Source of the DNA: an uncultured candidatus Porisulfidus sp.
GTDB lineage: Bacteria > Pseudomonadota > Gammaproteobacteria > Poriferisulfidales > Poriferisulfidaceae
Direction of reading: 5' to 3'
Assembly: GCA_965204575.1 (NCBI GenBank)
Contig: OZ241993.1
Location: 1,216,001-1,280,000, forward strand
DNA: 64,000 nt
The position numbers and the translations under genes were made by a program. Positions 1 through 64,000 of this stretch are shown piece after piece; the stretch's first letter is position 1, and the number at the start of each line of letters is the position of its first letter. The notes under the pieces are model-generated. The model worked only from the letters and a program-made list of their open reading frames with translations. It was not told where the DNA came from and made no database searches.

Positions 1-330
1 AAGCGGGCCGGGCAGCCGCTGCCTTGTGCGGAGGAAAGTCCGGGCTCCACGGGACGGGATGCCAGGTAACGCCTGGGGGGCGCAAGCCCACGGCCAGTGC
101 CACAGAAAAGATACCGCCGGACTCGTCCGGTAAGGGTGAAAAGGTGCGGTAAGAGCGCACCGCGCGGCTGGCAACAGACGCGGCAGGGTAAACCCCATCC
201 GGAGCAAGACCCAATAGGGGGGCGATCATGATGTCCTGCATGGCTCCCGGGTAGGTCGCTAGAGCGGGGCGGCGACGCCTCGCCCAGATGAATGGCTGCC
301 CTCGACAGAACCCGGCTTACAGGCCCGCTT
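1..330 (+). ncRNA. rnpB: RNase P RNA, bacterial type A (5' end at or just before the window edge)
   Basis: Conserved GAGGAAAGTCCGGGCTCC, AGTGCCACAGAAAA, GGTAAACCCC and ACAGAACCCGGCTTA motifs; P1 pairing of AAGCGGGCC (1-9) with GGCCCGCTT (322-330); usual position upstream of mraZ. Confidence 0.97.
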
Positions 331-534
331 CCCCCATCTCCCGGCTTTTCATGCAGTTGGGACGCCAATCGAAAGTTTTTCCATGCCGGCCCCGGCGGGC
401 ATAAAGTGGGAATTTCCGCCTGGAATCCGCCCTGGCCCGCGCTCGATATTTCAGAAAATTGACGGATAATGAACCAATAAAATATTTATATTACATACAC
501 TTGTCTCATAACCCTTAACTCTTTCAAGGCATGG

Positions 535-588
535 TTGACTTGTATCTTTGGGATGGAATAAAATGGAAATAACTAGAAATTAGTGGAA
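535..588 (+). promoter_or_regulatory. dcw sigma70 promoter overlapped by putative MraZ direct-repeat boxes
   Basis: TTGACT (535-540), 18-nt spacer, TAAAAT (559-564); pentamers TGGAA/TGGAA/TAGAA/TGGAA at 554, 564, 574 and 584 with an exact 10-bp period. Confidence 0.65.
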
Positions 589-615
589 GAATCCACTTCT
601 GGGAGGGCCGGGGCA

Positions 616-1065
616 ATGTTCAGGGGATCCTGTTTGCTGACCGTCGACGACAAGGGCCGCATCGCGGTTCCCTCCCGGTTTCGTGAACCCCTGACCCGGC
701 AAAGCGACGGCCACGTGGTCGCGACCATGTACCACGACCGCGGCATCGCGATCTACCCGCTGCCGGTGTGGGAGGAACTGGAGCAACGCCTCCAGGACCT
801 GCCGAGCGGGGACCCCGCCAACCGCGTCCTGCAGGAAATGATCCTCGGGCATGCCGACGAACGGCAGCTCGACGGCCAGGGCCGGTTGCTGCTGGCGCCC
901 AGCCTGCGCCGCTACGCCAAGCTCGACCGCGACGCGGAACTGATGGGACAGGGGCACAAGCTGGTGCTGTGGTCGACGCAGACCGAAGAGCAGCGCTACG
1001 ACAACTGGGCGCAGATCCTGAACGATCCCGAGCGCGCCCAGACCGTGACCAAGCTCAAACTCTGA
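616..1065 (+). CDS. mraZ: Transcriptional regulator MraZ
   Basis: MFRG start; DDKGRIAVP and DGQGRLLL AbrB-like repeats; first gene of the dcw cluster. Confidence 0.95.
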   Translation: MFRGSCLLTVDDKGRIAVPSRFREPLTRQSDGHVVATMYHDRGIAIYPLPVWEELEQRLQDLPSGDPANRVLQEMILGHADERQLDGQGRLLLAPSLRRYAKLDRDAELMGQGHKLVLWSTQTEEQRYDNWAQILNDPERAQTVTKLKL

Positions 1066-1997
1066 TGGCGGCAGGGCAGACGCATGAACCGGTCCTTCTG
1101 CGCGAAACCCTGGTCAGACTCGCCATCCGTCCCGACGGGCTATACGTCGACGCCACTTACGGCCGCGGCGGACACGCCCGCGGAATCTTCTCGCAACTCG
1201 GCCCTGGTGGCCGGCTATGGCTTGTGGACCGAGACCCCGGAGCCTGCGCCCACGCCCGCCGCGCGTTCGGAGGCGACCCGAGAGTGACCGTGGTGCAGGA
1301 CGCATTCGCGACCCTGCCCGAGCGTCTCGCCCAGGCCGGCCTGCAGCGCCAGGTCGACGGGTTGCTGCTGGACCTCGGCGTCTCCTCGGCACAACTGGAT
1401 TCTCCGGAACGCGGCTTCAGCTTCCGCGAGGACGGCCCGCTCGACATGCGCATGAGCGGTGACGGACGCACCGCCGCGCAGTGGCTTGCACAGGCCGCGG
1501 AAAACGAGATCTCGAGTGTCCTATCCGAATTCGGCGAGGAGCGCTACGCCCGGCGCATCGCCCGCGCCATCGTCGAGACCCGCGAACACACTCCCCTGAC
1601 CCACACCCGCCCGTTGGCGCAACTGATCGAACGCACGGTGCCGAAGGCCGAGGCGCGCCTGCATCCGGCCACCCGCAGCTTCCAGGCGATTCGCATCTTC
1701 ATCAACCGCGAGCTCGAGCAGCTGGAAACCCTGCTCGGGCAGGCCGCCGCGCTGCTGGCGGGCGAGGCGCGGCTCGCGGTGATCAGTTTCCATTCGCTGG
1801 AGGACCGCATCGTCAAGCGCTTCCTGCGCGCGGCCAGCCAGCCGCCGCCGGTCGGCCGGCACCGCCCGCCCCCGCCGTTCGAGCCCGTGCTGGAGGTGTT
1901 CGAGCTGGTTCGCCCGGCTCCCGACGAAATCGACCGCAACCCGCGCGCCCGCTCGGCCCGGCTGCGCACCGCCCGGAGGCTGCCATGCGCGGCATGA
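1065..1997 (+). CDS. rsmH: 16S rRNA m4C1402 methyltransferase
   Basis: HEPVLL, DATYGRGGH, DLGVSSAQLD, GPLDMRM, FHSLEDR and NPRARSA motifs. Confidence 0.97.
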   Translation: MAAGQTHEPVLLRETLVRLAIRPDGLYVDATYGRGGHARGIFSQLGPGGRLWLVDRDPGACAHARRAFGGDPRVTVVQDAFATLPERLAQAGLQRQVDGLLLDLGVSSAQLDSPERGFSFREDGPLDMRMSGDGRTAAQWLAQAAENEISSVLSEFGEERYARRIARAIVETREHTPLTHTRPLAQLIERTVPKAEARLHPATRSFQAIRIFINRELEQLETLLGQAAALLAGEARLAVISFHSLEDRIVKRFLRAASQPPPVGRHRPPPPFEPVLEVFELVRPAPDEIDRNPRARSARLRTARRLPCAA

Positions 1998-2251
1998 TCC
2001 TGTGGGGACTGCTTCTGTTCGCCAACCTCACGGTGGCGATCGGCGTGGTGTACGTCAAGCACTCGAACCAGGCCGCGTTCAAGCAGATCCAGGAACAGCG
2101 CGAGGCTTACCACCGCCTGCAGACGGACTGGGGGCGGCTGCTGCTTGAGCAGGGCACCCTGGCCGCCTACGCGCGCGTGGAAAAGGAAGCGTCGCAACGC
2201 CTGCGCATGCGCCGGCCCGACCCGTCGAAGGTCAACTTGCTGAGCCCATGA
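1994..2251 (+). CDS. ftsL: Cell division protein FtsL
   Basis: Short TM segment plus coiled coil (WGRLLLEQGTL, RVEKEASQRLRM) between rsmH and ftsI; ATGA overlap (alternative start 1985). Confidence 0.9.
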   Translation: MILWGLLLFANLTVAIGVVYVKHSNQAAFKQIQEQREAYHRLQTDWGRLLLEQGTLAAYARVEKEASQRLRMRRPDPSKVNLLSP

Positions 2252-3948
2252 AGGTTGCCCGCCGCGTTTCCTACAACTGGCGCCGCCGCCTGGTGCTGAG
2301 CCTGTTCCTGCTGGTCGGAATCGGCCTGGTCGGCCGTGCCGTCCAGTTGCAGTACGCCGAACAGGAATTCCTGACCGCGCAGGGCGAAAGCCGGCAGTTG
2401 CGGACGGTGCCGATCCCGGCATCCCGCGGCATGCTGCTCGACCGGCACGGCGAACCGCTCGCGATCAGCACCCCGGTGCAGTCGGTCTGGGCCGAGCCCA
2501 AGCCGCTGCTCGAGGCGCAGGGCCGGTGGCCTGAACTGGCCCGGCTGCTGAACCTGTCTCGGCCGAAGCTGAAGCGGCTGGTGTTCGACCGGCAGGACCG
2601 GAAGTTCGTCTACCTGCGCCGGCAGATCACGCCGGACCAGGCGGAGCAGGTGACCGCGCTGCAGATCCCGGGTGTCGGCCTGGTCACGGAATACCGCCGC
2701 TACTACCCGGCGGGCGCGGTCGCGGCGCAGCTGCTCGGCGGGACCGACATCGACGACAAGGGACAAGAGGGACTCGAGCTCGCGTTCGATTCTCGCCTGC
2801 GCGCACACCCGGGCGCGCGCCAGGTGCGGCAGGACCGCCACGGCCGGATCATCGACGACCTGGCCCAGCTGCGTGCGCCGAAGCACGGCGAGAACCTGCG
2901 TCTCGGGATCGACCTCTGGCTGCAATACCACGCTTACCAGGAACTGCAGCGTGCCGTGCTCAAGCATCGCGCACAGAGTGGCACCGTGGTGGTCCTGGAC
3001 GTGGTCACCGGCGAAGTGCTGGCCATGGCCCAGGCGCCTTCGTACAACCCCAACGGGGATCGGTCCGCCGATCCCGACCGGCGCCGCAACCGCGCCGTCA
3101 CCGACCTCTACGAACCGGGTTCGGTGATGAAGCCGTTCACGGTCCTGACTGCGCTGGCGAGCGGGGTCTACGGCGCGAACGACCGGATCGACACCACGCC
3201 CGGCCACTGGCGCATCGGCGGGCACCGGATCAGCGACATCCGGAATTTCGGAGAACTCGACCTCCGCGGCGTCCTGGTCAAGTCCAGCAACGTGGCGGCG
3301 GCCCGCATCGCATTGGACCTGCCCGGCGACAGCCTGTGGGAGACGTTCGACCGGGTCGGTTTCGGGCAGCCGCTTCGGATCGGTTATCCCGGCGAGGCGG
3401 TCGGCATTCTGCGCGAGCCGGACCAGTGGGTGCGCACCGACCAGGCCAGCCTCGGCTACGGCTACGGCCTGTCCGCGACGCCGCTGCACATCGCGCAGGC
3501 GTACATGGTGCTCGGCAACCGCGGCGTGCGCCACCCGATCAGTTTCCTGGCTCACCCCCAGGCCGACGGCGAGCGCATGCTCCCGCGCGAGTACTGCGAT
3601 GCGGTGCTGCGCATGATGCAGGGTGTGACCGGGCCCGAAGGGACCGCCCGGCGGGTGCGATTGCCGGGCTACACCGTGGCGGCCAAGACCGGCACGGTGC
3701 GCAAGATGGTCGATGGCGCCTACTCGGCTCGGCACCACGTTGCGATGGTTGCCGGGGTCGTGCCGGCGCGGCATCCCCGCCTGGCGATCCTGGTGCTGGT
3801 GGACACCCCCCGCGACGGGAAGTATTTCGGTGGCGAGGTGGCCGGGCCGGTGTTCCGGGAGGTGGCGCGCGAGGCGCTGCGCCTGCTGAACGTGCCGCCG
3901 GACGACCGGGAATTGATGATCCAGGCTTCGCCGGGAGGGACCGGATGA
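2248..3948 (+). CDS. ftsI: Penicillin-binding protein 3
   Basis: RGMLLDR, YEPGSVMK (SxxK), KSSN and KTGT motifs. Confidence 0.96.
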   Translation: MKVARRVSYNWRRRLVLSLFLLVGIGLVGRAVQLQYAEQEFLTAQGESRQLRTVPIPASRGMLLDRHGEPLAISTPVQSVWAEPKPLLEAQGRWPELARLLNLSRPKLKRLVFDRQDRKFVYLRRQITPDQAEQVTALQIPGVGLVTEYRRYYPAGAVAAQLLGGTDIDDKGQEGLELAFDSRLRAHPGARQVRQDRHGRIIDDLAQLRAPKHGENLRLGIDLWLQYHAYQELQRAVLKHRAQSGTVVVLDVVTGEVLAMAQAPSYNPNGDRSADPDRRRNRAVTDLYEPGSVMKPFTVLTALASGVYGANDRIDTTPGHWRIGGHRISDIRNFGELDLRGVLVKSSNVAAARIALDLPGDSLWETFDRVGFGQPLRIGYPGEAVGILREPDQWVRTDQASLGYGYGLSATPLHIAQAYMVLGNRGVRHPISFLAHPQADGERMLPREYCDAVLRMMQGVTGPEGTARRVRLPGYTVAAKTGTVRKMVDGAYSARHHVAMVAGVVPARHPRLAILVLVDTPRDGKYFGGEVAGPVFREVAREALRLLNVPPDDRELMIQASPGGTG

Positions 3949-5411
3949 GCCTGCAGGCATCGCTGTCGGATTTGCTTGAAGGGTTTGCCCCCATTCCCCG
4001 GGATTGCTCGATCGCCGGCATTCAGTGCCGTAGCGCGGAGATCCGTCCCGGGGATCTTTTTGCGGCCTGCCGGGGAACCCGACGGCATGGCCTCGAGGGG
4101 CTACCCGAGGCGCTCGGGAAGGGCGCGGCGGCGGTGATCTACGAACCGGACCCGGATCAGCCACAACCCTGGGCGGCCGTCCCGTGCGTGGCGGTGCCGG
4201 ACCTGTCCCGCTCGCTCAGCGCGATCGCCGGGCGCTTCTACCGCGACCCTTCGGCACAGTTGCCGGTCATCGGCATCACCGGCACCGACGGCAAGACCTC
4301 CACCAGCCACCTGATCGCGCAGATCCTGGGCGCACTGGAACAGTCCTGCGGCGTCATCGGGACCTTGGGCGCCGGTCGGCTGACCGCCCTGCACGCGACC
4401 GGCCACACCACGCCGGATGCCGTGCGGTTGCAGGCGGAACTCTTCGACATGGCGCAGCGCGGCGATACGGTCGCCGTACTGGAGGTGTCGTCGCATGCCC
4501 TAGACCAGTACCGCTGCGATGCGGTGCACTTCGAGACGGCGGTGTTCACCACGCTGGGGCGCGACCATCTCGACTACCACCAGACCCCGGAGCGGTATGC
4601 CGCGGCCAAGCGGCGCCTGTTCACGGAACTCAAGCCGGAACGTGCGGTCATCAATATTGATGACCCGTTCGGGCACGAACTCGCCGAACAGATGGAATCG
4701 AAGGCGCGAGTCCATACCTGCGCGATGGACGCGCCGGCGGAGTCGACCGCGCGCGTGACCGGGCTGACGGCGGAGGGCCTGTCGTTCGAGTGGACGGCAG
4801 GCGGCGAAACCCATGCGGTGCAGGTGCCGGGACTGTACGGCCGTTTCAACGTGATGAACCTGCTGCTGTCGGCGACCGCCGTGCAGGCGCGGGGCGTGCC
4901 GATGGCGAAGGTGGCGGCAGCGATGGAAGGCCTGTCGCCGGTGCCGGGCCGGCTGGAGCGCGTGACCCGGGCGCCGGGCCCGGTATTCGTCGATTACGCG
5001 CACACGCCCGATGCGCTGGAGGCGGCGCTTTGCGCGTTGCGCGAACATTTCGGGGCGGACATCCACTGCGTGTTCGGTTGCGGCGGCGACCGCGACCGCG
5101 GCAAGCGCCCGCGCATGGGCGAAGTGGCGCAGCGACTGGCCGCCCGGGCGACCCTGACCGACGACAACCCGCGCAGCGAGGCGCCCGAGCGGATCGTCGA
5201 GGACATCCTGAAAGGCATCCCGAAATCCGCGTCCGTCGCGGTGCGGCATGACCGCGCGGAGGCGATCCGCCGGGCGGTTCGGGAAGCGGCCCCCGGCGAG
5301 GTGGTGCTGATTGCCGGCAAGGGTCACGAGTCCGAACAGGTCGCGGCCGGGAAAACGCGGCCGTTTTCCGATCACGCCGCCGTGCACGCGGCGTTGGAGG
5401 CCGGCGCATGA
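3945..5411 (+). CDS. murE: UDP-MurNAc-dipeptide:meso-DAP ligase
   Basis: GITGTDGKTS, EVSSH, VDYAHTPD, DNPR (mDAP specificity) and AGKGHE motifs. Confidence 0.96.
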   Translation: MSLQASLSDLLEGFAPIPRDCSIAGIQCRSAEIRPGDLFAACRGTRRHGLEGLPEALGKGAAAVIYEPDPDQPQPWAAVPCVAVPDLSRSLSAIAGRFYRDPSAQLPVIGITGTDGKTSTSHLIAQILGALEQSCGVIGTLGAGRLTALHATGHTTPDAVRLQAELFDMAQRGDTVAVLEVSSHALDQYRCDAVHFETAVFTTLGRDHLDYHQTPERYAAAKRRLFTELKPERAVINIDDPFGHELAEQMESKARVHTCAMDAPAESTARVTGLTAEGLSFEWTAGGETHAVQVPGLYGRFNVMNLLLSATAVQARGVPMAKVAAAMEGLSPVPGRLERVTRAPGPVFVDYAHTPDALEAALCALREHFGADIHCVFGCGGDRDRGKRPRMGEVAQRLAARATLTDDNPRSEAPERIVEDILKGIPKSASVAVRHDRAEAIRRAVREAAPGEVVLIAGKGHESEQVAAGKTRPFSDHAAVHAALEAGA

Positions 5412-6763
5412 AGACGATGCGTCTGGCGCAACTGGCGGCCTGGGCCGACGGCGAACTCAAGGGCGCGGATGCGCCCGTCGAGGGGGTTGGCACGGACAGC
5501 CGGACCCTGAAGGACGGGGAACTGTTCGTGGCCCTGAAGGGCGAGAACTTCGACGGGCACGATTTCGCCGCACGGTGCGAAGACCGCGCGGCGGGGGCGA
5601 TGGTGGCGCGCGAACTTGCCATGGATTGCCCGCAGATCGTGGTCCCGAACACGCTCACGGCGCTGCAGCGGGTCGCCGCTCAATGGCGCGCCGAGCATCG
5701 CGTCGCAGTGGCGGGCATCACCGGCAGCAACGGCAAGACCACGACCAAGGAGATGACGGCCGCGATTTTGAGCAGCGAGGAACGCACGCTGGCGTCGAGG
5801 GGCAACCTGAACAACCATATCGGCGTGCCGCTGACCCTGCTGGGCCTGGACGACAGCCACCGCTACGCGGTAATCGAAATGGGCGCCAACCATCCGGGCG
5901 AGATTCGGCAGTTGACGGCGCTGGCGCGGCCGCAGGCGGCCACCATCACCTGTGCCGCGCAGGCACACCTGGAAGGGTTCGGCAGCCTGCAGGGCGTGGC
6001 CCGTGCGAAGGCCGAGATCTTCGAAGGCCTGGGGCCGGAGGGCGTCGCGGTGATCAACGCCGAGGACGGGTTCGCGTTCCAGTGGCGGACCGCCGCCGCC
6101 CCGCACGAGGTGCTGACGTTCGCGGCGGACCTGAACGTGCAGGCGGACGTCTACGCACATCCCTGCGCCCCGTCGCGGCTTGAGTTCCGCCACAGCGGCG
6201 AGAACGTCGAGGTCGAGTGGACATTGGCCGGCATACACAACGCGCGCAACGCGGCTTGCTCGGTGGCGTTGGCGGTGGCGCTGGGCGTGCCGTTCCAGCG
6301 GGCGGCGCGGGCGCTATCGGGTTTCCAGCTTGAGGTCGGCGGCCGGCTGCGGTTGGTCGAGGGTTACGGCGGCGCGCAATTGATCGACGACAGCTACAAC
6401 GCCAATCCCGGGTCTTTCCATGCGGCCATCGACGTGCTGGTGGCGCAGGGGAGGGAGTCGTGGATGGTCATGGGCGAGATGAAGGAACTCGGCCTGTACA
6501 GCGCGGAGTGCCACGAGGAGGTGGCCGACTACGCGCGCAAATCCGGCGTGCGCCGTCTCTACGTGCTGGGCCCGCACGCCGCGCGTGCCGCCCGTGCATT
6601 CGGTCCGGGCGGGCAGGCCTGCACGGACGTGGAGGCACTGTCGGGCGAGTTGCGGGCGCAGCTCGGTTCCCGGCATGCGGTGCTGGTCAAAGGCTCGCGC
6701 GCGGCGCGACTGGAGCGCCTGGTGGCGCGGCTCATGCCGGGGGAAGAAGCCAATGCTGCTTGA
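5408..6763 (+). CDS. murF: UDP-MurNAc-tripeptide:D-Ala-D-Ala ligase
   Basis: [24 protein letters not shown] and LVKGSR motifs. Confidence 0.96.
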
Positions 6764-7829
6764 ACTCTTCGCTTCCCTCGAACGGTTCGATCCCGGTTTC
6801 GCACTGTTCCAGTACCTGACGGTCCGCGGCATCCTGGCGCTGCTGACGGCCCTCGGCATCGCGCTGTTGATCGGTCCGGCAGTCATCCGCTGGCTGCGCG
6901 CGCGGGACATCGGCGAGACAGTGCGCGACGACGGGCCGGCCTCGCATCGGTCCAAGGGCGGCACGCCGACCATGGGCGGGGTGCTGATTATCCTGGCGTT
7001 GCTCGGCTCGGTGCTGCTGTGGGGGTCCTGGGGCAACCGCTACCTGTGGGTCCTGGTGGTCGTGACCGGGCTGTACGCGATGATCGGGATCCTCGACGAT
7101 TTCTGCAAGTTCCGAAACGGCCGCGGCATCACCGCGCGCCTGAAGTTTTCGCTGCAGGTGCTGGCCGGGGTCGGCATCGCCCTTGCGCTGTACGCCAGCG
7201 CGACCGACCCGGTGGAGACCCGCATGGTGCTTCCGATCATCAAGGAGTGGCAGTTCGATTTGGGCTGGGCGTTCGTGCCGCTGGCCGCATTCATGCTGGT
7301 CCTGATGAGCAACGCGGTCAACCTGACCGACGGCCTGGACGGGCTGGCCACCATGCCGTCGGTGCTGATCGCCGGCGGGCTTGGCGTATACGCCTACGCC
7401 TCCGGGCACATGGAGTTCGCCGAGTACCTCGGCATCGCACATGTCCCGCTGGCTGGCGAGATGATCGTGTACTGCGCCGCACTGGTCGGGGCGGGGCTTG
7501 GATTCCTTTGGTTCAACACCTATCCGGCGCAGGTTTTCATGGGTGACGTCGGCGCGCTCGCGATCGGTGCCGCGCTGGGCGCGGTGGCGGTCATGCTGCG
7601 CCAGGAAATCGTTTTGATCCTGATGGCCGGCGTGATGATGATGGAGACCCTGTCGGTGGTGTTGCAGGTGATCTCCTACCGGCTCACCGGCCGGCGCATC
7701 TTCGCCATGGCGCCGTTGCACCACCACTTCGAGTTGCGCGGCTGGCCGGAACCCCGTATCGCGGTCCGTTTCTGGATCATCACGGTGGTCCTGGTGTTGC
7801 TGGGGCTGGCCACCCTGAAAGTTCGGTAA
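6753..7829 (+). CDS. mraY: Phospho-N-acetylmuramoyl-pentapeptide transferase
   Basis: [26 protein letters not shown] and APLHHHFE motifs; multi-TM. Confidence 0.97.
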
Positions 7830-7841
7830 AGGAGGGAAGCC

Positions 7842-9197
7842 ATGGATTCGACTACTACCCCCGTTACGATGCGAACCCTGGTCGTGGGCTTGGGCGTCAC
7901 CGGCCTGTCGGTGGCGCACTACCTGCATCGCCGCAACGAACCGTTCACGGTTTGGGACAGCGCGCCCAAGGAGCAGGCGCTGGCCCGGCTGCGGGAAGAC
8001 TGCCCGGAAGCGTCGGTGGTGTCCGGCGACCCGGACCTCAGGGAATTCGAGAGCGCGGACACCGTGATCGTGAGCCCCGGCGTTTCGCTCGACCACCCGG
8101 CGTTGCGCGCCGCGCGGGCAGGGGGCGCCCAAGTGTACGGGGACATCGAATTATTCGCCCACGAGGCGAATGCGCCGGTGCTCGGCATCACCGGCAGCAA
8201 CGGCAAGAGCACCACCACGCTGCTGGCGGCGCACCTGCTCAAGGAAGCGGACCTCGAGGCCGAGACCGGCGGCAACCTCGGCACGCCCGCGCTGTCGCTG
8301 CTGCGCGAACCGGCGCCGGATGCCTACGTGCTGGAACTGTCGAGCTTCCAGCTCGAAGCGACCGAGACCCTGCATTGCCGGGCCGCGGGCCTGCTCAATC
8401 TCAGCCCGGACCATATCGACCGCCACGGCAGCTTCGAGGCGTACCGCGAAATCAAGCACCGCCTCTACCGGCATGCCGAGGTGGCGGTGTTCAACCGCGA
8501 CGACTCCAACACCCGCCCCGGCATTACGGCCGGCCGGGCGGTCAGTTTCGGGCTCGACGTCCCGCAGCACGACGGCGATTTCGGCTTGCGCGAACATAAC
8601 GGGCAAACCTGGCTGTGCCAAGGCTGGAACCGGCTGCTGCCCTGTAGCGAGTTGCAGCTCGAGGGGCGGCACAACTGGGCCAATGCGCTGGCGGCGCTTG
8701 CCCTGGCGGAGGCGTTCGGCGTGCGCCCGGAGCGGGCGGCGCCCGGCCTGCGCTCATTCGAGGGCCTGCCGCACCGGTTGCAGCCGGTCGCGGAATTCAA
8801 CGGCATCCGCTGGGTCAACGATTCGAAGGCCACCAACCTGAGCGCCATGCAGGCGGCCCTGTCGGCGTTCGCGCGGCCCTGCGTGCTGATTGCCGGCGGG
8901 CAGGCCAAACAGGAGGATCTCAGACGCGCGACTCTCACGCTGTCGCGACACGTCCGCACGTTGGTGCTGTTCGGGGAATCGGCCCGGACCATGGCACAGG
9001 CCTGGGCCGACTGCGTGCCGGTCGTCCAGGCGGCCGATCTCGCCGAGGCGGTGCAACAGGCATCCGAACGGGCCGAGCCCGGCGATTGCGTGCTGCTGTC
9101 CCCCGGGTGCGCGAGCTACGACCAGTACTCGGGGTTCGAGGAACGCGGCGAGGATTTCATCGCCCGGGTGCGCGCCCTGCAGGAATCAGCCACATGA
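7842..9197 (+). CDS. murD: UDP-MurNAc-L-Ala:D-Glu ligase
   Basis: GLGVTG, SPG, GSNGKSTT, ELSSFQL, NDSKATN and LLSPGCAS motifs. Confidence 0.96.
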   Translation: MDSTTTPVTMRTLVVGLGVTGLSVAHYLHRRNEPFTVWDSAPKEQALARLREDCPEASVVSGDPDLREFESADTVIVSPGVSLDHPALRAARAGGAQVYGDIELFAHEANAPVLGITGSNGKSTTTLLAAHLLKEADLEAETGGNLGTPALSLLREPAPDAYVLELSSFQLEATETLHCRAAGLLNLSPDHIDRHGSFEAYREIKHRLYRHAEVAVFNRDDSNTRPGITAGRAVSFGLDVPQHDGDFGLREHNGQTWLCQGWNRLLPCSELQLEGRHNWANALAALALAEAFGVRPERAAPGLRSFEGLPHRLQPVAEFNGIRWVNDSKATNLSAMQAALSAFARPCVLIAGGQAKQEDLRRATLTLSRHVRTLVLFGESARTMAQAWADCVPVVQAADLAEAVQQASERAEPGDCVLLSPGCASYDQYSGFEERGEDFIARVRALQESAT

Positions 9198-10348
9198 ACG
9201 AACAACACTCGTCCTCGCCTGATTTGTACATCGCCGCCATGCTGCTGGCGATCGGGCTCGTGGCGATGACCTCCGCCTCGGTGGAGGTGTCGGCGAACCT
9301 GCACGGCGATGCGCTGTACTACTTCAAGCATCAGTCCCTGCTCATGGCGGTCGGCGTCCTGGGAGCGCTGGTCCTGGCCCGGATCCCGCTGTCCGTACAC
9401 CGCAAGCTGGCGCCCTGGTACGGGGTATTCTCCCTGGCGCTGCTGACCTTGGCATTGGTTCCGGGGCTCGGCCATACGGTCAACAACAGCACGCGCTGGC
9501 TGGATTTGGGCCCGGTGCGCTTCCAGCCGTCGGAACTGATCAAGCCGGCACTGGTCTTGTGGATGGCGGCGTATGTGGCGCAGCACGGAACGCTGCTGGA
9601 GACCCGTGTGCGGGGCATTCTGTTGCCGCTCGGCATCGTGGCCCTGACCGTCTTGCTGCTGCTGCTGGAACCGGATTTCGGGACCGCCTGCGTGATCGCG
9701 GTGACCGCGCTGTGCATGCTGTTTCTCTGCGGCGGCTACCTGCGCGCGCTGCTCGGCTGCGCAATCTGCGCCACGGTCGCGATGGGCGGGCTGGCGATCG
9801 CCGCACCGTACCGGCTGATGCGCATTCAGACCTTCCTGGATCCCTGGGCGGATCCGTTCAACAGCGGCTACCAGCTGACCCAGTCGCTGATCGCGATCGG
9901 CAGCGGGGGGATGTGGGGGCGCGGGCTCGGCGAGGGGGTGCAGAAGCATTTCTACCTGCCGGAGATGCACACCGACTTCGTGTTTGCCGTGGCGGCCGAG
10001 GAACTGGGCCTGATCGGGGCCGTGATCATCATCGTCCTGTTCGTGATGTTCCTCATGGCGGCATTTCGCATCGCCCGTCAGGCGCAGGCGAGGGAGCAGC
10101 ACTTCGCCGCCGCGGTCGCCTACGGGGTCGGCCTGTGGATCAGCCTGCAGGCTTTCGTCAACATTGCGGTGAACATGGGCGCGCTGCCGACCAAGGGGCT
10201 GACCCTGCCCCTGATGAGCGCAGGCGGCAGCTCGCTGCTTGCGACGCTTGCCGGTCTCGGCCTGCTGTGGCGCGCACGCTATGAGGCGGAGATCCTGCCG
10301 GGCCTGCCGGGCAGCGGCGCGAAAACCAGGCGCAGGAGGTCTGCGTGA
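9194..10348 (+). CDS. ftsW: SEDS peptidoglycan polymerase FtsW
   Basis: FQPSE, EPDFG, LPEMHTDF, EELG and LPTKGLTLPLMS motifs. Confidence 0.96.
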   Translation: MNEQHSSSPDLYIAAMLLAIGLVAMTSASVEVSANLHGDALYYFKHQSLLMAVGVLGALVLARIPLSVHRKLAPWYGVFSLALLTLALVPGLGHTVNNSTRWLDLGPVRFQPSELIKPALVLWMAAYVAQHGTLLETRVRGILLPLGIVALTVLLLLLEPDFGTACVIAVTALCMLFLCGGYLRALLGCAICATVAMGGLAIAAPYRLMRIQTFLDPWADPFNSGYQLTQSLIAIGSGGMWGRGLGEGVQKHFYLPEMHTDFVFAVAAEELGLIGAVIIIVLFVMFLMAAFRIARQAQAREQHFAAAVAYGVGLWISLQAFVNIAVNMGALPTKGLTLPLMSAGGSSLLATLAGLGLLWRARYEAEILPGLPGSGAKTRRRRSA

Positions 10349-11406
10349 ACACCCGACCCGTGATGATTCTGGCCGGCGGGACCGGCGGACACGTGTTTCC
10401 GGCACTGGCGGTAGCGGAACGCTTGCGCGAACGCGGCGTGCCGGTGCAGTGGGTCGGGACCCGGGCCGGGCTGGAGGCGCGGCTCGTGCCCCAGGCGGGA
10501 TTCCCGGTCATCTGGATGCCGTTGCGGGCGCCGCGGCGACGCGGCCTGCTGGGCCTCGTCGGCGTCATGCCGCGCGTGCTGTGGGCAGTGATCCTCGGGG
10601 TGGGCCTGTTGCTGAAGCACCGTCCGGCGGTGGTTCTCGGCATGGGCGGCTACGCGTCGTCCGCGGTGGCGCTGGCGGCGCTGCTGTGCCGGGTGCCCTT
10701 GATCGTTCATGAACAGAACGCGGTGGCCGGCCTGACCAATCGCGTGTTGGCCCGCTTCGCGGCGCGTGTGCTGCTGGGCTTCTCCGACGTGCGCGGCATC
10801 CACGGCGGAACCCACCTCGGCAACCCGGTTCGGGTCTCGCTGTGCGCGCAGCCGCTGTCGCCCGAGGCCCCGATGCGGCCGCTGCGGTTGCTCGTGGTCG
10901 GCGGCAGCCAGGGCGCTGAAGTCTTCAATCTCGTGGTGCCGGAGGCCTTGCGCGTCATGCCCGAGGACTGCCGGCCCTCGGTCTGGCACCAGACCGGTTC
11001 GGATCCGGCGCCGGTCGCCCGGCGCTACCCCTCGGGGGCGCAGCCCCGGCTGGATGCGTTCATCGAGGAGATGGACCAGGCGTACGTGTGGGCCGACCTC
11101 GTGCTGGCGCGGGCCGGCGCGATGACCCTGGCGGAACTCGCGGCCAGTGCGCGCGGGGCGGTGCTGGTGCCGTACCCCCATGCCGCCGACGGGCATCAGT
11201 TCGACAACGCGAACCAATACGCCGGGGACGGCGCGGCCGAAGTCTGGGAGCAGGATGAATTCACCCCGCAGCGGTTGGCGCTTCGCCTCGCCGAACTGGC
11301 GCGGGATCGCGCCACGCTGGTTGAAATGAGCCGGGCGGCACTGCGCCGGGCTCGCCCGGATGCCGCCGGGGATGTCGCCGAATGCCTGCTGGAGTTCTGC
11401 ACGTGA
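10345..11406 (+). CDS. murG: Lipid II GlcNAc transferase
   Basis: AGGTGGHVFP, HEQN, GNPVR and GGSQG motifs. Confidence 0.96.
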   Translation: MNTRPVMILAGGTGGHVFPALAVAERLRERGVPVQWVGTRAGLEARLVPQAGFPVIWMPLRAPRRRGLLGLVGVMPRVLWAVILGVGLLLKHRPAVVLGMGGYASSAVALAALLCRVPLIVHEQNAVAGLTNRVLARFAARVLLGFSDVRGIHGGTHLGNPVRVSLCAQPLSPEAPMRPLRLLVVGGSQGAEVFNLVVPEALRVMPEDCRPSVWHQTGSDPAPVARRYPSGAQPRLDAFIEEMDQAYVWADLVLARAGAMTLAELAASARGAVLVPYPHAADGHQFDNANQYAGDGAAEVWEQDEFTPQRLALRLAELARDRATLVEMSRAALRRARPDAAGDVAECLLEFCT

Positions 11407-12827
11407 ACGCGACACGCCGCCACATGCCGATGCGGCATATCCGGCAGGTCCATTTCATCGGGATCGGCGGTGCCGGCATGAACGGCATTGCCGAAGTCCT
11501 GTGCGGCTTGGGTTACACCGTTTCCGGCAGCGACCTGAAAGAGAATGCGCAAACCCGGCGCCTGCGCGAATTGGGCGCCAAAATCCGGATCGGCCACGAG
11601 GCCGGTGTCGTTGCAGGCGCCGACGTGGTCGTCGTCTCCAGCGCGGTCCCGCCCGAAAATCCGGAATGGCAGGCCGCGCAGGCCGCGCACATTCCCGTCG
11701 TGCCGCGTGCGGCGATGCTCGGGGAACTGATGCGCTTCAGCCATGGCATCGCCGTGGCCGGCACGCACGGCAAGACCACCACCACCAGCCTGATCGCCCA
11801 CCTGCTGACCGAGGCCGGTCTCGGTCCTTCCTCCATCATCGGCGGCCGGGTCCGGCACAGCGGTTCGCACGCCACGCTGGGCGAAGGGGATTGCCTGGTC
11901 TGCGAGGCGGACGAAAGCGATGCGTCTTTCCTGCACCTCAGCCCGCTGGTCGCGGTGGTGACGAACATCGACAACGACCACCTGGTCAACTATGACGGAG
12001 ATATCGAGAAACTGGCCGAGGCGTACCACGGCTTCCTGCAGAATCTCCCGTTCTACGGATTGGCGGTGCTTTGCGCGGATGATCCGCGCCTGGCGGCCCT
12101 GCGCCCGAACCTGGGCCGGCAGGCCGTCACCTACGGGATCGAGGCCCCGGACGCGGATCTGCGCGCGACCGGGATCGAGCCGGAGGGATCCGGCAGCGTC
12201 TTCACCCTGCGGGTTGCGGATTCGGGAGAGGAACTTCGGGTCCGTCTCGCGCTGCCCGGCACCCACAACGTCTTGAATGCGCTGGCCGCGGTGGCGGTGG
12301 CACGGGACCTGGACGTCCCGCTGCAGACGGCGGCACAAGCCCTGGAAGGGTTTTCCGGGATCGCCCGGCGCTTCGAGGCGCATGGGCCGCTGCCCGGTGC
12401 CGACGACATCCCGTGGGTGGACGACTATGGGCATCACCCGACCGAAATCGAAGCGACTCTGGCGACGGCGCGGCAGGTCTACCCCGACAGAAGGCAGGTG
12501 CTGGTCTTTCAACCGCACCGTTACAGCCGCACGCGGGACCTGTTCGAACCCCTGGTCCGAACCCTGGGCGAGGCCGACGCGCTGCTCCTGCTGGACGTGC
12601 ATCCGGCGGGCGAGGCGCCGATCCCGGGCGCCGACAGCGACTCGCTGGCCCGGGCGCTGGAACACCGGGGCGCGCGGCCTGCGCGCGCTGCGGGCGGCGA
12701 GCAATTGTTCCCGGCGCTGCTGGAAATCCTGCGTCCCGGCGACGTACTGCTGACCATGGGGGCGGGCAGCATCGAGGGCTGGGCGGCGCAGCTGCCCGCG
12801 CAGTTCACCCAAAGGGAGGCGTCGTGA
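11403..12827 (+). CDS. murC: UDP-MurNAc:L-Ala ligase (start uncertain, 11403-11430)
   Basis: GIGGAGM, GTHGKTTT, EADESD, DDYGHHPTE and FQPHRYSR motifs. Confidence 0.96.
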   Translation: MNATRRHMPMRHIRQVHFIGIGGAGMNGIAEVLCGLGYTVSGSDLKENAQTRRLRELGAKIRIGHEAGVVAGADVVVVSSAVPPENPEWQAAQAAHIPVVPRAAMLGELMRFSHGIAVAGTHGKTTTTSLIAHLLTEAGLGPSSIIGGRVRHSGSHATLGEGDCLVCEADESDASFLHLSPLVAVVTNIDNDHLVNYDGDIEKLAEAYHGFLQNLPFYGLAVLCADDPRLAALRPNLGRQAVTYGIEAPDADLRATGIEPEGSGSVFTLRVADSGEELRVRLALPGTHNVLNALAAVAVARDLDVPLQTAAQALEGFSGIARRFEAHGPLPGADDIPWVDDYGHHPTEIEATLATARQVYPDRRQVLVFQPHRYSRTRDLFEPLVRTLGEADALLLLDVHPAGEAPIPGADSDSLARALEHRGARPARAAGGEQLFPALLEILRPGDVLLTMGAGSIEGWAAQLPAQFTQREAS

Positions 12828-13711
12828 TCGTGGCGGCGGAAATCGTCGGCGAGCATCGGCAGGTGCCCATGGCCGAACATACGACCTGGCGCTGCGGCGG
12901 CGCGGCGGACCGGGTGTTCGCGCCGAACAGCATCGACGATCTGAGTGCCTACCTGGCCGGGCTTGAGACGGACGTGCCCCTGACCTGGTTGGGGCGGGGC
13001 AGCAACGTGCTGGTGCGCGACGGCGGCATGCGCGGGGTGGTGATCCAGTTGCGCGAGCCGCTGTCCGATATCGTGCTGGAGCCTCCCCGGGTCCGGGCCG
13101 AGGGCGGTGCCCTGTGCGCCCGCCTGGCGACGCTCACCGCGGCGGCGGGCTTCAGTGGATTGGAATTCCTGGCCGGCATCCCCGGCACGGTCGGTGGCGC
13201 CCTGGCGATGAATGCCGGTGCGGCCGGCTCCGAGATCTGGGAGTTCGTCGAATCCGTCGAGACCGTGGATCGGCAGGGGAACCGTCATGAATTTGCATCC
13301 GAACAGATCCGGTTCGGCTACCGCTTCGCGGAGGTTCCCGCCGGGCACGGCGTCGTGGCCGGGACGTTCCGCCTCGAGCGGGCCGAAGACCCGGCGCAGC
13401 CGGAGCATCGCCTGCGCGAGCTGATGGATCGCCGCCGGGCCACCCAGCCGGTCTCGCTGCCGAGCGGCGGGTCGGTGTTCCGCAACCCTCCGGGCGCCCA
13501 TGCCGCACGGCTGATCGAGGAGGCGGGCCTCAAGGGCTGCCGGGTCGGCGGGGCCGAAGTCAGCCGGACACACGCCAACTTCATCGTTCACGAGGGAACG
13601 GCGAGCGCGGCCGACATCGAGCGGTTGATCGACCACATCCGGAAAACCGTCGAAGAATACAGCGGGGTGCGGCTGGAACTGGAAGTCCGCATCCTGGGGG
13701 AAGCCGGATGA
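12824..13711 (+). CDS. murB: UDP-N-acetylenolpyruvoylglucosamine reductase
   Basis: GRGSN, GIPGTVGG, MNAGA, GSVFRNP and HANF motifs; GTGA overlap with murC. Confidence 0.95.
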   Translation: MIVAAEIVGEHRQVPMAEHTTWRCGGAADRVFAPNSIDDLSAYLAGLETDVPLTWLGRGSNVLVRDGGMRGVVIQLREPLSDIVLEPPRVRAEGGALCARLATLTAAAGFSGLEFLAGIPGTVGGALAMNAGAAGSEIWEFVESVETVDRQGNRHEFASEQIRFGYRFAEVPAGHGVVAGTFRLERAEDPAQPEHRLRELMDRRRATQPVSLPSGGSVFRNPPGAHAARLIEEAGLKGCRVGGAEVSRTHANFIVHEGTASAADIERLIDHIRKTVEEYSGVRLELEVRILGEAG

Positions 13712-14643
13712 GCGAATACGGACGCGTTGCGGTGCTGATGGGCGGCTGGTCCGAGGAACGGCCGATTTCGCTGATTTCCGGGCAGTGTGCCTACGAGGCT
13801 CTGTGCGCGCGCGACGTCGAGGCCAGCGCGGTCGACCTGCAGCGCGAGACCCTGCCGCAACTTGTGGAACAGGGCTTCGACCGCTGTTTTCTGGCTTTGC
13901 ACGGGGTCGGCGGCGAAGACGGCGAGGTGCAGCAGGCGCTGGAAGAGATGGGATTGCCGTACAGCGGGAGCGGCCCGGAGGCTTCGCGCATTTGCATGGA
14001 CAAGCTGGAGACCAAGAAACGCTGGTGGAGGGCCGGCCTGCCGACGCCGAAGGGGGCATTGGCGGAACCGGACCGGCTGCAGGAACAGTGCGAGGAACTG
14101 GGTTTGCCGTTGGTGGTCAAGCCGGTGGACCAGGGTTCCAGCATCGGCGTGATTTTTGCGAACCGGGCCGAAGACGTGCCGCCCGCCGTTGAGGAGGCTC
14201 AGCAGCACGGGTCGAGAATCCTGCTGGAGCGCCAGGCGCAGGGCACCGAATACACGGTCGGGATCCTGGGGGATGAGGCGCTGCCGGTCATCCGCCTGTG
14301 CCCGCAGAGCGAATTTTTCGACTACCAGGCCAAGTACGAATCGGAAGACACCCGGTACGACATCCCCTGCGGTCTGCCGGAGGCGATGGAACGCGAACTG
14401 GCGGCACTGGCGTTTCGCGCCTTCGAATGCACCGGGGCGGAAGGATACGGCCGGGTGGACCTGATCCTGGATGAACTGGACCGGCCGTGGCTGCTCGAAG
14501 TGAACACCGCGCCGGGCCTGCGTCGCCACAGCCTGCTGCCGATGGCCGCCGAAGCGGCCGGGCTGGGCTACGAAGACTTGATCCTGAAGATGCTGGACAC
14601 CTCCCTTCTTCGGGCACCTGCCGGAGAGCCGGTCGATGGCTAG
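13708..14643 (+). CDS. ddlB: D-alanine--D-alanine ligase
   Basis: GGWSEER, LHGVGGEDG, GSSIG and LEVNTAPG motifs. Confidence 0.95.
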   Translation: MSEYGRVAVLMGGWSEERPISLISGQCAYEALCARDVEASAVDLQRETLPQLVEQGFDRCFLALHGVGGEDGEVQQALEEMGLPYSGSGPEASRICMDKLETKKRWWRAGLPTPKGALAEPDRLQEQCEELGLPLVVKPVDQGSSIGVIFANRAEDVPPAVEEAQQHGSRILLERQAQGTEYTVGILGDEALPVIRLCPQSEFFDYQAKYESEDTRYDIPCGLPEAMERELAALAFRAFECTGAEGYGRVDLILDELDRPWLLEVNTAPGLRRHSLLPMAAEAAGLGYEDLILKMLDTSLLRAPAGEPVDG

Positions 14644-15340
14644 GCGGGACAGCACGGGAATGATCATGCGGCTTGGGGGCGCGGCGTTGGCGCTGGCCCT
14701 GGGGGTCGGCGTCAGCGTGTGGCTGACGGATCCGGCGCATCTGCCGATCCGCCAGGTGTCCCTGCACGGGGAGCTCCGCTATCTGGACCCGATCGAACTG
14801 CAGGAAATCGTCGCCGAGGAGTTGGCGGGCAACATGCTGACCCAGGATCTGGAGGAACTGGAGCAGCGGCTTCAGCAGAATGTCTGGGTGCGGCAGGCGC
14901 GGATCCACCGCGACTGGCCGGCCACGCTCCGAATCGAGATCAGCGAACAGGTGCCGGTCGCGCGCTGGGCGACGGGCGGACTTTTGACCGCGCAGGGGGA
15001 GCGGTTCGATCTGCGCGGCGAGCCGGAGCCATCCCTACCCGAAGTCATAGGGATGCCGGGGCGCGAAGCCGCCTTGGTCCGGCACATCGACCGGATCCAG
15101 CCGCTGCTGGAGGCGCACGAAATGCGTCTGGCCCGGCTGGAAGAGACCAAGTTCCGTTCGCTGCACGTGACGTTGCGCTCGGGACTGCGCCTCACGCTGG
15201 GGCGGGTCCGACCGATCGAACGACTGGCGCGCTGGCTGCGCTACTCCGAGGCCTATGCCCGGGTTGCGCCCGCGCCGAAAACCATTATCGACCTGCGTTA
15301 CCCGAACGGGTTTTCGGCCAGGTCCTTGACTGAATCATAG
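14636..15340 (+). CDS. ftsQ: Cell division protein FtsQ
   Basis: N-terminal TM, POTRA-like WP...E, C-terminal IDLRYPNGF; position between ddl and ftsA. Confidence 0.92.
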   Translation: MARRDSTGMIMRLGGAALALALGVGVSVWLTDPAHLPIRQVSLHGELRYLDPIELQEIVAEELAGNMLTQDLEELEQRLQQNVWVRQARIHRDWPATLRIEISEQVPVARWATGGLLTAQGERFDLRGEPEPSLPEVIGMPGREAALVRHIDRIQPLLEAHEMRLARLEETKFRSLHVTLRSGLRLTLGRVRPIERLARWLRYSEAYARVAPAPKTIIDLRYPNGFSARSLTES

Positions 15341-15355
15341 CGAGGAGGAGAAATC

Positions 15356-16648
15356 ATGGATAACTCAAATTCTGCAGTCCTGCCGATGGAGCCGAAGCGT
15401 TCTGGGCTCTTTTCGCGCATGTTCTCGACCATTGCGCAGCGCCGCCCGAATCCGGGCCAGCTGGTCGCACTTGACATCGGCACATCCCGGATCGTGGTGG
15501 TCGTCGCGCATTGCGACGAGGACGGACAACTCGAGGTCCTGGGTTGCGGCACCACCGTGTCACGCGGCCTCAAGGCGGGCATGGTGGTCAACATCGAGGA
15601 GACGGTGGAGTCGATCCGCCGCGCCGTGGAGGAAGCCGAGGAGATGACGGACTGCGCGATCCGCAACGTCAACGTCGGAATCGCCGGCAGCCACATCCAC
15701 AGCATCAATGCCAGCGGCGCCATCCCGGTGCGCGAAGGCGAGATCACGGCCCCGGTCGTGGAGCGGGTGCTGGATGCGGCGAGCGCGGTGAAGCTGACCG
15801 ACGACAAGCGGATCCTGCACGTGTTGCCGCAGGAGTACGCGATCGACGACCAGTACGGAATCCGCACGCCGCTCGGCATGTCCGGGGTCCGCCTGGACGC
15901 GCGTGTGCACCTGATCACCGCCGGGGCCGGCGCGCTGCACAACCTGGTCAAGTGCGTGCGCCACTGCGGCCTGACCGTCGACCATGTGGTGCTGGAGCAG
16001 CTCGCGTCCAGCGAGTCGGTGCTGACGCCGGACGAACGCGAACTGGGCGTCTGCCTGGTCGACATCGGCGGCGGCACCTCGGACATCGCCATCTTTTACT
16101 CCGGTGCGATCCACTACACCGCGACGGTCCCGGTGGCGGGCGATCACGTCAACCGTGATATCGCCATTGCCCTGAGTACCCGGGTACAGGATGCCGAACA
16201 ACTCAAGATCGAGCACGGCTGTGCCGTCAGCGATCCGGCGCAGGACGACCAGATCCTGGAGGTGCCGGGTCTGGGCGGCCGCCCGGCCGCGCAGCTGCGC
16301 GGGTCCGTGCTGGGAGACATCATCCGTCCCCGCTACCTGGAGTTGTTCGAACTGATCAACGACGAACTGCGCCGTTCCGGCTACTACGACAAGATCGAGG
16401 GCGCCGGCCTGGTGCTGACCGGCGGCGGCGCGATGGTTCGGGGCCTGGACACGCTGGCCGAGGAGGTGTTCAACCGCCCGGTCCGTGTCGGGGGGCCGCA
16501 GCACCTGCGGTTCCGCGACGAGCGATTCAACCAACCGATGTACGCCACCGGAATCGGCTTGCTGACGTACCACGACCCGGCCAACCCGGGCCTGGGCTCG
16601 TCGGCCGTCGCCGACTCTTGGCGGCAGCGCATCTTTTCATGGATTTAA
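15356..16648 (+). CDS. ftsA: Cell division protein FtsA
   Basis: LDIGTS, DIGGGT and VLTGGG actin-fold motifs. Confidence 0.96.
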   Translation: MDNSNSAVLPMEPKRSGLFSRMFSTIAQRRPNPGQLVALDIGTSRIVVVVAHCDEDGQLEVLGCGTTVSRGLKAGMVVNIEETVESIRRAVEEAEEMTDCAIRNVNVGIAGSHIHSINASGAIPVREGEITAPVVERVLDAASAVKLTDDKRILHVLPQEYAIDDQYGIRTPLGMSGVRLDARVHLITAGAGALHNLVKCVRHCGLTVDHVVLEQLASSESVLTPDERELGVCLVDIGGGTSDIAIFYSGAIHYTATVPVAGDHVNRDIAIALSTRVQDAEQLKIEHGCAVSDPAQDDQILEVPGLGGRPAAQLRGSVLGDIIRPRYLELFELINDELRRSGYYDKIEGAGLVLTGGGAMVRGLDTLAEEVFNRPVRVGGPQHLRFRDERFNQPMYATGIGLLTYHDPANPGLGSSAVADSWRQRIFSWI

Positions 16649-16675
16649 CTTTCACAACGACCTGGAGATGGAAAA

Positions 16676-17950
16676 ATGACTTTGATTAATGGACTCGACG
16701 GGGCGACTTCGCCCGAAACCGCTGAAGAGACAGCGGAACTCACGTTTACGCCAGTCCGTCCGGACCACGAGGACGCCCGCATCAAGGTGATCGGCGTCGG
16801 CGGCGGCGGCGGCAACGCCACGCAGCGCATGGAACGCGACCTGGCGGCACACGTGGAGGTCTACTGCGTCAACACCGATGCGCAGGTTCTGCGCAACCTG
16901 AAGGTGGGAGAATCGGTGCAGATCGGCCGAGACACGACCCAGGGCCTGGGCGCCGGCGCCGACCCCGGAGTGGGGCGGCAGGCGGCCCTGGAGAGCCGGG
17001 ATTTGCTGGCCGGGCTGGTGGAGAACGTCGACATGCTGTTCATCACCGCCGGCATGGGCGGCGGGACCGGTACCGGCGCGGCCCCGGTCATCGCGGAACT
17101 GGCCCGGGAGGCGGGCGTGCTGACGGTGGCGGTGGTCACCCGGCCGTTCAGCTTCGAAGGGCAGCAGCGGTGCCGCCTGGCCGAAGAGGGGATCCAGGAA
17201 CTCGGCGCCTTCGTCGACTCGATCATCACCATTCCCAACGACCGGCTGATGAGCGAACTGGATCCGGATATCTCGCTGGAGGACGCCTTTCTCGAGGCGG
17301 ACAAGGTGCTGCACGGCGCCGTGTGCGGGATTTCCGACCTGATCCTGCGGCCGGGCACCATCAACGTCGATTTCGCCGACGTGCGGACCGTGATGAAGCA
17401 GCAGGGCATGGCCATGATGGGCACCGGCACCGCCGAAGGCCCGAACCGGGCGATCGAAGCCACGCAGCAGGCCATCAACTGCCGTCTGCTCGACGAGGTG
17501 AACATCACCGACGCTCCGGCCATGCTGGTCAACGTGACCACCGTGCGCAAGGGCGAGGGCAGCCTGAGCCTTCCCGAGTTCAACCAGATCGCACGGGAAC
17601 TCGAGCCGTTGCAGGCCGAGAACGTGCAGCTGGTCATGGGCACGACCTACGATGAGCACATGGGCGGTCAGCTCAAGGTGACCCTGGTGGTGGCCGGTTT
17701 CGGCTCGAAGGAGGAGCCGGAGGCGGAACCGGGTGTGACGCCGCTTCGGAAGATCACCGAGGCTCCGAACTCGGCCAGGGGCAAGGAGGACGGCAACGGG
17801 GCACAGCCGCCGGAGGAGAAGGCCGCTGCGATGTCGCTGGGCTTGACCGAGGGCAACCTGGCCAGGAGCCCGAAGAGCCCCGACTGGACCAAGGGGGAAG
17901 AACGGCAGAAGTTCGACATCCCGGCCTACCTGCGCAAGCAGCATGATTGA
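16676..17950 (+). CDS. ftsZ: Cell division protein FtsZ
   Basis: GVGGGGGN, GGGTGTG, INVDFAD and C-terminal DIPAYLRKQ motifs. Confidence 0.97.
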   Translation: MTLINGLDGATSPETAEETAELTFTPVRPDHEDARIKVIGVGGGGGNATQRMERDLAAHVEVYCVNTDAQVLRNLKVGESVQIGRDTTQGLGAGADPGVGRQAALESRDLLAGLVENVDMLFITAGMGGGTGTGAAPVIAELAREAGVLTVAVVTRPFSFEGQQRCRLAEEGIQELGAFVDSIITIPNDRLMSELDPDISLEDAFLEADKVLHGAVCGISDLILRPGTINVDFADVRTVMKQQGMAMMGTGTAEGPNRAIEATQQAINCRLLDEVNITDAPAMLVNVTTVRKGEGSLSLPEFNQIARELEPLQAENVQLVMGTTYDEHMGGQLKVTLVVAGFGSKEEPEAEPGVTPLRKITEAPNSARGKEDGNGAQPPEEKAAAMSLGLTEGNLARSPKSPDWTKGEERQKFDIPAYLRKQHD

Positions 17951-18129
17951 CCGGGAGCCGAAGGCCGGCTGCGGAGGCTTCCGGGAGGGTCTCCGCACGG
18001 GCTTCTCCCCCCTTTCCGGGGTGCGGGTTCGGTGGAAAAATATTTGTTTTTCTGTAATAATGCGCGTGTCCGCAAGACAGGAGTCTTGAACGCGGCGCTG
18101 CCCAGACCGAAAATCAAGCAATTCTCGAA

Positions 18130-19044
18130 ATGATTCGCCAGCACACCCTGAGGCAGAGCATTTGCGCAGAGGGCATCGGCCTGCACACGGGGGAAAAGAC
18201 ATCCCTGCGACTCGGCCCGGCTCCGGTGAACACCGGAGTGGTGCTGCGGCGGGTTGATTTTGACCCGCCGATTCGTATCCGGGTCCACCCGGACCAAGTA
18301 TCCGCCACCCGCCTGTCGACGACGCTGTCCAACGGCGATGTCCATGTCTCGACGGTCGAGCACCTGCTGTCGGCCGTGGCCGGGCTCGGGGTGGACAACC
18401 TGTACGTCGACCTGGACGCCAGCGAAGTCCCGATCATGGACGGCAGCGCAAGCCCGTTCGTGTTCCTGATCCATTCCAGCGGGCTGGTCGAACAGGACGC
18501 GCCGAAGCGCTACATCCGCATCCGCGAGCCGGTCGAGGTGCAGGACGGGAAGAACGGCCGGTGGGTGCGCCTGACGCCGCATGACGGTTTCAAGGTGGCC
18601 TTCACCATCGACTTCGACCACCCGGTGATCCGCAACACCCGGCAGTCCGCGGTGCTGGACCTTTCCAGCACTTCCTACATCAAGGAAGTGTCGCGGGCGC
18701 GTACGTTCGGGTTCCGGCACGAAGTGGAACTCCTGCGCGAGCGGAACCTGGCCCTGGGGGGCAGTCTGGACAACGCCATCGTACTGGACGACAACCGCAT
18801 CCTCAACGACAGTGGCCTGCGCTACTCCGACGAATTCGTCAAGCATAAGGTGCTCGACGCCATTGGCGACCTGTACCTGCTCGGCAACAGCCTGATCGGC
18901 TCTTTCGAGGGCTACTGCTCCGGGCACGAACTCAACATCCAGCTGCTGCGGAAGCTGCTGGCCACCGAGTCGGCCTGGGAACTCGTCAGTTTCGAAGATA
19001 CACACGAAGCCCCGGTCTGCTTCGCACAGGTCAGTCCGGCCTGA
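18130..19044 (+). CDS. lpxC: UDP-3-O-acyl-GlcNAc deacetylase
   Basis: [21 protein letters not shown] and HKVLDAIGD motifs. Confidence 0.97.
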
Positions 19045-19052
19045 ACGAATTC

Positions 19053-19352
19053 CTAATCGTGACCGGCCTGGCGCGCAGCAACCTGAATCCGGAGCTGGCG
19101 CAGCGGCTGGTTCAGGCGATCCTTGAACTCTGCGTTGACGTGCTTGAGCAGTTCGCGTTGCTGGTAATGGATCAGCGGCGCCTGATGGTTGTCGTTGACC
19201 GAGACCGTCAGCGTGGTCCCCTCGATGTCGCTGCACCAGCAGCTCGAGCCCAGGGGCTCGGGGAGTTGTCGGCGCAGACTTTGGGTAATGGCCAGCTGTA
19301 GGCGGATGCGGGCCAGCAGGTGAGGATCGAGATGGTCAAGCAGCTTCTTCAT
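19053..19352 (-). CDS. dciA: DciA/DUF721 family protein (99 aa, MKKLLDHL...)
   Basis: C-terminal part of a long minus-strand ORF; KH-like pattern (GTTLTVSV...YQQRELL...LRIQV); conserved lpxC-DUF721-M23-secA synteny. Confidence 0.75.
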   Translation of the reverse strand: MKKLLDHLDPHLLARIRLQLAITQSLRRQLPEPLGSSCWCSDIEGTTLTVSVNDNHQAPLIHYQQRELLKHVNAEFKDRLNQPLRQLRIQVAARQAGHD

Positions 19353-20273
19353 CAGGCGGGGCGGTCTTCCGCCGCCATTATCCGCCAAGCCGCAGCCCCC
19401 GGCAAAGGCGCGGGCTGGCGGCGCGTCGGCCTCGGGGTCGCGGCAGCGGCCGTGCTCGTTCAGGTCGTCGCGGTGGCGTTCCATCAGGGCGCCCTGCACC
19501 GCGAACGGGCCTTGCTGGGTTCGATCGACCAGACATTGGTCGCGCACGGCACCACGCTGAGTAATATCCGCCGGGAGAGCCAGCTCCACATTGATGCCCT
19601 GTCTTCGCAATTGGCGCGGCTGCAGTCGCGCATCGCCCGTCTGGACGCGCTGGGCGGCACGCTGGTGGACATCGCGAAACTGAAAGACGGCAGGGAATTC
19701 GACTTCGGCTCGGAACCGGGATTGGGCGGGAATGTCACGGCTTCCCCGGGACTTGGGCTGACCGCGACCGACTTGGGGGCTTCCCTCGACGACCTGCACA
19801 ACCAGATCGAAGACCGGACGTTGTGGCTGAGTATCCTGGAAGACGTGATCCAGCATCGCCGCCTGGTGGGAGAGGCGTATCCCAGTGGCTGGCCGGTGCG
19901 CTCCGGCTGGGTTTCTTCGTACTACGGCATGCGCCGGGATCCATTCCACGGACGTCCCGCTTTCCATCAGGGCATTGACTTCGCCGCCAGCAAGGGCACC
20001 GAGATCCGGTCTGCGGCCGCCGGCATGGTCGAGTTTGCGGGGAACAAGGAAGGATACGGCCTGATGGTGCAGATCCGGCACGGGAACGGCTACCAGACCC
20101 GCTACGGCCACGCCAGCAAGTTGCTGGTGAAGTCCGGGCAGATGGTGAAGCGGGGTGATATCGTCGCGCATGTCGGCTCGACCGGCCGTTCGACCGCACC
20201 GCACCTGCACTTTGAAGTGCTGAAGAACGGCAAGGCTGCCAATCCTCTGAAATTCCTGTCCGCCCGTCGCTGA
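19320..20273 (+). CDS. M23 family metallopeptidase (start uncertain)
   Basis: N-terminal TM, coiled coil, HQGID, YGH and STAPHLHFEV motifs; upstream of secA. Confidence 0.9.
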   Translation: MRIEMVKQLLHQAGRSSAAIIRQAAAPGKGAGWRRVGLGVAAAAVLVQVVAVAFHQGALHRERALLGSIDQTLVAHGTTLSNIRRESQLHIDALSSQLARLQSRIARLDALGGTLVDIAKLKDGREFDFGSEPGLGGNVTASPGLGLTATDLGASLDDLHNQIEDRTLWLSILEDVIQHRRLVGEAYPSGWPVRSGWVSSYYGMRRDPFHGRPAFHQGIDFAASKGTEIRSAAAGMVEFAGNKEGYGLMVQIRHGNGYQTRYGHASKLLVKSGQMVKRGDIVAHVGSTGRSTAPHLHFEVLKNGKAANPLKFLSARR

Positions 20274-20325
20274 ACCTGCGCGGCCCGCGCTTATAATTTC
20301 GTCATCGCTTACTGGCGACTCCACC

Positions 20326-23057
<2,732 letters not shown>

Positions 23058-23061
<4 letters not shown>

Positions 23062-24251
23062 GCTGGCAGCCGGTTCCCGGAGTGCGCCTGGCGGCGACCA
23101 GCGCGGGCCTGTACGCCGGAGAGCGGCTGGACCTGGCCGCATTGGAGCTGGCGCCCGGGACGGAGTCGGCGGGCGTCTTCACGACCAACCGGTTCTGCGC
23201 GGCTCCCGTCGAGGTTGCACGCGAACACATGGAAGCCGCGTCGCCCCGGTTGCTGCTGATCAACGCGGGTTGCGCCAACGCCGGGTTGGGTGAGCAGGGA
23301 CTGGAGGATACCCGGCTGTGCTGCGAGGCGGCGGCGGGAGCGTTCGCGGTCGAGCCGCACGAGGTCCTGCCGTTCTCGACCGGAGTGATCGGGGAGAGGC
23401 TGGATGTGGGGAAGATCCAGGCGCAAATGCCGCAGCTCCAGGCGACGCTGTCCGCCGACGGTTGGCCGGAAGCGGCGCAGGCGATCCTGACCACCGACAC
23501 CCGGAGCAAGCTGGAAGGCCGCCAAGTCAAGGGTGCAGGGAAAAACCTCCATGTCACCGGCATGGCCAAGGGAGCGGGCATGATCTGCCCGGACATGGCG
23601 ACCATGCTGGCCTTCGTTGCGACCGACCTGGCGGTGGATGCCGCGGTGCTTGAGCAAGTGCTCGAACGCGCACTCGAACACTCCTTCCACGCGATTACCG
23701 TGGAAGGCGACACTTCCACCAACGACGCATGCATCCTGCTGGCCACTGGCGCCAGCGGGGTGAATCTCGCGGATCTGGAGGATTCGGAAGTGGAGGCTTG
23801 GGAGCAGGCCGTCTTCGAAGTCTGCGAAACGCTGGCCAAGGCCATCGTGCGGGATGCCGAGGGTGCGACCCGGTTCATCACGGTCGAGGTCGAGCAGGCC
23901 GTCACAGCGGAGCAGGCGCAGGCAGTGGCGCGTGCGGTGGCGCACTCACCCCTGGTCAAAACGGCGGCATTCGCCGGCGACCCCAACTGGGGAAGAATCC
24001 TGGCCGCTGTCGGCCGCAGCGTCGGGGAGTTGTCGCGCATGGACCGGGTCGGAATCCGTCTCGACGACGTGCAGGTGGTGGCAGGTGGTGCAGTGGCCGA
24101 GAACTATCGGGAGGAACAGGGTTCTGTGGTCATGGCCCGCGACGAATTCACGATCCGGGTGGATCTGGGCCTCGGCGAATCCCAAGTCCGCCTTTATACG
24201 TCCGACCTGTCCTACGACTACGTGAAGATCAACGCCGAATACCGGACCTGA
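23058..24251 (+). CDS. argJ: Bifunctional ornithine acetyltransferase/N-acetylglutamate synthase
   Basis: STGVIG, KGAGMICPDMATML, DTSTND, DPNWGR and terminal INAEYRT motifs. Confidence 0.96.
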
Positions 24252-24254
24252 TCC

Positions 24255-25208
24255 GTGTCCGAATCTCCCATGGCGGTGGTCGCGGGGGCCGTGCTCAATA
24301 CAGACGAAGAGAGGCCGGCGGTGTTGCTGGCCAAGCGGCATGCGTCCGCGCACCAGGGCGGCAAGTGGGAATTCCCGGGCGGCAAGATGATGGCCGGGGA
24401 GAATGCGGCGCAGGCGCTGGTGCGGGAACTGGAGGAGGAAATCGGCATCCGGGCGAAAACCTGGCGGCGACTGATCCGTTTTCCTTACGCCTATCCCGAA
24501 TTCAAAATGGACTTCGAGGTGTTCCGGGTGGAAACTTGGGACGGTCTCGCGAACGGGCGCGAGGGACAGGAAATTCGCTGGGTGCCGTTGTCGGAACTGA
24601 ACCAATGGACGACACCGCCTGCCAGCCGCCCGGTCATCCGCGCACTTCAGTTGCCTTCGCAGTACGCCATCAGTGCGGATCCTGAAAACGGAGTCGAGCG
24701 CTGGCGTTCCGACTTGTCGGCGACCCTGGAACGAGGCGCGAGGCTGATTCAACTGCGTGCGCACTCGCTGTCGGGCCCGGCATACGAACAACTCGCGCGG
24801 GAGGCTCTTGAGCCGATTCATGCGGCGGGAGGCCGGCTCGTGTTGAACTGCGAGCCCGAACGGGCAGCCCGTCTGGGTGCGGATGGCGTGCACCTCACGA
24901 GTGCACGCCTGCGGCAATTGGATTCCCGTCCGTTGCCGAAAGACTTTCTTGTCGGCGCGTCCTGCCACGGTTCTCAGGAACTGGATCAGGCGGTTCGGAT
25001 CGATGCGGACTTCGCGGTGCTGTCGCCGCTACGCGATGCGCCGCAGGCATTGGGTTGGAAAGGTTTCGCCTCGGCAGTCGCCGATGCAGCCCTGCCGGTG
25101 TACGCGCTCGGGGGGATGAATCCGGGAGATCAGGAAGCCGCCATCGAGGCCGGCGGGCAGGGGATCGCTGCGATTCGTGGTTTGTGGGGGCTCGCTCCCC
25201 GCGGGTAA
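24255..25208 (+). CDS. mutT: MutT-like Nudix hydrolase fused to a thiamine-phosphate-synthase-like domain
   Basis: Nudix box WEFPGGK...RELEEEIGI; C-terminal DGVHL, ASCH and YALGG TIM-barrel motifs; usual position after argJ. Confidence 0.88.
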   Translation: MSESPMAVVAGAVLNTDEERPAVLLAKRHASAHQGGKWEFPGGKMMAGENAAQALVRELEEEIGIRAKTWRRLIRFPYAYPEFKMDFEVFRVETWDGLANGREGQEIRWVPLSELNQWTTPPASRPVIRALQLPSQYAISADPENGVERWRSDLSATLERGARLIQLRAHSLSGPAYEQLAREALEPIHAAGGRLVLNCEPERAARLGADGVHLTSARLRQLDSRPLPKDFLVGASCHGSQELDQAVRIDADFAVLSPLRDAPQALGWKGFASAVADAALPVYALGGMNPGDQEAAIEAGGQGIAAIRGLWGLAPRG

Positions 25209-25221
25209 AGGGGCGGCTTGG

Positions 25222-25521
25222 TCAGCCGAGCAGCACGCCGATGAAGAAGGTGGTCAGGTAGATGACGATCAGGCCCAGCATGGAAAGCAGGCACAACAGG
25301 GTCACCAGGTGATGCGGGCGTCGGTGACCGACCAGGACGCCGGCAACCGCGACGGCGAACGAGGCCAATCCCAAGCTTTGCATGCAGCCCGTCTGGCAGC
25401 TGCGTGCCTCGAAAGGCCCTCCCAGCATGTTGAAGACCAATGCCACGGTCAGGCTCCAACTGACGGCCGTGGCCAGCACGGTCCAGGGCGAGATGGCGGT
25501 GTAGTAGCGGGAGGCGATCAT
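25222..25521 (-). CDS. Hypothetical membrane protein (99 aa, about 3 TM, CQTGC loop)
   Basis: Hydrophobic ORF filling the gap, co-oriented with the upstream DUF1640-like gene. Confidence 0.6.
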   Translation of the reverse strand: MIASRYYTAISPWTVLATAVSWSLTVALVFNMLGGPFEARSCQTGCMQSLGLASFAVAVAGVLVGHRRPHHLVTLLCLLSMLGLIVIYLTTFFIGVLLG

Positions 25522-25539
25522 GCAGTCATTCTATAACTT

Positions 25540-25923
25540 TCACGAGGGCGAGAAGACCCCCAAGAGGCTGGCCGCGACACCGATGACGAGCGGAATATAC
25601 CAGTAAAGCTTCTTGAATTCGGCCTGCATGTCGGAGCGCAGATCCTTGATTTCGCCCTGCAGGCGAAGTTCCATCTTGCCCATATCCACCCGTATGCCAG
25701 ACTCCATCTTCTGCATATCGGTCCGTATGCCGGATTCCATCTTCTTCATATCGGCCCGTATGCTGGACTCCATTTCCTCCATATCGGTCCGCAGGACATA
25801 TTCCATTTTTTCCATGTCGCTTTTCGTGGCCAAGTGGCGCTGGGCGTCATCAATGGCCTCAACCATGGCTCCGGCCTGATCTTCGCTGAAAGTAGCAGCT
25901 TGCAGAGACTTCATGACCCTGAG
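25540..25923 (-). pseudogene. DUF1640/CCDC90-like coiled-coil membrane protein, 3' part, interrupted by the IS
   Basis: LQAATFSEDQAGAMVEAI...LATKSD, 11-aa coiled-coil repeats and a C-terminal TM; removing the IS rejoins it in frame to PHFDK at 27322-27336. Confidence 0.8.
25670..25819. repeat. 33-bp tandem repeat, about 4.5 copies (11-aa unit MxKMESGIRxD)
   Basis: Units such as TCCATCTTCTGCATATCGGTCCGTATGCCGGAT start at 25670, 25703, 25736, 25769 and 25802. Confidence 0.9.
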
Positions 25924-26012
25924 TGATGGGATGGTTCGCCCCACTTCCTAAATCAGCCTTGGGCGGACACAATGAGGTTACCACTAACCATTGCGAAAGC
26001 AGGACGAACCCT

Positions 26013-27059
26013 ATGAAAGCTACTATACCTGACTCCCGGATCGCTTATTTGGGCATTGATCTGGCCAAGCATGTCTTTTACGCGTGCGGCATGACCGAGG
26101 CGGGCCGGGTGGTGCTGGAGAAGCGATTTACGCGCGCCCGACTGGAAAGGTTTACGGAGCAGTTGCCGCCGTGCCGGGTCGGGCTGGAGGCCTGCGGCAG
26201 CGCGCACCACTGGGCGCGCCGGCTGATCGGGCAAGGGCACGATGCCCGGCTGATCTCGCCGCACTTCGTCGCGCCCTTCGTGAAGTCGAACAAGAATGAT
26301 GCGCGGGACGCGGAGGCGATCTGCGAGGCGGTCAGCCGGCCGACGATGCGCTTCGTCCCGGTGCGGTCGGAGTCGGAACAGGCGATCCAGCACTGGCACC
26401 GGGCGCGGCAGCGGGTGGTGCGGAGCCGCACCCGCCTGGTCAACCAGTTGCGGGCGTTCCTGTACGAATACGGACAGGTACTCCCGCAGGGCGTCAAGGC
26501 GTTCCGGCGTCGGGTTCCGGAGCTTCTGGAAGACGGCGAGAACGGCCTGCTGCCGGAGGTTCGCGAGATGTTGGCGGACGGTTACGAGGAGTTGCTGGGG
26601 CTGGATGCGCGGGAGGAGCAATACCGCGCCCGGATCCAGGTGCATGCGGCTTCAGAGGAAGCCTGCGAGCGGCTGATGGCGATCCCGGGAGTCGGGGTGC
26701 TATGCGCCAGCGCTCTGGTCATGAAGTTCCGGGACGGGGGCGACTTCCGAAACGGTCGAGAGGCGGCGGCCAGTGTCGGCCTGGTGCCGCGGCAGCACAG
26801 TACGGGCGGACAGGTCCGGCTGGGCGGCATCAGCAAGCGGGGAGACCGGTATCTGCGCACTCTGATGATCCAAGGTGCCAGCTCGGTCGTGCGGCTGGCG
26901 GAACGGAAAGAGGACGGCCGCAGCCGTTGGGCCTCTGACGTGAAGCGGCGTCGCCATCGCAATATCGCGGTGGTGGCACTGGCCAACAAGAACATCCGCA
27001 TCGCCTGGGCTCTGCTCAGGAGCGGCGAAGCTTATCGGGAGGAAGTCTCTATGGCCTGA
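26013..27059 (+). CDS. IS110-family DEDD transposase/recombinase
   Basis: LGIDLAK, GLEACG and KNDARDA (DEDD); IPGVG; GLVPRQHSTGG (catalytic Ser region); GDRYLR; AGGA SD at 26001. Confidence 0.96.
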   Translation: MKATIPDSRIAYLGIDLAKHVFYACGMTEAGRVVLEKRFTRARLERFTEQLPPCRVGLEACGSAHHWARRLIGQGHDARLISPHFVAPFVKSNKNDARDAEAICEAVSRPTMRFVPVRSESEQAIQHWHRARQRVVRSRTRLVNQLRAFLYEYGQVLPQGVKAFRRRVPELLEDGENGLLPEVREMLADGYEELLGLDAREEQYRARIQVHAASEEACERLMAIPGVGVLCASALVMKFRDGGDFRNGREAAASVGLVPRQHSTGGQVRLGGISKRGDRYLRTLMIQGASSVVRLAERKEDGRSRWASDVKRRRHRNIAVVALANKNIRIAWALLRSGEAYREEVSMA

Positions 27060-27093
27060 GGCTTCCCCCTGAATCCCGGCGGCCACTGGCTGC

Positions 27094-27275
27094 CGATCGG
27101 TTGCAGGGAAGAAGCAGAACATGGCGAAACAGGTCGGACCGACGCGTCGGGAACCTGGTTGATAAACAGGCCTTCGAGGTCATCTCAGTGATGAGGCCGG
27201 CGCGTGCGGAACCCATGGGGGCCCGGGAGCTACGTTCTCCCGTCAAGAGGCCGGATATATGTTCGCACCCGATCG
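27094..27275 (+). ncRNA. Putative bridge RNA/seekRNA of the IS1111-group element
   Basis: Enclosing stem 27094-27104/27265-27275; stem 27142-27150/27197-27205 flanks segments matching the target; a second loop holds segments matching the element junction (see findings). Confidence 0.75.
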
Positions 27276-27321
27276 ATCGTCAAGGATGCTTCCCACTTGC
27301 AGGGAGGGGGCGAACCATATA

Positions 27322-27352
27322 TTTATCAAAATGTGGGGTATGAGGCGCCTCC
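27322..27352 (-). pseudogene. 5' fragment of the DUF1640-like gene (SD plus TPHFDK codons)
   Basis: Minus strand reads GGAGG-cgcctc-AT-ACC CCA CAT TTT GAT AAA, in frame with LRVMK across the IS. Confidence 0.6.
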
Positions 27353-27503
27353 GGTCTGTTCGCGCCGGGGGTGGCAACGGGCTCTTGAGTGCTGGATTTC
27401 AAGGACGTCTCTCCTTGACGAATAGATAGTGGGAGGAATTGCCCTGTTGAGAACATTCCTCGGGTTGGGAGGGATGGTCCAGAAGAAAGTTGGAAAGGCA
27501 AGG

Positions 27504-27556
27504 AAAAATGGTCTGAATTTTTAGACCATTTTTACTTATTGAAAATCAATAGGTTA
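27504..27556. promoter_or_regulatory. Operator-like inverted repeat and IHF-consensus site in an AT-rich divergent intergenic region
   Basis: AAAAATGGTCT-N8-AGACCATTTTT (27504-27533); AATCAATAGGTTA (27544-27556) fits WATCAANNNNTTR. Confidence 0.45.
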
Positions 27557-27710
27557 TGGATCGTTCCGGATACCGCTCTCGGTCAAATTTGTTCAAATTT
27601 TCAACATTGTCATGGATGCGGGCATGGAGGGAGTTCCGGCCTTTGGCACTGTCATGTTCGCTTCCGACAGTCGCGGGGTATGATGGGCGAAAGAGGAGAA
27701 ATTACGTCAC

Positions 27711-28121
27711 GTGTTCCGTTCCGCAATCGAAGCCGAAGACGCTTTCTACGAAGCATTCGCCCAGCAGGACGTCGAGGCCATGATGCAGGTGTGGGCGGAG
27801 GGCCGCCCGGTTTTCTGCATTCACCCAGGAGGTGATCTGCTGACCGGCCGGGAGGAAGTGGAGGAGAGCTGGAAACAGATCTTTGGGGCAGAGGTGCCAT
27901 TCCATTTCGAGCTGGAATACCACTATCGCGAGGAATTCGACGGGCAATTCGCCATCAGCCAGTTAACGGAAACCCTGTACCTGCGCCACCATGTCGTCGG
28001 CATCGTGCTGGCGACCAACGTCTATTGCGGCACGGACGAAGGCTGGCGAATGATCATGCACCATGCTTCGCCGCCGCCCGGTCCGGACGCACCGGAGTCC
28101 GGGGTGCCCGTCCTGCACTAA
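27711..28121 (+). CDS. NTF2/SnoaL-like family protein
   Basis: AFYEAF...DVEAMMQVW, CIHPG, ATNVY and WRMIMHHAS motifs. Confidence 0.85.
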   Translation: MFRSAIEAEDAFYEAFAQQDVEAMMQVWAEGRPVFCIHPGGDLLTGREEVEESWKQIFGAEVPFHFELEYHYREEFDGQFAISQLTETLYLRHHVVGIVLATNVYCGTDEGWRMIMHHASPPPGPDAPESGVPVLH

Positions 28122-29287
28122 GGAGTCCGGGTCAGGGACTGGAGCCCTTTGCGGTAGTACGCCTGCGCGGCTTCGCCTTGGCCCATCCGTTCCAGGGTTT
28201 CCGCCAACTCCCGATACAGCAGGGCATCCCCGCCCTGTTTCTCGAGGGCTTCCAATTGTGTCTGGGCTTCGCGGTGTTGCCCGAGGCGGCTGTGCAGCCG
28301 GGCCAGGGCCCGCCTCAGAGAGGCCCGTTCGGGATCCTGCTTCAGCCACTTTCGAATCCTCACGATCATGTCCGGGGTGGCTGGGCCTGGCAGTGTCCCG
28401 TACAGTTCGATTGCCGCATCGTCGAGACTGGCATCCAGCAGCTTGCACAGGTGTGGTTTCAGTTCCGGGTGTGTCTGCCCGTAGTACCGCAGCCGCTCGG
28501 CGTAGGAGCGCAGGACTTCCGGGTCATCGCGCGCATCCCCGAGTTTCGGCCATAGGGCCTTGAGTTCCATGTCTGTGGTGTTTTCGCATAGGCGATGGGC
28601 GGCATCACGCAGCCATTGACGGGTTTCGTCTTGCGGCAGGTTCGAATGGCGCGACTGGTCCCGGCCCAGTTCGAATAGCCGCTCCCAGCTGTTCAGCTCC
28701 CGGTAGCAACGGGCAAGCTGGCGGAGAATTCGGGGGTGGTTCGGATTGTCGCCAGCCAATACCTGCAGGACAGCCAAGGCTTCTTCCCATTCTTCCGCGG
28801 CAATCAGGCCATCCGCTTTGAGCCAGGTGGAGGCCGCCTGGTAGTCGGGGTCGTCGATCGCGCGCAGGTGCCCGCTCCAGGCATCCCGGTCGTTGGATTG
28901 GACGCAGGCCGAGGCGGCCAGCAGGCGAAACAACGACTGCTTGGGCTCCGTCTTTGCCGCCTGCTCCAGGTTCTGCCGCGCGGCGTCCAGTCGGTTTTCC
29001 AGCATGTTGCGTAGCCCCTTTGCGAGCAGGTTGTCTGCACGTTCGTGCCGGCGGCGCCGGTGTCGCTTCCGGAGGCGCTGCGGAGTTTCCAGTGTTCGGG
29101 CCAGCAGCCATACCAGCACGAAAAGCCCGAGCATAATCCCGGTGCCGATCAGCAGGGCCATCAGGAGAGAGGTGTGGACCGTGAGGTCGGCGATATACAC
29201 GATGACCTCGCCACCCTGGGTCTGGGCGAGCCAGGCCGCTAGGCCGGTCACCAGCAGCGCGACGAAAATCAACACCAGGATTTTCAT
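28118..29287 (-). CDS. hemY: HemY-family membrane protein with TPR-like repeats
   Basis: Two N-terminal TMs, helical repeats, terminal AYYRKGL; last gene of hemCDXY. Confidence 0.8.
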   Translation of the reverse strand: MKILVLIFVALLVTGLAAWLAQTQGGEVIVYIADLTVHTSLLMALLIGTGIMLGLFVLVWLLARTLETPQRLRKRHRRRRHERADNLLAKGLRNMLENRLDAARQNLEQAAKTEPKQSLFRLLAASACVQSNDRDAWSGHLRAIDDPDYQAASTWLKADGLIAAEEWEEALAVLQVLAGDNPNHPRILRQLARCYRELNSWERLFELGRDQSRHSNLPQDETRQWLRDAAHRLCENTTDMELKALWPKLGDARDDPEVLRSYAERLRYYGQTHPELKPHLCKLLDASLDDAAIELYGTLPGPATPDMIVRIRKWLKQDPERASLRRALARLHSRLGQHREAQTQLEALEKQGGDALLYRELAETLERMGQGEAAQAYYRKGLQSLTRTP

Positions 29288-30261
29288 TGGGTGAGCGGCA
29301 GCGTCCGGGTCAGTTGATCAAAATCGATGGAGGGGGGGAACGGGTGCTGCTCCCGGAGCGCTTCCAGGTCATGTTTCAGTGCGGGGTAACTGTTTTCAAG
29401 TGCCGGTTGCGAGAGCAGGTCAAGGGTGTGATCGAGAGATTGTGTGTAGGCGTCAGCGCGGTGGGATTGAAGCGCGAGGCGAGCCAAGTACAGTTCGGTC
29501 TGGGCCGCGTACAGAATCAGGACATGCTGATAGGCCGAGATGGTCTGCACGGCCTGCGGGGCGCCCTTTTTGACCTCGATGTGCTCGTCAAACTGCTCGA
29601 CGATGGAATCCCAGATTTTCTCCCAATTGCCAGTGGGCAAGACCTCGTTCTGGTGTTCGACCTCCGCCTGCAATTGCGCAATCTTCTCGCTGAGCACCAG
29701 CCAGCTGCCGGTCAGGATGCGGTGCGCATGCTCCGCTTCTTCACCGCGGTAGCCCTCCAGGGTCGAAATCGCCTGGTCCACTTGTTGGATCAGGGTGTGG
29801 TAGTGCACCGGATCCAGGGAGTCGAGGACTTGGCGAGCTTGGCGCAGGGCACTCAGCGTCCCGAGAGAGTCCTGGAGGTAGTTCTGCTTGTATTGCGCGA
29901 TCTGCAGCAGGAAAGCGAGTTCTTCAACCGGGTACTGGCGAGGATCGGGTGCGATCGAAATCGGAGCCAGTTTCTGCTGCAGGAGAGTCTCGTAGGCCGT
30001 GTATCGGATCCGCAACTCCTCCAGGAATTGATCCACCAAGGCTTGGGTTCGATACTGCTCCTCGGACAGGCCCGTCAGGCGCCGGTCGACTTCCATCAGG
30101 GCTTGGTGCGCCGACTGGTGAGTTTCGAGCTGGCGGTCGCGCAGTTCGAGGAAACGGGTCTGCGTGTCGGTCCACAGCATATACAGCATGACACCGACCG
30201 CGATCAGGCCCAGCCAACCAGCGACGGTCAACAGGACACCCAGTCGCGTCGCTCGGCTCAT
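29284..30261 (-). CDS. hemX: HemX-family protein
   Basis: N-terminal TM plus long coiled coil; position between hemD and hemY. Confidence 0.7.
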   Translation of the reverse strand: MSRATRLGVLLTVAGWLGLIAVGVMLYMLWTDTQTRFLELRDRQLETHQSAHQALMEVDRRLTGLSEEQYRTQALVDQFLEELRIRYTAYETLLQQKLAPISIAPDPRQYPVEELAFLLQIAQYKQNYLQDSLGTLSALRQARQVLDSLDPVHYHTLIQQVDQAISTLEGYRGEEAEHAHRILTGSWLVLSEKIAQLQAEVEHQNEVLPTGNWEKIWDSIVEQFDEHIEVKKGAPQAVQTISAYQHVLILYAAQTELYLARLALQSHRADAYTQSLDHTLDLLSQPALENSYPALKHDLEALREQHPFPPSIDFDQLTRTLPLTQ

Positions 30262-31034
30262 GAGACTATCTCTTCAGGCGGGAAATATGTTTTTAAAGCT
30301 TTGAACATAGCATCGTCCCCGGGGTTGTCGGCTATCCCCGGAAGGGCAGTGTAGCCGAGTTTCTGGCAGGCGGCAGCGATCCGTGCGTTGCCGGCGATCA
30401 GGCCGCAACCCATCAGGTCGTTCTTTTCTTCCGGCACGATGCATTCCCGAAGATTCTCGGCAATTTCGACACTGGTGACGCAGATGGCATCCGGGGGGCC
30501 GCCGGATGTTTCCTTGAGGGACAGCGCGCCGTCCGGAGGATTACGGCGGTAGACTTCCAGATACTGCACTTCCGCACCGCGATTGCGCAGTTCCTCGGCT
30601 AGCTTTTCTCGCCCGCTCTGTCCCCGGACAATCACAACACGGTGATGCTTCAGGTCTTGCAAGAAAGAGGTGGAAAGCAATGCTTCGCTGTTGTACGGGG
30701 GAGGGGCCACGATGCCGGGCTCCAGGCCGGCCTGCTCCAGCGCCGCCTCCGTGGCCGGGCCGATGGCGGCAATCATGGAAGCGCGCCGGACGGTCTGCAC
30801 GAGTTGATCCGAACCCGCGATCAGGCCACGCACGGCGTTGGTGCTGACGAAGACGACGAACGTCGCCTGTTCGGCCAGGGCTTGAGCGGTCGAATCCAGG
30901 GGAGTCAAGGCGATCCGGATCGCGGGGAAGTGGCTGACTTGCGCGCCTTGTTCGCGCAGACGTGCGGCCAGGGGCTCAACCTGTCCCTCGGGTCGGGTCA
31001 GGAGAATTCGGCGACCCGAAAAAGTACGGCTCAT
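30258..31034 (-). CDS. hemD: Uroporphyrinogen-III synthase
   Basis: ILLTRP, FVSTNAV, AIGPAT, SEALL, RGQSGRE and EVYRR motifs. Confidence 0.93.
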   Translation of the reverse strand: MSRTFSGRRILLTRPEGQVEPLAARLREQGAQVSHFPAIRIALTPLDSTAQALAEQATFVVFVSTNAVRGLIAGSDQLVQTVRRASMIAAIGPATEAALEQAGLEPGIVAPPPYNSEALLSTSFLQDLKHHRVVIVRGQSGREKLAEELRNRGAEVQYLEVYRRNPPDGALSLKETSGGPPDAICVTSVEIAENLRECIVPEEKNDLMGCGLIAGNARIAAACQKLGYTALPGIADNPGDDAMFKALKTYFPPEEIVS

Positions 31035-31960
31035 GCGTAGCCTGCGACGCCCAGTTCAGCCAGGATGTCCGCACCGCCTTGTTCCAGCAACTGTTTTGCG
31101 GCCATTGCGCCGGCAATTCTGGGCTCTCCTTCGGTCGCCGCACGCAGGATCAGGCTGCCGTCCGGGCGGGCGAGGCAGGCCTGGAGCTGGACTTCCTGGT
31201 CGCCGGTGCAGGCCGCGTGAGCGGCTAAGGGGACCTGGCAGCTGCCGGAAAGTGCACGGCTGACCATGCGCTCCGCAGTTACGGCGGCGGCAGTGGCCGG
31301 GTCGTGCAGCGCGCCCACCCAAGCCTGCGCGTGCGGGTGATCTTCGGCAATCTCGATTCCGAGTGCACCTTGGCCGATGGCGGGCAGGCACACCTCAGGT
31401 TCCAGGACCTGCGTGATTTGCTCGTCCAGCCCGAGCCGTTGCAGCCCCGCGCAGGCCAGCACGATGGCGTCGAAATCCCCTTCCTGCACCCGCTTCAGGC
31501 GGGTTCCGACGTTGCCGCGCAGGTCCAAAAACTGAAGATCGGGGAATCGTGCTTGCAGTTGCGCCCTGCGTCGCAGGCTCGATGTCCCCACGCGGCTGCC
31601 CGCAGGGAGTGCTTCGATCGTTTTGTGGCGAGGGGCGATAACCCCGTCCCGGGGGTCGGCGCGAGTGCAGATCGCGGCCAGCGTGAGGCCGGATGGAAGG
31701 TCCGCCGGCACGTCTTTCATCGAATGGACGGCCAGGTCGGCATCGCCGGACAACAGGCGATGCTCCAGTTCCTTGACGAACAGGCCCTTGCCGCCGAGCG
31801 CAGCCAAGGGATGATCCAGCATCTGGTCGCCCTCGGTCTGCACGCGCAGCAGTTCCGTGTGCAGGCCCGCTTCCCGGCTCAGTGCGTCGGCGACCAATTC
31901 GGCCTGCCGGACAGCCAGCGGACTGCGGCGGGTGGCGATACGGCAGAGGGGCGGACTCAT
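31031..31960 (-). CDS. hemC: Hydroxymethylbilane synthase
   Basis: IATRRSPLA, GKGLFVKE, HSMKD, GTSSLRR, LRGNV and GSCQVP motifs. Confidence 0.97.
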   Translation of the reverse strand: MSPPLCRIATRRSPLAVRQAELVADALSREAGLHTELLRVQTEGDQMLDHPLAALGGKGLFVKELEHRLLSGDADLAVHSMKDVPADLPSGLTLAAICTRADPRDGVIAPRHKTIEALPAGSRVGTSSLRRRAQLQARFPDLQFLDLRGNVGTRLKRVQEGDFDAIVLACAGLQRLGLDEQITQVLEPEVCLPAIGQGALGIEIAEDHPHAQAWVGALHDPATAAAVTAERMVSRALSGSCQVPLAAHAACTGDQEVQLQACLARPDGSLILRAATEGEPRIAGAMAAKQLLEQGGADILAELGVAGYA

Positions 31961-32352
31961 GGGGTGAATTGGATGGGCTGTTCCTCGGGCGCGTAGCAAC
32001 GGTCACTGACAAACGCAATGTCCCAGCTGTCGTCCTGCCTCTGGCGATACTGGATCTGTTTCAGGTCGGGCAGGGAGGTGCAGGCCAGCGCCAGTGCAGT
32101 GGCGGCCAGCGAGTCGTCGCCGCGCTGCAGCGCCTGAGGAATCAGGCTCGCGGCCAGTTGCGCACGCTTGAGCGAATCCGGGCGGTCGTAGCGCACGCCG
32201 TCCACTTTGAAGCCTTCCTGCAGCTTTTCCTCCAACTGGGAAACTGCTTCGCGCTGAGCCGGGTTCATGGCAATGGTTCGGTCCCAATACAACTCAAGAT
32301 TGCCGTCGATCAGCACGGCGACCTTTTCGTCGAAACTTTTAGGTGAATCCAT
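31957..32352 (-). CDS. Hypothetical protein, translationally coupled to hemC
   Basis: 131-aa globular-looking ORF with an ATGA overlap onto the hemC start. Confidence 0.75.
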   Translation of the reverse strand: MDSPKSFDEKVAVLIDGNLELYWDRTIAMNPAQREAVSQLEEKLQEGFKVDGVRYDRPDSLKRAQLAASLIPQALQRGDDSLAATALALACTSLPDLKQIQYRQRQDDSWDIAFVSDRCYAPEEQPIQFTP

Positions 32353-32502
32353 GTCGGGTCAAATTCAAGCTGAATAAGGATTTTACTTGCACAATCAACC
32401 CCATCATAAAGTAGTCACAATGTAGTCTTGAATGTTGATGCGTGTTGGGGCATAATGGGTTTGCCAGATGCCTGTAGGGGCTAAACCTAGAGATCGCCCA
32501 AA

Positions 32503-32766
32503 ATGGAACTTGCTATCCGCGAAGCGAAGGCACGCCTCTCCGAGCTTGTCAGTGCCGCCCAAAGTGGGGAGCGCGTCGTGATTATGAAGTACGGCGAGCC
32601 GGTTGTTGAGTTGGTTCGTTGCCGAGGACGTGGTGGCATTGACTTCGAAAAATTGGAGGCGGCCCGAAAACGTCTTGGAATTTCAGGAAGCAGGGAAGGA
32701 TGGCCCCAGGAATTCAATGATCCGAAGTTCAGCCGCCAAGTGCTCGGGCTTGAAGAAGACGACTAG
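32503..32766 (+). CDS. Phd/YefM-family antitoxin
   Basis: IREAKARLSELV...GERVVIMKYGEPVVEL signature. Confidence 0.9.
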   Translation: MELAIREAKARLSELVSAAQSGERVVIMKYGEPVVELVRCRGRGGIDFEKLEAARKRLGISGSREGWPQEFNDPKFSRQVLGLEEDD

Positions 32767-32774
32767 GAGGGCTG

Positions 32775-33194
32775 GTGCCAGCGCGCATCCTTCTTGACAC
32801 TTCCTACCTATATTGGTTGATGGAATCCCCCGGAAGGCTTTCCTCTGCTGAGCAGGGGTTTTTAGCCGGTCAGAACGTTCGGCTGTACGTCAGTGCGGTG
32901 TCAATCTGGGAAATGCGGCTTAAATATCACGCCCGTGCCCCGTCGGGAAAGCGGAAAAGCCCTTTTGACCCAGATAATGTCATGGCGATGCTTGAGGAAC
33001 AAGGCGTGATTTTTCTGCCCATGACGGGGGCTCACGCTGCACGGGAACTCAAACCCCCGATTAACCACCAAGATCCGTTCGACGAACTCCTCTTGGTTCA
33101 GGCCCAGGAAGAAGGCCTCAAGTTGCTGACGGCTGACCGAGAATTAAGTAATCATCCGCTCGCTGTCACGGCGCAGGATTTGCCAGACCAATAA
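32775..33194 (+). CDS. VapC/PIN-domain toxin
   Basis: LLDTS, SAVSIWE, HQDPFD and LLTAD motifs; directly after the antitoxin. Confidence 0.9.
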   Translation: MPARILLDTSYLYWLMESPGRLSSAEQGFLAGQNVRLYVSAVSIWEMRLKYHARAPSGKRKSPFDPDNVMAMLEEQGVIFLPMTGAHAARELKPPINHQDPFDELLLVQAQEEGLKLLTADRELSNHPLAVTAQDLPDQ

Positions 33195-33321
33195 GCATTC
33201 TTTCCGGTAGAAAGCGCCAGATTCTGCCAGAAGGCTCTTTTGTGTCCTTCCCCGAAGTGGTGGCTATTGCCACGGAAAGGGGTTCTGTGCCGTAAAATAC
33301 CGCCAAACCCATGAGGGCCAC

Positions 33322-34737
33322 ATGCCTGGATCTACAGCGAAACCCTGGGCTGGACGGTTCGCTCGGGCGACCGACAGCGAGGTGGAAGCGTTTACGGCGT
33401 CCGTTCATTTCGACGGTTGCCTGTACCCCTATGACATCCAGGGGTCGCAGGCGCATGCCCGCGGGTTGCAGCGGGCGGGGATCCTGACCGAAGAGGAATG
33501 CAAGACTCTCGTCGAGGGCCTGGCACAGGTGCGCGCGCGCATTGACGCGGGCGAGGCTGAATGGGATCCGGCCCTCGAAGACGTACACATGAATATCGAA
33601 GCGATGTTGGTCGCCGAGGTCGGCGAAGTCGGCAAGAAGCTTCACACCGGGCGCTCCCGGAACGACCAGGTGGCCACCGACCTGCGGCTGTACGCCCGGG
33701 CCGCGCAGGCGCAACTGGATGCCGAGGCGCATGCCCTGCAGTCGGTCCTGGTCGAGCGGGCGGGGGCGGAGGCGGAAACCCTGATGGCAGGCTTCACCCA
33801 CTTGCAGCCGGCGCAGCCGGTCACTCTTGGCCATCATCTTCTGGCCTGGTACGAGATGCTGAAGCGCGATCGGCAGAGGTTGGCGGAGGCGTTCCGCCGG
33901 ACCAATACGCTGCCGCTGGGAGCGGCAGCCCTGGCCGGGTCTGGCTACCCGGTGGACCGGCAGTACGTGGCGGAGCTCCTGGGCTTCGATGCGCTGTGCG
34001 ACAACTCGCTGGATGCGGTCAGCGACCGAGATTTCGCGGTCGAGACCTGCGCGGCCCTCAGCCTCCTGATGGTGCACCTGTCGCGGATGGCGGAGGAGAT
34101 CGTCCTGTGGGCCAGCCCGGCGTTCGGGTGGGTCGATCTGCCGGACGAATACTGCACGGGTTCCTCGCTCATGCCGCAGAAGAAGAACCCGGATGCCCTG
34201 GAGTTGGTCCGCGGGAAAAGTGCGCGTGTCTGCGGGCACCTGCAGGCGTTGCTGATGCTCATGAAGGCGCAGCCCATGGCGTACAACCGGGACAACCAGG
34301 AAGACAAGGAGCCGCTGTTCGACAGCGTGGACACCGCATTGGCCTGCCTGTCGATCATGCGGGCGATGGTGCAGGCGATGGAATTCGACCGGGAGAGTCT
34401 GAAGGCGGCAGCGGCGGGAGGCTACTCAACCGCAACGGATTTGGCGGATGCGCTGGTGGCGCGCGGGGTCGCGTTCCGGGACGCGCATCACATCACCGGG
34501 CAGGTCGTGGCTCACGCAGTCGAGCGTGGCCTGACGCTGGATGCGCTGGACCCCGAGGAAGCCCGGCAGTTCAGCCCGGTCATCGACGCCGAACTGCTTG
34601 AATCACTGACGCCGGAACGGTCGGTCGCGGCACGCGGCCTGCACGGTGGTACGGCTCCCGATGCGGTACGTGCCCGGGCGACACAGGCGCAGGAAGAACT
34701 TGCGGCCGGGCCGCTGGCAATGCCGGAACAGCCGTAA
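33322..34737 (+). CDS. argH: Argininosuccinate lyase
   Basis: WAGRF, EDVH, HTGRSRNDQ and GSSLMPQKKNPD motifs. Confidence 0.97.
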   Translation: MPGSTAKPWAGRFARATDSEVEAFTASVHFDGCLYPYDIQGSQAHARGLQRAGILTEEECKTLVEGLAQVRARIDAGEAEWDPALEDVHMNIEAMLVAEVGEVGKKLHTGRSRNDQVATDLRLYARAAQAQLDAEAHALQSVLVERAGAEAETLMAGFTHLQPAQPVTLGHHLLAWYEMLKRDRQRLAEAFRRTNTLPLGAAALAGSGYPVDRQYVAELLGFDALCDNSLDAVSDRDFAVETCAALSLLMVHLSRMAEEIVLWASPAFGWVDLPDEYCTGSSLMPQKKNPDALELVRGKSARVCGHLQALLMLMKAQPMAYNRDNQEDKEPLFDSVDTALACLSIMRAMVQAMEFDRESLKAAAAGGYSTATDLADALVARGVAFRDAHHITGQVVAHAVERGLTLDALDPEEARQFSPVIDAELLESLTPERSVAARGLHGGTAPDAVRARATQAQEELAAGPLAMPEQP

Positions 34738-34758
34738 CTAACTGAAAAATAGGTTCTT

Positions 34759-35415
34759 TCAGCCCAGGTGCGTACGCAGGAACTCGCCCAGCGCGGCGAA
34801 TTCCTCCGCGGTGACCGTATGGGCGAACACCTCGCTGTACCAATCAACCGAGGCTCCGTGCCCGCGTAGCCAGTCGCGGCTGACTTCCCCGTATTCGTGG
34901 AGGACCACATCGTCCTGTGAGCCGTGTGCCATGAATACGGGGGCCTGCAGCGTGAGGTGATCGACTTGCTGTGTCAGGTATTCGTCCTGAGGCAGGTAGC
35001 CGGACAGGCAGATAGCGGCAGTCAGGGGTTCGGGGTGAGTCAGTGCGGAGAACAGGGCCAGCGCACCCCCTTGGGAGAATCCCCCGATCGCGAAACGGTT
35101 CACGCCGGTTTCGCGTTGCTGCGCGAATTCAGCATGGATGCGGCGTGTGCTTTCCTTCAGGCCGCCAAGGTCGCTGGTGACGCCGCCGCCCGGCTTCGGC
35201 AGGATATCGAACCAGGACGGGACGACTTGTCCTCCGAAGATCGTGACGGCCTGCAGCGGGGCCTGAAGTGCGATCACGCGCAGGCCCGGGCACTGCAACT
35301 GGACGTTCAGGCCCGCAAAATCACTGGCGGTGGCGCCTAGGCCATGTAGCCAGATTAGCGCGGAGCGTGCCGGGCCGTCATCGGGTTCCAGGATTAAGGC
35401 GTCGGAGCGGCTCAT
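34759..35415 (-). CDS. Phospholipase/carboxylesterase (alpha/beta hydrolase)
   Basis: LHGLG, GFSQGG and HGSQDDVV motifs; catalytic His near the C-terminus. Confidence 0.9.
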   Translation of the reverse strand: MSRSDALILEPDDGPARSALIWLHGLGATASDFAGLNVQLQCPGLRVIALQAPLQAVTIFGGQVVPSWFDILPKPGGGVTSDLGGLKESTRRIHAEFAQQRETGVNRFAIGGFSQGGALALFSALTHPEPLTAAICLSGYLPQDEYLTQQVDHLTLQAPVFMAHGSQDDVVLHEYGEVSRDWLRGHGASVDWYSEVFAHTVTAEEFAALGEFLRTHLG

Positions 35416-35499
35416 GGGGAAGGGCCTGATCTTCCAGTGTGCGGCGGGATCCGGGCTTGGCGCATAGTATATTAGGCGCGCATTGACGGGAGAGAATTC

Positions 35500-35610
35500 A
35501 TGAGCGTTCTGCGATGGTTGTTTCTGGGCTTCGTATTGATCGGGGCGCAGGCCGGGTGCGGGCAGATGGGGCCGCTTGAGCCGCCGCCGGAGGCTGCGGC
35601 CGACGGTTAA
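35500..35610 (+). CDS. lptM: Small lipoprotein of the LptM/LppL(YifL) family, 36 aa (not in ORF track)
   Basis: MSVLRWLFLGFVLIGAQAG-CGQMGPLEPPPEAAADG: signal peptide plus CGQxGPL motif; TAATG overlap with lysA; conserved lppL-lysA synteny. Confidence 0.85.
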   Translation: MSVLRWLFLGFVLIGAQAGCGQMGPLEPPPEAAADG

Positions 35611-36860
35611 TGGAAGATTTCATTTACCAGGACGATCGGCTGCACGCCGAGTCGGTTCCGCTGGAGTTGATTGCCGAGGAGCATGGCACGCCATGCTTCG
35701 TGTATTCGGCTGCCGTAATGCGCCGCCGCATCGAAGAATTGCGCGCCGCCTTCTCCGGACAGTCCTGCCGTATCTGCTACGCGGTCAAGGCCAACGGGAA
35801 TCTCGCGGTATTGCAGCACTTGGCTCAGTTAGGCTGTGCGTTCGACCTCGTGTCCGGGGGCGAATTGGCGCGCGTGAAGGCGACGGGCGGTGATGTGTCC
35901 GCTTCTGTCTTTTCAGGTGTCGGCAAGACCGCGGAAGAGATCCGGCAAGCTTTGGACGCGGGCATCGGAGCCTTTCACGTGGAATCACCGAGCGAACTCG
36001 AACGGATTTCCCGCATTGCCCGGGAAATGGGGAAGGTGGCCCCGGTTTCCCTGCGCGTCAATCCGGCGATTGAGGTGGACACGCACCCGCATATCGCGAC
36101 CGGGTTTCGCGGCAGCAAGTTCGGCATCCCGTGGGAGGAGGCGCTGGAGACCTACCGAATGGCGAACCGCCTGGATGGGCTGGAAATCCGCGGCGTAGCC
36201 TGCCACATCGGCTCCCAGCTGATTGATGCCGAGCCAATCGTCATGGCGGCGCGGCAGTTGGTGGGCCTGGCGGACCAGTTGCGCGAAGAAGGGGTCGAAC
36301 TGGAATATGTGGATGTCGGCGGAGGCTTGGGGATCTGTTACCAAGACGAAGAGTCGCCATCTCTCGATCCCTATGCCGAGGGCCTGCGCGAGGCAATCGG
36401 GGATCGGCCCTTGTCCCTGATCATCGAACCGGGACGGTACGTGATGGGTAACGCAGGAATCCTGCTGACCCGCGTGGAGTACATCAAGCGCACCACCGAC
36501 GGACATTTTGTCGTGGTGGATGCGGCCATGACCGAACTGATGCGCCCGGCCCTGTACGGGGCTTGGCATGCCATCATGCCGGTCACTAGGGCCGAAGGGC
36601 GTGAACGCCTGAACTGCGACGTCGTGGGACCGGTGTGTGAAACGGGAGACTACTTGGGTCGTTCAAGACGCCTTGCGGTGGATGAGGGCGAGTTGCTCGC
36701 GGTGTTCTCCTGCGGAGCTTACGCGGCTTCCATGGGCAGTTCCTACAATGCCCGCCCGCCAGTCGCCGAGGTGATGGTCGATGGGGGCCGGCACGATCTG
36801 GTTCGCCGCCGGGGAGAGGTGGACGAGTTGTATGTCGGCGAGACCCTTCGGCAGGGCTGA
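35610..36860 (+). CDS. lysA: Diaminopimelate decarboxylase
   Basis: YAVKAN, SKFGI, HIGSQ, EPGR, GPVCETGD and GAY motifs. Confidence 0.97.
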   Translation: MEDFIYQDDRLHAESVPLELIAEEHGTPCFVYSAAVMRRRIEELRAAFSGQSCRICYAVKANGNLAVLQHLAQLGCAFDLVSGGELARVKATGGDVSASVFSGVGKTAEEIRQALDAGIGAFHVESPSELERISRIAREMGKVAPVSLRVNPAIEVDTHPHIATGFRGSKFGIPWEEALETYRMANRLDGLEIRGVACHIGSQLIDAEPIVMAARQLVGLADQLREEGVELEYVDVGGGLGICYQDEESPSLDPYAEGLREAIGDRPLSLIIEPGRYVMGNAGILLTRVEYIKRTTDGHFVVVDAAMTELMRPALYGAWHAIMPVTRAEGRERLNCDVVGPVCETGDYLGRSRRLAVDEGELLAVFSCGAYAASMGSSYNARPPVAEVMVDGGRHDLVRRRGEVDELYVGETLRQG

Positions 36861-36894
36861 GCCTGTAAAATAGGAATTTTGCGGTGAACGCCCC

Positions 36895-37737
36895 ATGTCG
36901 AAAATCCCCATGATCGTCCGTACGGCAGCTTTTCTGCTCCTGTTTTCCGTCCCCTTGGCGTGGGCGGAATGTTCCCGGGACGACATTCAGTTCTATCTGG
37001 ACAAGGGCTTCACGACCAAGCAGGTTACGCTGCTGTGCTCGAAGCCGGCCGGCGAAGGGAAGAAGAAGTACCGCGCATACACCGAAGAGTACGTGGACCG
37101 GCAGGACCAGGAGTATCAGTCGCGGATGCGGGTGGAACGCGAGGCGGCCTTGCGCAACTCGATCGAAGCGATAGACATCCGGCTTGAAAGGGGCTACCTG
37201 TACTACGTCCGCCCGCAGTGCGTCAGCGAAGGGGTCGAGAAGGACCGCGCGTTCGGGCTCAAGTCTTGTCCGAACATCCGCTACCGGATCAAGCTGGCGG
37301 GGCTGAAGGTCGACGAGAAAGAACATAAAAAGCGATTCCTGTTCGGGCAGAAGATGGTTCGGGTCACGGGGCAGATCAAGCGTCAGGAGATGCCGGGCGC
37401 CTTCGCCGACATTCCGGACGAGTACTGGCGGAATGTCCTGCGCAAGAGGCTGGAGAAAGGGAATTCGACCAAGATCCCGCTGCGCAGCGGCGTGGACTTT
37501 CACTTCGCGCGTGGCGCGCTGAAAGACATCGCGGAGTTCGAGACCGAGCGCGACCAGCAATTGGCCGGGCATCGGAGCGAAGCCGCAGAAGATGGCGTCT
37601 TCGATGATTTGGGCGAGATGCTTGAAAGCGGGACCGGGAGGGAATCGGAGGGCGGATCCGACCAGCCTGCGGATGAAGGCGAAAGCGCGGCCGAAGAAGA
37701 AGACTTGTTCGACGCCCTGGACGAGATGTTCAACTGA
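36895..37737 (+). CDS. Hypothetical exported protein with an acidic C-terminal tail
   Basis: Signal peptide ending AWA, four Cys, GC3-biased codons. Confidence 0.75.
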   Translation: MSKIPMIVRTAAFLLLFSVPLAWAECSRDDIQFYLDKGFTTKQVTLLCSKPAGEGKKKYRAYTEEYVDRQDQEYQSRMRVEREAALRNSIEAIDIRLERGYLYYVRPQCVSEGVEKDRAFGLKSCPNIRYRIKLAGLKVDEKEHKKRFLFGQKMVRVTGQIKRQEMPGAFADIPDEYWRNVLRKRLEKGNSTKIPLRSGVDFHFARGALKDIAEFETERDQQLAGHRSEAAEDGVFDDLGEMLESGTGRESEGGSDQPADEGESAAEEEDLFDALDEMFN

Positions 37738-37877
37738 TCGTGAAGGGACTGAATTGGCCCGCGCAAAGATTTGTTGCGGGTGGAACAAGAACTGCAATCG
37801 CAAAACCTTGATTGATTTGACTCTTAGATTTTCAAGTTGACAGGACGTCAACGAAACAGACAGCCAAGGGGTAATTG

Positions 37878-38342
37878 ATGCCGACTTTCGTACGCACCGA
37901 CAGATGCGATGGATGCCAGAGCCAGGAGAAGCCGGCCTGCATGTACATTTGCCCCCACGACCTGATGTACCTGGACAAGGACGGTTCCAAGACCGGCCAT
38001 GCCATGAAGGCGTACAACCAGGAGCCCGAACAGTGCTGGGAGTGCTACGCCTGCGTCAAGATCTGCCCGCAACAGGCGATCGAATGCCGCCACTACGCGG
38101 ATGTCGTTCCGCTGGGCGCTTCGGTGCAGCCGTTGCGCGGGACCGATTCCATCCTGTGGACCATCAAGTTCCGCAATGGCACCACGAAGCGCTTCACGTT
38201 CCCGGTCCGCACGACACCGGAAGGCTCGGCCGACCCATACGGCGGCGAGAACGAGGCGGTGATATCGGAAGGCAAGGACCACAGCACGCTGTTCACCAAA
38301 AGGACGCACAGTTGCGACATGTCGCAGTTCGTGGCCGGCTGA
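37878..38342 (+). CDS. aprB: Adenylylsulfate reductase beta subunit
   Basis: Two 4Fe-4S motifs (CDGC...CMYICP and CWECYACVKICP); WTIKFRNG. Confidence 0.96.
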   Translation: MPTFVRTDRCDGCQSQEKPACMYICPHDLMYLDKDGSKTGHAMKAYNQEPEQCWECYACVKICPQQAIECRHYADVVPLGASVQPLRGTDSILWTIKFRNGTTKRFTFPVRTTPEGSADPYGGENEAVISEGKDHSTLFTKRTHSCDMSQFVAG

Positions 38343-38357
38343 TCGGATTGCAGGATC

Positions 38358-40325
38358 ATGGGAGAGTTTGGAAATCCTGAAATCGTAGAAGAAGAGGTCG
38401 ACATTCTCATCATCGGCGGCGGCATGGCTTGCTGCGGCGCGGCATTCGAGATCTCGCGCTGGGTGGAAAAGGCCCGCGAGGAAGGGGCCGACCTCAAGGT
38501 CAAACTGGTCGACAAGGCGGCAATCAGTCGCTCTGGCGCCGTCGCGCAGGGCCTGTCCGCGATCAACACCTACATGGGCGAGAACGACCCGTCGGACTAT
38601 GTCCGCTACGTTCGTGGCGACCTGATGGGCATCGTGCGCGAGGATCTCGTGTACGACGTCGGTCGGCACGTTGACGACTCGGTTTACAACTTTGAGAAGT
38701 GGGGTCTTCCGATCTGGAAGCAGCGCGGGGACGAAGGCAAGCCGCTGGTCGACGGCGGCAGGCCGGTCCGCACCGGACGCTGGCAGATCATGATCAACGG
38801 CGAATCCTACAAGTGGATCGTGGCCGAGGCCGCCAGGAAGGCTCTGGGCACCGAGAATATCGAGGAACACGTTTTCATCGTTCGCCTGGTGACTGACAGG
38901 AACGATCCGAACCGGGTGGCCGGCGCGGCGGGCTTCAGCGTGCGCGACAACCGTCTCGTCGTCTACCGCTTCAAGTGCTGCCTGCTGGCCTGCGGCGGCG
39001 CCGTCAACGTGTTCCGTCCGCGTTCCGTGGGCGAGGGTACCGGACGGGCCTGGTACCCGGTGTGGAACGCCGGCTCCACCTATTCGATCGCGGCCGAGTG
39101 TGGCGCGGAACTGACCATGATGGAGAACCGCTTCGTGCCTGCCCGCTTCAAGGACGGCTACGGCCCGGTGGGCGCCTGGTTCCTGTTGTTCAAGGCCAAG
39201 TCCATGAATGCGCTCGGCGAGAATTATCAGGCCAAGAATGTCGAGGATCTCAAGACTTACGGCTACGACGCCTACGCCAAGGGCCCCAAAATCGGGACCT
39301 GCCTGCGCAATCACATGATGATGAAGGAGTTGAAGGAAGGCCGCGGCCCGATCTTCATTGATACTCCTTCCGCGATGGCGCAGTTGGCGGCGAACATGAC
39401 GCCGGAGGAGATCAAGCATCTTGAGGCCGAGGCTTGGGAGGATTTCCTCGACATGACCATCGCCCAATGCGGCGTCTGGGCTGGCGAGAACATCGAGCCG
39501 GACAAGGAAATGTCCGAGATCATGCCGACCGAACCCTATTTGCTGGGCTCGCATGCCGGCTGTGCCGGTATCTGGGTGTCCGGTCCCGAGGATATCCCGG
39601 GAACCCCCGGCCATTACCACTGGGGCTACAACCGGATGACCACCGTGGCGGGTCTGTTCACTGCCGGAGATGGCGTGGGCGCTTCCGGGCACAAGTTCTC
39701 CAGCGGCTCGCATTCCGAGGGGCGAATCGCGGCCAAGGCCATGGTGCAGTACGTGCTTGACCACCCGGAGCTCAAGCCCGAACTGGGACGCCCGGTGGAG
39801 GACATCGTGGAAGAGGTCTACCGCCCGGTGCGCAACTTCCTTGAACACAAGGACGACACCACGGCGATCGACGTCAACCCGAACTACATCACGCCGAAGA
39901 TGTTCCAGTTCCGCCTGCAGAAAATCATGGATGAGTACGTGGCTGGCGTCTCGACCCTGTACCAGACCAACAAGGTCATGCTGGATCTGGCCGAGAAGAA
40001 GCTGGAAATGTTGCGCGAGGATTCGCTGAAGATGCGGGCGAAGGACCTGCACGAACTTCTACGGGCCTGGGAGAACTACCACCGCCTGATCGCGGCGTTC
40101 GCGCACATGAAGCATATCCAGTTCCGCGAGGAAACCCGCTATCCGGGCTACTACTACCGGGCGGACTACATGGACATCGACGACGAGAACTGGAAGTGTT
40201 TCGTCAACTCGAAGTTTGATCGGCACACCGGGGAATGGACTCTGCGGAAAGTCCCGTATGTGCAATTGATCCGAGTGTCTGAGGACGAGCCGGCCGGAAT
40301 GTCCCGCCCTGGCAGCGACTGCTGA
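38358..40325 (+). CDS. aprA: Adenylylsulfate reductase alpha subunit
   Basis: IGGGMACCG, SGAVAQGLSAINTY, WQIMINGES, RFKDGYGPVG and GHKFSSGS motifs. Confidence 0.97.
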   Translation: MGEFGNPEIVEEEVDILIIGGGMACCGAAFEISRWVEKAREEGADLKVKLVDKAAISRSGAVAQGLSAINTYMGENDPSDYVRYVRGDLMGIVREDLVYDVGRHVDDSVYNFEKWGLPIWKQRGDEGKPLVDGGRPVRTGRWQIMINGESYKWIVAEAARKALGTENIEEHVFIVRLVTDRNDPNRVAGAAGFSVRDNRLVVYRFKCCLLACGGAVNVFRPRSVGEGTGRAWYPVWNAGSTYSIAAECGAELTMMENRFVPARFKDGYGPVGAWFLLFKAKSMNALGENYQAKNVEDLKTYGYDAYAKGPKIGTCLRNHMMMKELKEGRGPIFIDTPSAMAQLAANMTPEEIKHLEAEAWEDFLDMTIAQCGVWAGENIEPDKEMSEIMPTEPYLLGSHAGCAGIWVSGPEDIPGTPGHYHWGYNRMTTVAGLFTAGDGVGASGHKFSSGSHSEGRIAAKAMVQYVLDHPELKPELGRPVEDIVEEVYRPVRNFLEHKDDTTAIDVNPNYITPKMFQFRLQKIMDEYVAGVSTLYQTNKVMLDLAEKKLEMLREDSLKMRAKDLHELLRAWENYHRLIAAFAHMKHIQFREETRYPGYYYRADYMDIDDENWKCFVNSKFDRHTGEWTLRKVPYVQLIRVSEDEPAGMSRPGSDC

Positions 40326-40387
40326 CGTTTTAAGCTAGGGCAGGCGCCCGGCTTCCTTCCCTTTTTCTTTTAAGCGACAATCCCCCC

Positions 40388-40717
40388 ATGGACATGCGGC
40401 AGAACATCACGGGCAAGTTGCAGGCGCAACTGGCGCCGGCGTACCTGAATGTGGAGGATGAGAGCCACATGCACAATGTTCCGCCAGGGGCGCAATCGCA
40501 TTTCAAGGTGACGGTGGTCGCGGCGGAGTTCTCCGGGCAGTCGCTGGTGAACCGGCACCGGCGGGTAAACCGGATCCTGGCCGAGGAGCTGGCGGGGTCG
40601 GTGCATGCGCTGGCCTTGCACACCCTGAGTGAAGAGGAATGGCAGGCCGACCCGGACGTGCCGGACAGCCCACCGTGTCGCGGCGGCTCGAAGGTTCAGC
40701 CCAAGTCGCCGACCTGA
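40388..40717 (+). CDS. bolA: BolA family protein
   Basis: DESHMH, SHFKVTVV, RHR, VHAL and SPPCRGG motifs. Confidence 0.92.
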   Translation: MDMRQNITGKLQAQLAPAYLNVEDESHMHNVPPGAQSHFKVTVVAAEFSGQSLVNRHRRVNRILAEELAGSVHALALHTLSEEEWQADPDVPDSPPCRGGSKVQPKSPT

Positions 40718-40974
40718 CGGAACCCGTCGACCGGCTCCAGGACCTCAATCTCGCAGACTGCGCCCGGCTCCAGGGCGAACCAGTCGCCGCCGCGCAGTTC
40801 GACGGGAGCCTGGCCTTCCGCGTGGATCCGCAGGCGGCCGTCGAACAGGACGTATTCTTCGTGTGTGACCGCCTTGCGGGCGGTCCGCCCCACCGGCGCA
40901 TTCCATTCCGGCCAGTCTTCCACCGCCCAGACTTCGAGTTTGCCGGGCGGCACCCGTTGCTCGTAACGGATCAC
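40696..40974 (-). CDS. Cupin domain protein (DUF861-like)
   Basis: VEDWPEW, EEYVLFDG and VELRGGDWFALEPG pattern. Confidence 0.75.
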   Translation of the reverse strand: MIRYEQRVPPGKLEVWAVEDWPEWNAPVGRTARKAVTHEEYVLFDGRLRIHAEGQAPVELRGGDWFALEPGAVCEIEVLEPVDGFRQVGDLG

Positions 40975-41753
40975 GGTTGGCCGAGTCTGGCAGGGTTTCG
41001 AGGCGGCTTTGGCGGATGAGCCTCGAGATCTTCCAGAAGTTCGACTGCCGACTCATGGGTGATGCGGTCGTAGGCATCCATTGACGGCACCTCGACCGCA
41101 CGGGCGAGAAGGTCCCGCGCCTGCGCGTGGTTCGAGTTCCGGTCCAACAGCAGGAGCCCGTACGCATACTGGAAAAGCGCAAGCTTGTCGCGAGGCGCGA
41201 GTTCGAGGGCCCGTTCGAAGTGGGCGAGCGCCTCGTCCGGGCTGGCACCGTAGAGGATGCCTGCCATGATCCCTCCCCGGTGGCGGGCCTCCGCATGCCA
41301 GGAGCCAAGGCTGAAGTGGGCGGAGGCCATGTCCGGTTCAATCCGAAGCGCCTCCTCGAGCGCCTCGCGTACTTTTTCTGGATATCCTTGGTCGAGCGCT
41401 ACCGTGAGGGCGACGGTTTGCGTGTGTCGCCCCAGGGCATGCGCCAGCTGGAGGTAAGCCTCCGGATTGCGGGGGTCCAGCCGCACCGCCTGTTCTGCCA
41501 ATTGCGCCGCCTGCCTGAGCAGGACCTGCTTCTCGTCATCTTTTGCCAAGTGATAGCCATGGATCGCCAGGGATTGTGCCGCAAAGGCATAACCTTCGGA
41601 GGTTTTGAGAGCTTCGGCAAGTTCAGCCGCCTCGACGAATCTCCCTTCGGCGAAAGCGGCGCGCGCCGCTTCGATCGATTGAGCATTAGCGGCACTTGCC
41701 AGAAGAGCCGCGCACGCGATTGTCAGACAGGCCAGGGCCGGAGCCTTGTTCAT
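40971..41753 (-). CDS. Exported tetratricopeptide-repeat protein
   Basis: Signal peptide (ANA); AVRLDP, ALRIEP and ALELAP TPR turns. Confidence 0.8.
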   Translation of the reverse strand: MNKAPALACLTIACAALLASAANAQSIEAARAAFAEGRFVEAAELAEALKTSEGYAFAAQSLAIHGYHLAKDDEKQVLLRQAAQLAEQAVRLDPRNPEAYLQLAHALGRHTQTVALTVALDQGYPEKVREALEEALRIEPDMASAHFSLGSWHAEARHRGGIMAGILYGASPDEALAHFERALELAPRDKLALFQYAYGLLLLDRNSNHAQARDLLARAVEVPSMDAYDRITHESAVELLEDLEAHPPKPPRNPARLGQP

Positions 41754-42154
41754 CGGGTGTCCTCGTTCTGGGAGAAAGCTTCAGGCTTGGCGCTGAGCGC
41801 CCGCCTCATCTGGGCCTCAGTGACGGGCAGTTCCAGTGCCGCATGGAAGTCGTAACGCCCCTTGATCCGCCCGAATTGTTTTCGGTGCTCGGGTTCCATG
41901 ATGACCAGGGTCTGGATTCCGGGGGTTCTTTGAACCAGCGCGATCATTGACTCCAGGCTGCTGGTGCGGTCGCGGAAGTCGGACTGGAAATTGAATTCGC
42001 AGACGATGACGTCGGGAGGCTGCCGCTTGATGCTGGCTAGTGCCTTGCGCATGGACGCGCAGACCTCGACCGAAAAATCCAGTTGCCGGTACAACGGCGT
42101 GAAATCGGGGTAGCCGCCCAGCTCGATGATGGCGAGCAGGCGGCGCGCACTCAT
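41750..42154 (-). CDS. Stand-alone receiver-like protein lacking the phosphoacceptor Asp
   Basis: CheY-like pattern (ALASIKRQPPDVIVCE, LELPVTEAQMRRAL); ATGA overlaps on both sides. Confidence 0.65.
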   Translation of the reverse strand: MSARRLLAIIELGGYPDFTPLYRQLDFSVEVCASMRKALASIKRQPPDVIVCEFNFQSDFRDRTSSLESMIALVQRTPGIQTLVIMEPEHRKQFGRIKGRYDFHAALELPVTEAQMRRALSAKPEAFSQNEDTR

Positions 42155-42729
42155 GCGCTGTTCTCGGCCTGGGCTCCGGCCCCTGGATGGGGCGCGATGG
42201 TTCCGGTATGCACCCGGCCGTTGCCGGGCCCGTGTTCCAAGTACAGTTCAAGGTTCGCCCGGATGACGTCGAAGGCGATGGCGTCCCAGGGGATTTCGTC
42301 TGGTGCGACCAGTTCGGTCTGGGAGGATTCCGGGCCGGGCTCCGCCTTGCCGCCGACCAGCGTCCCGCAATACATGGAGTAGATCTGCGAAATATGCGGG
42401 AGGCTGTACATGGAGAACAGCTGGATGTCCTCGATTGCCGCATTGGCTTCCTCCATGCACTCGCGGCGGGCGCATTCCTCGACCGTCTCATGGTTTTCCA
42501 TGAAGCCGGCGGGGAGCGTCCACAATCCGAACTTGGGTTTAATGGCGCGCTTGCACAACAGGATTTTCCCCTCCCATTCCAGAATGGCACCGGCGACCAT
42601 CAACGGATTTTGGTAGATGATGTAGCCGCAGCGCCCGCACACGTTCCGGCGTTTGGTGTCGCCGGGCGGAATCCGGTATTCGAGGCTGCCGGCGCCGCAC
42701 TGCGGGCAGTAGAGGGGTTTGGCGTACAT
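42151..42729 (-). CDS. Zinc-ribbon Nudix hydrolase
   Basis: CPQCG...CGRCG, YQNP and WTLPAGFME...ECMEEA motifs. Confidence 0.92.
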   Translation of the reverse strand: MYAKPLYCPQCGAGSLEYRIPPGDTKRRNVCGRCGYIIYQNPLMVAGAILEWEGKILLCKRAIKPKFGLWTLPAGFMENHETVEECARRECMEEANAAIEDIQLFSMYSLPHISQIYSMYCGTLVGGKAEPGPESSQTELVAPDEIPWDAIAFDVIRANLELYLEHGPGNGRVHTGTIAPHPGAGAQAENSA

Positions 42730-42742
42730 GGGGTCTCCCGTA

Positions 42743-43585
42743 TCAGGTGTTTCCGGTGGCGATGGGACGTGCAGGGTCCCGAATCCATTCGCTCCACGAG
42801 CCGACGTATAGCCGGCCCGGTTCCAGCCCGGCATGCGCCATGGCCAGGAAGTTGTGACAGGCGGTGACGCCGGAACCGCATGAGTGACAGACGGGCCGGG
42901 GATCGTCGGCCAGCGGTTCAAACCGCTGGCGCAGGGCTTCCAGCGGTTTGAAACATCCGTTTTCGTCAAGATTTTCCTGGAACGGCAGGTTCCGGGAGCC
43001 GGGGATGTGCCCGCCTACGGCATCAAGTGGCTCGTACTGCCCGGAAAACCGCTCGGGTGCGCGTGCGTCGATGAGTTGAACCCGATCCTGGTCCAGGGAG
43101 TCCACCACGGCCTCGGTGGTCAGCCACAGGTCTTCCTGCGGTGAGGCAGCATAGGGAGTTTCCGACTCAGGCGGTATCTCGTCCGACACCGGACGGCCTT
43201 CACGCATCCACTTGGGCCAGCCGCCGTTGAGCAGGGCGGCGTTCGAATGCCCGGACCAGCGCAGCAGCCACCACATTCGTCCGGCGATCGCCCCGCCCAT
43301 GTCGTCGTAGACCACGACCTGTGAATCCGCCTGGATGCCCCAGGCTCCAAGCCGGGCTGCAAATGCGTCGATGGCGGGCAGCGGGTGCCGGCCGCTGTTT
43401 TCGTTAGCATGGGAAGCCATGTCGTCGTCAAGATGCGCATAGTGCGCGCCTGGGACGTGACTTTCCCGCCACGCCTCGCGGCCGGCCTCCGGACGCTTGA
43501 GGTTGAAGCGGCAATCCAGCACGACCAACTCGGGTGTCCCAAGCAGGTCCGCTAACTGCGCCGTCTCAATCAGGGTCGAATACAT
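42743..43585 (-). CDS. sseA: Tandem-domain rhodanese / 3-mercaptopyruvate sulfurtransferase
   Basis: GRHPLP, IDAR, GHIPG, CGSGVTA and YVGSWSEW motifs. Confidence 0.9.
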   Translation of the reverse strand: MYSTLIETAQLADLLGTPELVVLDCRFNLKRPEAGREAWRESHVPGAHYAHLDDDMASHANENSGRHPLPAIDAFAARLGAWGIQADSQVVVYDDMGGAIAGRMWWLLRWSGHSNAALLNGGWPKWMREGRPVSDEIPPESETPYAASPQEDLWLTTEAVVDSLDQDRVQLIDARAPERFSGQYEPLDAVGGHIPGSRNLPFQENLDENGCFKPLEALRQRFEPLADDPRPVCHSCGSGVTACHNFLAMAHAGLEPGRLYVGSWSEWIRDPARPIATGNT

Positions 43586-43675
43586 AATGTTGTCCCTCGC
43601 GATCACCCGGAAGATTTACGCATCGAAAATCAGAGAATGACAAGTGCCAGCAATTATAGCGACTGTTCCTCGCGG

Positions 43676-44668
43676 CTACGTGAACGCGGTGAAAATCGCC
43701 CTCTCCGGGGCTGGAAACCCCTCGACGGTACGGGTCGAATCCTCCGGATTCAGAGAGTCCTGGAGTGAATGGAACGGCATCCAGTCAGTCGTGCGTTGCT
43801 CTTCGACCGTGGTTGCGGCCCGGTTCGCGCAGCGGGGAGACTGGAAGCCGGCTTCGTCCAGCAGTCGAAGGATGTGGTCGGGGTGCAGCAGGGCCCAGAC
43901 GTTGCGCATATTGGCGTAGCGCCCCTCGATCGGGAGCATGCCGGACGCGGGCGTTTCCTCGCTGACCAGCGTCTCGAGCACCAGTTCGCCGCCCGGTTCC
44001 AGATACCGGCGGAGTTGCTGCAGGTGTTCCCGGGGATCCCGCCGGTGATGCAGCACGCCCATCGAGAAGATGCTGTCGAACGGGCCCTCGGGCAGGTCCT
44101 CGAACCGGGCCGGGATCATCCAGGCGGGAAGCTTAGGCGGCAAAAAGCGTGTCAACGCGGCGAACTGCCAGTTCGCGAGCCAGTTCGAATCCACGCCCAG
44201 GGCAAGGCGGGCACCGAGTCCGACCATACGCAGCAGGTAGTAGCCGTTGCCGCTCCCCACATCCAGGATCCGGCGTCCCTCCAGACCGGAAATATGGGGA
44301 AGGACGCGGTTCCATTTCATGAAACTCCGCCATTCCGCATCGACGGAGACGCCGAACACGGAAAAGGGGCCCTTGCGCCAGGGCACGAGTTCCCGAAGCC
44401 CGGAGGCCAGGCCGGCCTGCTGTTCGGCATCCATCTCTTCCGGCGCGCCGATCTCCGGCTGGTCGGCATTCAGTTCGACATGCCGGGCCTGGCACCGGGG
44501 CAGGGCGTGGACGGCCGCTTGCCAGCGCGGGAAATCCCCGTGTTCCGGATGTGCCCACCGCTGTGCGGAGAGATCCAGCCATTCGCCCAGATCACACGAC
44601 TGCAGGAGCTCGGTCAGTCCGGCGTCGCGTTCCGGCGTATGGCCAGCATGGAGGTGAAGTGAAGGCAT
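43676..44668 (-). CDS. cmoB: tRNA U34 carboxymethyltransferase (start approximate)
   Basis: PWRKGPF, DAEWRS, LDVGSGNGY, SMGVLHH, RYANMRNV and EQRTTDWM motifs. Confidence 0.94.
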   Translation of the reverse strand: MPSLHLHAGHTPERDAGLTELLQSCDLGEWLDLSAQRWAHPEHGDFPRWQAAVHALPRCQARHVELNADQPEIGAPEEMDAEQQAGLASGLRELVPWRKGPFSVFGVSVDAEWRSFMKWNRVLPHISGLEGRRILDVGSGNGYYLLRMVGLGARLALGVDSNWLANWQFAALTRFLPPKLPAWMIPARFEDLPEGPFDSIFSMGVLHHRRDPREHLQQLRRYLEPGGELVLETLVSEETPASGMLPIEGRYANMRNVWALLHPDHILRLLDEAGFQSPRCANRAATTVEEQRTTDWMPFHSLQDSLNPEDSTRTVEGFPAPERAIFTAFT

Positions 44669-45369
44669 TGGAACCATACGGTAACGGGATCGAATCCGGC
44701 TGCCGCCAGGCGTTCGCGGTGGGCGGGCAGCGAGTCGCGCACCAGCACCCGCTCCAGGGCGGTGCGTTTCTGGCTGATTTCCAGTTCGCTGTAGCCCTGG
44801 GCGCGCTTGAAGTCCTCGTACCGCTTCTGGACGAGACTTTCCGCCGGTTCGTCGAACCGGATTTTTTCGGTCAGGATCAATGCCCCGCCCGGGCGCAGGG
44901 CTCGGGCGACCCGCTGCAGCAATGGCAAACGGTCTTCCGGCGGCAGGAATTGCAGGGTCAGGCTGAGGACGACCACGTCGGCCGATTCCAGTTCGACTTT
45001 CCGGATATCTGCGCAGCGGTACCGCACGGGCAAGCCGGACACGTGGGGGCAACGCGCAATCATGTCCGGCGATGAATCGATGGCCAGTATCGGATGCGTC
45101 GTACCCAGCCGCGTACTCAGCGCACGCGTTACGGTGCCAAGGGAACAACCCAGGTCGTAGCAGGTCGCGCCGGCCTGCGCGTACCTCCCGCCCAGCACGG
45201 CGGTGCCGTGGACGAGGCTGGCGTATCCCGGGACCGAGCGTTCGACCATGTCTTGGAAGACATCGGCAACCTCCGCATCGAAGCGGAATCGCTCCGCATC
45301 GCGGGGCGCGGCGTACAGCGAATCGGGAGCGAGGCCCGGGGATTCCGGCTCGGGCTCCTCCGGCGTCAT
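44614..45369 (-). CDS. cmoA: Carboxy-SAM synthase
   Basis: FRFDAEVADVF, RSVPGY, YDLGCSLG, TLQF, YSELEISQKR and WFQC motifs. Confidence 0.95.
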   Translation of the reverse strand: MTPEEPEPESPGLAPDSLYAAPRDAERFRFDAEVADVFQDMVERSVPGYASLVHGTAVLGGRYAQAGATCYDLGCSLGTVTRALSTRLGTTHPILAIDSSPDMIARCPHVSGLPVRYRCADIRKVELESADVVVLSLTLQFLPPEDRLPLLQRVARALRPGGALILTEKIRFDEPAESLVQKRYEDFKRAQGYSELEISQKRTALERVLVRDSLPAHRERLAAAGFDPVTVWFQCLHFTSMLAIRRNATPD

Positions 45370-46628
45370 ACGGAGAAAGGCAGCAGTTTCTTCGGTACCG
45401 CGATGTTTTTCAGGGTCGCATATTCCGGCAATCCGCCCTTGAACGGGGGAGGGCTCTCGCCCCGGACCAGTGGCGCCAGGTAGGTCCGGCATCGGCCGGT
45501 GATGCGGAAACCGTTGCGGCTGATGTAGCTGCGCGGCATCTTCCGTTCGCGGTTGGCCACCCGGGACAGGGCGACCTGCCCGATCTTCCAGCGGTACGGC
45601 CTGTTGGAGGTGCGCACGATGGTGGGCATGATCGCGGTTTGTCCGGCCAAGGCGAATCGGACCGCGGCGCGGCCGACCGCATAGGCCTGCCTCAGGTCGG
45701 TCTTCGAGGCGATGTGACGGGCTGAGCGCTGCAGGTAATCGGCCACGGCCCAGTGGTACTTGTAGCCCAGTTTCTCCTTGACCATCTGCGCGAGGATCAC
45801 GGCGTTCCCGCCGAGCTGCGCATGGCCGAACACGTCCCGGGTGCCGGCTTCGGCCAGGAACTTCCCGTCCTTGGTGCGCACGCCTTCGGAGGCGACGATG
45901 GCGCAATACCCGAAACGCTTGACGCAATGGTCGACCCGGGCCAGAAAGACTTCGGGGTTGAACGGGATCTCCGGAAACAGGATCAGGTGCGGAGGCTCGG
46001 AGGGAGATCGCGAGGCCAGGCCGCCGGCCGCGGCGATCCAACCCGCGTGACGCCCCATCACCTCCAGGATGAAGACCTTGGTCGACGTAGCCGCCATGCA
46101 GGCGACGTCCAGTCCTGCTTCACGGATCGAAGTGGCCACGTACTTCGCGACCGAGCCGAACCCCGGGCAGTTGTCGGTGACCGGCAGGTCGTTGTCGACG
46201 GTCTTCGGGATGCCGATGCAGCGGATGGGGTAGCCGAGCCGGTCGGCGAGCTGGGAGACCTTCCACGCGGTGTCCTGCGAGTCCCCGCCGCCGTTGTAGA
46301 AGAAGTAGCCGATGTCGTGCGCGCTGAACACCTCGATCAGGCGTTCGTACTGGGCCTGGTTCTCCTCCAGTCCCTTGAGCTTGTAGCGGCAGGAGCCGAA
46401 TGCGGCGCCGGGGGTGTGGCGCAGTGCGGCGATGGTGCGGGCGGTTTCGCGGTGGGTGTCGATCAGATCCTCGGTCAGTGCGCCGAGGATGCCGTTGCGC
46501 CCGGCATAGACCCGGCCGATGCGCGAGCGGTTCGCCCGGGCCGTCTCGATCACGCCGCAGGCCGAGGCGTTGATGACCGAGGTCGGCCCGCCGGACTGGG
46601 CATAGAAGGCGTTGCGGCGCGTGGTCAC
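45366..46628 (-). CDS. pfp: Phosphofructokinase, probably PPi-dependent
   Basis: AQSGG, GGGDS (Asp typical of PPi users), PKTVDND and EVMGR motifs; GTG start at 46628. Confidence 0.88.
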   Translation of the reverse strand: MTTRRNAFYAQSGGPTSVINASACGVIETARANRSRIGRVYAGRNGILGALTEDLIDTHRETARTIAALRHTPGAAFGSCRYKLKGLEENQAQYERLIEVFSAHDIGYFFYNGGGDSQDTAWKVSQLADRLGYPIRCIGIPKTVDNDLPVTDNCPGFGSVAKYVATSIREAGLDVACMAATSTKVFILEVMGRHAGWIAAAGGLASRSPSEPPHLILFPEIPFNPEVFLARVDHCVKRFGYCAIVASEGVRTKDGKFLAEAGTRDVFGHAQLGGNAVILAQMVKEKLGYKYHWAVADYLQRSARHIASKTDLRQAYAVGRAAVRFALAGQTAIMPTIVRTSNRPYRWKIGQVALSRVANRERKMPRSYISRNGFRITGRCRTYLAPLVRGESPPPFKGGLPEYATLKNIAVPKKLLPFSV

Positions 46629-46644
46629 GATGGGGCGGGATGCG

Positions 46645-47823
46645 CTACAACTGGCGCAGTTCGTCCGACACGGCCATCGGCGACGGATAGAACATGACAA
46701 TCCAGTAGGAAGAGATGATGAACGTGAACAGGGTGGTGGTCTGGATGACGTAGGAGGCGTTCTCGCTGATGACGCCGCCGGCCAGCGCCAGCACCGCGAT
46801 CAGCAGGGAGAACTCGCTGACGTTCGCCAGTCGCACGCCGACCGCGTGGGCGCGCTTCGTCTTCTCCCCTGCCCGGACCAGCAGGGCGCGGAACATCCAA
46901 GGCTTGCTGGCCATCACGAACGCGGTCAACAGCACCGCCGGGATCAGCACGTCCATCAGGATGTGCCAGTTGTATCCGGCGCCGACGGCGAAGAAGAAAA
47001 TGACCAGGAAGAAGTCGCGCAGGGGCTTGAGCACTTCCGCCACGAATTTCGCGATCGGGCTCGAGGCCACCGCGACCCCGGCGATGAACGCGCCGGTTTC
47101 CGCCGACAGGCCGAGCACGGCGGCGAGTTCCGCCACGCCCAGGCACCAGCCGATGACCAGTAGGAAAATATATTCCTGGATCTGGTCGAAACGGGCGAAC
47201 AGCGGAGTGAGCACGTAGCGCTGGAACAGCAGTGCGAATGCGGCGAGCAGGGGCAGGCTCAGGAGTACAAAGAGGATTTCCCATGCGCCGGTGCCGGCTC
47301 CTCCACCGCCGGAGGACATCAGCTCGATCAGGATCAGGATGATGATGGCGAGCAGGTCCTGCAGGAGCAGGATGCTGATCATCAGTTCGCCCGTGATCTG
47401 GTGGTGCAGGACTGTGGTCGGCAGGAGTTTCAGTCCGATGATGGTGCTGGAGAACATCATGGCGGCGCCGATGAAGGCGCAGTCGAGCAGGGAGAAGCCG
47501 AGCGCGTAGCAGATCGCGCCGCCGCCCACCGCGAAGAACCCGGAGGTGGCGCCGGTGATGACGGCGGTCTTGCGGAACAGGTGCAGCAGTTTCTGCGGTT
47601 CCAGGTTGAGGCCCAGCAGGAACAGCAGGAACATGATGCCGATGTGCGCCACGTTCTCGACCATTTGCGTGTCCGCCACCAGCCCTGCGCCGAACGGCCC
47701 CACAATCAGGCCGAGCAGGATGTACGCGATCAGCATCGTCTGACGCGCAAACAGGGAGAGGGTGGCCAGAACGGCCGCGCCCGTGAAAATCAAGAAGATC
47801 GTAAAGACGACGTCGGTAGTCAC
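46645..47823 (-). CDS. CPA2-family cation:proton antiporter
   Basis: GLIVGP, SSTII, LLLQD, GAFIAG and SEFS motifs; multi-TM; no TrkA domain. Confidence 0.9.
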   Translation of the reverse strand: MTTDVVFTIFLIFTGAAVLATLSLFARQTMLIAYILLGLIVGPFGAGLVADTQMVENVAHIGIMFLLFLLGLNLEPQKLLHLFRKTAVITGATSGFFAVGGGAICYALGFSLLDCAFIGAAMMFSSTIIGLKLLPTTVLHHQITGELMISILLLQDLLAIIILILIELMSSGGGGAGTGAWEILFVLLSLPLLAAFALLFQRYVLTPLFARFDQIQEYIFLLVIGWCLGVAELAAVLGLSAETGAFIAGVAVASSPIAKFVAEVLKPLRDFFLVIFFFAVGAGYNWHILMDVLIPAVLLTAFVMASKPWMFRALLVRAGEKTKRAHAVGVRLANVSEFSLLIAVLALAGGVISENASYVIQTTTLFTFIISSYWIVMFYPSPMAVSDELRQL

Positions 47824-47937
47824 GGATTTGTTTTTATATTGCCGGGCGACCGCATTTTAGCAGTAGGGGGGCATGAGATGAATGTCGGAGTATGATTATC
47901 TGACGCTTAGGAATGATTTGCTTGGCTTGTCACGATA

Positions 47938-49125
47938 ATGCCGCCCAAACGAAGGTTCTATTCTGGCAAGAATTACAGGCGAGCCTGTTCAGTCGAGGAA
48001 CTGCGAGAGATTGCGTACCGACGCACGCCGTACTTCGCGATGGAGTATGTCGAGGGTGGCGCGGAAGACGAAAGGTCTCTCACGCGCAACCGGGAAGTCT
48101 TGCGCGACATCCATTTCGTGCCGAACGTGCTGGTCGACACCAGCGGTCGACACCAGCGAATCAATTTGTTCGGGAGGGAATCCGACTCCCCCCTCGCCAT
48201 TTGCCCCACCGGCCTCAACGGCATGCTGTGTCGCGATGCGGACGTGGCTTTGGCGCGGGCGGCGGAGAAACACGGCATCCCGTTCTGCCTGGGGACGCTC
48301 TCGACGACCCGCCTGGAACGAGTTGCGCAGGAAGCCCATGGACGGCTGTGGATGCAGTTGTACGCCATGACCCAGCGCGAGATCACGCAGGATATCCTGA
48401 ACCGCGCGGAAGAGGCCGGATATGAGGCACTGGTGTTCACCGTGGATTCCAACGTCTTCGGGAACCGGGAATGGGACCGCCGCAGTTACCGTGCCCCGGC
48501 GAAACTGACCTTGCGTAACATGCTGGATGTGGCGCGGCACCCCCGGTGGGTGTGGGACGTCTTGGTCCCGCACGGCATCCCTCGCTTCGAGAACATCGTG
48601 GATTTCATGCCGCCGGAGGCGAAAAGCGCGGATGCAGGGGTGGCAATCGTGACCAAGCTGTTTGCACCCGACATCACCTGGAAGGACGTGGAGTGGCTGC
48701 GCAGGAAATGGCCGCGGAAACTCATCGTCAAGGGCATCTTGTCCCCTGCAGATGCAGTCCGGGCCGTCGAGGCCGGCTGCGATGGCCTCGTCGTCAGCAA
48801 TCATGGGGGGCGGCAACTGGACAGCAGTATCTCGTCCATCGAGGCGCTTCCCGGCATTGCAGCGCAAGTGGGTGGGAAGGCGGCGATTCTCGTGGACAGC
48901 GGCTTCCGGCGTGGCACGGATATCGTGAAGGCGCTGGCGTTGGGCGCGGACACGGTCATGGTCGGGCGCGCCACGCTGTTCGGCTTGGCGGCCGGCGGGG
49001 AGACTGGAGCCGGCTACGCGCTTTCGATCTTGGCCGAGGAAATCGACCGCACGCTGGGCCAACTGGGATGCCGCTCGGTCTCCGAACTCGGCCCGCATCT
49101 TCTGAAGTGTCCATTCGAGGTCTGA
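47938..49125 (+). CDS. FMN-dependent alpha-hydroxy-acid dehydrogenase (LldD/MdlB family)
   Basis: WMQLY, FTVD, VKGI, SNHGGRQLD and DSGFRRG motifs. Confidence 0.93.
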   Translation: MPPKRRFYSGKNYRRACSVEELREIAYRRTPYFAMEYVEGGAEDERSLTRNREVLRDIHFVPNVLVDTSGRHQRINLFGRESDSPLAICPTGLNGMLCRDADVALARAAEKHGIPFCLGTLSTTRLERVAQEAHGRLWMQLYAMTQREITQDILNRAEEAGYEALVFTVDSNVFGNREWDRRSYRAPAKLTLRNMLDVARHPRWVWDVLVPHGIPRFENIVDFMPPEAKSADAGVAIVTKLFAPDITWKDVEWLRRKWPRKLIVKGILSPADAVRAVEAGCDGLVVSNHGGRQLDSSISSIEALPGIAAQVGGKAAILVDSGFRRGTDIVKALALGADTVMVGRATLFGLAAGGETGAGYALSILAEEIDRTLGQLGCRSVSELGPHLLKCPFEV

Positions 49126-49132
49126 GAGCGGC

Positions 49133-49693
49133 ATGCATATCGATACCGGGAGCGGACGTCTTCGCGAGGCACGGCAAGTGGAATCGCCGAACCGTGACGG
49201 TCGGCCGGAGGGTTGCGGCATCGACTTGGTGGTCATTCACGGCATCAGCCTCCCGCCGGGGGAGTTCGGCTCGGACGACATCGAGCGCCTGTTCACGAAC
49301 ACGCTGGACCCGGATGCCCATCCATTCTTCCGGGAAATTAAGGATCTGCGCGTGTCGGCGCACCTGCTGGTCCGCCGCGACGGGGAACTGGTGCAGTTCG
49401 TGCCGTTCCATGAACGCGCCTGGCATGCCGGGGAATCTCGCTTCGAGGGGCGGGAGCAGTGCAACGACTTTTCAATCGGCATCGAATTGGAAGGCACGGA
49501 CGAGCAGCCGTACGAAACGGTGCAGGTCGAAACACTGGCCGAAGTGATCCGGGCTTTATGCGAGGCGTATCCCGGGCTGACCCCGGAGAGGGTGGTGGGG
49601 CACAGCGACGTTTCACCAGAACGCAAGACCGACCCGGGGCCGTATTTCGACTGGGACGGTCTTCGGGCCTTGCTAGCCGGCTCTGGGCTTTAA
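49133..49693 (+). CDS. ampD: 1,6-anhydro-N-acetylmuramoyl-L-alanine amidase
   Basis: [25 protein letters not shown] and [13 protein letters not shown] motifs. Confidence 0.96.
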
Positions 49694-50071
49694 CCGTAGC
49701 GAGACGGAGTTGATGCAGTAGCGCAGGCCGCCGGGCGCCGGGCCGTCCGGAAAGACATGGCCCAGATGCGCGTCGCAACGCGCGCACAGGATTTCGGTGC
49801 GGATCATGCCGTAGCTCGAGTCCGTCTGCTCATCCAGGCATTGTGTATCGACAGGCCGGGTGAAGCTTGGCCAGCCCGTCCCGGAGTCGAACTTGTCCTG
49901 CGAGTCGAACAGGGGCTGCCCGCAGCAGGCGCAGAGATACACGCCGTCTTCCTTGCAGTTCCAGTAGTCTCCCTGGAAGGGGCGCTCGGTGCCCTTGCGG
50001 CGGCATACGGCGAACTGCTCGGTGCTTAATTCCGCTCGCCATTCGGCCTCGCTGCGTTGCAGTTTCTCCAT
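49673..50071 (-). CDS. msrB: Peptide-methionine (R)-S-oxide reductase
   Basis: GTERPF, GWPSF, HLGHVF and RYCINS motifs. Confidence 0.96.
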
Positions 50072-50175
50072 TTCGCCACTATACCGGATGCGAAAGCGAC
50101 CGGGGAGTCACGGACACCTCTTGCGGTACAATGTCGCCTGTTCCGACCTACGCACCAATAGATGAGGAGAACGCT

Positions 50176-50256
50176 ATGAGTGGATGGGCTTGGATGGCGA
50201 TCGGCGCCACCGTCCTTGCCGTGGTGATCATGCAGATCGCCATGCGTATCAAGTAA
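50176..50256 (+). CDS. Putative 26-aa single-TM small protein
   Basis: AGGAG SD (50165-50169); MSGWAWMAIGATVLAVVIMQIAMRIK; GC3-biased codons; followed by hairpins. Confidence 0.6.
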   Translation: MSGWAWMAIGATVLAVVIMQIAMRIK

Positions 50257-50282
50257 CCCGGCTGAGATTCAGCCGCCTCCAC

Positions 50283-50308
50283 GAAAGGACGTGGTCATGC
50301 GTCCTTTC
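50283..50308 (+). terminator. Hairpin (possible terminator) between the small ORF and gshA
   Basis: GAAAGGACG/CGTCCTTTC 9-bp inverted repeat; weak U-tract. Confidence 0.35.
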
Positions 50309-50340
50309 CATATGGGTCCCGCGAAAACCCCAAGGCTGTC

Positions 50341-51915
50341 ATGCCTTTGAACGCTTCCCTTTTTCAGCAACGCCTAGAAGCATGGCGCCGGTCGTCCGAC
50401 CGCCACATTTTCCGCGACATCCGGATCGGGCTCGAACGGGAAGCCCTGCGCGTGGACGCGGAGGCGGGCCTGAGCCACGCATCTCACCCCGCAGCCTTGG
50501 GGTCGCCGCTGACTCACCCGCACATCACCACGGACTACTCGGAGGTGATGATCGAACTGGTCACGCCACCGGACACCCTGGAGGCATCCTATGCGTTCCT
50601 GGAGGATCTGCATCGCTACGTTCACGAACACCTGGGGGAAGAGCGGCTGTGGTGCGGAAGCATGCCCTGCGTCATCGCCGGGGATCCAGACATCCCGCTG
50701 GCGTACTACGGGGAATCCAACCCCGGCCGCATGAAGACCATCTACCGGCGCGGGTTGGGCTATCGGTACACCCGCTCGATGCAGGTGATTTCGGGCGTGC
50801 ACTTCAACTGTTCGATGCCGGCGGAATTCTGGCGTCAGGAACTCGGCGGACAACCCGACCCGGGCGGGATTTCCGAGCGTTACTTCGACGCCTTGCGCAA
50901 CCTGCTGCGGTTCGGCTGGCTCATCGCGTACTTGTTCGGCGCATCGCCCGCGATCTGCCGATCCTTCGTCCTCCAGAAACATGAAAGCCTCGACCTGTTC
51001 ACTCCCGGCACCTACTACGGCCCTGACGCGACTTCACTGCGCCAAGGCAGCATCGGCTACCAGAACAGCCAGGAGGCCAGCACCGGCGTGCATGCCGACT
51101 ACAACAGCCGGGCCGGCTATACCGAATCCCTGCGGGAGGCAACGGCCACGCCGTGTCCCCAGTACCAGGAGATCGGCGTCCGGCGCGATGGGGAGTACCT
51201 GCAGTTGAACGCCAACCAGTTGCAGATCGAAAACGAATACTACAGTCCGGTCCGCCCCAAATGCGTCCCGCAGGGCAATGAAAAACCGAGCCGGGGCCTG
51301 CGGCAGAGGGGCGTGGAATACCTGGAGCTCCGGTCGCTAGACATCGATCCGTTCGAGCCCTGCGGCATCGGGCCGGACGCGATGCGTTTCCTCACCGCCC
51401 TGGTGGTGTATTGTTTGCTGGACGACAGCCCCAAAATGTCCATGTCCGAACAGGCCGACGCCGACTACAACATGCAGCAGGTCGCGCACCTCGGGCGGGA
51501 TCTGGAAGTGACCCTGCGGCGCGGGAAGGCGGTCTCCTTGCGGGACTGGGCGGACGATCTGCTGGCAGACATCCGGCCGGTCTGCGAACTTTTGGACGAA
51601 GCGCACGGACAGACGATATTCCGGCAGGCTTGGGAGGTACAGGAAGCCAAGTTGCGGGACCCGGCACGGACGCCTTCGGGGCGCATGGTGTCGCAAATGG
51701 GCGAATCCGGGGACGCTTACGTGGAATGGGTGCTGAAACGTTCGCAGGAACACCGGGAATTCTTCGGGAACCGGCCGCCCGACCCGGAACTTCGCGCCCG
51801 CTTCGACCGGGTTGCCGAACAGTCCCGGCAGCAGCAGCAGGCCATCGAGGAAGCGGAGCGGGAATTCCCCCTGTCCTTCGAGGATTATCTGGCCGCTTAC
51901 GAGGCCCAGGCGTGA
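50341..51915 (+). CDS. gshA: Glutamate--cysteine ligase
   Basis: GLEREALR, ITTDYSE, SMPC, SGVHFN, LQIENEYY and YLELRSLD motifs. Confidence 0.96.
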   Translation: MPLNASLFQQRLEAWRRSSDRHIFRDIRIGLEREALRVDAEAGLSHASHPAALGSPLTHPHITTDYSEVMIELVTPPDTLEASYAFLEDLHRYVHEHLGEERLWCGSMPCVIAGDPDIPLAYYGESNPGRMKTIYRRGLGYRYTRSMQVISGVHFNCSMPAEFWRQELGGQPDPGGISERYFDALRNLLRFGWLIAYLFGASPAICRSFVLQKHESLDLFTPGTYYGPDATSLRQGSIGYQNSQEASTGVHADYNSRAGYTESLREATATPCPQYQEIGVRRDGEYLQLNANQLQIENEYYSPVRPKCVPQGNEKPSRGLRQRGVEYLELRSLDIDPFEPCGIGPDAMRFLTALVVYCLLDDSPKMSMSEQADADYNMQQVAHLGRDLEVTLRRGKAVSLRDWADDLLADIRPVCELLDEAHGQTIFRQAWEVQEAKLRDPARTPSGRMVSQMGESGDAYVEWVLKRSQEHREFFGNRPPDPELRARFDRVAEQSRQQQQAIEEAEREFPLSFEDYLAAYEAQA

Positions 51916-52304
51916 GTTATCGCATCCTGGATCCGCGAAACCTGCAGATCGACCGGGTCGACCAGGATGCGCAGCGGCTGGCACTTCGTTTCCTTGAGGC
52001 GAACATCGAGAAGATCATGGACAACGCCGAGCAACGTACCTTGTGGACGCAAGCGGGGTCTATTGAGATGTGGGATCCGAAGCTTTCGGCCGAGCTCCCG
52101 GCCGCGCCGTTCCAGGTCGTGCATGCGGACTTGGAAGACGGCCTGTATACCCAGCGTGACATGATCCGCATCCCGTCGGATGTGTCGGGAGAGATCATCC
52201 TGTCCCTGTGGCTTGAAGACCGGGACGAGCCGCTGCGCCTGCAAGGCTCGCGGATGTGCCTGTCCCTGGACGGCAACCCCCGCTACGTGCGGCATTTGGA
52301 CTAG
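51912..52304 (+). CDS. Hypothetical protein coupled to gshA
   Basis: GTGA overlap; 130-aa globular ORF filling the gap before djlA. Confidence 0.7.
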   Translation: MSYRILDPRNLQIDRVDQDAQRLALRFLEANIEKIMDNAEQRTLWTQAGSIEMWDPKLSAELPAAPFQVVHADLEDGLYTQRDMIRIPSDVSGEIILSLWLEDRDEPLRLQGSRMCLSLDGNPRYVRHLD

Positions 52305-52312
52305 GGGCGGCC

Positions 52313-53140
52313 ATGCAGTTCTTCGGTTGCCTGTTCGCTCTGTTCTGGGGGGCGTCCTGCATGATGATCGGCGGCTGGCTGTTCGGCGGCTGGGGCATCA
52401 TCCTGGGCGCGGCGGTCGCGGTGTTCACGATGGGCCGGACGACATGGGGCACGTTCGGCAGCGCGGGCGAAGGCGGCGTGTGGGACAACGACGACGAACT
52501 GATCCAGAGGCGGCAAGTCTTCTCGCGCATCGTGTTTCTGGTCAGCGGCCACATCGCCCAGGCGGACGGCCGGGTGACAGAACAGGAGATCCGGTGTGCC
52601 GAAGAACTCATCGAGGAGTTCGGCCTGAACCCGGAGCAACGCGGGCATGCCATGCATTACTTCAACCTTGGCACCCGGCCGGGCTTCGACCTGGGCGGCA
52701 GCTTGCAGGAACTGGCAGGAGCCTGCCGGAGCGAGCCCTCGCTGATCGCGACCTTCATCGGGATCCAGGTCGCGATGGCGTGCGCGGATGGGGAACTTTC
52801 TCCATCGGAAGAGCAGATCATCTACACCTGCTGTACGGCGCTGGGATACCCGGAGAGCCGGGTACGGGCAATCATCGACCAGTATCTCGGGCACGCCCGG
52901 CGCGCCGGTTCCGTGCCGGATGCCGCCGTGAACCTGGACTGGGCCTATGACGTGCTGGAGGTCGAGCCGTCCATGCCGATGGAAGAGGTGCAGCGCGCTT
53001 ACGCCCGGAAAATGAAAGACTTCCACCCGGACAAGCTGGCATCCAAGGGGCTGCCGAAGGAATTCATGGAATTCGCCACGGAACGGACCAAGCAGTTCAC
53101 CAAGGCGTACCAGGCGATCAAGAAAGCGAAGGGGAAATGA
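52313..53140 (+). CDS. djlA: Co-chaperone DjlA
   Basis: N-terminal TM, TerB-like ADGRV/ADGEL, J-domain HPDKLASKGLP. Confidence 0.92.
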   Translation: MQFFGCLFALFWGASCMMIGGWLFGGWGIILGAAVAVFTMGRTTWGTFGSAGEGGVWDNDDELIQRRQVFSRIVFLVSGHIAQADGRVTEQEIRCAEELIEEFGLNPEQRGHAMHYFNLGTRPGFDLGGSLQELAGACRSEPSLIATFIGIQVAMACADGELSPSEEQIIYTCCTALGYPESRVRAIIDQYLGHARRAGSVPDAAVNLDWAYDVLEVEPSMPMEEVQRAYARKMKDFHPDKLASKGLPKEFMEFATERTKQFTKAYQAIKKAKGK

Positions 53141-53141
53141 C

Positions 53142-54041
53142 ATGAGGCTGGTCACCGTCGAATACGAAGGCCGGACCTGGCTCGGCGTGCAGCAGGAGGA
53201 CCTGGTCTTCCTGCCGGTTCTGCACGATGCCTCGCTGCCGTCGTCCATGTTGGACTTGATCGAGGGCGGAGAGGCGGCACTGCAATCCGTACGCGCGGCA
53301 TTTGAATCCGGGCCGGCCGACGCGTTCGTCCCGGCCGACCAGACCGAACTGCTGGCCCCGATCCCGCGCCCGCGGCAGAACATCATGTGCATGGGCCTGA
53401 ACTACGCGGACCATATCGAGGAGGCGGCCGCCTCGCTCGGTCGCGACCAGAGCCTGCCGAAATACCCGATCGTGTTCACCAAGGCGGTGAACAGCGTCAA
53501 CGCGCCGTTCGGAGAGATTCCCTACGACTCCCAGGTGTCGGACAAGCTGGACTGGGAGGTCGAACTGGGCGTGGTCATCGGCCGCGCCGGCCGCGGCATC
53601 CCGGAAGCGGAAGCCTACGGCCACGTGTTCGGGTACACCGTGATCAACGACGTCTCGGCGCGCGAATTGCAGCGCCGCCACAAGCAGTTCTTCATCGGCA
53701 AGAGCCTCACCGGTTTCTGCCCGATGGGCCCGTGCATCGTGACGGCCGACGAGATCGAGGATCCGCACGATCTGGAATTGTGGTGCCGGGTCAACGGCGT
53801 GGAGAAACAGCACTCCAACACCCGCTACCAGATCTTCAGCGTCGCGCAGCAGATCGCGGCCTTGTCGCGCGGCATGTGGCTGGAGCCGGGAGACATTCTG
53901 GCGACGGGGACGCCGAGCGGCGTCGGCTTCGCGCGCACGCCGCCGGAATACCTGCAGCCGGGCGACGTGGTGGAGTGCGAGGTGGAAGGAATCGGGACGA
54001 TTCGCAACCGAGTGGTTGGGGCGACCACTGAGAAGGCTTAA
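53142..54041 (+). CDS. Fumarylacetoacetate hydrolase family protein
   Basis: GLNY, DWEVEL, NDVSAR, GKS and TGTPSGV motifs. Confidence 0.93.
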   Translation: MRLVTVEYEGRTWLGVQQEDLVFLPVLHDASLPSSMLDLIEGGEAALQSVRAAFESGPADAFVPADQTELLAPIPRPRQNIMCMGLNYADHIEEAAASLGRDQSLPKYPIVFTKAVNSVNAPFGEIPYDSQVSDKLDWEVELGVVIGRAGRGIPEAEAYGHVFGYTVINDVSARELQRRHKQFFIGKSLTGFCPMGPCIVTADEIEDPHDLELWCRVNGVEKQHSNTRYQIFSVAQQIAALSRGMWLEPGDILATGTPSGVGFARTPPEYLQPGDVVECEVEGIGTIRNRVVGATTEKA

Positions 54042-54227
54042 TGCCAACGAGTCAAACAGCCCTAAAGTCTTTTCGGCCCTCCTTGCATAAAAAACCATAT
54101 ATTCCTTGTTTTTCATATGTTTATGATGAGGTGTAATAGCGTATTTGTCGAATAAAATGTTCATTTTTCTGTACCGTTGTAGTATAGTTAAAAGACGAAT
54201 TAATCTTGCAAAAAAACGGGCGGAATC

Positions 54228-54701
54228 GTGGAATATTTGCTGGAAAACCCCTTGATGATTCTTGCGGTTTTAGCTGTTGGAACCGTTCTTTATAAGACCA
54301 TAACGTGGATTGCAAACGTTAATTCTGACAGGGAGAAATTCCATGAATTCATGCAAGAAGTTCGTGATGATATTAAGAAAATTTTAGGACGTTTACCTTC
54401 TGCTTCGATCTCCAATGGCAGCCCCATTCAATTGACGGATTTGGGGAAAGAGATATCAACAAAACTTGGGGCTCGCGAATGGGCAGAAAAAGCTGCCGCC
54501 AAACTCAGTGAGCGCGTCAAGAGCAAGCAACCATATGAAGTTCAGGAAATCAGCTTCAACTACGTCAAAGAAGAATTCTCTCCGACCAATGAACTAGAAA
54601 CAAAAATCGGAATGTGTGCCTACGAGAATGGGATTGACAGAGACGGAGTGCTCGATGTTCTGGCGGTCGAATTACGGGACATTTTGTTAGGGAAAACTTG
54701 A
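54228..54701 (+). CDS. Hypothetical low-GC protein with N-terminal TM
   Basis: 157-aa ORF kept open in AT-rich DNA; hydrophobic N-terminus followed by a coiled coil. Confidence 0.7.
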   Translation: MEYLLENPLMILAVLAVGTVLYKTITWIANVNSDREKFHEFMQEVRDDIKKILGRLPSASISNGSPIQLTDLGKEISTKLGAREWAEKAAAKLSERVKSKQPYEVQEISFNYVKEEFSPTNELETKIGMCAYENGIDRDGVLDVLAVELRDILLGKT

Positions 54702-54815
54702 CAACTTTTAGGCTCCGTCAAGTCACCCGCGTTAGGGGATTGTGCTGGAGGATTAGCACCGAGTTTGCTTTATGTCCACAATGTGAAGTGCCAAAACCCG
54801 TAACAAACTTACAAA

Positions 54816-55562
54816 CTACCAGTAACTTTCGGTCGTAATTTGCCCCGGCGCGCTGCGCCGGTTGCGGGCCATTCCCATTGTCTTCAGCAGGGCCGAGGTG
54901 TCCTGGACCATCTGCGGGTTGCCGCACAGCATGACCTGGGCATGCGCCGGATCGAAATCCATGCCGGCGCGTTCCGCCAGCCGCCCGTCCTCGATGGCGG
55001 CGGGGATGCGCCCGCGCAGGGCGCCGGGGTCGTCTTCCCGACTGACGAACGGCACATAGACAAGCTGTTCCGGGTGCCGGTCCAGGTACTGCCGGATCGT
55101 GTCCCGGTAGGTGAGCTCGCGGGTGTAGCGAACCGCGTGCACCAATGCGACCTTGCGGTGGCGGGCCCAGGGGCCGGGCGTGCCGAGGATGGACAGGTAG
55201 GGGCCCAGGCCGGTCCCGGTGGCCAGCAGCCACAGGTATTCGCTTTCGGGAACCTCGTCCAGCACGAAAAAGCCGACGCCTTGCGAAGCAACCCAGATCC
55301 GGTCGCCGGCCGCCAGGGATTCCAGTCGCGCGGACAGCGGGCCTTCCGGCACGATGATGGAATAGAACTCGAGGTGCTCGGCGTCCGGGGGATTGACGAA
55401 AGAGTAGGGGCGGGCGATCCGCTCCCCGTCGATGTCGAGCGCGAGGCGGCCGAACTGCCCGGCCGTGAACCGGACCTCCGGCGCCTTGATGTGCAAGGAG
55501 TAAAGCTGGTCGGTCCAGTGCTGGTTCTCGACGACCGTGCCTTCGAGCCACTCGGTTGCCAT
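54816..55562 (-). CDS. fpr: Ferredoxin--NADP+ reductase, bacterial type
   Basis: RPYS, GPLS, ATGTGLGPY, MLCGNP and terminal ESYW motifs. Confidence 0.94.
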   Translation of the reverse strand: MATEWLEGTVVENQHWTDQLYSLHIKAPEVRFTAGQFGRLALDIDGERIARPYSFVNPPDAEHLEFYSIIVPEGPLSARLESLAAGDRIWVASQGVGFFVLDEVPESEYLWLLATGTGLGPYLSILGTPGPWARHRKVALVHAVRYTRELTYRDTIRQYLDRHPEQLVYVPFVSREDDPGALRGRIPAAIEDGRLAERAGMDFDPAHAQVMLCGNPQMVQDTSALLKTMGMARNRRSAPGQITTESYW

Positions 55563-55575
55563 GTCAGCCCCCGGA

Positions 55576-55887
55576 TCAGCGGCAGATCAGCACGCGGTCC
55601 CCGTCCACTCGGACCGGGTAGGTGCGCAAGGGTTCTTCAGCTGGCTCCTCGACGGGTTGCCCGGTGCGGACATTGAAGCGGCTGCCGTGCAGGGTGCACT
55701 TGACCAGTTCCCCGTCCAGGCAGCCGAGCGACAGGGAGGAGTCTTCATGGGTGCAGGTGTCGTCGCAGGCGTACAGGGTCCCGCCGACATTGGCCAGCAG
55801 GATGTCGTGTCGTTCATGCTGGATGCGGAGGGTTTGTCCTGGCGGGATTTCCGATACGGTGGCGACCTGTACGAAGGGGTTTGGCAT
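55576..55887 (-). CDS. Rieske-type [2Fe-2S] ferredoxin
   Basis: CTH and CTLHGSRF Rieske ligands; 103 aa; upstream of fpr. Confidence 0.92.
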   Translation of the reverse strand: MPNPFVQVATVSEIPPGQTLRIQHERHDILLANVGGTLYACDDTCTHEDSSLSLGCLDGELVKCTLHGSRFNVRTGQPVEEPAEEPLRTYPVRVDGDRVLICR

Positions 55888-55944
55888 AAAATGCTCGTTT
55901 GACCCCATAATTATAGCCTTTTCGCCGGGGCAGGGCAGCGTGTC

Positions 55945-57471
55945 ATGGACTATCTGGAACGGATTCAATGGGCCCGGGTCTACGATGTCGCGGAGCGCAC
56001 GCCCCTGCAGCGGGCACCGCAGTTGTCGGAACGGCTGGGCTGCGAAGTTTGGCTCAAGCGCGAGGACCAGCAGCGCACGTTTTCGTTCAAGCTGCGCGGC
56101 GCCTACAACAAGATTTCCGGGTTGGACGAACAACAGCGTGCACGCGGCGTGATCGCCGTTTCGGCGGGCAACCATGCCCAGGGTGTGGCGCTGGCGGCCT
56201 CCAAGCTGAACCTGGATGCCGTGATTGTGATGCCGCGGACCACGCCGCCGATCAAAGTCAATGCCGTGCGTGCCCTGGGAGGCAACATCGTACTGGAAGG
56301 GGATGATTACGATGCGGCGAGCCGGTATGCCCTGGACAAGGCAGAAGCCGAACAGCGGATCTTCGTGCATCCATACGACGACCCGGACGTCATCGCGGGG
56401 CAGGGGACTATCGCGGTCGAAATCTGCGAGCAATGCGCGACCCTGCCGGACGCGGTGTTCATCCCGGTCGGCGGCGGTGGATTGCTGGCCGGAATGGGAA
56501 TTTGGCTGCGCCATGCGGCACCGGACACGCGCGTGGTCGGGGTGGAGCCGGAGGACGCGCCGTCCATGGCGCGGGCGCTGGAAGCCGATGAACGCGTGTG
56601 CCTGAAGCAGGTCGGCCTGTTTGCGGACGGTGCGGCCGTGCGCCAGGTCGGCGAGGAGACGTTCCGGCTGGCGCGCGGATGCGTGGACGAGGTGATTCTG
56701 GTGAGCATCGACGAGATCTGCGCGGCAATCAAGGACATCTTCGAAGAAACCCGGGTCCTGGTGGAGCCGGCGGGCGCGCTGGCGGTGGCCGGAATCAAGC
56801 GCTACGTGCAGTCCCGTGCGACCGCGGGCCAGACGCTGGTCGCGATCAACAGCGGCGCCAACATCAACTTTGATCGCCTGCGGCATGTTTCGGAGCGGTC
56901 AGAACTCGGCGAAGGCCACGAGGGCATCTTCGCGGTCACGATTCCGGAGCAGCCCGGCAGTTTCCGCAGGTTCTGCGAGGCTGTGGGCGACCACAGCATC
57001 AGCGAATTCAACTACCGCTATGCGGATTCCCGCGACGCTCAGATTTTCGTCGGGATCAAGTTTCGTGACGCGGGAGCCGAGAAGCCGGACTGGGTGGCGC
57101 ACCTGCAGGAATGCGGCTACAGCGTGCAGGACCTGAGCGACAACGAAACGGCCAAGTTGCACCTGCGCTACTTGGTGGGTGGACACACCAGCAGCGACCA
57201 GCGCGAGATTCTGTACCGGTTCGAGTTCCCGGAACGGCCCGGAGCGCTGTTGGACTTTTTGTCCAGCATGGGGCAAAACTGGAACATCAGCCTGTTCCAC
57301 TACCGGAATCACGGTTCCGCTTACGGCCGGGTGCTGGTGGGCATGCAGGTTCCGGAGGACGAGATGGATGCCTTGCGTTCATTCCTCGAGACACTGGGGT
57401 ACCAGTACTACGAGGAGACGGGAAATGCCGCCTGCCGGACTTTTCTGGGACAGATGGAACACGGCGCCTGA
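55945..57471 (+). CDS. ilvA: Biosynthetic threonine ammonia-lyase
   Basis: SFKLRGA, SAGNHAQG, GGGGL, SGAN and C-terminal ACT-like FPERPGAL motifs. Confidence 0.97.
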   Translation: MDYLERIQWARVYDVAERTPLQRAPQLSERLGCEVWLKREDQQRTFSFKLRGAYNKISGLDEQQRARGVIAVSAGNHAQGVALAASKLNLDAVIVMPRTTPPIKVNAVRALGGNIVLEGDDYDAASRYALDKAEAEQRIFVHPYDDPDVIAGQGTIAVEICEQCATLPDAVFIPVGGGGLLAGMGIWLRHAAPDTRVVGVEPEDAPSMARALEADERVCLKQVGLFADGAAVRQVGEETFRLARGCVDEVILVSIDEICAAIKDIFEETRVLVEPAGALAVAGIKRYVQSRATAGQTLVAINSGANINFDRLRHVSERSELGEGHEGIFAVTIPEQPGSFRRFCEAVGDHSISEFNYRYADSRDAQIFVGIKFRDAGAEKPDWVAHLQECGYSVQDLSDNETAKLHLRYLVGGHTSSDQREILYRFEFPERPGALLDFLSSMGQNWNISLFHYRNHGSAYGRVLVGMQVPEDEMDALRSFLETLGYQYYEETGNAACRTFLGQMEHGA

Positions 57472-57517
57472 GAAGACGCACGACAAGGAGATGGGTGGAC
57501 TAAGCCCGTAGGAGTGA

Positions 57518-57545
57518 GGGCCGAACCACCGAAGCGGTTCGGCTC
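57518..57545. terminator. Hairpin between convergent ilvA and the histone-like gene
   Basis: GGGCCGAACC/GGTTCGGCTC stem; no clear U-tract. Confidence 0.4.
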
Positions 57546-57552
57546 ACCCTGC

Positions 57553-58074
57553 TTATCTTTTCCTTCTTGCCGTCTTCCGCTTGGCAACCTTCTTTTTTGC
57601 TGCCTTGCGTTTCACGGCTTTCTTCTTCGCCGTCCTGCGCGGTGCCGCTTTCTTCTTGGCGGCCTTTTTCCTTGCCGTCTTCCGCTTCACGGCCTTTTTC
57701 TTGGCAACTTTTTTCTTTGCCGTCTTACGCTTGGCCACTTTCTTTTTTGCCGCCTTGCGTTTCACGGCTTTCTTCTTTGCCGTCCTGCGCGGTGCCGCCT
57801 TCTTCTTGGCGGCCTTGCGCTTGACGACCTTTTTCTTCGCGGTCTTCCGCTTCACGGCCTTTTTCTTGGCAACTTTTTTCTTCACTGTCTTACGCTTGGC
57901 TATTTTCTTTTTTGCCGCCTTGCGTTTCACGACTTTCTTCTTCGCGGTTTTCTTTTTCGCTGTCTTCGCTGGTGCTTTCTTCTTTGCTACTTTCCGTTTG
58001 GGAGCAGGTTTCGCCGCACGGGCCTTTTTCTTGGCCGTGCTGCGTTTTTTACTCGTTCTTCGTTTGACAGCCAC
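57553..58074 (-). CDS. Histone H1-like Lys/Ala/Arg-rich DNA-binding protein (HctB/Hc2-like)
   Basis: GGAGG SD plus GTG; 173 aa built of 5-aa units (AKKKV, VKRKA); no acidic residues. Confidence 0.88.
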   Translation of the reverse strand: MAVKRRTSKKRSTAKKKARAAKPAPKRKVAKKKAPAKTAKKKTAKKKVVKRKAAKKKIAKRKTVKKKVAKKKAVKRKTAKKKVVKRKAAKKKAAPRRTAKKKAVKRKAAKKKVAKRKTAKKKVAKKKAVKRKTARKKAAKKKAAPRRTAKKKAVKRKAAKKKVAKRKTARRKR

Positions 58075-58256
58075 GTGGTCCTCCAGGTTGTTTTATGACA
58101 GGTACAAAGGAAACGCTGAAGTGCCGGCTGTCACAGAGGACAACATCGGTTTGCCGCTCCAGCGCGTTTCGTGACACAAACCGGCTTTTGGGCTCAATCG
58201 CCGTTTTGCGCAAAACGGTGCTTACGCACCGAGAAGAATGTTCGGAAGGAAAGGCA

Positions 58257-58436
58257 GTGCACTCCGCCTGCCGTGAACCAGGACGTGACCCTGAACCGAA
58301 AGTTCAAGTGGGTCCCTGGGAAATGCCGCAGGCTTCCCGGACGAAAACGCCGGTAGTGCACAAAAGCATTTGCGCGCCGGGTCCCGGTCAGTTGGAATAG
58401 GTTCACGGGTGTGCCTGGTGAAGCAGGCGGAGGCAC
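58257..58436 (-). ncRNA. ssrS: 6S RNA
   Basis: About 180 nt downstream of zapA; closing stem GTGCCTCCGCCTGC/GCAGGCGGAGTGCAC; CCCACTTGAAC...GGTTCAGGG motif. Confidence 0.9.
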
Positions 58437-58468
58437 CGACTTCCAAAGATTCGTGAGGGTTGTCGCCG

Positions 58469-58777
58469 TCATGTCAGGTTCGCCTCTTCGACCTGGTCCA
58501 GCGCTGCCTGGACCCGTGCCGACAGCGCATCGATGCGTTCGAGCAGGTGATCCGGCGTTTCCTTTGACAGCCGCAGGTATTCATGGCTCAGGTTCAGCGC
58601 TGTGACGACCGCCACGCGATCTATGCCGGCGGTGGCATCGACGTCGTGGACTTTCCGCACCTGGGCCTTCAGGAACCTGATGGCCTCGTCGAGGGATTTG
58701 CGCTGGTCGGGCGGACAGCCGACTTCGTAGGTCTTCCTGAGAAGACGGAAGCCGACCTGTTCGGATTCTGCGCTCAT
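58469..58777 (-). CDS. zapA: Cell division protein ZapA
   Basis: YEVGCP and RVAVVTALNLSHE motifs; upstream of ssrS. Confidence 0.92.
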   Translation of the reverse strand: MSAESEQVGFRLLRKTYEVGCPPDQRKSLDEAIRFLKAQVRKVHDVDATAGIDRVAVVTALNLSHEYLRLSKETPDHLLERIDALSARVQAALDQVEEANLT

Positions 58778-59001
58778 TGGAGTCTGCTGTACGGCTTGAG
58801 TTGCGCCAGCACCTGCTCGACGGCGGTATGGGCCTGGCGGTTCTTGCGGCGCCAGTCGCGCTGCTGTTCCTGCATCTGGTCGCAACGTTTGACCAGAACC
58901 TGATTGGCGTTGACCAGACGCTCGCACAGCGTGGTCAATGTGTCGACCTGTTGCTCAAGCGTGGTGAGCGCGGCTTCGACCGAAGGCTTGTTCAAGTCCA
59001 C
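58774..59001 (-). CDS. ZapB-like coiled-coil protein (TIGR02449 type)
   Basis: 75-aa coiled coil (LEQQVDTL...KNRQAHTAVE); ATGA overlap with zapA. Confidence 0.82.
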   Translation of the reverse strand: MDLNKPSVEAALTTLEQQVDTLTTLCERLVNANQVLVKRCDQMQEQQRDWRRKNRQAHTAVEQVLAQLKPYSRLQ

Positions 59002-59148
59002 AATTTAAGCGGGTTCTCTTCGACTTTTACGAGTATATCAAAAATCCGGCACGCCTTCCCCGCATGCTTGTGGGGGTCTTGCAACAGGGGGAAAGGCCTT
59101 GCGATGGCCGGTGCGCCCGGCCCGAAGGTCAGGCGTGGGACGGTCGTC

Positions 59149-59655
59149 TTACCCTTGCAATGCAGCCAGCGCTTCCGCGTAATCCGGTTCGTCTCCGATT
59201 TCGGGTACCAGTTCGGTGTACAGGACCTTGTTGTTGCTGTCCAGCACCACGACGGCGCGGGCGGTAATCCCGGCCAGGGGACCGTCGGCAATCAGCACGC
59301 CGTAGTCGCGTGCGAAGTCCCGGTTGCGCATCATCGACAGGGAGATCAGGCGGTCGGCGCCCTGATCGGCGCAGAAGCGGGTCATGGCGAAAGGCAGGTC
59401 GGACGAAACCACCAAGACCACCGACTTGTCGTCGAGTTTCTGGGCCTCTTGGTTGAACTGGACGGAAGACTTTGCACAGACCGGGGTGTCGATACTGGGC
59501 AGGATTGAGATCAGTTTGCGGGCATCGCCGAACGTGCCGAGGGTGGCGACGTTGAGGTCTCGGTCGACCAACTCGAAATCCGGCGCGGTGCTGCCGATCT
59601 CCGGCAGGGTTCCTTCCAGGTTGATTTCGTTGCCGTGCAGGGTGACGGTCACCAT
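59149..59655 (-). CDS. tpx: Thiol peroxidase
   Basis: PSIDTPVC, SDLPFA.RFC and EPDY motifs. Confidence 0.96.
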   Translation of the reverse strand: MVTVTLHGNEINLEGTLPEIGSTAPDFELVDRDLNVATLGTFGDARKLISILPSIDTPVCAKSSVQFNQEAQKLDDKSVVLVVSSDLPFAMTRFCADQGADRLISLSMMRNRDFARDYGVLIADGPLAGITARAVVVLDSNNKVLYTELVPEIGDEPDYAEALAALQG

Positions 59656-59746
59656 GAATTTCTCCTTGGGGGGTTTTGAGCCGCTGATTCTACCCGTTTT
59701 TGGGCTCATTGTAGAATGAGGCGCAAATTCATGCGGGACGAATCGG

Positions 59747-60946
59747 TTGAGCCGACACAGCCTTTTTACCTCCGAAGCCGTTTCCCGGGGACACCCGGAC
59801 AAAGTGTGCGATCAGATCTCGGATGCGGTGCTGGATGAGGCGCTGGCGCGGGATATCCATGCACGGGTTGCCGTGGAAACCCTGGTCAAGGATCAACACG
59901 TAATCCTGGCCGGCGAGCTGTCGCTGGCCCCGGGCAAAGAGCTTAAAAAGCCCGACTACGAGCAGATTGCCCGATCCGTCATCAAGGACATTGGTTACAC
60001 CAAGGCGCTGGGGGTCGGGTTTGATTCGACCGATTGCCAGGTGACCAACCACATCGGCATGCAGTCCCTGGATATCGGCAGGGGGGTCAGCAAAAAAAGG
60101 CAGGGCGCTGGAGACCAGGGCATCATCTTCGGTTTCGCGTGCGATGAAACCAGGACCCGGATGCCGGCCCCGATCCACTACGCGCATGAACTGATGCGCA
60201 AGCATGAGCGGGTCCGCAAGACGAAAGAGGGAAAAGACATATTGCGCCCGGACGCGAAAAGCCAGGTCACGTTCCGCTACGATGAAGAGGGGCACCCGGT
60301 CGCGGTCAGGACGGTGGTGCTGTCCACCCAGCACAGCAAAGACATCTCGCAAAAGAACCTGCGGGAATTCGTGCGCGAGACGATCATCCATCCGGTCATT
60401 CCGGAAAAAATGCGCGCGGGGAGATTCAAGGTCCTGATCAACCCGACCGGACGGTTCGTCACCGGGGGGCCGGTCGGCGACTGCGGCGTCACCGGACGCA
60501 AGATCATCGTCGACACCTATGGCGGCATGGCTCGCCACGGCGGCGGGGCATTCTCCGGCAAGGACCCGTCCAAGGTGGACCGCTCGGCCGCTTACGCGGC
60601 GCGCTACGTGGCCCGGCATGTGGTCGGCAGCGGGCTCGCCCGGCGCTGCGAGGTGCAACTGGCTTATGCGATCGGATGGCCCGAGCCGGTGTCGGTCCGG
60701 GCCGACACGTTCGGCACGGGCACGGTTTCCGAACGGCGGCTGGATGAAGTCTTGATGGAGGGCAAGATCTTCGACCTGTCGCCGGGCGGCATTATCAAAA
60801 TGCTCGGTCTGCTGGACAAGGGGCGCGGTTTTCGTTATCGGGATACGGCGAAGCACGGACACTTCGGGGACCCGAGAAAGGCATTTCCGTGGGAAAATGA
60901 GGAGCCGAAACGGCTGGATCAGCTGCGAAACGCGCTGGGAGTATAG
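59747..60946 (+). CDS. metK: S-adenosylmethionine synthetase
   Basis: [26 protein letters not shown] and GGGAFSGKD motifs. Confidence 0.96.
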
Positions 60947-60953
60947 TTAAATC

Positions 60954-62264
60954 ATGACCGAGCCCGCCACTCAGCTCCGCCCGGATCACCAGGTCGCCGA
61001 CTTGGGGTTGGCCGCCTGGGGCCACAAGGAGATCACGATCGCCCGCACCGAAATGCCCGGGTTGACCGCGCTGTGCGACAAACACAAGGGCAAGCAGCCG
61101 CTGGCGGGCGCCCGTATTGCGGGCTGCCTGCACATGACGATCCAGACCGCCGTGCTGATCGAGACCCTCGTGGCGCTCGGCGCCGAAGTGCGCTGGTCGT
61201 CCTGCAACATCTACTCGACCCAGGATCATGCCGCGGCCGCGGTCGCCGACCGGGGCATTCCGGTGTTCGCCTGGAAGGGGGAGACCGAGGAAGAATACGA
61301 GGAATGCATCCGCCGGACCATCGAGGGCCCGGACGGCTGGACCCCGAACCTGCTGCTGGACGACGGGGGCGACCTGACGCGCATGATGCACGACGAATAC
61401 CCGCAACTGCTCGAACAGGTGCGCGGGATCTCCGAAGAGACGACCACCGGCGTCAACCGCTTGTACACCATGTACGAGAAAGGGGAACTGAAGGTGCCGG
61501 CGATCAACGTGAACGACTCGGTCACCAAATCCAAGTTCGACAACACCTACGGTTGCCGCGAGTCCCTCCTCGACGGCCTCAAGCGGGCGACCGACGTGAT
61601 GATCGCGGGCAAGGTCTGCGTGGTCGCGGGGTACGGCGGGGTCGGAAAGGGCTGCGCCCAATCGCTGCGGGCGCAGGGCGCGATCGTATGGATCACGGAA
61701 GTGGACCCGATCTGTGCGCTGCAGGCGGCGATGGAAGGCCTGCCGGTGGTGACCATGGAGGAGGCTGCGCCGAAGGCCGACATCTTCGTCACCGCGACCG
61801 GCTGTCACCATGTGATCACCTTCGAGCACATGTGGCAGATGAAGAACGAGGCGATCGTCTGCAACATCGGGCACTTCGACAACGAGATCGATATCGCATC
61901 GCTGGACAATTACGCCTGGGAAGAGATCAAGCCGCAGGTCGACCACGTGACGTTCCCCGACGGCAAGCGCCTGATCGTGCTGGCCAAGGGGCGGCTGGTC
62001 AACCTGGGTTGCGCCACCGGGCATCCCAGTTTCGTGATGTCCTGCTCGTTCGCCAACCAGATACTGGCCCAGATCGAACTGTGGCAGCGTCCGGACGACT
62101 ACGAACTCGGCGTGCATACCCTGCCGAAGGACAAGGACGAAGAGGTGGCGCGCCTGCACCTGGACAAGCTGGGCGCCCGGCTGACCGCCCTGACGCCGGA
62201 ACAGGCGGAATACCTGGGCGTCGGCGTGGACGGGCCCTACAAGCCGGAGCACTACCGCTACTGA
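60954..62264 (+). CDS. ahcY: Adenosylhomocysteinase
   Basis: [30 protein letters not shown] and terminal HYRY motifs. Confidence 0.98.
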
Positions 62265-62291
62265 TGGCACGCAAGGCGTCGGGCCCGGTTC

Positions 62292-63248
62292 GTGGGTGAA
62301 CTGCGCCGCGTCGCCGTTGTCATGGATCCGCCGCAGCGGATCCAACCCGCCAAGGATTCGACCGTCGCCCTGATGCTGGCGGCGCAGGCGCGGGGCGCCG
62401 AAATCCACATCACGACCCCTTCCGACCTCTGCGGCGGCCCGGCCGGCGTGGATGCGCATGCCCGCAGGGTCCAGGTTGCCGACCAGGCCGACTGGTGGCA
62501 GGTCCGGGAGGAGGCCTCGGTCGCACTGACGGAGTTCGACGTGGTGCTGATGCGCAAGGACCCGCCGGTCGATATGGCGTACATCGCCGCCACCTGGTTG
62601 CTGGACCAGGTTCGCGCCGCAGGCGTCTGCGTGCTCAATGCCCCGGAGACGCTGCGCAACATGAACGAAAAACTCTCCATCGTGCAGTTCGCCGACTTGG
62701 CGCCGCCGTTGCTGGTGAGCGCGCGCCGGGACGACCTGGAGGGGTTCCTCGCGGAGTACAATGAGATGGTCATCAAGCCACTCGACCGTATGGGAGGAGC
62801 TTTGGTGTACCGCTTGCGCCGTGATGATGCCGACCTGGCTTCCATCATCGAGTCCGTCACGCACCAGGGGACCGTGCCGGTGATGGCGCAGCGCTTTCTT
62901 CCCGAAGTCACGGAAGGGGACCGCCGCCTGCTGCTGATCGACGGCGAGTTGATCCCGGACGTCGCCGTGCGCATTCCCAAGGCCGGTGAATTCCGCGCCA
63001 ACCTCGCCCAGGGCGGGACCCTGCGGGTCGAGCCCGCCAATGACCGCGACCGCGAGATCGCCGACCGCCTCGGGGCGCCCCTGCGGGACGCCGGGGTCTG
63101 CTTTGCCGGCGCGGACGTGGTCGGGGGATGGCTGACCGAAATCAACATCACGTCGCCGACCTGCATCCGGGAGGTGGAGGCGCACACCGGGCAGGCGGTG
63201 GCGATGCGCTTCTGGGATGCCGTGGCCGACCACTGGCTGGAGACCTGA
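62292..63248 (+). CDS. gshB: Glutathione synthetase
   Basis: VMDP, KDST, MRKDPP, NEK, RANLAQGG and TEINITSPT motifs. Confidence 0.96.
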   Translation: MGELRRVAVVMDPPQRIQPAKDSTVALMLAAQARGAEIHITTPSDLCGGPAGVDAHARRVQVADQADWWQVREEASVALTEFDVVLMRKDPPVDMAYIAATWLLDQVRAAGVCVLNAPETLRNMNEKLSIVQFADLAPPLLVSARRDDLEGFLAEYNEMVIKPLDRMGGALVYRLRRDDADLASIIESVTHQGTVPVMAQRFLPEVTEGDRRLLLIDGELIPDVAVRIPKAGEFRANLAQGGTLRVEPANDRDREIADRLGAPLRDAGVCFAGADVVGGWLTEINITSPTCIREVEAHTGQAVAMRFWDAVADHWLET

Positions 63249-63253
63249 CCCCC

Positions 63254-63835
63254 ATGCCGCCGCTGTTGCCCGCGGTTCCCGATTCCGAACGTTTGGCATT
63301 CTGCCTGTTCCTGGCGCTGGCGTTCCACGGCATGCTGGTATTGGGCGTGACGTTTTCGTCCGCACAGCCGGGAGCGAAACTGGATTTCGAGGTGTTCTGG
63401 GTCGAAGGCACGGGCCGGTCGGCCTCCGTGGCGGAGGCTGGAGAGGGATCACCGTGGCCTTCTTCCCCGACACCCGTCCCGACTTCGGCGAGAGGTCTGG
63501 ATGGAAAGATGCCGGAGGCGTATACTCTCGAACAGGAATATGTGCGCCAGTGGGTGGAACGCACGGAACACTTGGGGGGCGGCATGGTGCAGGGTCTTGA
63601 TGGAGAGGTCGTCGTGCATGTGGTGGTGAATGCGCAGGGCGGGGTTCGGCAGTTCGAAGCCGAACCGGGACCGAAGCCTCTGGCCGATGCCGCCCGCAGG
63701 ATCGTGATGAAATCGCAGCCGCACGCGCCGTTTTCCGAGGAACTTCGCCGGCACCGCGACCAGTTGCAGATCAGCCGCCGCTGGTTGTTCGGGGAGTCGG
63801 TCGGGCTGTACGCCGCGGAGCCGCCCCGCCCATGA
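63254..63835 (+). CDS. TonB/TolA C-terminal-domain protein
   Basis: N-terminal TM with ALAFHG; YVRQW.ERTE..G, DAARRIV and LQISRRW.F patterns; gshB-tonB-yqgE synteny. Confidence 0.75.
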   Translation: MPPLLPAVPDSERLAFCLFLALAFHGMLVLGVTFSSAQPGAKLDFEVFWVEGTGRSASVAEAGEGSPWPSSPTPVPTSARGLDGKMPEAYTLEQEYVRQWVERTEHLGGGMVQGLDGEVVVHVVVNAQGGVRQFEAEPGPKPLADAARRIVMKSQPHAPFSEELRRHRDQLQISRRWLFGESVGLYAAEPPRP

Positions 63836-64000
63836 AGACCTTGCGCGGCCGGATGCTGGTGGCGGCCCCGGATCTGCAGGATTCGATGTTCCAGCGTTCC
63901 CTGATCCTGGTTTGCGAGCACGAGGAAGAGAAGGGCGCGATGGGTTTCATCGTGAACCATCCCTCGGAAATGACGCTGCACGATCTGCTCGTCGATATGA
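63832..64000 (+). CDS. yqgE: YqgE/AlgH family protein (partial, runs off the window)
   Basis: MKTLRGRMLVAAPDLQDSMFQRSLILVCEHEEEKGAMGFIVNHP. Confidence 0.9.
   Translation, partial: MKTLRGRMLVAAPDLQDSMFQRSLILVCEHEEEKGAMGFIVNHPSEMTLHDLLVDM

Follow-up and report, generated by a model that had tools for sequence, protein, structure and literature searches.

Does the long non-coding tail of an insertion sequence (IS) from an uncultured candidatus Porisulfidus sp. encode an RNA that tells the element's recombinase where to insert and which ends to join? The IS lies in a window of 64,000 nt, which is the whole stretch of DNA that was analysed (GCA_965204575.1, OZ241993.1 positions 1,216,001-1,280,000, forward; coordinates below count from the first base of the window). 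An earlier note, made from the letters of this window, had read in the tail a guide with two loops, one of them matching the insertion site and the other the joined ends of the element itself. We propose that the 3' region encodes a predicted bridge RNA (seekRNA), whose target- and donor-binding loops would serve a DEDD recombinase, and we put the probability of this reading at about 0.9. The features on which it depends are collected in Table 1.

Table 1. Coordinates of the element, its gene, the predicted RNA and the adjoining sequence (window positions)
Feature	Position	Strand	Remarks
CCDC90-like gene (PF07798)	25540-25914	-	context only; ATG 9 nt from the element's left end
Left half of target	25919-25923	+	CTGAG here, CTCAG at second copy; compared with target-loop 3' guide
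Whole insertion sequence	25924-27321	+	1398 bp; identical second copy and exact empty sites in three congeners
Left terminal extension TGATGGG	25924-25930	+	first T is the core base; ATGGG complements donor-loop 5' guide
Left subterminal inverted repeat ATGGTTCGCCCC	25931-25942	+	12 bp
Transposase/recombinase gene	26013-27059	+	348 aa and stop; DEDD RuvC-like domain and Transposase_20
Basal stem, 5' strand	27108-27137	+	approximate limits; bears both loop arms
Target-binding arm (predicted)	27142-27205	+	stem 27142-27149/27198-27205, 3-bp stem 27154-27156/27194-27196, internal loop, hairpin 27169-27181
Target-loop 5' guide TTGATAAAC	27159-27167	+	complements top strand G-T-TTATCAA (last left-flank base, core, seven right-flank bases)
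Target-loop 3' guide CTCAGT	27184-27189	+	same sense as left flank and core, so pairs with bottom strand
Donor-binding arm (predicted)	27206-27266	+	stem 27206-27208/27264-27266, internal loop, distal hairpin 27220-27252
Donor-loop 5' guide CCCAT	27212-27216	+	complements ATGGG of left end
Donor-loop 3' guide ATATATG	27255-27261	+	same sense: right repeat's last two bases, 3-nt extension, core T, one further base
Basal stem, 3' strand	27269-27298	+	approximate limits
-35-like hexamer TTGCAG (3/6)	27297-27302	+	17 nt before a -10-like hexamer formed only on end joining
Right subterminal inverted repeat GGGGCGAACCAT	27307-27318	+	12 bp
Right terminal extension ATA	27319-27321	+	
Right half of target TTTATCAAA	27322-27330	+	first T is the alternative core-base placement

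Limits, insertion site and group of the element

The limits of the IS were set from its two copies and from sites that lack it. A second copy in the same genome (L002:1506-2903) was 100% identical, and the identity spanned window positions 25919-27333. When the flanks of the two copies were aligned, identity beyond the element was confined to the target, the same 13-nt site in each case: the window copy has CCTGAG to its left and TTTATCAAAATG to its right, and the second copy ACTCAG and TTTATCAAATTG. The empty site that had been predicted by removing the IS was found exactly in three congeneric genomes (L088, L089 and L090), in which CCTGAG runs directly into TTTATCAAAATG. As the flanks abut to the base in all three, with no duplicated bases, insertion did not duplicate the target. 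The limits can also be written as 25925-27322, one T being common to element and target.

Within these limits, the left one of two 12-bp inverted repeats begins after the first 7 nt, and the right one stops 3 nt short of the end. Repeats of like type were present in 66 of 80 homologue loci (the best 80 of at least 566 relatives, found by scanning one genome per species). The IS has 262 nt of non-coding sequence downstream of the transposase gene (27060-27321) compared to 89 nt upstream (25924-26012), and the putative RNA falls within the downstream part, where it had been placed by the earlier note.

The two identical copies argue for recent movement of an element that appears intact and recently active. 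No free target site was found in the window's own genome at up to one mismatch; both sites are occupied. Contigs from four sequencing runs over 25800-27450 broke at 25922 and 27330, and their loose ends were the flanks of the second copy. Neither the circle junction nor the empty-site joint was present in the contigs of these four runs, which is uninformative on excision, as contigs drop rare variants.

Each copy sits just upstream of an oppositely oriented gene, 9-10 nt from its ATG (window 25914-25923; L002:1493-1505); the gene encodes a CCDC90-like protein beside the window copy and a Bax1-I family protein beside the second. The insertions should separate these two genes from their upstream regions. 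Within the CCDC90-like gene (25620-25830, minus strand), an internal repeat is suggested by the matches of the left-flank query to relatives, which came as overlapping pieces offset from each other; the translation has repeated motifs of the form ...MEKME... and ...MKKMES....

The transposase matched DEDD_Tnp_IS110 (PF01548, E 2.5e-19) over profile positions 1-153 of 155 and, in its C-terminal part, Transposase_20 (PF02371, E 2.1e-20). It scored 338.8 bits against the NCBIfam model NF033542, 'IS110 family RNA-guided transposase', for which the cut-off is 140. Residues D16, E59, D96 and D99 were invariant across 12 aligned relatives. The same 12 proteins share the motif GLxPxxxS[T/S]G (GLVPRQHSTG in the window protein), with G256, L257, P259 and G265 invariant and T or S at position 264; the IS1111 motif has been worded as GL-P----S(t)G (PMC11187229, section 6). 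The annotated transposases of IS4321 and IS5075 were 41% identical to the window protein over residues 10-341 (95% of its length). A sequence search against solved structures returned two chains only, from IS621 and ISCro4. These align over the C-terminal domain alone, and an argument from structure was dropped for this reason.

Traits given for the IS1111 group include subterminal inverted repeats of 7-17 bp, short extensions and a longer non-coding region downstream (PMC11187229, PMC11208160). The window element has both protein domains, the repeats, the downstream non-coding region, site-specific insertion free of duplication and a full-length relationship to IS1111-group transposases. Its features thus place it in the IS110 family, IS1111 group, and the identity suggested by the earlier note was borne out by the domains, the NCBIfam score, the IS4321/IS5075 match and the subterminal repeats.

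Predicted fold of the 3' RNA and proposed reading of the target

A consensus fold was built from the 8 closest relatives among the best 80 (67-71% protein identity). The 3' region of these relatives is near-invariant save for two short hypervariable segments, which flank a conserved GGCC-TTCG-GGCC hairpin. The fold comprises a long basal stem with two arms, each built from a stem that leads through an internal loop to a distal hairpin. Each side of the two internal loops is formed by one of the four guide segments, none of which is paired in the consensus; the possibility that they might lie in paired stems had been named as a point against the claim. The guide segments that had been quoted (TTGATAAAC, CTCAGT, CCCAT and ATATATG) were all found in place, as were the hairpins GGCCT/AGGTC (27169-27181) and CGGGAG/CTCCCG (27224-27242). 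A stem said to enclose the first loop (27142-27150/27197-27205) is also present, one pair shorter in the 8-relative fold than had been drawn.

A covariance model of the 131-nt RNA core, R1, gave 88 matches at E <=1 over 84 sources (the window, L002-L004 and the best 80 homologue loci). Full-size matches made up 82 of the 88, all of them at E <=7e-5, and some loci had more than one match. R1 covered its full length in most of the best 80 related loci, and it also matched IS4321 (58.3 bits, full length) and a Klebsiella plasmid element (L096, 50.7 bits). The predicted window RNA is homologous to the 3' RNA of IS4321. In the R1 alignment, which was itself fitted to the model, 93.9% of cells were paired, compared to 73.3% after shuffling and 32-37% when partner columns were slid against each other, and both sides had changed in a compensatory manner in 26 of 30 base pairs. 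For the basal stem, the 30 nt before and the 30 nt after the core had a mean of -17.8 kcal/mol as own pairs compared to -11.9 kcal/mol as mismatched pairs, and 0 of 5000 permutations reached the own-pair value.

These data bear on whether the region acts as RNA at all. It overlaps the right end of the element and could act as DNA, for example through transposase-binding sites, in which case the variable segments would be target sequence that has been copied into the element. However, changes on both sides of base pairs, and the destruction of pairing by sliding partner columns, are the signature of a folded single strand. In addition, the strand and order of the matches (see below) are those of IS1111-group seekRNAs that were purified experimentally (PMC11187229, section 9). 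We consider a role as DNA very unlikely.

A scan of 25500-27800 against Rfam 15 (E <=1) found no family that matches the element RNA. The sole match was to a microRNA model (E 0.21, 27471-27567), outside the element and at chance level; this intergenic stretch, to the right of the IS, holds a strong AT-rich hairpin. A weak R1 match elsewhere in the window (46519-46595, minus strand, 20 bits, E 0.042) was treated as noise.

The same genome carries a second, different IS110-family element in two copies (contig C1, ~713-715 kb and 24-25 kb; L003-L006), parts of its transposase gene being ~70% identical at the DNA level. R1 matched its 3' RNA (L003, L004) at 60 bits, with A in the core column of its loops. 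Some relatives are rearranged. At L013:2300-3406, the 3' part of the element with the whole RNA is tandemly repeated at a spacing of 648 nt, so that the RNA, but not the transposase gene, is present twice. At L065:2722-3110, three tandem units of 129-131 nt hold the donor arm and the right end. In L016:1090-2823, R1 matched once on each strand and there is an inverted repeat of 156 nt, an arrangement that looks like a head-to-head pair of copies.

What does the first loop read? Its 5' guide complements the top strand across the join, and 3' of this lies the segment that matches the left flank, as had been noticed from the single element; the join would thus be read on both strands. Together, CTCAGT and the complement of GTTTATCAA spell the 13-nt site CTCAGTTTATCAA. 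The site of the second copy is exactly the one spelled by the guides, and CTCAGT matched it at 6/6 positions; at the window site the match was 5/6 (CTGAG compared to CTCAG), in agreement with the figure given before.

A lone 9-nt match in one element is not decisive, as its chance in a 262-nt region compared with a short target is a few per cent (~0.04, a rough estimate). We therefore rely on the family for this point. Flank analyses used the loci anchored on subterminal repeats, namely the 66 homologue loci and the twin copy L002, which represented the identical window copy. In the other 14 of the 80 loci the repeat search found no ATGG-type subterminal repeat, and they were left out (L017, L021, L022, L029, L032, L033, L041, L044, L050, L058, L060, L062, L069 and L072). 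L081, with a partial RNA, was excluded from later counts, and the flanks of L009 and L057 were not long enough to enter the permutation test.

For 48 distinct guide pairs, we summed the longest matches of the two segments to the element's own target; the mean was 12.6, compared to 7.48 +/- 0.23 when guides and targets were permuted, and 0 of 20000 permutations reached the observed value; the loci share phylogeny and the alignment (A5) was fitted to the model, so these statistics overstate independence. The longest match of the reverse-complemented 5' segment averaged 6.6 nt with its own target and 3.8 nt with others, and that of the 3' segment 6.0 nt and 3.5 nt, respectively. It is this family-wide permutation that places the match between guides and targets beyond chance. 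The guides track their own flanks in homologues, a covariation that had been put forward as a check on the original claim. Close relatives (L007-L014) have a conserved scaffold, differing loop segments and correspondingly differing flanks. Some loci fitted poorly: L010 was offset by one base per side, and L013, L014, L016 and L036 had weak 5'-guide matches.

The permutation result also stands against chance matches in a GC-rich non-coding tail, a reading to which the rough estimate for a single match lends something. Alternatively, the tail could be coding, since an ORF of 80 aa (27101-27343) spans it. However, this ORF leaves the element and runs into the flank, and the variation takes the form of hypervariable loops between invariant or compensating stems, not of a codon pattern. 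The coding reading was rejected on these grounds, and chance or coding together can scarcely be credited.

The predicted donor loop and the core base

The second loop had been described as matching the element's own junction. Its segments match the right end with the core and the left end, and they covary with these ends in homologues. The donor-loop 3' guide agreed with the right end and core at 6/6 positions in 62 of 66 loci (of the best 80), and these guides cover five variants (ATATAT, ATACAT, ATATAA, ATATAC and ATGTAC). Two further right-end variants are the extension AGA in IS4321 and CTA in the Klebsiella plasmid element. In 55 of these 66 loci the donor-loop 5' guide fitted the left end at its three variable bases, with four states represented, and 5 of the 11 misses were compatible with a G-U pair. 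In the window element this 5' match is only 5 nt long (CCCAT/ATGGG) and the next position is G; the closest relatives among the best 80 (L009-L014) have a C at that position, which would extend the pairing.

Is the second arm a guide? The target arm might guide alone, as a short seekRNA, with the protein recognising the ends through the subterminal repeats. The second arm would then be a scaffold or processing element, and its similarity to the ends would be incidental or serve another purpose. An 82-nt short seekRNA was indeed enough for movement of a mini-IS in ISEc11, for which the sections concerned describe target matches only (PMC11187229, sections 9, 10), and the short 5' match of the window element fits such a view. 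Against it, the second-arm segments covary with the extensions and the core in the loci counted above, and also in IS4321 and L096. Because they track changes in the ends, incidental similarity is disfavoured. Donor-binding nucleotides have moreover been reported in predicted IS1111 bridge RNAs (Durrant et al., PMC11208160, section 12). Guidance by the target arm alone thus seems improbable to us, and we retain the reading with two guiding loops. Given the short seekRNA of ISEc11, the donor arm may not be strictly required in the IS1111 group.

In 65 of 66 loci the two junctions have an identical core base, and in the window element it is the single shared T that had been proposed as the core. 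It also agreed with the core column of the 3' guide, both in the target loop (65 of 66 loci) and in the donor loop (64 of 66). Agreement at all four places was found in 63 loci, with T in 52, A in 6 and C in 5. At the right end, A precedes the core in 65 of 66 loci; the left-flank base varied. As the neighbouring bases differ, donor and target visibly share no more than this one base. By analogy with IS621, the mechanistic core could be a dinucleotide with one tolerant position. L014 was the sole locus of the 66 in which the right-junction base (A) differed from the left (T); this junction and the one-base offset of L010 may be off-target insertions or later mutations.

Past the core, both 3' guides continue into sequence that the recombination would bring together. 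In the target loop of the window element, GATG (27190-27193), directly after the 3' guide, equals the first left-end bases past the core. Among the homologues, the target-loop bases +2 and +3 past the core were left-end bases in 58 of 66 and 51 of 66 loci, respectively. In the donor loop, the base after the core agreed with the first right-flank base in 55 of 66 loci; counted over 52 distinct elements, it did so in 44 and agreed with the first left-end base in only 11. When this donor-loop base was permuted within variants, 39.0 +/- 1.1 matches were obtained compared to the 44 observed, a value reached in 20 of 20000 permutations. These counts suggest that both 3' guides run on into the product in a handshake-like manner, the signal being partly phylogenetic.

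Joining of the ends would also create a promoter-like site. Its -10-like hexamer (5/6) draws two bases from the right end of the element and the other four from the left end, and the -35/-10 arrangement at the junction is conserved in relatives. Junction promoters have been described for this IS family (PMC12288879). A scan of 25800-27450 for sigma-70-like promoters and intrinsic terminators found none.

A model, and its place among known systems

We propose the following model. The predicted RNA would be ~130 nt long (27138-27268), or ~190 nt with the basal stem. Its first arm would read the target, CTCAG-T-TTATCAA, on both strands, the 5' guide pairing with the top strand of core and right flank and the 3' guide with the bottom strand of left flank and core. 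The second arm would read the joined ends of the excised circle in like manner, its 5' guide pairing with ATGGG of the left end and its 3' guide with the bottom strand of right end and core. The RNA-bound DEDD/Ser-Thr recombinase would bring the circle junction to the target, and strand exchange at the shared core base would lead to insertion without target duplication. Production of the RNA, its binding by the recombinase, formation of the circle and expression from the junction promoter would proceed as in published relatives, from which we take these steps.

How does this compare with known systems? The nearest are IS4321 and IS5075, IS1111-group elements of enterobacterial plasmids, which are alike in having 12-bp repeats set 7 and 3 nt in, a single shared core T and a 3' RNA. 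In the one copy of IS4321 that we examined, the loops match the element's own flanks and ends likewise (10-nt top-strand match, extension AGA, left end ATGAG). Targets and guides differ between IS4321 and the window element, as do the extensions (TAATGAG/AGA compared to TGATGGG/ATA). The hosts also differ, the window host having a small GC-rich genome with sponge-associated MAGs as its nearest relatives.

The seekRNAs of ISEc11, ISPa11 and ISKpn4 (Siddiquee et al. 2024, PMC11187229) likewise come from the region downstream of tnp. In them, as here, the top-strand match comes first (5') and the bottom-strand match second, with an overlap at the insertion point. Relatives of the IS1111-group seekRNAs have been re-targeted naturally by replacement of loop segments (PMC11187229), like L007-L014 in our set. 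The RNAs of ISEc11, ISPa11 and ISKpn4 were purified with their transposases and reprogrammed experimentally (PMC11187229), whereas the window RNA is a prediction from sequence. PMC11187229 describes target matches; its sections 6, 9, 10 and 13 contain no account of donor-arm covariation.

IS621 (Durrant et al. 2024, PMC11208160; Hiraizumi et al. 2024, PMC11208158) also has target and donor internal loops that read both strands around a core. It resembles the window element further in its product-matching ('handshake') bases beside the guides and in a DEDD RuvC-like domain combined with a nucleophile-bearing Tnp domain (PMC11208160, PMC11208158). In contrast, IS621 carries its RNA in the left end, upstream of the gene, with the strand matches in the opposite order (PMC11208160, PMC11208158). 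Its core is a CT dinucleotide (PMC11208160, PMC11208158), with one strict and one tolerant base (PMC11208158), compared to the one base visibly shared in the window element. As described, IS621 is without long subterminal repeats, and its protein is similar to the window protein in the C-terminal domain only (E 4e-5).

ISPpu9, with its small RNA Ssr9, is an IS110-family element that also has a small-RNA gene downstream of the transposase gene, and extra RNA-only copies of it occur (PMC12288879). The RNA-bearing partial duplications in L013 and L065 recall these RNA-only copies. As described in PMC12288879, ISPpu9 differs from the window element in belonging to the IS110 group, in having no subterminal repeats, in recombining at an AG dinucleotide and in having no junction promoter.

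Some details of the IS4321-like clade appear to differ from IS621: a freely variable single core base that is set four times, an A before the core at the right end that has no match in the target, and 3' guides that match the product. Tentatively, these may be undescribed, a proposal that could well prove wrong. If it holds, the clade would provide natural rules for a compact recombinase of 348 aa whose core requirement is relaxed.

As the mechanism class has been in print since 2024 and IS4321 has a homologous RNA, the finding extends a known class and does not change it. Only the family-wide rule set, with its single covarying core base and product-matching extensions, might go beyond the systems described. 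The element itself can be annotated precisely, with its ends, guides and 13-nt target, and it offers a natural example of predicted RNA-guided recombination in a small symbiont-type genome. For the family, the 48 distinct guide pairs constitute a natural reprogramming series for IS1111-type bridge RNAs.
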